Shown: positions 1 to 27,605 of the stretch, one piece after another | How positions within the stretch are numbered: position 1 is the stretch's first letter | Layout: every line of letters begins with the position of its first letter | DNA from: Macrostomum lignano | Lineage: Eukaryota | Direction: 5' to 3' | DNA: 27,605 nt | Assembly: GCA_002269645.1 (NCBI GenBank) | Contig: NIVC01002763.1 | Location: 1-27,605, forward strand | Notes under the pieces: model-generated | Databases searched by the model: none | What the model was told of the DNA's origin: nothing | What the model saw: only the letters and a program-made list of their open reading frames with translations | Program-made: the position numbers and the translations under genes

Positions 1-2954
1 CTTTTGTGTAGACTCTGAAATAGATGGAAATGGAATAGAATGATGGTCTTAACTTGACCTTCACTCTAGATAACCTTTCTGATATATTTAATTCAATTCA
101 ATTCTAGCAGTCATCTATGTTTGGAACTTGGAGTGGAGTGGAATGGAACTTGAAATTTGAAGTGACTATCTAGAGTTCACATTATGTCATCTGGACCCAC
201 TTTGACATAGTTTGTTTGGAGGGTGCATCTTTGCCAAATATTTTGTTGCATTTTACAAAAGATGTCAGCCTAGTTCTTTTGTTGTTTCCATAGTAACCAA
301 GTGATAGTACATTTTAAAAATTAACTTTTCTCCATGGTGGCTTAAGAGGGTGGTATGAAAGATATAGGATTTTCTATCTTATATTAAAGCTAGAAAGATT
401 TTTCATAGACATAACTGTCATGAGCCCTAGAGCCCTAGACTAAAATATCCAACTCAAATAAAGAAATAGGAAAGAAAAGTGTTGTCAGCAGATTTATGAC
501 ACAACCCTTGTACATGGTAAAAATGGAGCTTTACCCTCAATTAGGTACTTGTAATTAAAGTATTGTAAGGTTTATAGTATAGAATCTATAATATTTTAAC
601 AAATTAGCTTGTGGAACACTGCCTTTACTAAATTATACAGTGCATATAGTATACAAAATTAAAGTTCAGTTTTCATTCCATGTACAGGTAGGTAGGTCTG
701 AATATCATGACTGTCTGCGATAGGTAGAAAAATATATAAAAGTGTCAGTATCATAGTGATCTTTATATAAAATTCAGTTTAGTCATGAATTGTTAATCAC
801 TTTCATATTTTTATGAGCCAATCTTTATCTTGACACACAAAAAATATATAAGCCCATAAAAGTAAGACAATAATTAGGATTCAAAGGTGAAGATGAAGAT
901 CCAAAAGATCTGCCAATCATCTCTATTTTTGTATCTTTTTGGTAACTGTTCTAGCAGTTGCATTCATCTTTTGAATTTTGAATTTATTCTTTTCTGCCAA
1001 AAATAAACAAACATCAGTATATAAAGGATTAATGTTTTTAACCAAATGATAAGGAATTATTCTTTGTACTATTTATATTTTGTGCATAAGTCTTCTTTAC
1101 TGTAATCATTCAAGAGCTTGATCATGTAATAAAAATATTTGTGCTAGTATGTTCTGATTGTTTGCTCTCAACAAAATTGCCAAAAAGTGTGAAATGTGGG
1201 TAAATGTATTCTGAAATGTAGCACAAATGGATACTTTTGCTTGGGTCAATATTTTTTTGTTAAATGAATAAATTTGAGCAACCATTTTTTGTTTAAAAAC
1301 CTAGATTTTTAGCTTTCACACTGAACAAAAATGTCTAAAACCAGCCAAATAGCTGCTAATTTTTGACCTATCTGTAATATTTTGGTCTCAAGTTTAAGAA
1401 TTTATCATTGCACATATCTCCTTTGCACTGTCATGTTACAAAGTAATATCTACCATTCTAGCAACTGTATTTTATATTCCTGGGTTTTAAAATCACCCTA
1501 CCATTTAAGCCTAGACTACAAGGGCATTGAAAAGCAATGGCATATGCTTAACTAAGGTTGCTTTATAGAAACTGTTATGCTTTAGATATGGCATAGCCAA
1601 TATTAAAAATTTGGTAGCAAGCATAGTTGCTAAGGACCCTGTAGTGGGTAATTCTATAAGTAGCAGACATCTTCACAGAAAAATATCTCTAGATTATACT
1701 TGAATTAAGAGAGCTATTAAAATAGTTTTATAAGAAATATCTATACATAAAAAGTTTAATTATGATTCTAGATTGGTTTTTAATTGCCAAATAAAGGTTT
1801 TATAATGTTTTGCTAAAATTTGCTCACAATATAAGCAAAATTGGATGACTTTGACTAACTATTACTACTTATTACTTTTAGCATTTATCCTGAAACTTCA
1901 ACAATGGAACAATAAAGATCTTTCTATCAAATTTATTAAATATAAAATTATGCTAAAAAAACTAAAATTTCTAATTTTAATTATTGAAAAATTAGGAAAA
2001 TATCTATTACAACTGGAATGTTATAACTTGAATATTAAAAAATAAAATCTTAGTAAACATAGACTATCTACCTCCGAAAAATGACAATCTGCCTCTTTGA
2101 AACAAGTAATTAATTAAATATTTTAAATCTACAATGTTTTAAATTAATATACTTTATATATTTAATAATATAAAAGCAAAACTTTTGAAAATGTGTATCT
2201 ACTACTTTTCTATGGTTACAATGGGATCTTAATTAATCAAGCTATAGTTAATTTATATAGGAGCAAAATATTCCCATTTTCTAAATAAACTTTGATTTGC
2301 AGGGATAGATTTAGGAGGGGTGGCTACCTACATGTGATTACAAATTAGGTTAGCAAAATCATACTAAGCTCTTCAATGCACTTGTAAAACAAATGATATT
2401 GTGTATACTTTGAATAGTTGGTAAAAATTGTTTTCAAAATGCAAAGAGATACAAGCTTATATATAAAAAGGATGCATAATATAGTATAGTTTAGTACCAA
2501 GATGCACTTTTGAAATTATATAATATTTTTTAATAGCCTTTTGGTTATAGAATGTTTTAAATTGATTTATTAAACTAGTAATTGACTTGCTAGAAAGCAT
2601 ATATAATGACATTGCATAAAATATTTTGCTAAATAGAAGAAATATTATTTGTCAAATTTAATGGAATCCAATTTCTGCTTGTCACTAATTATTACAGTAT
2701 ATCTTGCAAACAGTTTTTTGTGTATTTTTTTTAGTATATAGATATATGTATCCAAAATTACAACTTAGGTTTTTCAACTTACCCAAAAATACAAAAACAG
2801 ACATTTCTCAATTTTTGTCAAAAAAGCTTTTATAAATCATTAAAAGAATATTAATTTTGTGATTTAACCTTGGTCTGCCACCTGAATTTAGTTGTTGTTT
2901 TGTTATAATTATACAACTTATTTGTATAATGACTGTTAGCTATCAAACAACAAT

Positions 2955-2974
2955 TTAATTCCACTTTTTTGCAG
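2955..2974 (+). promoter_or_regulatory. 3' splice acceptor in the 5' UTR (cis intron or spliced-leader trans-splice site)
   Basis: ttaattccacttttttgcag| lies 53 nt upstream of the ATG, after about 3 kb of AT-rich sequence. Confidence 0.45.
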
Positions 2975-3027
2975 CCTTATTAAATTTGTTATAATAAAAA
3001 GTGTGAACTCTTGAATCATTGTTAATC

Positions 3028-3508
3028 ATGCCAGAAGTTGTGGTTCAACCACAAAAGCAGCAACAGCAGCAGCAGTACTGCTACTCAACTGAGCAGTACT
3101 TTCGACTGCCAGATAAATCATTGACCGCCAATCGGATAGTGATGCGCAATGAGCACTGCCTTGTTGCCTTCACTTCCGCTGGCTGTCTTCTGCGATTCGA
3201 ACGAAATCCAACGGTGGCTGATCAGAAACAGCCCAGCTGGAAGGAGGTGCTTCGACTGCCATTGATGAATTTTGATGCCTGTCTGTTGGCTGATTCTCAG
3301 GCTGCCGATGAGCGTCTGGTGGTGTGGCTCGCTGGGACACTGCGGGTCTACAATATTGACAGTCTGGAGTGCGGCAGCTTCAGCAGCGTCTGCGGATTGC
3401 CTGCTGGGGTTGCCGACGCTGCCTCTGGAGCTCGGGTGGCAAAGATATTGCAGATCTCTGCCGACGAAATGCTGCTAATGACTCGCTTGGCAACTGATGC
3501 AGTCTATG
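3028..3508 (+). CDS. kntc1: Rod/KNTC1 exon 1 (N-terminal propeller region, short polyQ)
   Basis: ATG at 3028 follows an in-frame TGA at 3004; ORF 3019..3558; donor TATG|gtgagg at 3509 (phase 1). Confidence 0.75.
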
Positions 3509-6500
3509 GTGAGGGCTGTGTGTGCATCATTACTTGGCTGGGCTGTCATCCTCCCTGATCCTCAGTAGCTGGGCCAGCCTCCCAAATCCTCAGTTGCTGG
3601 GCCAGCCTCCCAGATCCTCAGTTGCTGGGCCAGCCTCCCAGATCCCCAGTTGCTGGACCAGCCTCCCAGATCCCAGTTGCCGAGCCAGCCTCCCAGAACC
3701 CAACAGGTTGCTGGGCTGTTAGACTCAGAATTTGCAGTCACCAGTTCTCAATGCACTCTCAAGCAGCTCTCATTTGCCCCCTCTCTCTTTCTCCTCGCAT
3801 GGCAGACTGCTCGCTTCATCCGGTGTGCATCAGCCACCTCCGCCTGCCGCCGGAGTCCGCCTGGCCGGACAAGCCGCCGCTGATGGCCGCCACCCTGGCC
3901 TGTGTGGGCCTGCCGGTTCCTCCGAGCGACTGCTTCGACTGCAATACGACAGCCGTCAGGCCTGCCTGCACTGCCTGACGCCTGACGGTCGAGTTCTCAC
4001 CATCGACTGTCTGTCCGGTTGGCTAGTTGACTCTCTGGCAGTGCCTCGGGACACCACCGATCTGCTGCTAGTTCGCAGTCACGCAGAATCGTCAATATTA
4101 GCTCTGGCTAGTCCCAACAGCGTCACCCTAGTGGAATATCCATCCTGTAGACGTTTGCACCGATTGAGCTTGCCTAGTAAACTTGCCGATGCTCGCCTAC
4201 TGGCCTGTCGGTCAACTACTGTTAGTAGAATAATCCAACAGCCGGAATTATTTGTTTGGGGCGGCAACAGTTTAGTGTATCGGCTGCGAGAAACTTCGCC
4301 AGGTCAGCAGTATCAGAGATTGCTCGACTCGCTACAGTTTGATGAAGCTGAGCTGTGCGCTAAACGGTACGGACTGCCTATGGACCGGTTGTACTATGCC
4401 AAGTGCAGGCATCTGCTAGATTCAGACTCTTCTAGTGCGTCTTCTTCGACACCCGTGTCGGAGGAGTCCCTGGCTGAGCTGGTCAGCTGTTTGGATAAGC
4501 TGGCATTCTCTACTGATGTTGAATATTTGCTGTTGTTAAGCAGCTGTCTGAAAGGTGAGGGCTTGCTTTTTTATGAAATCTGACGTCATACTTTTTGTTG
4601 CCAGGCCTTTGTGATGGTTTTTTATTTTAATCCTTCAGTGTATTGTTTAACCCGAGTCCTTCACACATCCTTCAGTGGCCTGAGCTGCCACCCCTCCGAT
4701 CCTTCAGTGGCCTGAGCTGCCACCCCTCCGATCCTTCAGTGGCCTGAGCTGCCACCCCTCTGATCCTTCAGTGGCCTGAGCTGCCACCCCTCTGATCCTT
4801 CAGTGGCCTGAGCTGCCACCCCTCTGATCCTTCAGTGGCCTGAGCTGCCACCCCTCTGATCCTTCAGTGGCCTGAGCTGCCACCCCTCTGATCCTTCAGT
4901 GGCCTGAGCTGCCACCCCTCTGATCCTTCAGTGGCCTGAGCTGCCACCCCTCTGATCCTTCAGTGGCCTGAGCTGCCACCCCTCTGATCCTTCAGTGGCC
5001 TGAGCTGCCACCCCTCTGATCCTTCAATGGTCCTCAATAAAATCTACAAACAGCGCTAATTTACCTTTCTTCACCCCACTAACTCTCCCACAGCCGCCTG
5101 TAACGGGTCCAGTCCCGGCCTGCTCGAGCAGCTCCTAACAACGGTGTCGAATCAGCTGTGCCGCTATTTCTACGACCCATCTGTAGCGGTTGGCACCGAA
5201 GCAGCCGATCAGTCCATCCTAGCCCGCTGGTGCGAGACCAGCGATTTAGCCGCCGCAACATTGCAACGCCTACGCGTTTGCCTACAATTGATCGAGCCGG
5301 AACAATTCAGTTTAGAAATGTGGCAATGGTTTCAAACTGTTAATATTTGTTCGTATTTTTGCGACTCTGTACTGCGCAATAATCAAGAGGAATCGGCTGT
5401 ACTGTTTGCTAATTATAAGCAGACCATCTGCAGACAATTGGCAGATAGCGGAGAATATCTACAGCTGGTGCTGGACAATCTGCGCTGCTGTCAACCGGAT
5501 GGATTGCTGTCACAGCCTTGGTGCGTCTGGCTGGCTGAGGAGTTCCTGCCGGCTATGGCCGCCTCGCCTGAGTCTGCGAGGTTTGCTCCCATAGTAAGTT
5601 GATCGAGTTATGACAGCTTGCTGTTACCGGCTTGGGAGCTAGAATAGATAGAGTGGATTGGAGTGTTAGATGGAAAGAATTGGAGTGCTAGATAGATAGG
5701 ATTGGAGTGCTAGATTGAGTGGATTGGAGTGCTAGATAGAAAGGATTTGAGTGCTAAATAGAGAGGATTAGACTTCTAGATAGGGAGAATCAGCAGTGCT
5801 AGATAAAGAGAATCAGGAGTGCTAGATAGTGAGAATCGGGAGTGCTCGATAGGGAGGATCAGGAGTGCTAGACATGGAGGATCAGGAGTGCTAGATAGTG
5901 AGAATAAGGAGTGCTAGATAGTGAGAATCGGGAGTGCTCGATAGGGAGGATCAGGAGTGCTAGACATGGAGGATCAGGAGTGCTAGATAGTGAGAATAAG
6001 GAGTGCTAGATAGTGAGAATCAGGAGTGCTAGATAGGAAGGATCAAGAGTGCTAGACATGGAGAATCAGGAGTGCTAAATATGGAGGATCAAGAGTGCAA
6101 GACATGGAGAATCAGGAGTGCTAAATATGGAGGATCAAGAGTGCTAGACATGGAGAATCAGGAGTGCTAGATATGGAGGATCAGGAGTGCTAAATAGTGA
6201 GAATCAGGAGTGCTAAATATGGAGGATCAGGAGTGCTAGAAATGGAGGATCAGGAGCGCTAGATAAGGAGGATCAGGAGCGCTAGATAAGGAGGATCAGG
6301 AGTGCTAGATATGGAGGATCAGGAGCGCTAGATAAGGAGGATCAGGAGTGCTAGATATGGAGGATCAGGAGTGCTAGATAGGGAGGAACAGGAGTGCTAG
6401 ACATGGAGAATCAGCAGCGCTAGATAAGGAGGATCAGGAGTGCTAGATATGGAGGATCAGGAGTGCTAGATAGGGAGGAACAGGAGTGCTAGACATGGAG

Positions 6501-9500
6501 GATCAGGAGTGCTAGATAGGGAGGAACAGGAGTGCTAGACATGGAGGATCAGGAGTGCTAGATAGGGAGGAACAGGAGTGCTAGACATGGAGGATCAGGA
6601 GTGCTAGATAGGGAGGAACAGGAGTGCTAGACATGGAGGATCAGGAGTGCTAGATAGAGAGAATTAGGAATGCACCTGTACATTCGCTACTCTAATCTCA
6701 CAGATCGCTGATTGGCTAGAGGACTGCATAGACGGCCTGATCCGATTGGACGACTCCGCGGCCACCAAAGCGGACGCCTGCCGCCAGTTCTTAGCCAATC
6801 TGCTGCGCTGCGTTGGCCAACCAACTGAAGAAGCCGGGGACTCGTTTAGCCGCCCCCTGAGCCAGTTAGCTAGGGCTTTAGACGAGCTGGTGTGCCTGTG
6901 CTCCAGGTATAAACTGCGTCTGAGCGTTCGCCTCTACCGGCGTATGGATAAAGGGGATTTGGCCAAGCATATCCTGGATTACATTCTGCTTAGTCAGGAT
7001 GCCGGCCTGTTTGGCCTGTTTGGAGCTTATTTGCAGGTGAGCCTCGCTGAAATGACCCCTGGTTCGATTCCGTGCGCAGCCACAATTTTCATTTTGGGGT
7101 TTTGCTCGTGCTCAGGAGCGCAAGTATCTGTACTATAAAAATACGAATTTCCTCCCGCAGGAGTGCGGCCTTAATAGCGACCAATTCTATTGCGACTATT
7201 GTTCAGCCAGGCTGCAGGCAGCCAGTGCTGCAACAGACGCGGCTATGCATATGATTGGCTCCAATAATGATGCAGCCAATCATCTGCATGGCAGCGACAG
7301 CCACGGCAGCGGTGTGAGTCCTCAGGATGCTGAGAGGACCGCTGTCACCGTACTCGGTCGAATAGTTAACGAAGACGCCAGGATGCGTTGTACTATTATG
7401 CTAGCCGAGCAGGCGACTGTGCCGTGGTCAGAGGAGGTGCAAGCAGTTGTTGAGCAGCATCTGGCTTTGAGGCATCGGCCTGATCGGGTAGTGCTGCAGC
7501 GGGCTGTAACGGCGGCTAAGACTCAGGCGCTGTTTAAACGGTAAGGCTGACTGGGGGTCTAGAGGTAGAGAAATGGGGTGTTGGCTGGGGTTAGCGGCTC
7601 ATTGGGAGTGGTCTGTAGGGAGAGAAATGGGGTGGTGGCTGGGGTTAGCGGTTCACTGTGGGTCTGGAGGGAGAGAAATGGGGTGGTGGCTGGGGTTAGT
7701 GGCTCATTGGGGGTGGTCTGTAGGGAGAGAAATGGGGTGGTGGCTGGGGTTAGTGGCTCATTGGGGGTGGTCTGTAGGGAGAGAAATGGGTGTCTCATTA
7801 GGGGTCTGGGGGGAGAGAAATGGGTGTTGGCTGGGGTTAGAGGCTCACTGTGGGTCTGGAGGGAGAGAAATGGGGTGGTGGCTGGGGTTAGTGGCTCATT
7901 GGGAGTGGTCTGTAGGGAGAGAAATGGGGTGGTGGCTGGGGTTAGCGGTTCACTGTGGGTCTGTAGGGAGAGAAATGGGGTGGTGGCTGGGGTTAGTGGC
8001 TCATTGGGGGTGGTCTGTAGGGAGAGAAATGGGGTGGTGGCTGGGGTTAGTGGCTCATTGGGAGTGGTCTGTAGGGAGAGAAATGGGGTGGTGGCTGGGG
8101 TTAGCGGTTCACTGTGGGTCTGTAGGGAGAGAAATGGGGTGGTGGCTGGGGTTAGTGGGTCATTGGGGGTGGTCTGTAGGGAGAGAAATGGGGTGGTGGC
8201 TGGGTTTAGTGGCTCATTGGGGGTGGTCTGTAGGGAGAGAAATGGGGTGGTGGCTGGGGTTAGCGGTTCACTGTGGGTCTGTAGGGAGAGAAATGGGGTG
8301 GTGGCTGGGGTTAGTGGCTCATTGGGGGTGGTCTGTAGGGAGAGAAATGGGGTGGTGGCTGGGGTTAGCGGTTCACTGTGGGTCTGTAGGGAGAGAAATG
8401 GGGTGGTGGCTGGGGTTAGTGGCTCATTGGGGGTGGTCTGTAGGGAGAGAAATGGGGTGGTGGCTGGGTTTAGTGGCTCATTGGGGGTGGTCTGTAGGGA
8501 GAGAAATGGGGTGGTGGCTGGGGTTAGCGGTTCACTGTGGGTCTGTAGGGAGAGAAATGGGGTGGTGGCTGGGGTTAGTGGCTCATTGGGGGTGGTCTGT
8601 AGGGAGAGAAATGGGGTGGTGGCTGGGTTTAGTGGCTCATTGGGGGTGGTCTGTAGGGAGAGAAATGGGGTTGTGGCTGGGGTTAGTGGCTCATTGGGAG
8701 TGGTCTGTAGGGAGAGAAATGGGGTGGTGGCTGGGGTTAGTGGCTCATCATACATGCGCAACCTCCAAATTTCGGTCGGCCATGCGACTTAGTTTTAACA
8801 AAAATGCGACTTAGTTTTTGGCCAAAAATGCGACTTACATGTAAAAAAACCCGAAAGCAAAATTAACGCAACTTTGGGTAAACGGCAGGAGTAACTATGA
8901 CTGTCTTATAAAGCCAAAATGCCTCGTCAGCTACTTAGTACTACTACTCTGTGTTTTTTCGGGTTGGCATTTTTGCGACTTCCTTGGTTGGCCGCCAAAT
9001 CGGTCGGCCGGATCGGCCGACTCGGCCGACTGTTGCGCATGTATGTGGCTCATTGGGGGTGGTCTGTAGGGAGAGAAATGGGGTGGTGGCTGGGGTTAGC
9101 GGTTCACTGTGGGTCTGTAGGGAGAGAAATGGGTGTTGGCTGGCGTTAGAGGCTCACTGTGGGTCTGGAGGGAGAGAAATGGGGTGTTGGCTGGGGTTAG
9201 AGGCTCACTGTGGGTCTGTAGGGAGAGAAATGGGTGTTGGCTGGCGTTAGAGGCTCACTGTGGGTCTTGAGGGAGAGAAATGGGGTGTTGGCTGGGGTTA
9301 GAGGCTCACTGTGGGTCTGGAGGGAGAGAAATGGGGTGGTGGCTGGGGTTAGTGGCTCATTAAGGGTCTGTTGGGAGAGAAATAGTGTGGTGGCTGGGGT
9401 TAGCAGCTCAGCGGTTTAGTAGGCCCAGGGGTCTGGGGAGTGAGGTGGCGTTAGCTGCTCACTAAATGGCCTCGAGAAACAAGAGACTCGTGTAATTGCT

Positions 9501-12500
9501 TACTGAAAAAAGGGTATAAATGAATGTATAGTGACAGGCCCAAGCCACAAATAAAAATAGAAAAGAGAATTTCTTATCTGTTTTGTATTATCAATTTGTT
9601 CGACTGCTTTTCAACAGTGAGACACCCACCATTTAAAACCCCTAAAACATTTAACAGCTACAATATCAGGCAGCACGACGCCAGCCAGCAGGACGCCCAA
9701 GCTAGGGCAGCTTTAAAAGGCCTATTCTCACAGCTGGCCAGCGGCCGAGTTACTCCGGCCACTGTCCGAGCCGATCTGCTACTATTAACGGACACGTTTG
9801 GATTTACAGTCTCGGATTTAATGACCGTGGCCGTTGATTGCGCTTTGAAAGAGGGTAGTTCCGTTAAGTGAGTAGTTGTGTTTGTCTGTTTTAATTAGTA
9901 TGATTACGTAATTAACGTAAGGGAAAAATTATAGAACAAGGCATTCGGAGTATTTAATTACAGGTTTATAGTTACTCTCGTCGCTAACCTGAGCAGCCCT
10001 TTAATCTTTTGTGTCTTTAGCTCGTATAATTAGAACTAAAGAAATTGTAGAGCTGGTACCGCTAGATGTAAAATAGTTCTAATTAGATGACGAGGCGCTT
10101 AGTTATAATTGCTCTTACTGTTTACCCTTGCGGTGTGCTGTGAGGCATTGAAAGCGAATATCGCATTTCAATAATCGGTCGGTTTGGGTGCCCAGCCCAA
10201 GCGCTATACCGTAGTACCAACAGTTGTTGTGACGTTCTGCTTATTCTATATTAATACTGACAGGCGTTATGACGCTCTGGCAAGAAGGAACTCTAGCCCT
10301 GCCTAGCAAGCTTCCCGGAAATAAAAGATTAACTCAAAGCAGGCAAACTCAAAGTGGCCGAGTAACGGACGCTTCTTATATTTAAATACTCAAGTTGAAC
10401 TCAATCACAGAACTCAAATCGGTGATGGTTGGCTAATAGGTCCTGACTGTCGACTAATACTAATAGTCGACGTCTGGTGTCTGCTCTTCTCTGACCCGTT
10501 CTCTGGGTTTTACTTAATCTAAATCTACAAATCGCTATGACCGATGTCTGTTTGACAAACAAAAAGGGCGAGATGCGAGAGAAAAAGGGCGCACAACAAT
10601 AAATAGCAAACTCAGGCCTGGGGCAGGGGGATAGACTGCCCGATCGGCTAAGCCGACGAGAACAGAACACGCACTGGCCAGCCAATCAAACCCCGCCTGG
10701 GGGAGAGGGTGCAGCACGCACAAAGCCCCGCGGCCAGCCAAACCTTGACCTGGCTCACGTCAACTCCAAGCTAGCACAAAAGTGCATCGCGCCGTGCCAA
10801 AAAGACAAAGGCAAGTGCACTACAATTTCATAGTGCACGTTGTAGATGATTCGTCGGTCTTGTCCCAGCTGACCAGGACTTTGCCACTAACCAAGTAATC
10901 AAGTTTCCTCTTTACTGTGTTAACAGTACCCTGTTCCTCGGCTTTCCTTTTCGGAACGACGTTGCCGTTTACCAGGTCGTAGAAAATTGTCAGCACCGAT
11001 CAGAAGGGAGACTGGCTTATTGGCATCGCGGAGATCAAACGGATTGGCAAGATTAAAAGGGTGAATTTCTGAATGTGCGTCCAACATCACTGATGTTTGA
11101 GGTTTGCAGATCCAAGAAGTCGTGTAGCCTTTCAAAGAAACATAATTTCCGTCCTGGGAACCCGTTCTCAGAATGTGGCATCATACGATGTTCGATGTAG
11201 ATTCGCTGCATCTTGTTCCAAAAGTGTTGCCACGCAGCACTTTACTTGCCTGTGTTGTAAAGCTCAACTGGCTGCTCATGTCCCGTCTGATGTAGGTTTT
11301 ATTAATGGCGGTATCTAATAACTCGTAGATCAACACTCCCCAGTCAAAACGATGCCGTTGCCTTGACGTCGTTAACACATCGAAAATAACGTCGCCAAAT
11401 AAGCCATTTTGTCGCACGCGGTGACGTTGCTATAACGACCCCAGGCAACGTTAGAATTTCACGTTACTGATGACCAAACGGCGACCATTCATTACAGATT
11501 GCATATACTAAGCACAGATGCTTAGCACTTTCAATATACCGAGAATCTCAAAACTATAATTCAATAAGTTTGTTCTAAGATAGGGAATAAAAATAAACTA
11601 AGTTTAAAACGTTATTTTGCTCTGGTTTTACAGAATATCTTAATAAATTACACTTTCTGACATAAATATTGTGAATTTACGAATGCATTTTAAAGAGCGC
11701 AGATATTTTACTGGCTGTGAAAAAAGTACAAGAAAAAACAAACTCGTCCCACATTTTGATATTGATGAAGAAGATCTGGTTTTTGGAGTCATTATCGTTG
11801 CACTGTTACAGGTACAGTTTGAAGAAGCAGGGGCTTTCTGATGTCCGGGCGGAGCGCTTCAAAAGCGCATGACTTCATAAGACCTAAATCTATGTCTAAA
11901 ACCGTAAAATACAGTCGCCTAAATTTCACATCGCATTTCATTTTACATAGATAGATAGATTCCAGGTATGGAAATGTTACCGCAACCTGCAACTATCGAA
12001 AAGGTCTAAAACATTATTCTAAATTAGTATTAAAGCTAACATTATGCGTTTAAAATATATACACTATAGCTGCAAGTATAAAACAAATCAGTGACGATAC
12101 AAGAGGCTTTATTTGCACTTCATCATGTAACTTCGCTCTAGAAATTTGATTTTCACTATCAATCACTCAGTTCTAAAATACTTTTATTTAAATTAAAAAT
12201 AAGACATTTAAGCAACAGAATAACAGAACCGTCTGTTCTCTCACGCATACTTCAGTCTCCACGTAGTAAAAACGAAAGGAATTTAATAGTTTTTTGGACC
12301 CTCGCAACTATCTCTGGATTCGGTCAATCACTAAATTAGCTGAGAGTTATAAGAAAACGTTAAATAATAATTTTGTCAGTCTGTCTAAGCAGATAAATAG
12401 GCTGGTTGACCAAAGCAGGCTGCCTCCCGATTAGTGAAGGCAGGAAACTGAAAGCCAAACTTGACAGGCCGCCTTACTTTGGCCTGTACGCAAAAGCTCG

Positions 12501-15500
12501 CAGGACTGCTGATTTCAGGCATTTACTATCTTTTGGATATTTTTTGTAGCAAACGGATTGGCAAATTTTTCAGCAGCCTTTGTATGTCTGCAGCACGAAT
12601 GGAGCAGACCCTCTAAGTTGGTGACGCGTACAGTGCCAGAACAAAATCCCACATGTTGGGATGCGCAGTCGTTATAAAGCTTCTCACGCGGCTATGAAAG
12701 CCCTCCTCTTTGCTGTTCGTCCACTCCTGGCAGTTAAAGACTGATATAATGTCGAAACCGACCTCGATCCAGTAGATTCGTAAATATGCAAATACGAGTA
12801 GGTTGAATAGGTTTGAATAGATTGATAGTTTGAATAGTTTGATAGAAATGTCATTGTCTTTCTTAGGGAGACTGCGGTATTAACAATATGGAAGCATAGA
12901 CAGTTTACCAGATGTCCGAAAAGATTATATTGACAATAAAATTTTACGTAAAGTAGCATTAAACAACATAAAAATTAGAAAGATAAGATTGAAATTAAAC
13001 AAAGTTACCACCTCGATACACTTGTCATGTCAAGGAAACTGACTTCAGTAGTCCATGAGGAGCTGACGGCGAGTTTACTGTTGGAATTGATAGAATTCAG
13101 GTGTCGAACAAATTCAGTCAGTTTCAGCCGGGTGGTCCCAGTGAATAAAGATGTCATCTATGCACCTGAAGTAGATGTCCGGGTTATAAAAGGAAGTTCT
13201 CAGTTCAGTTTTCTCCCAAAGGCTGCATGGCTGGGTGCAAATTAATATGCGACTCATGACTGTGCCTTTAAGTTGTAAGAAAATTGTTATCAAATTCAAA
13301 GTCTTCTGTACAAGCATAGTTACTGTAGCTTTATTATCTCAGCATACGGTCTAGTCGGGTCAAGATATCGGATAAAGAATACCTGTATTGCTGCAATGCC
13401 CTGGTCTATGGAGATCATGGAGTATAGACTCTGGATATCACAGGTTGCCAGAGTCCATCCTTCTTATCCAATTTATCCATAAGGTGTGCTTTGAAGTCAT
13501 ATGAGTCCTTAATGAAAGTGGGTTGAGCTTGGGCAATCGGATTAAGAAAAAAATCAATGCATTTTTCTGCCAGTGGCTTCAGAACTACATCGGCTAACAT
13601 AAGGTCTGTCTGCTAGGACCCGGAAATCACATCACATCACAGAATCACAAGATCAGAGTTCTTGTGAGTTTTTGGTAGCAGGTAGAAATGCCCGGGGCGA
13701 AGATAAGAGAACTGTTTGTTTGATATAAACTTTTTGCTACATAAAATGAGAAAGTTCCACCTGATAATTTCCGCAGTCTCGGGTTTCGACGGCTGGTCCA
13801 GCTTTTGATAGGCATTAGTGTCAAGCAATTGGTCGTACGCTGCAAGGTTGCATGATGACTACTGCGTTTCCTTTGTCCGCCTTTTATATTAGGACGGAGC
13901 TGTTTCGCTCCTGAATCGCTCTTGTCTCTGGTGCTAGCGGGCTAACTAACCCTCTTCAGCTCTCCAAAGAACAAGCTCAAGTGGATTCATAAAAATTTAA
14001 AGAGAACCGAAGAATAGTACGCACATAGCCACAAACTGTTCAGATGTAGCGTTATTGTATTTAATCGAAAAGTATCTAAGCTTAGTACCGGCTAATAGCG
14101 GTCTAGGCGCATAAAACAGTCATTGAAAAGCGCATGAGCATGGCTGACTGATATCAAGCGGTCAGAAACGCAGTCAAGTGCAAAGTCGTTGAGCCAAGTC
14201 AAGTTAATCCAATACAGTAGGCTGAAAGTAATGATATGCAAAAAAGGCATGCGATCAGTCATTAGAAAAATATAATTCACACACTCCTGCGGCAACCTAG
14301 ATCGCAGTCGGTGGACACACTTCTCAGCACTAGCCAACGCCAGCGAGCCGTCGCAGCAACCTGCGTGCAGTGCGTCGAGCATGCGCGCAGCGTTGAATTC
14401 GAAGTAAAGCAGACCCTGCTTCATTAAGCTTGTGGCATAAGCTGCGTAGTTGCTGCTCATATAAGACATCAAGGCAGTAACCAGCTCAGCATCGACGTAC
14501 TTTGTCGCAGGCAGGCCTGGAAAGCTAACGTCAGTCCGGTTTTAATACCGTGCACTTGGCGGTACCACGTCCAAGCCATTCATTACTAACAGGTGTCATT
14601 GCGGTCAGCAGTGTTACACGCTCACCATCGTTGTAGGTGCGCCAGTAAGCCATCAGGCAACCCCAGACAATACCACAGATGTGGCGGGGCATCCCATGGC
14701 GGTACAGCACTTGCGCGCTCATTTGGTACGCTCTGTATCTTGTAGCATGGTCGAGGAGCACGGCGCCTTGTAACTGTCGCAAAACGAACGTTGACACAGC
14801 ACGGAGTGGGTAGAGTACAGTACGCATATGAGTTCACCGACGCCGCGACCTGACAACTGCTTAGAATCACGCAGCTCGAAGCCCCTCACTTCCGCGTGCT
14901 GTACAAAGCGACGTTCCAGCAGCGGCTGAAAGTAGTGACCCATACGTCGTCACCTTGCTGGATACGCTTCATCAACTGTGAATTAAATCCGGCGTATTGG
15001 CACACAACGATCATCGCGGTATCAAAGTAGACAACATTTAAGATAATATTGTGATAGTTAATGCTACGTTGACCAGACGGCATTTCTTGCGTGACGCGTA
15101 TCAGCTGTTGAAAGCGACGACACCTCATATACTGATCCAGCATAGCGCGGCTGGCCTACTAAAGGGGCTTTGACACGTCTTGACTAAAGCTCAGATTGCG
15201 CATGACACAACCCAATTGCTTGACGAAATACACTGCTGATGAGCTGCAAAAGCACGGGGTAGATTATTAGATTAACCAGGCAGGACATGCAGTCGATTAA
15301 ATCGTAGAGTCAGGAGAGCGAGAGAGAGTGAGAGAGCAGAAGAATATCAATATTTTTATAATACACTGTAGATGTAAATTCCAGTCTAGTTCCGATCCGA
15401 TGCGCTGAGGTTCAAAGCACGGCTTGTTCTTTGACTGTTAGTGAGTCATTTTCACTGTTAGGACGCCTTGCACTAAAATTTCACTATTAGGGCCTGTATA

Positions 15501-18500
15501 ATATATGGGCCGGCTGATGATATATTTCTCAAGAACTCCGAGTCACTAGGCGATTCTCTACGTGTGATATTGCATATATGCGTTGTATCATTGGCTGGCT
15601 CATTTGTTTATATGGCAAGGTGAGAAGAAATCTTGTAATTAGGCAAGCTCACTATGGACTACAAGTCACTAACAAATACAGGATCTTGGTTTGAAATCAG
15701 AAATCATACCTTGCAAAAGTTCCCATCAAGTAAGTTTAATATACAAGTAGGAAGCACACTACCAACATACCTAAAAATTTAGAGTCAAGTGCACTAGACA
15801 TGGCATACTCTAGCTCATGGGCTATAGAGACGTGGATAACATTCAATCAAATTTGAGTACATTAGCAAAGCCATGCAAGCCAAACCTGTGCTAAACCAAC
15901 CAACAAAAAAACTTTTATATTCATGTTTTGCATTCTTTACTCGTACATTGTCCAACTAATTGAAATCGGCTACCAGTGGTTTAACTTACCTTGATCCACT
16001 CGATGCAAAATCAATACAAATAATTATGCACTATTGCGAGTAATGGAATGAAGAGCACTTGTAGAACGGAGAATAGCTCGGCAGATTTTTTCAGATACGT
16101 GCGTAGTAAAGCATTATCATTTAAGGCTGATTTTATTTTCGCCTCAAGAGGGCTTCAGGACATGTGTGCAGGAGGCTAAGTGTCGTAGGGGGGGGACAAG
16201 AAAGTGTACATCTTAAAGCTTAAAGTGCGCCAGGATGCACGCAGCCCCCCCTCCCCTGACCTCTAGCTAAAACAAATTTACCTATGACACAATACCAGAT
16301 GCCGAGACCTACTGGCCTGTCCATTGCGCGATCTGGGCATCACTGTTAGCCTTCAGGATCGTCTGCAAGCCGCTCTGCGCTGCGTTCAACGCGCCCACAT
16401 CGGCCTACAATTATATAATCCAGCCTACGTATCTGCTAACGAGGCCGACTTTCTACTCGATCTTGGTTGCCTAGCAACGGACGCATATTTTTCCCAGCTA
16501 GCCGAGGCCGGCTCCGATCCCGGTCCAGCCGGCCTCGAATCCGCCGTCGTAGCTCGAATCGGTCGAACTATTCGGTTAATGCGATTTACCTGGCGAGCTG
16601 CTCGGTTGCTAGGCAACACTGTGCCAGATTATGAGCGCCTAATTGACAACGGAGACGCCGCGGCGGTCGCTTATTTGGCTAAGCTGCACGGCTTGCCAAG
16701 CTCTGATTGGCTGCGCCAGCTGGCTAGTCTTCTGCTTCTAGTAGATAACAAAAATTTGGGGATCTCCGGCTCAACGGACACGCCTAAGCTTCTGCCATTG
16801 TTAGTGCCGGCACTGCTCACTGTTGATGGACTGTCGGTGTGGCGGGTCGCTCAGCTGCTTCTGGATGCTGGGCTGGTGAGTCATGGAGTGAAATATCGGA
16901 TTTCTAGCTTTATGATTCATAATATATTGGGATCCTGGATTTTTTAAACTATATTTGTAATTGAAATTAAGGTTAATGATTCATAACTGGGATATGAGAA
17001 TTCAAGGTTTTTTAATAACAGTTTGTGTCTATGATTTCAAGATTTCTGATTCATAATTGGGACCTGGGGGATTTCAATATTTATGATTCATATAATTGGG
17101 ATCTGGGGGGATTTCAAGATTTATGATTCATATAATTGGGATCTGGGGGGATTTCAGATTTATGATTCATAATTGGGATCATAAAGTAGCGCATATATAT
17201 TAAGACAGAGTTTTGATTTTTATATGTAGATTGCTCTTTTATTGCAATTTACAATACAAACTCAGCCCAATACAATACAAATACAAACTCCAATCCCTTT
17301 CGCTTGCAGTCGGAACTGGCCGCCCGACAAAACTTGGACGCTTTGCTCAAAGCGGCCCGAGTCTCACTGCTCGAACTTGACGATGACAGCGATATTGACA
17401 GTATCTCCGATTCTAATAGCGACATTAGCAGCGGCCTGTCCGCTCTAGGCGAGTTGCTAACCATCGCTTGCCGACTCGGAGGATTCGGTTCCGCCTTGTC
17501 GCTTCATCGCTTGCACACCTGTCTGCGTATTATTCAATCCTGCCGCTGTTGCTGCTGTCTGGCCGAGTCTGGCGCAGTGAACTCAAGCGATTCAGCTGCC
17601 CAGCTAGGCATGGCACTGGAGGTTCGCTATGAGGATTCCGCAATAATGTCGCTGCCGTCTACTCAGAGATTGATGTTTCTCAAATTGACTGGCCAGATGA
17701 TGCGGCTGACTGAACGAGCGTCGGATGCTGCGCCTGCGGTTGCGATCGATCAGGTGAGAGGAGTCGTTATTGCGATTGTTAAGTTACTGTCTTCCAGTTG
17801 TTCCTACCGATCACGAAATTCTTGCTTCGTTCTTTCTTTCTTTTATTCCTCCTTTTCTAGAAATCCCATATTCTCCTTTCCAGGCAATTAGACTTGATTC
17901 TCGTTTCATGGAAATCCCTCTCTCGTTTCTTTGAAACCCCACTTGCCCTTTGTTTCCTCGAAATCCCACTTGCCCTTCGTTTCCTGGAAATCCCTCTCTC
18001 GTTTCTTTGAAACCCCACTTGCCCTTTGTTTCCTCGAAATCCCACTTGCCCTTCGTTTCCTGAAAATCCCTCTCTCGTTTTCCTTGAAATCCCACTTGCC
18101 CTTCGTTTCCTGGAAATCCCACTTGCCCTTCGTTTCCTAGAAATCCCTCTCTCGTTTTCCTTGAAATCCCACTTGCCCTTCGTTTCCTGGAAATCCCACT
18201 TGCCCTTCGTTTCCTGGAAATCCCTCTCTCGTTTTCCTTGAAATCCCACTTGCCCTTCGTTTCCTGGAAATCCCTCTCTCGTTTTCCTTGAAATCCCACT
18301 TGCCCTTCGTTTCCTGAAAATCCCTCACTCGTTTCCTTGAAATCCCACTTGCCCTTCGTTTCCTGAAAATCCCTCACTCGTTTCCTTGAAATCCCACTTG
18401 CCCTTCGTTTCCTGAAAATCCCTCACTCGTTTCCTTGAAATCCCACTTGCCCTTCGTTTCCTGAAAATCCCTCACTCGTTTCCTTGAAATCCCACTTGCC

Positions 18501-21500
18501 CTTCGTTTCCTGAAAATCCCTCACTCGTTTCCTTGAAATCCCACTTGCCCTTCGTTTCCTGGAAATAATACTTACCCCTCATTTACTTACCGGAAAACCC
18601 ACTTACCCATCGATTCCTGGAAATCTCACTGGACTCTCGTTTCCTGGAAATCCCAAATGCCTCTCGTTTCATGGAAATCCCAAATGCCCCTCGTTTCCTG
18701 GAAATCCCACTTACCCCTCGTTTCCGGGAAATCACACTTTTATTTCTCCGAAAATGCAACTTCTTCCTTTTCTATTAATACCATTTATTTTCCTTTCCTG
18801 AAAAATCACATGGTTTTGTAATCCTTTAATCACCTAGACGCCCAGCAACGCGACCCTAATCAACCTGGCTAGTCAGGCCATCGACACTCTTCGACTAGCT
18901 GGCCGCCCCTTAGCCGCCCTCACCCTGGCAACTCTGCTAAGCGAATTACAAGACAATACGGACTCATTAGGTGCCGCGGACAGTTTGCCGTCAATCTGCC
19001 AGGACCGCTGTCATGCGCTACTAACTGGACTGTTATCTCAGCGTCTGGAAGCGAAACTAATCGACAAACAGCTGTGCCAGTCCGCCGCCTGGTCTCTGCC
19101 GGAATCCGTTGGCCAGTCCGTTCTACGACGGGTCGCGCAGAAATCTCGGCACTCATACAATCGATTGGAGTTCATCGCTCGCCTAGCCTATCACTATGGT
19201 GCTCAGCGGGGCAATCCTGAGCACGCTAAACGGGCACTGGCACTGGCTAAGGGAGCCTATTGGAGTAGGACTCTGTCCGCTTTGGGTATTAAGATTGGCG
19301 ACTTGACGGTGAGGAATCTAACTATCCTTAGATCCCATCAATTTATCCCATCCCAGATCCCATCAATTTATCCCATCCCAGATCCCATCAATTTATCCCA
19401 TCCCAGATCCCATCAACTTATATCATCCCCAGATCCCAAAAATGTACGCCATCCTAAGTTCTCTTAATCCGTTGTCTCTACAGATTCGAGAATCCTAGCT
19501 ACAACAACAGCTGGAACCTTTATTAGATTGCACTTCACTTATGAAAATATTTCCCAGATCCTACAGTATACACTTTTTGCAAAGCGATATTCACCCTTAC
19601 TATATCTGTCTGCTAATATCGCAAATATTGATTAGGCACCTGGCAAAGCGGCTGAATGCGCCGAGACTCTGTGCAGTCTACCTGTGTCTAAATCGCTGCA
19701 GCCTGATTTACTGCTATACTACTGTCAGCAGTATCAGCAGCCCGCTGCCGCTCACCTGCTGCGCTACCTCGAAAATCTATTGTTTCCGCAGTCTGGCAGT
19801 CAGGTGTGTTCTTGGCGCTTTTAATGCGCTTTTGCTTTTCTAAATGTGGGTTGTCACCTTCCTAGATTGTCAGTTACTGGGCCAGTCTCATCCTCAGTTG
19901 CTGGGCCAGCCTCATCCTCAGTAGCTGGGCCAGCCTCCCAGATCCTCAGTTAGTCGCTGGGCGAGTCTCCCAGATCCTTAGTTGCTGGGCCAGCCTCCCA
20001 GATCCTCAGTCAGTTGCTGGGCCAGCCTCCCAGATCCTCAGTTGCTGGGCCAGCCTCCCAGATCCTCAGTCAGTTGCTGGGCCAGCCTCCCAGATCCTCA
20101 GTCAGTTGCTGGGCAAGCCTCCCAGATCCTCAGTTGCTGGGCCAGCCTTCCAGATACTCAGTCAGTTGCTGGGCCAGCCTCCCAGATTCTCAGTCAGTTG
20201 CTGGGCCAGCCTCCCAGATTCTCAGTCAGTTGCTGGGCCAGCCTCCCAGATTCTCAGTCAGTTGCTGGGCCAGCCTCCCAGATTCTCAGTCAGTTGCTGG
20301 GCCAGCCTCCCAGATTCTCAGTCAGTTGCTGGGCCAGCCTCCCAGATTCTCAGTCAGTTGCTGGGCCAGTTCCCTCATCATCCCCATATCTGACTGGTGC
20401 CGCACACGCAGGTGGAGGTCAGCCAAGGTGCCGTGAACCTGGCCGGCGCCACCCTTGCCGTACTGAAGCGGGTGAGCCATCCGGACGAGCTGCTCAACCG
20501 TCTACTCGGCTACTACGCTCAGTTAGATCCGTACGAATACGAGTCTATCGAGCTGATCTGCTGCAGCCTGCTAGCGATGCCGCAGTGCCCCGAGGCCCAG
20601 GCTGCTCATTGTAGCAGAGCTCTGCAGTTGCTCGCTTCGTTGAAGCGCTACAGACGAGTGTCTCAGATTAGCAGCTACGAGAGGAACTGGTGAGGACTTG
20701 TCAATTCTGACTGCGTGACGCTGTGACACCTCCAATTCTGAATGCGTGACGCTTTTGATTCTGAATGTTCGACGCCTCTGATTCTGAATGTGTGACGCCT
20801 CTAATTCTGAATGCATGACGCTTCTGATTCTAAATGCGTGACGCTTCTGATTCTGAATGTGTGACGCCTCTGATTCTGAATGCGTGACGCTGTTGTGTCT
20901 TTAATTCTGAATGCGTGACGCTTCTGATTCTGAATGCGTGACGCCTTCGATTCTGAATGCGTGTGACGCCTCCGATTCCGAATGCGTGACGCATCCGATT
21001 CTGAATGCGTGACGCATCCGATTCTGAATGCGTGACGCTGTGACACCTTCAATTCTGAATGCGTGACGCTTCTACTTTTGAATGCGTGACGCCTCCGATT
21101 CTGATCACGTGATGCTGTGACGCCTCTAATTCTGAATGCGTGACGCCTCTGAATCTGAATGGTGACACCTGTAATTCTGTACTTATAATGAGTGTGTCTG
21201 GTGTCCTGGCTCAGATTAACGCGTTGCTACATTAATTTTATAAACTTATTTACGCTCTGTGCCCTTGTTTACGCTCTGTTGCATATCCGCATTGAAACCG
21301 CAGGTACCAGAAGCGAATGCAGCGGCCAGACCTGGCCGAATGGTACTTCACCTCAGCGTCCGCCATCAATTCGAAGTCGTCGCGTCGTTTAAATTTATTC
21401 GCCCTACTGGAGCCCAAGCTGTACAAAATTGTGAATCCAGAATTAAGATTCGACACTCTGGACTATTGGCTGGGCGTGTCCGATCTCATTGGCATATCCG

Positions 21501-24500
21501 AGACCGAGCTTAAACTTTCCGCCGCTGATAAGATATTCGAGGAAGCGTTCGGTCACTCGCATCTGCAGCACCAGCAGCAGCAACAGCACGAGGCTAAAGT
21601 TAATAATTGGGCCGCCCAACCCGACTTAGCCAGTCAGATGGCTGTGGCAAGGATGGAAAAGGTTTGCTGTTGTGTCACTCGCTTAGGGTTTGTTGTGTCA
21701 CTCGTTTAGGGTGTGTTGTGTCACTCGCTTAGGGTGTGTTGTGTCACTCGCTTAGGGTGTGTTGTGTCACTCGTTTAGGGTGTGTTGTGTCACTCGCTTA
21801 GGGTGTGTTGTGTCACTCGCTTAGGGTGTGTTGTGTCACTCGCTTAGGGTGTGTTGTGTCACTCGTTTAGGGTGTGTTGTGTCACTCGCTTAGGGTGTGT
21901 TGTGTCACTCGCTTAGGGTGTGTTGTGTCACTCGCTTAGGGTGTGTTGTGTCACTCTTTTAAGGTGTGTTGTGTCACTCGTTTAGGGTGTGTTGTGTCAC
22001 TCGTTTAGGGTGTGTTGTGTCACTCGTTTAGGGTGTGTTGTGTCACTCTTTTAAGGTACAGTGTTGTGTCACTCGCTTAGGGTGTGTTGTGTCACTCGTT
22101 TAGGGTGTGTTGTGTCACTCTTTTAAGGTATGTTGTGTCACCCGTTCAGGGTGTGTTGTGTCATTCGTTTAAGGTGTGTCACTGCGCTGTCACTGTATGG
22201 TGTCACTGATATGTCAATGGTGTCACTCAATGGTGTCACTGATATGATCAATGGTGTCACTGGTATGATCAATGGTGTCACTGATATGATCAATGGTGTC
22301 ACTGGTATGATCAATGGTGTCACTGGTATGATCAATAGTGTCACTGGTATGATCAATGGTGTCACTGATATGATCAATGCTGTCACTGGTATTATCAATA
22401 GTGTCACTGGTATGATCAATGGTGTCACTGATATGATCAATGGTGTCACTGGTATTATCAATAGTGTCACTGGTATGATCAATAGTGTCACTGGTATGAT
22501 CAATGGTGTCACTGATATGATCAATGCTGTCACTGGTATTATCAATAGTGTCACTGGTATGATCAATGGTGTCACTGATATGATCAATGGTGTCACTGGT
22601 ATTATCAATAGTGTCACTGGTATTATCAATAGTGTCACTGGTATGATCAATGGTGTCACTGGTATGATCAATGGTGTCACTGGTATTATCAATAGTGTCA
22701 CTGGTATGATCAATGGTGTCACTGGTATTATCAATAGTGTCACTGGTATGATCAATGGTGTCACTGATATGATCAATGCAACTAGTGTCACTGGTATGAT
22801 CAATGGTGTCACTGGTATGATCAATAGTGTCACTGGTATGATCAATGGTGTCACTGATATGATCAATGCTGTCACTGGTATTATTAGTGTCACTGGTATG
22901 ATCAATGTGTCACTGATATGATCAATGATCAATAGTGTGTATGATCAATATCACTGGTATGATCAATGGTGTCTGGATAATGCTGTCATCAATAGTGTCA
23001 CTGGTATGATCAATGGTGTCACTGATATGATCAATGGTGTCACTGGTATTATCAATAGTGTCACTGGTATTATCAATAGTGTCACTGGTATGATCAATGG
23101 TGTCACTGGTATGATCAATGGTGTCACTGGTATTATCAATAGTGTCACTGGTATGATCAATGGTGTCACTGGTATTATCAATAGTGTCACTGGTATGATC
23201 AATGGTGTCACTGATATGATCACCTCGCTCCCGTACAGGTGCTAACTAGCGTATACGATTCGGAGCGAGCTTTGCACGTGGCATTCGCCATGCTGAAGCG
23301 AACTAGCTTGGGCTGGTTGAAGCTGCGCATTACCCGAATCTGCCTGGCAGTTTGCCAAGCCTGGTCTGAGACTGAAACTACCGCTGCGCCGCCGCAGCCG
23401 CCTGCGACACTTCAACAGCAGAAACTAACCGGCGGTGCCGCGCAACAGTCGATTCATCGGGCCGAAGCTTCGTTGAAACGCTATCGCGACATTCTAGAAG
23501 CTCTTGAATGCGAGCAGGCACTACACGCCAACGGATTAAGCGACTGCTCAGATTTGGCTAAGCTGTGCTCAAGTCCTAGCGAACTGCTCAATCGACTGGT
23601 CTCGGCCGGTGAAGCCGAGGCTGCCAGTCAGGTGGCCGAGATTTTGGGCGCAGATCTGTCAGCTGTGGTTGCTAAGCGCGTGCAAGATTGGCTAGGCATT
23701 AAGCCGGCTGGATCGGGGGCCGATGGCTCGCCTGGTGAGTTGGCTGGGAGGGGCTTCTGATTAATGATGTTTGATTTTTTGTTAGATAGGTATCAGATAG
23801 TACTATCGCAGCATTAGGGTTATCGAATCATTCCCATTAGCTACCTAAGGATCACTCCTACTTGCTCCCTAGGGATCACTCCTACTCGCTCCCTAGGGAT
23901 CACTACTATTAGCTACCTAAGGATCACTACTATTAGCTACCTAAGGATCACTCCTATTAGCTCCCTAAGAATCACTCCTATTAGCTACCTAAGGATCATT
24001 ACTATTGGCTACCTAAGGATCACTACTATTAGCTACCTAAGGATCACTACTATTAGCTACTTAAGGATCACTACTATTAGCTACCTAAGGATCACTCCTA
24101 TTAGCTACCTAAGGATCATTACTATTAGCTACCTAAGGATCATTACTATTGGCTACCTAAGGATCACTACTATTAGCTACTTAAGGATCACTACTATTAG
24201 CTACCTAAGGATCACTACTATTAGCTACCTAAGGATCACTACTATTAGCTACCTAAGGATCACTACTATTAGCTACCTAAGGATCATTACTATTAGCTAC
24301 CTAAGGATCACTACTATTAGCTACCTAAGGATCACTACTATTAGCTACCTAAGGATCACTACTATTAGCTACCTAAGGATCATTACTATTAGCTACCTAA
24401 GGATCACTACTATTAGCTACCTAAGGATCATTACTATTAGCTACCTAAGGATCACTACTATTAGCTACCTAAGGATCATTACTATTAGCTACCTAAGGAT

Positions 24501-25484
24501 CACTACTATTAGCTACCTAAGGATCACTACTATTAGCTACCTAAGGATCACTACTATTAGCTACCTAAGGATCACTACTATTAGCTACCTAAGGATCACT
24601 ACTATTAGCTACCTAAGGATCATTCCTATTAGCTACCTAAGAATCACTCCTATTAGCTACCTAAGAATCACTCCTATTAGTATTAGCTCCCTAAGGATCA
24701 CTCCTACTCGCTCCCTAAGGATCACTCCTACTCGCTCCCTAAGGATCACTCCTACTCGCTCCCTAAGGATCACTCCTACTCGCTCCCTATGGATCACTCC
24801 TACTCGCTCCCTAAGGATCACTCCTACTCGCTCCCTAAGGATCACTCCTACTCGCTCCCTTTAGGGATCACTCCTATTAGCTCCCTATAGATCACTTCTA
24901 TTAGCTCCCTAAGGATCACTCCTATTAGGATCCTATTAGCATTAATTTTAGATCAATTGCATCTTTAGATAAAGTCTCATAGCTTTCATTGAAATCTCTC
25001 TGCTTGTAGGCAGCGATTCGCAGCAGAGCCAATCAATGCTGGACCTGAGCGCCGACGCTCTGCTATCAGTCAACGTCTGCGACATGATGTCCCAGATGCA
25101 GCAGCAACAGCGCGATGAACTCGACCAACTGCTGGACGATGAGCAGCGCTTGGCCGACACGGCCGACTTGATTGTTCGCCTCGTGCAGCGCAGCGACGAT
25201 CGAGCTCGTTCTGCCTGTCTGGCCACCGTCAGGGACGCTTGGGACTCGGAGGATTGGCGGCCTAGCGGCGTGTTCCTCGCCTGCGCCAGGGTGCTGCACC
25301 GCCTGGAGGCAGACTCCAGACTGGCCGACGCCTGGCATATGAGGATCTGCGAACTGCAGGTAAGGGGTTTTTAATAATAGGGCTGCTTGCGCCTGTCCCG
25401 TCCGTCCTGCTGTGTCTGTCTGTCTGTCTGTCTGTCTGTGTCTGTCTGTCTGTCTTAGTGTCTGTCTATCTGTCTGTCTGTCTA

Positions 25485-25563
<79 letters not shown>

Positions 25564-25578
25564 TAGTGTCTTAGTGTC

Positions 25579-25612
<34 letters not shown>

Positions 25613-26198
25613 GTCCGTCTCTCTCACAGCCAGCCCTCCTCTCCCCGTTGCCAACCGGCGCAGGTCCGCGCCCACTTCGGCATCGGCATGGGCAGCCGGC
25701 CGCTGCCCGCTTGGCCAGTGGGACTCGGCCATAGACATCGGCATGCTGGCCCGTTCCGCTCGTGGCGAAGGCGAGCGCGGCCTGGAGCTGCTCTGCGCGC
25801 CTGCTGCTGGCTCGCGTGGCCCTGACCGGCCCCGCTGGGCTGCCGACGCAACCGACGACGCCGCTGCGAACTTTTCGTCGACGCCGACTCCGACATCGTC
25901 ATCGTCCAGACTGGCTGATCCCAAGCTCTGGGACTGCCTGCTTCGCTCGGCTTGCAAAACTCGCAATACCAATTAGCTATTCGCCTATTGGGCTTGTGTT
26001 CGATTCTCCTAATCTGCGGCTGGTCTGCGCTCTCTGCCTGCTCTGCTTGAAGCCGCCCTGTCGGCTGTGCTGGAGCAGCCGCAGCTTCTTCGCCAGGCCG
26101 TATTCGCCTGCCGAATCAATACGGCCCAATTTCCTGCCGGCTTTCTTAGTAAACGATTGCGCGCCGATTTGAAATTGCACGGCGTGTCTATCGAGTGA
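3028..26198 (+). CDS. kntc1: Kinetochore-associated protein 1 / Rough deal (Rod) homolog, 15-exon model, about 2,120 aa (frameshifts in exons 2 and 15)
   Basis: Joined exons: 3028-3508, 3806-4554, 5094-5593, 6704-7036, 7161-7540, 9658-9867, 16299-16875, 17310-17753, 18838-19308, 19636-19803, 20412-20689, 21304-21661, 23239-23734, 25010-25359, 25630-26198. All introns are GT-AG. Colinear matches to recalled human KNTC1: YQRLLDSLQFDEAELCAKRYGL ~ LSRLLHKHRFAEAESFAIQFGL; ATVPWSEEVQAVVEQHL ~ AVVPWSAAVEQLVKQHL; YAQLDPYEYESIELI..LKRYRRVS ~ LHKLDPYDYEMIEVV..LKSYRRIS; LADPKLWDCLL ~ IYDLQLWNGLL. Total length is close to the ~2,200 aa of KNTC1. Confidence 0.9.
3556..3712. repeat. 28-bp minisatellite (intron 1)
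   Basis: Unit gttgctgggccagcctcccagatcctca, about 5 copies. Confidence 0.95.
3806..4554 (+). CDS. kntc1: Rod/KNTC1 exon 2 (apparent 1-nt deletion near 3915-3930)
   Basis: Polypyrimidine acceptor ctctctttctcctcgcatggcag|; a phase-1 join reads DCSLHPVCISHLRLPPE (frame of ORF 3622), then the reading moves to the ORF 3732 frame (SERLLRLQYD...QYQRLLDSLQFDEAE). Length 749 nt is one short of a multiple of 3. Donor AAAG|gtgagg. Confidence 0.75.
4669..5030. repeat. 32-bp minisatellite (intron 2)
   Basis: Unit ccttcagtggcctgagctgccacccctctgat, about 11 near-identical copies. Confidence 0.97.
5094..5593 (+). CDS. kntc1: Rod/KNTC1 exon 3
   Basis: Branch point CACTAAC and acceptor ctcccacag|; in frame with ORF 5144..5602; WCVWLAEEFLP ~ LCPWFKNDVIP; donor ATA|gtaagt. 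Confidence 0.85.
5650..6665. repeat. 23-bp minisatellite (intron 3)
   Basis: Unit ggaggatcaggagtgctagatat with variants, degenerate at the left edge. Confidence 0.95.
6704..7036 (+). CDS. kntc1: Rod/KNTC1 exon 4
   Basis: Acceptor ctaatctcacag|; phase 0; LDELVCLCSRYKLRLSV ~ LRELITLHRKYNCKLAL; donor CAG|gtgagc. Confidence 0.85.
7161..7540 (+). CDS. kntc1: Rod/KNTC1 exon 5
   Basis: Acceptor tttcctcccgcag|; in frame with ORF 7245; VPWSEEVQAVVEQHL motif; donor CG|gtaagg (phase 2). Confidence 0.88.
8749..9045. mobile_element. 297-bp MITE, hAT-like (14-bp TIRs, 8-bp TSD)
   Basis: Perfect TIRs CATACATGCGCAAC (8749-8762) / GTTGCGCATGTATG (9032-9045), flanked by the direct repeat TGGCTCAT (8741-8748, 9046-9053). 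An 8-bp TSD and a CA terminus fit hAT. Confidence 0.88.
8876..8939 (+). other. Diverged 28S rDNA fragment (R2 / I-PpoI target region) inside the MITE
   Basis: GGGTAAACGGCAGGAGTAACTATGACTGTCTTATAAAGCCAAAATGCCTCGTCAGCTACTTAGT vs the conserved 28S GGGTAAACGGCGGGAGTAACTATGACTCTCTTAAGGTAGCCAAATGCCTCGTCATCTAATTAGT (recalled); about 56 of 65 aligned positions match by hand count. Confidence 0.9.
9658..9867 (+). CDS. kntc1: Rod/KNTC1 exon 6
   Basis: Acceptor catttaacag|; the join gives FKR-YNIRQ ~ LRG-YGIRE; donor AA|gtgagt (phase 2). Confidence 0.8.
10650..11420 (-). mobile_element. Decayed BEL/Pao LTR retrotransposon remnant (DUF1758-type protease region)
   Basis: Minus-strand ELLDTAINKTYIRRDMSSQL..VLRGNTFG (~ LLDSGSQ.SYI...LA..L..L.V.TFG), then WICKP..NLANP..PVSLLIGADNF (IGADN at 11000-10986; ~ ID.LIGADY). 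Broken by stops and frameshifts; no LTRs resolved. Confidence 0.7.
12480..14040 (-). mobile_element. Decayed Penelope-like element reverse transcriptase
   Basis: Ordered minus-strand motifs: KADKGNAVVIM (KADKG at 13883-13869), DTNAYQKL, FYLLPKTHK, PTFIKDSYDF, VISRVYT, QLKGTVM, YFRCIDDIFIHW (CIDD at 13164-13153), STLYQSLT, RVCS...KYP. Many stops and frameshifts. GIY-YIG endonuclease not recognisable. Confidence 0.85.
14092..15330 (-). pseudogene. Endogenous viral element: degraded totivirus-like (Ghabrivirales) RNA-dependent RNA polymerase
   Basis: Ordered motifs across three frames: possible motif A FNRLH (about 15300), L**ASRAM, RVTQEMPSGQRSINYHNIILNVVY (motif B, SG at 15077-15072), QQGDDVWV (motif C, GDD at 14954-14946), GFELRDSKQ (motif D), GEL (motif E), YPLRAVSTFV..LYRHG..YW..TPVSNEWLG. 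Confidence 0.8.
16299..16875 (+). CDS. kntc1: Rod/KNTC1 exon 7
   Basis: Acceptor aataccag|; a phase-2 join gives KCRDLLACPLRDLG in the ORF 16324 frame; donor CTG|gtgagt. Confidence 0.8.
16900..17182. repeat. 40-bp minisatellite (intron 7)
   Basis: Unit atttcaagatttatgattcatataattgggatctgggggg; about 3 clean copies plus degenerate ones. Confidence 0.9.
17310..17753 (+). CDS. kntc1: Rod/KNTC1 exon 8
   Basis: Acceptor ccctttcgcttgcag|; ORF 17304 frame; donor CAG|gtgaga. Confidence 0.8.
17860..18730. repeat. Composite 27+23-bp minisatellite (intron 8)
   Basis: Subunits gaaatcccacttgcccttcgtttcctg and gaaatccctctctcgttttcctt in irregular alternation. Confidence 0.95.
18838..19308 (+). CDS. kntc1: Rod/KNTC1 exon 9
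   Basis: Acceptor tttaatcacctag|; open into ORF 18985; AYWSRTLSALGI ~ AQWGIRLGKLGI; donor ACG|gtgagg. Confidence 0.85.
19328..19440. repeat. 25-bp minisatellite (intron 9)
   Basis: gatcccatcaatttatcccatccca at 19331, 19356, 19381. Confidence 0.9.
19636..19803 (+). CDS. kntc1: Rod/KNTC1 exon 10 (not called in this frame by the ORF track)
   Basis: attgattag| then 56 open codons APGKAAECAETLCSLPVSKSLQPDLLLYYCQQYQQPAAAHLLRYLENLLFPQSGSQ ~ DTSLILEYCSTFQLDCDAVLQLFIETLL; donor CAG|gtgtgt. Confidence 0.8.
19868..20370. repeat. 28/32-bp minisatellite (intron 10), same family as intron 1
   Basis: Unit gttgctgggccagcctcccagat(c/t)ctca(gtca). Confidence 0.95.
20412..20689 (+). CDS. kntc1: Rod/KNTC1 exon 11 (Rod C-terminal region)
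   Basis: Acceptor cacacgcag|; LDPYEYESIEL...LKRYRRVS; donor TG|gtgagg (phase 2). Confidence 0.9.
20700..21172. repeat. 23-bp minisatellite (intron 11)
   Basis: Unit gattctgaatgcgtgacgcctct with variants. Confidence 0.93.
21304..21661 (+). CDS. kntc1: Rod/KNTC1 exon 12
   Basis: Acceptor aaaccgcag|; a phase-2 join gives W-YQKRMQ; YKIVNPELRFDTL ~ WKILSTELSEESF; donor AAG|gtttgc. Confidence 0.85.
21665..22175. repeat. 23-bp TTAGGG-containing minisatellite (intron 12)
   Basis: Unit tgtgttgtgtcactcgcttaggg. Confidence 0.95.
22190..23222. repeat. 21-bp minisatellite (intron 12)
   Basis: Unit gtgtcactggtatgatcaatg with variants. Confidence 0.97.
23239..23734 (+). CDS. kntc1: Rod/KNTC1 exon 13
   Basis: Acceptor ctcccgtacag|; ORF 23239; SSPSELLNRL ~ GKPAHLIVSL; donor CCTG|gtgagt (phase 1). 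Confidence 0.85.
23830..24930. repeat. 24-bp minisatellite (intron 13)
   Basis: Unit ggatcactactattagctacctaa; variant ggatcactcctactcgctccctaa at both edges. Confidence 0.97.
25010..25359 (+). CDS. kntc1: Rod/KNTC1 exon 14
   Basis: Acceptor tctctctgcttgtag| (phase 1), in frame with ORF 25036; donor CAG|gtaagg. Confidence 0.8.
25412..25612. repeat. (TCTG)n microsatellite (intron 14)
   Basis: About 200 bp of tctg with a few interruptions. Confidence 0.98.
25630..26198 (+). CDS. kntc1: Rod/KNTC1 terminal exon 15, multiply frameshifted
   Basis: Acceptor ctctcacag|. Rod-like segments fall in alternating frames: RCQPAQVRAHFGIG; IDIGMLARSARGEGERGLELLC; LADPKLWDCLLRSAC; QYQLAIRLLGLC; SLPALLEAALSAVLEQPQLL...HGVSIE*. 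No single frame is open. Confidence 0.65.
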
Positions 26199-26304
26199 CT
26201 CGCTGGCATGTACGTCTGCTAATTAGGGTTTGTAGGTTGCTATGATTAGTCAACTGGCATTTTAGTTTAGAGTGTAAATCGGAACGTTACAATGGTTCCT
26301 AGTT

Positions 26305-26730
26305 TTAATAAAGTACATACTGACTAATTTTAGGGCCTAGTATCTGGTAAAAGTACATTATGAGTATTTCTAGAGATCTTAATACGATAGAAGTACATAA
26401 TAAATGACTCCACTGATTTAGATGGTAAAAGTACATTCAAAATGTTTCTAGGAATTTGGATCTGATGAAAGTACTTTCTGAAAGGTCCTAGCGCTTCGGT
26501 TTGGTAAAAGTTCATTAAGAGTGGTTCTAAAAATTTCGATTAAAAATACAATGTAAATAGATCTAGGGTTTTGGGCGCGTTTAAAGTACTTTCTTAGCCA
26601 TTCTATGTATTGAGATCTTGTAAAAGTACACTATAAAGGTAGCCTGGTTTTGAAGGTCTTCTGACTTATTAAAACTACTTTCTTAATAGTTTCAGGACTC
26701 TTATTTCTAAAAGTACCCCTTTGAGCTCCT
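26305..26730. repeat. Old degenerate ~39-bp tandem array downstream of the gene
   Basis: AAGTAC(A/T)-like cores at about 26311, 26351, 26391, 26429, 26469, 26508, 26584, 26624, 26711. Confidence 0.6.
26307..26312 (+). terminator. Polyadenylation signal AATAAA
   Basis: First AATAAA after the stop codon at 26196-26198, about 110 nt downstream. Confidence 0.55.
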
Positions 26731-27289
26731 CTTGAGAGTCTTATTAATTTAGCTATGGCGCGCAATTGCGATGAAGGGAGTTCTACTTGAGAAAAATGTA
26801 CCCAGTATCAATATTGTATTGAGCTTTCCTCAATAGTCTATTAATCTAATCGAAGCATTTTGCTAAATTGTTAATGCATTTTTTAATTTATTTGGCAATT
26901 AATATTCTGTCTCTGATATACCCAAAGTCACAGCAAATGCATTACATTATTTTTTTGCTAATTTCTGCTCACTCCTAATTTTGTCTGCTTTTGGTGGATA
27001 TTTATACACAGTTTTCTTTCGTGTTACCTTATTGGGTGCTTTATAGTAATAATTTAAATTATTCTTCGTATTTAATACAATTAATTGTTGCAAATTATTT
27101 TTCATTATTTTCTATCATATTTTGTCGACAAGTATGGGCAAATTAATTAATTATATTAGTAATTAAGAGCTACATCTCTGTTTTCGAATTAAAATGCACT
27201 TTTTATGTTACTATTAGTGTGTAGATAGAAATAGCTGATTAATTATGAATAACTTTTTTCAGTCAAGTTAATTAGTCAAGTCAACTTAA

Positions 27290-27605
27290 GCCTGCACTCA
27301 GCCATAGACAATAAAGCCAATCAAAGCCACTGCCATAGAACTACTCTCGGCCATAGACAATAAAGCCAATCAAAGCCACACTGCCACAGAACTGCACTCG
27401 GCCATAGACAATAAAGCCAATCAAAGCCACTGCCACAGAACTGCACTCGGCCATAGACAATAAAGCCAATCAAAGCCACTGCCACAGAACTGCACTCGGC
27501 CATAGACAATAAAGCCAATCAAAGCCACACCGCACAGAAACTGCACTCGGCCATAGACAATAAAGCCAATCAAAGCCACTGCCACAGAACTGCACTCGGC
27601 CATAG
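27290..27605. repeat. 49/51-bp minisatellite, truncated by the window end
   Basis: Unit ggccatagacaataaagccaatcaaagccactgccacagaactgcactc. Confidence 0.95.

Follow-up and report, generated by a model that had tools for sequence, protein, structure and literature searches.

RNA viruses can enter a genome only with the help of a reverse transcriptase of the host, and the documented routes of entry are LTR elements and LINEs. Transcripts of dsRNA viruses are generally not polyadenylated. Retroelements can also be joined to other RNAs, U6-L1 reportedly being a chimera that arose by LINE template switching. In Aedes, Pao/BEL and Ty3/gypsy elements harbor or adjoin nonretroviral EVEs (10.1101/127498; PMC5497376); one of these EVEs lies inside a Pao-Bel element, and Penelope accounts for 0.2% near EVEs compared to 0.42% genome-wide (PMC5497376). 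In ticks, non-LTR elements are enriched near EVEs, with Penelope at 1.56% versus 1.08% (PMC6580184). Recombinants of IAP and LCMV and cases involving LINE-1 and bornavirus have been reviewed (PMC3205384), and template-switch chimeras formed by LINEs are described for WEIRD/MGL in Magnaporthe and for mammals (PMC2104539). Toti-like EVEs (ToEVEs) are described from planthoppers (PMC10636211) and viruses from flatworms (PMC9241645). Neptune-type EN+ Penelope-like elements are characterized by a CX4CxxC linker, a GIY-YIG domain, and insertion at microsatellites (PMC8557442). Full-text searches, which covered mainly journals open without subscription, returned no report of a Penelope-virus chimera in titles or abstract openings; tables of EVE neighbors in supplements could hold such cases.

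The locus described here is a single, decayed juxtaposition of a toti-like virus piece and a Penelope-like fragment in the genome of Macrostomum lignano. The juxtaposition is real and carries a hint of a shared insertion, and the surrounding BEL/Pao element offers a conventional alternative. Being one decayed locus, whose other viral end has an LTR element as a competing partner, it is a testable lead and not a demonstration. The EVEs in LTR elements of Aedes and the IAP-LCMV recombinants resemble the locus in that a piece of an RNA virus lies within a co-oriented LTR element, in a strand-biased cluster of transposon scraps (10.1101/127498; PMC5497376; PMC3205384). In contrast to these, the viral 3′ side here joins a Penelope RT scrap rather than the LTR element, a candidate 7-bp duplication surrounds virus and Penelope together, and only one locus is present. 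The LINE chimeras share with it a partner RNA, 3′-intact in them and probably so here, upstream of a 5′-truncated retroelement in the same orientation as well as a short flanking direct repeat (PMC2104539), but here the partner is a dsRNA virus, the retroelement is Penelope-like and lacks its 3′ end, the repeat is a 7-bp candidate, and there is one case rather than a family. In the planthopper ToEVEs, too, toti-like virus sequence is integrated in an animal genome (PMC10636211), whereas the piece found here is broken, intronic, and antisense and shows no sign of co-option. The source family of the Penelope fragment matches Neptune-type elements in its reverse transcriptase (RT), CX4CxxC linker, GIY-YIG domain, and microsatellite insertion (PMC8557442), whereas the copy studied here is an internal RT scrap without linker, endonuclease, pLTR, or (TC)n flank.

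The window, a stretch of 27,605 nucleotides covering positions 1 to 27,605 of contig NIVC01002763.1 (C2763), carries a KNTC1/ROD gene on the plus strand, and all coordinates given below are window positions. All pieces are held by one intron of this gene (about 9868 to 16298, plus strand), whose borders are predicted from GT/AG splice-site candidates; Pfam ARM_KNTC1 and Rod_C were found in exons elsewhere in the window. The genome carries the locus on four contigs: C2763 itself, C4377 and C4417, which are 99.8 to 100% identical to the window, and C1128, which is 95 to 98% identical. All four copies contain the joint of virus, spacer, and Penelope, and the edge between Penelope and spacer was crossed by contigs of seven of the eight public runs examined (four studies). 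The joint is therefore not an assembly artifact. Contigs spanning Penelope well into the viral ORF were obtained from two of the eight runs. No empty site was found among the four genomic copies and the eight public runs. With respect to expression, the data sets listed as containing the locus included none of RNA, the RNA labels of the runs being tentative. In the C1128 copy, window positions 11607 to 13402 (1,796 nt) are deleted, with 11 other bases in their place; the deletion cuts the Penelope piece and recurs in run X4. All five coding-type scraps in the intron (Chapaev-like, BEL, virus, Penelope, and MULE) lie on one strand, antisense to KNTC1, and the co-orientation of virus and Penelope is therefore weak and unspecific evidence by itself. 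Many of the KNTC1 introns (4667 to 9410 and 17033 to 25612) are filled with tandem minisatellites with units of 21 to 54 bp, and the end of a very-high-copy short repeat (depth of ~10,000 in the run contigs) is located at 16193 to 16260, directly before a KNTC1 exon.

The viral part is a decayed toti-like (Ghabrivirales) RdRp on the minus strand (14092 to 15227) that extends from just after motif A to its likely natural stop, with homology that is firm in the profile alignment from 15221. The ORF ending at 14092 had been called viral in an earlier reading made from the sequence alone, and it proved to be real: a single-frame piece (15251 to 14928) gave 21 protein matches at E ≤ 1e-3 among 1.84 billion proteins, and all 21 matched proteins contain Pfam RdRP_4 (PF02123). 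Three of the ten matched proteins that were looked up bear virus names (Hubei toti-like virus 9, Murri virus [Ghabrivirales], and Totiviridae sp.). Only four further proteins were added by an alignment-based homologue search, and a Pfam search with the decayed piece alone gave no match. The RdRp profile aligned colinearly from 15155 to 14295 with three frame changes, and motifs B and C (GDD) are part of the similarity to polymerases of the RdRP_4 family. Upstream, the alignment could be continued without gaps as far as 15221, through two stops (2 of 5,000 shuffles). The reading frame is broken by two stops at 15161 to 15156, by frame changes near 14897, 14813, and 14585, and by the loss of ~112 codons near 14365. 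In a phylogenetic tree the piece formed a long branch in no supported clade, its top identity being 45% over 86 columns. As it lies inside a KNTC1 intron, occurs in four genomic copies, contains stops and frameshifts, and is bridged by contigs of the public runs, the viral piece is an integrated and decayed toti-like EVE, and the locus records a past toti-like infection of the host. Apparent matches to the viral motifs F and A at 15510 to 15270 were discarded; they were weak in the profile comparison (9 of 1,000 and 4 of 300 shuffles) and out of register with the core frame, and this DNA represents the BEL LTR end, primer-binding site, and leader.

The stop at 14094 to 14092 is probably the natural end of the RdRp, with ~112 codons lost inside, because the last 92 residues of the viral ORF fit the end of the homologue profile (positions 312 to 418 of 418; 0 of 1,000 shuffles with the end anchored and 2 of 1,000 with the end free). 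The first 58 residues of the ORF align to profile positions 147 to 199. Initially a stop acquired by decay was preferred, since in 22 of 23 homologues GDD is followed by 414 to 430 residues, a length that the window falls far short of, and a colinear test of the ORF tail was blank. This view was given up after the end-anchored test, in which the colinear zone did not match (165 of 1,000 shuffles). Three protein queries for other toti-like copies in the genome matched this locus alone, and as a PF02123 search missed even this locus, the sensitivity was low. Genome searches with PF04196 and PF00978 gave no matches, and their controls were blank too.

Downstream of the viral stop follows a spacer of 157 nt with 39% GC (13935 to 14091, minus strand), which lacks Penelope homology and is unique to the locus: all four genome candidates were copies of the locus, and nothing outside these copies matched. 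It could be the viral 3′ untranslated region (UTR), because its length fits the 37 to 317 nt that follow the stop in the four closest viral contigs. Its predicted RNA fold had a z score of −0.76. No poly(A) is present after the virus or after Penelope.

The Penelope-like (Neptune-like) RT fragment adjoining the spacer (13024 to 13934, minus strand, 911 nt) is truncated at both ends and matches family positions 1501 to 2453 with ~86% identity to intact copies over aligned bases. The KADKG motif at 13883 to 13869, from which the sequence-only reading had recognized a Penelope-like RT on the same strand as the virus, lies within this fragment, and the alignment to the family agrees with that assignment. 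Penelope coding had been thought to reach to about 14040. This did not hold, as family homology begins at 13934, which is the 5′ truncation point that the family alignment was to fix, and upstream of it there is none, which leaves a gap of 157 nt to the virus. The missing pLTR was seen correctly: the fragment ends at family position 2453 of ~3860 and lacks the 3′ ~1.4 kb of the family, although the family 3′ end (position 3600 or beyond) is kept in 23 of the 26 loci examined. By a strict pattern, (TC)n follows the 3′ end in 21 of the 26 family loci and precedes the 5′ end in 5 of the 11 that are truncated; the window copy has it on neither side. Since some 3′-truncated family copies, such as L010, nevertheless finish in (TC)n, starts inside Penelope RNA may occur. 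Compared to intact copies, the fragment shows 14% substitutions, the figure for the first two codon positions being ~10%. It also has 17 indels, 14 of which are frameshifting (10 frameshifts with other gap costs). No closer source copy was found among 40 scored of 103 candidates.

In the source-family copy L014, a 765-amino-acid ORF contains RVT_1 (E = 9e-6) and, at its C terminus, a GIY-YIG domain (E = 2.7e-4), both just below the curated cutoffs. The domain composition fits that of a young EN+ Penelope-like element of the described Neptune type, with RT and GIY-YIG in one ORF, a Cys linker, and microsatellite targets. L014 and related copies represent a young Neptune-like family that is present in tandem arrays and at (TC)n targets and has an upstream ORF. 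At their 3′ end we noted by eye what we take to be a short hammerhead-like core; Rfam at gathering scores gave no match in L014, nor any in the window. Elsewhere in the genome (L056/L057 on C1579 and C1061; 1358 to 1994), 140 nt from a member of this Penelope family are fused head to tail to a truncated Chapaev-like element.

On the evidence of alignments, the block of virus and Penelope is nested inside an older BEL/Pao LTR element in the KNTC1 intron. The 5′ LTR end of this element (to 15469), its decayed primer-binding site (15468 to 15452), presumably of the tRNA-Lys type, and its leader occupy 15254 to 15536 on the minus strand. They were identified by alignment to the sister copy L120/L174 (scores of 96/92, shuffle maxima of 44/41) and to the intact copy L121 (72 versus 40), which has a Pao peptidase and paired 280-bp LTRs; of six BEL leaders tested, five scored above every one of 500 shuffles and above 356 other stretches of the window. 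No more than 33 nt separate the leader from the firm viral homology. On the other side, the element resumes with the end of the gag region (11764 to 11847, minus strand), having advanced by 254 nt on the scale of the virus-free sister L120, followed by an interspersed repeat inserted in the BEL piece (11339 to 11757, no strand assigned) and by the protease region (10829 to 11336, minus strand); the 3′ half of the element beyond 10829 is absent. Between the Penelope fragment and this resumption lie a MULE transposase fragment (12541 to 12795, minus strand) and an AT-rich stretch (12796 to 13015, no strand assigned) that might continue the BEL leader. Neither this stretch nor the spacer aligned significantly to a BEL leader, and 12540 to 11848, considered as gag remains, gave no match to BEL. 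Upstream, the 5′ end (terminal inverted repeat [TIR] and ORF start; 15548 to 16168, minus strand) of a 3.8-kb TIR DNA transposon seems to interrupt the BEL LTR, a weak match to which continues at 16188 to 16213. This transposon is assumed to be Chapaev/CACTA-like; Pfam gave no family. The sister L120/L174 (C19 and C89) has an intact primer-binding site, lacks ~1.4 kb of gag, and resembles a nonautonomous derivative.

A 7-bp direct repeat, AGTGTAT, brackets virus, spacer, and Penelope as a candidate target-site duplication. Its upstream copy (15228 to 15234, minus strand) is located between the last BEL leader block (15254) and the firm viral homology (15221), and its downstream copy (13016 to 13022, minus strand) lies one base past the end of Penelope homology. 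The chance of such a word in the two junction windows was 0.8% when estimated from shuffles and 2% when other pairs from the intron served as the background, for one of five pairings and in a position-aware test designed after the word had been seen; in a plain shuffle test, 49 of 300 shuffles did as well. The sequence-only reading had noted no target-site duplication between the two parts. Around the virus alone or Penelope alone, as around the whole block or MULE, no duplication rose above chance. Beyond the downstream copy, the best match to the sister near the expected offset was not significant (128 of 1,000 and 55 of 300 shuffles; 5 of 164 other anchors equal). Because continuation of the leader past the repeat was not significant, the duplication lacks empty-site backing, and the repeat is no more than suggestive of a target-site duplication of a virus-plus-Penelope insert.

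The decay of the two parts was compared, as the sequence-only reading had proposed. Divergence from the C1128 copy is 2 to 3% in the viral and Penelope parts alike, with similar recent indel rates, so that the insert is older than the split from that copy. Penelope contains 14 (or 10) frameshifts in ~890 nt and the virus 3 that are visible; tests of 14 per 889 nt in Penelope against 4, 6, or 8 per 1,160 nt in the virus gave P values of 0.004, 0.02, and 0.08, respectively. At the decay of Penelope, a 149-codon ORF mostly in the true frame was obtained in 2 to 4% of simulations, and in 9% without the frame condition. In-frame stops (2 to 4 versus 2) did not clearly separate the two. The BEL piece, with one frameshift in 452 nt, and MULE, with none in 235 nt, both resemble the virus. 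The higher frameshift density of Penelope makes capture of an active copy in cis less likely and agrees with an already decayed Penelope RNA or separate events.

Three readings of the origin of the locus were weighed, their odds being a matter of judgment and not computed. The one that we tentatively prefer, at a little under an even chance, is that RdRp piece, spacer, and Penelope scrap form one composite cDNA. An RT would have copied Penelope RNA first and then jumped onto the 3′ end of the viral plus-strand RNA, and the composite cDNA would have entered the leader of the older BEL/Pao element with formation of a 7-bp target-site duplication. The layout expected from a template jump is present, namely, the same orientation and a viral partner upstream of a 5′-truncated retroelement, and because the probable natural terminus of the virus and a unique, UTR-sized spacer precede Penelope, the order would be that of a 3′-intact partner RNA followed by a 5′-truncated retroelement. 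What this reading does not account for is the absence of the 3′ end of the retroelement, where synthesis starts, and of (TC)n; the excess of frameshifts and the unrelated elements adjoining Penelope scraps elsewhere (L056/L057) also count against it. The Penelope RNA would thus resemble a passive, possibly already decayed template more than an active retrotransposing element, and a Penelope RT working in trans, the RT of a LINE, and that of BEL are all candidates for the enzyme. The chimeric insert made by Penelope RT, as put forward in the sequence-only reading, is therefore plausible as a single insert, given the natural C terminus, the spacer, the shared orientation, and the 7-bp repeat, but Penelope RT is no more than a possible agent. 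That Penelope RT and endonuclease began on Penelope RNA, jumped to the 3′ end of a nonpolyadenylated toti-like transcript, and inserted the hybrid while duplicating 7 bp of the target appears unlikely. If this were true, a virus-Penelope hybrid with target duplication would represent a third retroelement class as an entry route for RNA viruses and the first footprint of a Penelope-like element, from an RT clade related to telomerase, jumping templates and endogenizing an RNA virus, and it could explain how nonpolyadenylated transcripts of dsRNA viruses are copied.

Virus and Penelope could instead have inserted separately into BEL and been trimmed together by deletions, with the 7-mer a product of chance, a possibility that we take seriously but consider rather doubtful. 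The shared strand would then reflect the general antisense bias of the intron, which is possibly a piRNA-source-like locus. Every one of the five pieces (Chapaev-like, BEL, virus, Penelope, and MULE) is truncated and lies antisense to KNTC1. Large deletions are frequent, as seen from the 1,796-nt loss in C1128 and the missing RdRp codons, a Penelope scrap adjoins a Chapaev-like scrap elsewhere, and Penelope looks more decayed than the virus; yet the BEL piece, which should be the oldest, has so few frameshifts, and separate arrival requires both the repeat by chance (1 to 2% for this pair) and the natural viral terminus beside Penelope by luck. Capture by the LTR element, in which copy choice of the BEL RT onto copackaged viral RNA replaced part of the leader and gag and Penelope and MULE came later or were co-captured, seems improbable to us. 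The viral piece does lie within an LTR element and shares its orientation, with LTR end, primer-binding site, and leader within 33 nt of the viral 5′ edge and BEL resuming at 11847, and Pao/BEL and gypsy elements are described as EVE partners in Aedes (10.1101/127498; PMC5497376). Against this stand the ~2.1 kb that separate virus and BEL on the 3′ side, where they share no direct junction, and the outcome of an RdRp-profile scan of 13 BEL loci including the sister, which gave nothing below E = 4 and thus no second BEL-virus copy. Moreover, a Penelope element inserted later should be less decayed than the virus, and it is more so.

The sequence-only reading went on to propose Penelope elements as a route of RNA-virus endogenization and a search for further virus-Penelope chimeras. 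Mononegavirus-like and picorna-like RdRp pieces occur elsewhere in the genome, probably at four distinct loci, and one Penelope query found no match in the nine stretches around them. At the ~4 loci checked, nothing points to Penelope as a general route in this genome, and at the locus studied here the other viral end adjoins the leader of a BEL/Pao element, a known EVE route. The neighbors of the other insertions include gypsy, mariner, Chapaev-like, and Helitron pieces. C498:62412-63841 and C497 (L181, L182, L186, and L187) carry an inserted mononegavirus-like L-protein sequence whose open frame runs for 720 codons, with a gypsy RT/RNase H ~3 kb off on the other strand and Chapaev-like and Helitron pieces downstream. 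Further decayed mononegavirus-like L pieces occur on C4304, C1292, C838, and C1166 (L183 to L185, L188, and L189), where a Usp gene and a mariner scrap are neighbors, and at C56:1178996-1179655 (L190), where the neighbor is an SPT6-like gene. A picorna-like RdRp (PF00680) at C2376:110619-111395 and on C1674 (L191, L192, L207, and L208) is located between two 401-bp PHD-finger-coding repeats, which are 98.5% identical and 5.7 kb apart, and a gypsy-type gag follows downstream on the same strand.

Follow-up and report, generated by a model that had tools for sequence, protein, structure and literature searches.

A decayed polymerase gene fragment of a toti-like virus in an intron of the KNTC1/Rod gene of the flatworm Macrostomum lignano

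A stretch of Macrostomum lignano DNA of 27,605 nt (the whole of it is referred to below as the window) was previously described, from its letters alone, as hiding a relic of a double-stranded RNA (dsRNA) virus polymerase in an intron of a kinetochore gene. The locus raises three questions: whether this minus-strand reading is derived from a virus, whether it belongs to the flatworm chromosome, and how a gene of such a virus could have been deposited there. According to our analysis, the fragment is very probably a non-retroviral endogenous viral element (EVE), a DNA copy of about 1 kb taken from within the gene that codes for the RNA-dependent RNA polymerase (RdRp) in a toti-like dsRNA virus, and it would be present in the M. 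lignano genome as either a fixed or a segregating EVE. Table 1 summarizes the features of the locus.

Table 1. Features of the KNTC1/Rod locus of M. lignano and reading-frame pieces of the viral fragment
Feature	Position	Strand	Support or remark
ORF with ARM_KNTC1_1st exon	3732-4580	+	Pfam, E 8.8e-8
ORF with ARM_KNTC1_1st exon	5144-5599	+	Pfam, E 2.5e-5
ORF of the host exon that precedes the intron	9524-9871	+	Position between the ARM_KNTC1_1st and ARM_KNTC1_3rd ORFs
KNTC1/Rod intron holding the fragment (approximate bounds)	9868-16323	+	About 6.4 kb
Decayed reading, retroelement-like, immediately 3' of the viral piece	13000-13950	-	Frame translations, motif level only
Toti-like virus RdRp gene fragment (very probably an EVE)	14242-15245	-	phmmer, tblastn, profile of relatives
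Piece 1 of the fragment	profile positions 502-587	-	E 4e-23
Piece 2 of the fragment	profile positions 590-618	-	E 1e-3
Piece 3 of the fragment	profile positions 622-686	-	E 6e-11
Piece 4 of the fragment	profile positions 718-789	-	E 0.06
ORF of the host exon that follows the intron	16324-16947	+	207 aa, GC 53%
ORF with ARM_KNTC1_3rd exon	18985-19464	+	Pfam, E 4.3e-12
ORF with Rod_C exon (weak)	23239-23757	+	Pfam, E 0.005

All tests were performed with the pieces of the reading left unjoined, with single frames in which stop codons were written as X, or with full-length relatives compared against the raw DNA; no repaired reading was used. One unrepaired in-frame piece of 125 aa was compared by phmmer with 1.84 billion cluster representatives and yielded 63 proteins at E≤1e-3, the best of them with an E-value of 3.5e-11 and 40% identity. 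Nearly all of these proteins were about 950–1050 aa long and were aligned around residues 500–620. The PF02123 (RdRP_4) domain was detected in all eight matches that were tested (E 1e-35 to 1e-49), and the residues aligned with the query fell within this domain. A profile of 984 positions, built from 38 full-length relatives, was also tested on every one of the 1355 stop-to-stop pieces in the window, and exactly four gave a match, all on the minus strand, collinear, and within 14242–15245. When each of the 63 relatives was compared with the complete window by tblastn, significant matches were confined to the minus strand of the same interval, in collinear segments distributed over three frames, with a sum E-value of 3.5e-22 for the relative P0001.

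The fragment corresponds approximately to residues 500–790 of a polymerase of about 980 aa, which comprise palm motifs B, C, D, and E and a part of the thumb. The palm motifs follow one another in canonical order, with the GDD of motif C present and with profile matches collinear from position 502 to 686. All motif strings that the original prediction had quoted from the window were found in minus-strand ORFs within 14092–15330 and in the order given there, and its count of about three frameshifts agreed with the three frame changes among the four pieces. The interval that it had proposed, 14092–15330, does contain the fragment and is too wide by about 150 and 85 bases at its two ends, with no similarity found in these margins.

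The direct match to PF02123 that had been suggested as a check failed on the pieces as they stand. It was not obtained with the three single frames (stops as X) or with the stop-to-stop pieces, even at E≤10, and the Pfam output for these frames and pieces consisted of sub-threshold noise (Phage_tudor, DUF2990, and TTC3_9th). The stop-to-stop pieces of the fragment are short (76–149 aa) and decayed. Because the direct match fails, homology to RdRP_4 is shown here via the relatives. The silence of Pfam RdRP_4 on the pieces could also be taken as a sign that the reading is no RdRp but a chance assembly of motifs, the reverse transcriptase of a retroelement, or a pseudogene of the pentatricopeptide-repeat (PPR) type, the more so as a PDB search matched a designer PLS-type PPR protein with an E-value of 4e-4. 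We regard this explanation as practically untenable, since all eight tested phmmer matches carried RdRP_4 and none was a reverse transcriptase, and since the four pieces are collinear. The PPR reading was rejected because its score was the sum of three matches of 6.5–6.7 bits with individual E-values of 81–97, in which one query stretch was aligned with three repeats of the designer target; a PPR protein would show several tandem repeats of 31–36 aa, each fitting a PPR model, and Pfam gave no PPR match. A reverse transcriptase reading of 14242–15245, which the original prediction had named as a competing possibility, was rejected as well: no Pfam reverse transcriptase match was found, and the tested relatives were all of the RdRP_4 kind. 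A word-indexed search of the motif B–C piece against 5.8 billion proteins gave no candidate, a scan of IMG/VR with the same piece gave no relative, and Rfam gave no match in the whole window.

The stretch 14242–15245 is of viral origin, and it is heavily decayed. The three frame changes between the four pieces correspond to at least three frameshifts. Two adjacent in-frame stops are present in the viral reading (at least two stops in total), and they belong to the virus-derived sequence, since roughly 50 of the 63 alignments from phmmer continue across them. Nothing matching profile positions 1–500 and 790–984 was found anywhere in the window; the fragment therefore represents about 29% of the polymerase gene. 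It is truncated at both ends and lacks motif A, the whole N-terminal half including the fingers, and the C-terminal fifth. A column was counted as near-invariant when 90% or more of the 38 relatives shared the same residue there; 26 of the 42 such columns were kept in the window and 16 were lost, and the motif B–C piece kept 14 out of 23. A capsid gene, which the original prediction had also failed to see, left no detectable remnant when ORF-s and ORF1 from the contigs of two relatives (L001 and L002) were compared with the whole window: the matches of ORF1 were scattered, and none was better than E 0.76. The fragment is a derivative of an RdRP_4 family member and not a working enzyme. Because the reading is broken and many invariant residues are lost, it most likely has no present protein function and drifts neutrally as intron DNA. 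At most, it would be carried within KNTC1 pre-mRNA, as RNA antisense to the virus.

KNTC1 domains were detected on both sides of the fragment and follow the order that a single KNTC1/Rod gene would show. The ORF at 3732–4580 shared 99% identity with A0A1I8HMC6 (UniRef), a protein of M. lignano, so that the host is this flatworm or one very closely related to it. The ORF at 16324–16947 was assigned to KNTC1 by its position between the Pfam-supported exons. A GTGAGT donor was found at about position 9868, and the acceptor falls either shortly ahead of the ORF at 16324 or within the beginning of this ORF. No plus-strand ORF of at least 110 aa was present between 9871 and 16324, and the ORFs of the intron were short and had no family match in Pfam. 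From the lack of plus-strand coding sequence in this interval, together with the donor, we place the fragment in antisense orientation within a single intron. As a check for a missed exon, the flanking exons were compared with solved KNTC1 structures, and no KNTC1 match was obtained. With ARM_KNTC1_1st, ARM_KNTC1_3rd, and Rod_C occurring in order on either side, the location in an intron of a kinetochore gene agreed with what had been proposed.

The window is free of N and represents a gap-free contig, in which the virus-derived sequence is contiguous with host sequence on both sides. It might be supposed that a sequence of an exogenous virus, a food organism, or a symbiont was misjoined to host DNA as an assembly artefact or contamination. 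However, a dsRNA virus that replicates passes through no DNA form by which it could enter a DNA assembly, and its polymerase gene would not be truncated or interrupted by three frameshifts and in-frame stops. The fragment is also flanked by exons of one host gene in a gap-free contig, which together with its breaks makes such an artefact very improbable. The same features, namely the broken and truncated reading and the host sequence around it in one gap-free contig, uphold the endogenous nature of the fragment. Exact-protein look-ups of three ORFs of the window returned no record in independent assemblies. The GC content of the fragment was 51% with a CpG observed/expected ratio of 1.09 vs. 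40–42% and 0.60–0.66, respectively, in its immediate flanks.

The named phmmer relatives were the RdRp of Totiviridae sp. (QXV86394.1), Murri virus, Hubei toti-like virus 9, Lotchka virus, and Mute swan feces associated toti-like virus 2; Persimmon latent virus, Thrips tabaci associated dsRNA virus 1, and Scaphoideus titanus toti-like virus 1 were more distant. In their source labels, these viruses are "toti-like" or unclassified. The toti-like character of the polymerase, as stated in the original prediction, is supported by these names together with the PF02123 domain of the tested matches. The match to exogenous invertebrate-associated toti-like viruses runs from motif B into the thumb, and the motifs are ordered alike. 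The Q preceding GDD, from which a link to giardiavirus-like lineages had been drawn, also occurs in the three toti-like relatives that were read; since the nearest invertebrate toti-like relatives share it, this link is unneeded. Judging from its sequence, the fragment is assigned to a toti-like lineage of the order Ghabrivirales in the broad sense, of the Pfam RdRP_4 kind.

In the 86 best-conserved columns, the fragment was 37–44% identical to its nearest relatives. The relatives themselves had a median identity of 51% to each other in the same columns, so the fragment is an outlier on a long branch; in the neighbor-joining tree, its terminal branch was 0.82 vs. a median of 0.30. This tree, based on the 86 columns of one in-frame piece, is indicative only because of a numerical warning for very distant pairs, and the nearest neighbor in it, P0002, was recovered in only 33% of 200 bootstrap trees. 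An undescribed virus is a plausible source of the fragment, with the proviso that its divergence from the nearest known viruses is inseparable from decay after integration.

P0002 is encoded on L001, a Logan contig of 6719 nt, which contains a small ORF, an ORF1 of 822 aa, and a non-overlapping RdRp ORF of 924 aa. In general, the exogenous toti-like relatives have complete open polymerase genes of 920–1070 aa on RNA-derived contigs of about 3–8 kb, and both contigs inspected (L001 and L002) carry a large upstream ORF, whereas the fragment, which lies in host DNA and is accompanied by no capsid, retains about 29% of such a gene in broken form. A look-up of the literature by run and protein accessions of the nearest relatives gave no host information.

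Tricladiviruses (SmedTV and its relatives) are toti-like dsRNA viruses of planarian flatworms, and their arthropod-associated sister clade has genomes of 6.6–7.0 kb with three ORFs, in which the capsid and RdRp ORFs do not overlap (bioRxiv 10.1101/551184). The contig of the nearest relative of our fragment shows the layout described for this sister clade. Compared by published description, the locus studied here and the tricladiviruses have in common toti-like dsRNA viruses and free-living flatworm hosts; no tricladivirus was present among the 30 relatives with names looked up. Tricladiviruses are reported not to be integrated in the assemblies of S. mediterranea (bioRxiv 10.1101/551184), and a flatworm virus survey reported that it did not find its viral sequences in the flatworm genomes available (PMC9241645). 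No earlier report of a toti-like EVE in M. lignano or other flatworms was found in the literature searched, in which flatworm toti-like viruses are described only as exogenous; the host phylum is apparently new for such EVEs.

In other hosts, toti-like EVEs are well documented, for example, in the crustacean Armadillidium vulgare (PMC4231630) and as totivirus-derived genes in fungi (PMC2805616). The M. lignano fragment resembles these elements, which are likewise nuclear fragments of toti-like RdRp or capsid genes with stops, frameshifts, and no clear target-site duplications. It differs from the arthropod and fungal elements in its host phylum, Platyhelminthes, and in its location inside an intron of an identified essential gene. 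Its viral lineage also differs from the IMNV/Artivirus-like group reported for the isopod (PMC4231630).

The remaining question is how the fragment was deposited in the KNTC1 gene. A dsRNA virus has no DNA stage, and a DNA copy of its gene therefore requires a cellular reverse transcriptase. In the scenario that we favor, viral plus-strand RNA present in a cell of the germ lineage, which in flatworms includes pluripotent neoblasts, would have been converted into DNA by the reverse transcriptase of a host retroelement, probably with a template switch during reverse transcription, and the resulting cDNA would then have been joined into the chromosome. A possible partner in this event is the remnant at 13000–13950. 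Its motif pattern appears by eye to resemble that of a Penelope-like reverse transcriptase truncated on the 5' side; Pfam, the word-indexed protein search, and PDB gave no support for its identity as a retroelement. The order of the viral piece followed by a 5'-truncated putative retroelement on the same strand fits a template switch. Since the databases do not support this remnant, the mechanism of integration is one that we infer. No target-site duplication, inverted or terminal repeat, or poly(A) tract was found at the ends of the fragment beyond short matches at chance level. Enzymes of retroelements are the usual proposed route for elements of this type (PMC4231630, section 10; PMC2805616), and our understanding of how they arise is unchanged by the present fragment.

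The same neighborhood could be explained in another way, with the fragment as a passenger in a transposable element: the viral sequence would have been captured once by a retroelement and spread with it, the KNTC1 copy would be the result of transposition, and several copies would exist in the genome. The putative retroelement reading directly 3' on the same strand speaks for this, as do the introns of the KNTC1 gene, which are packed with repeats, and the interior of this particular intron, where plus-strand coding sequence is lacking and the short ORFs without family may be taken as repeat debris. However, no second copy was present in the window, a set of 15 billion predicted proteins contained none above 45% identity, neither terminal repeats nor duplications flank the fragment together with its retroelement-like neighbor, and the retroelement identity of that neighbor rests on resemblance at the motif level. 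We consider the passenger explanation unlikely and retain a direct integration of a reverse-transcribed viral RNA as the preferred reading.

The fossil might also have a non-coding role, in which KNTC1 pre-mRNA would yield antisense RNA that feeds a small-RNA (piRNA or siRNA) response to related viruses. In arthropods, piRNAs derived from EVEs are known, and the fragment is antisense to a gene that is presumably expressed in dividing cells. Against this, its identity to any known virus is about 40% at the amino acid level, which would defeat base-pairing with known viruses, and its pattern of decay looks neutral. Such a role is improbable in our view. Even more speculative, and assigned a slightly lower place still, is the proposal that the germ lineage or neoblasts were once infected by a toti-like lineage with no other record than arthropod-associated samples and that antisense small RNAs now constitute a heritable antiviral memory. 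If this were true, the locus would be a flatworm example of EVE-based heritable immunity with a relative of the virus still circulating, and the antisense position would lead to transcription in the dividing cells that make the germline.

As an inert relic in intron DNA, which is the reading that we prefer, the fragment is an authentic viral fossil that belongs to a familiar class of elements; its significance is modest and lies chiefly in its host. It offers a host record, datable in principle, for toti-like dsRNA viruses; the host, a basal flatworm of free-living habit, serves as a laboratory model. The fossil suggests that flatworms are, or were, among the hosts of a virus group known largely from samples of arthropod material. 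Whether the small-RNA pathways of flatworms make use of viral fossils can also be asked at this concrete locus. For virus discovery in Macrostomum transcriptomes, the locus calls for caution, as unspliced KNTC1 transcripts will include RdRp-like sequence.

The weakly supported nearest neighbour of the toti-like viral fragment was encoded by a Logan contig of 6719 nt (SRR19115558). This contig carried three ORFs: a small ORF of 62 aa, ORF1 of 822 aa, and a non-overlapping RdRp ORF of 924 aa. The same layout was described for the arthropod clade branching next to the tricladiviruses, toti-like viruses of planarian flatworms (bioRxiv 10.1101/551184).

The in-frame piece of the viral fragment holding polymerase palm motifs B and C (14886-15143, minus strand) matched a designer PLS-type pentatricopeptide-repeat protein in a PDB sequence search (E 4e-4). 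Since the score sums three matches of ~6.5 bits between a single query stretch and a repeated target, this E-value is an artefact of repeat summation, and we reject the pentatricopeptide-repeat reading. Directly 3' of the viral fragment, on the same strand, lies a decayed retroelement-like reading. At motif level only, it is reminiscent of a Penelope-like retroelement reverse transcriptase; none of the database tools applied supported this assignment.

Introns of the host kinetochore gene KNTC1 at 3550-9410 and 17033-24928 were densely filled with minisatellites having periods of 21-54 and copy numbers of up to ~48. Long spurious ORFs of up to 413 aa arose from these repeats on both strands. 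Artificial ORFs, rich in leucine, serine, valine, and cysteine, were likewise produced by a (TGTC)n microsatellite.

Retroelement-like and repeat features of the contig
Feature	Position	Strand	Remark
Decayed retroelement-like reading	13000-13950	minus	Motif-level likeness to Penelope-like reverse transcriptase
Minisatellite (example)	5682-6673		KNTC1 intron
Minisatellite (example)	7556-8748		KNTC1 intron
Minisatellite (example)	17901-18739		KNTC1 intron
Minisatellite (example)	21668-23222		KNTC1 intron
Minisatellite (example)	23836-24928		KNTC1 intron
(TGTC)n microsatellite	25413-25612		~51 copies; inside or adjoining last exon ORFs

The KNTC1 intron bearing the viral fragment also showed a local GC peak of up to 61% with a strong AT skew at 10500-10900. 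Short minus-strand ORFs near this peak had no family match, and the peak may represent another repeat or element remnant. The stretch 1-3000, which precedes the first exon ORFs of KNTC1, was very AT-rich, with a GC content of 24-31%, whereas the exon-rich stretch 3001-5500 reached 52-58% in 1-kb windows.
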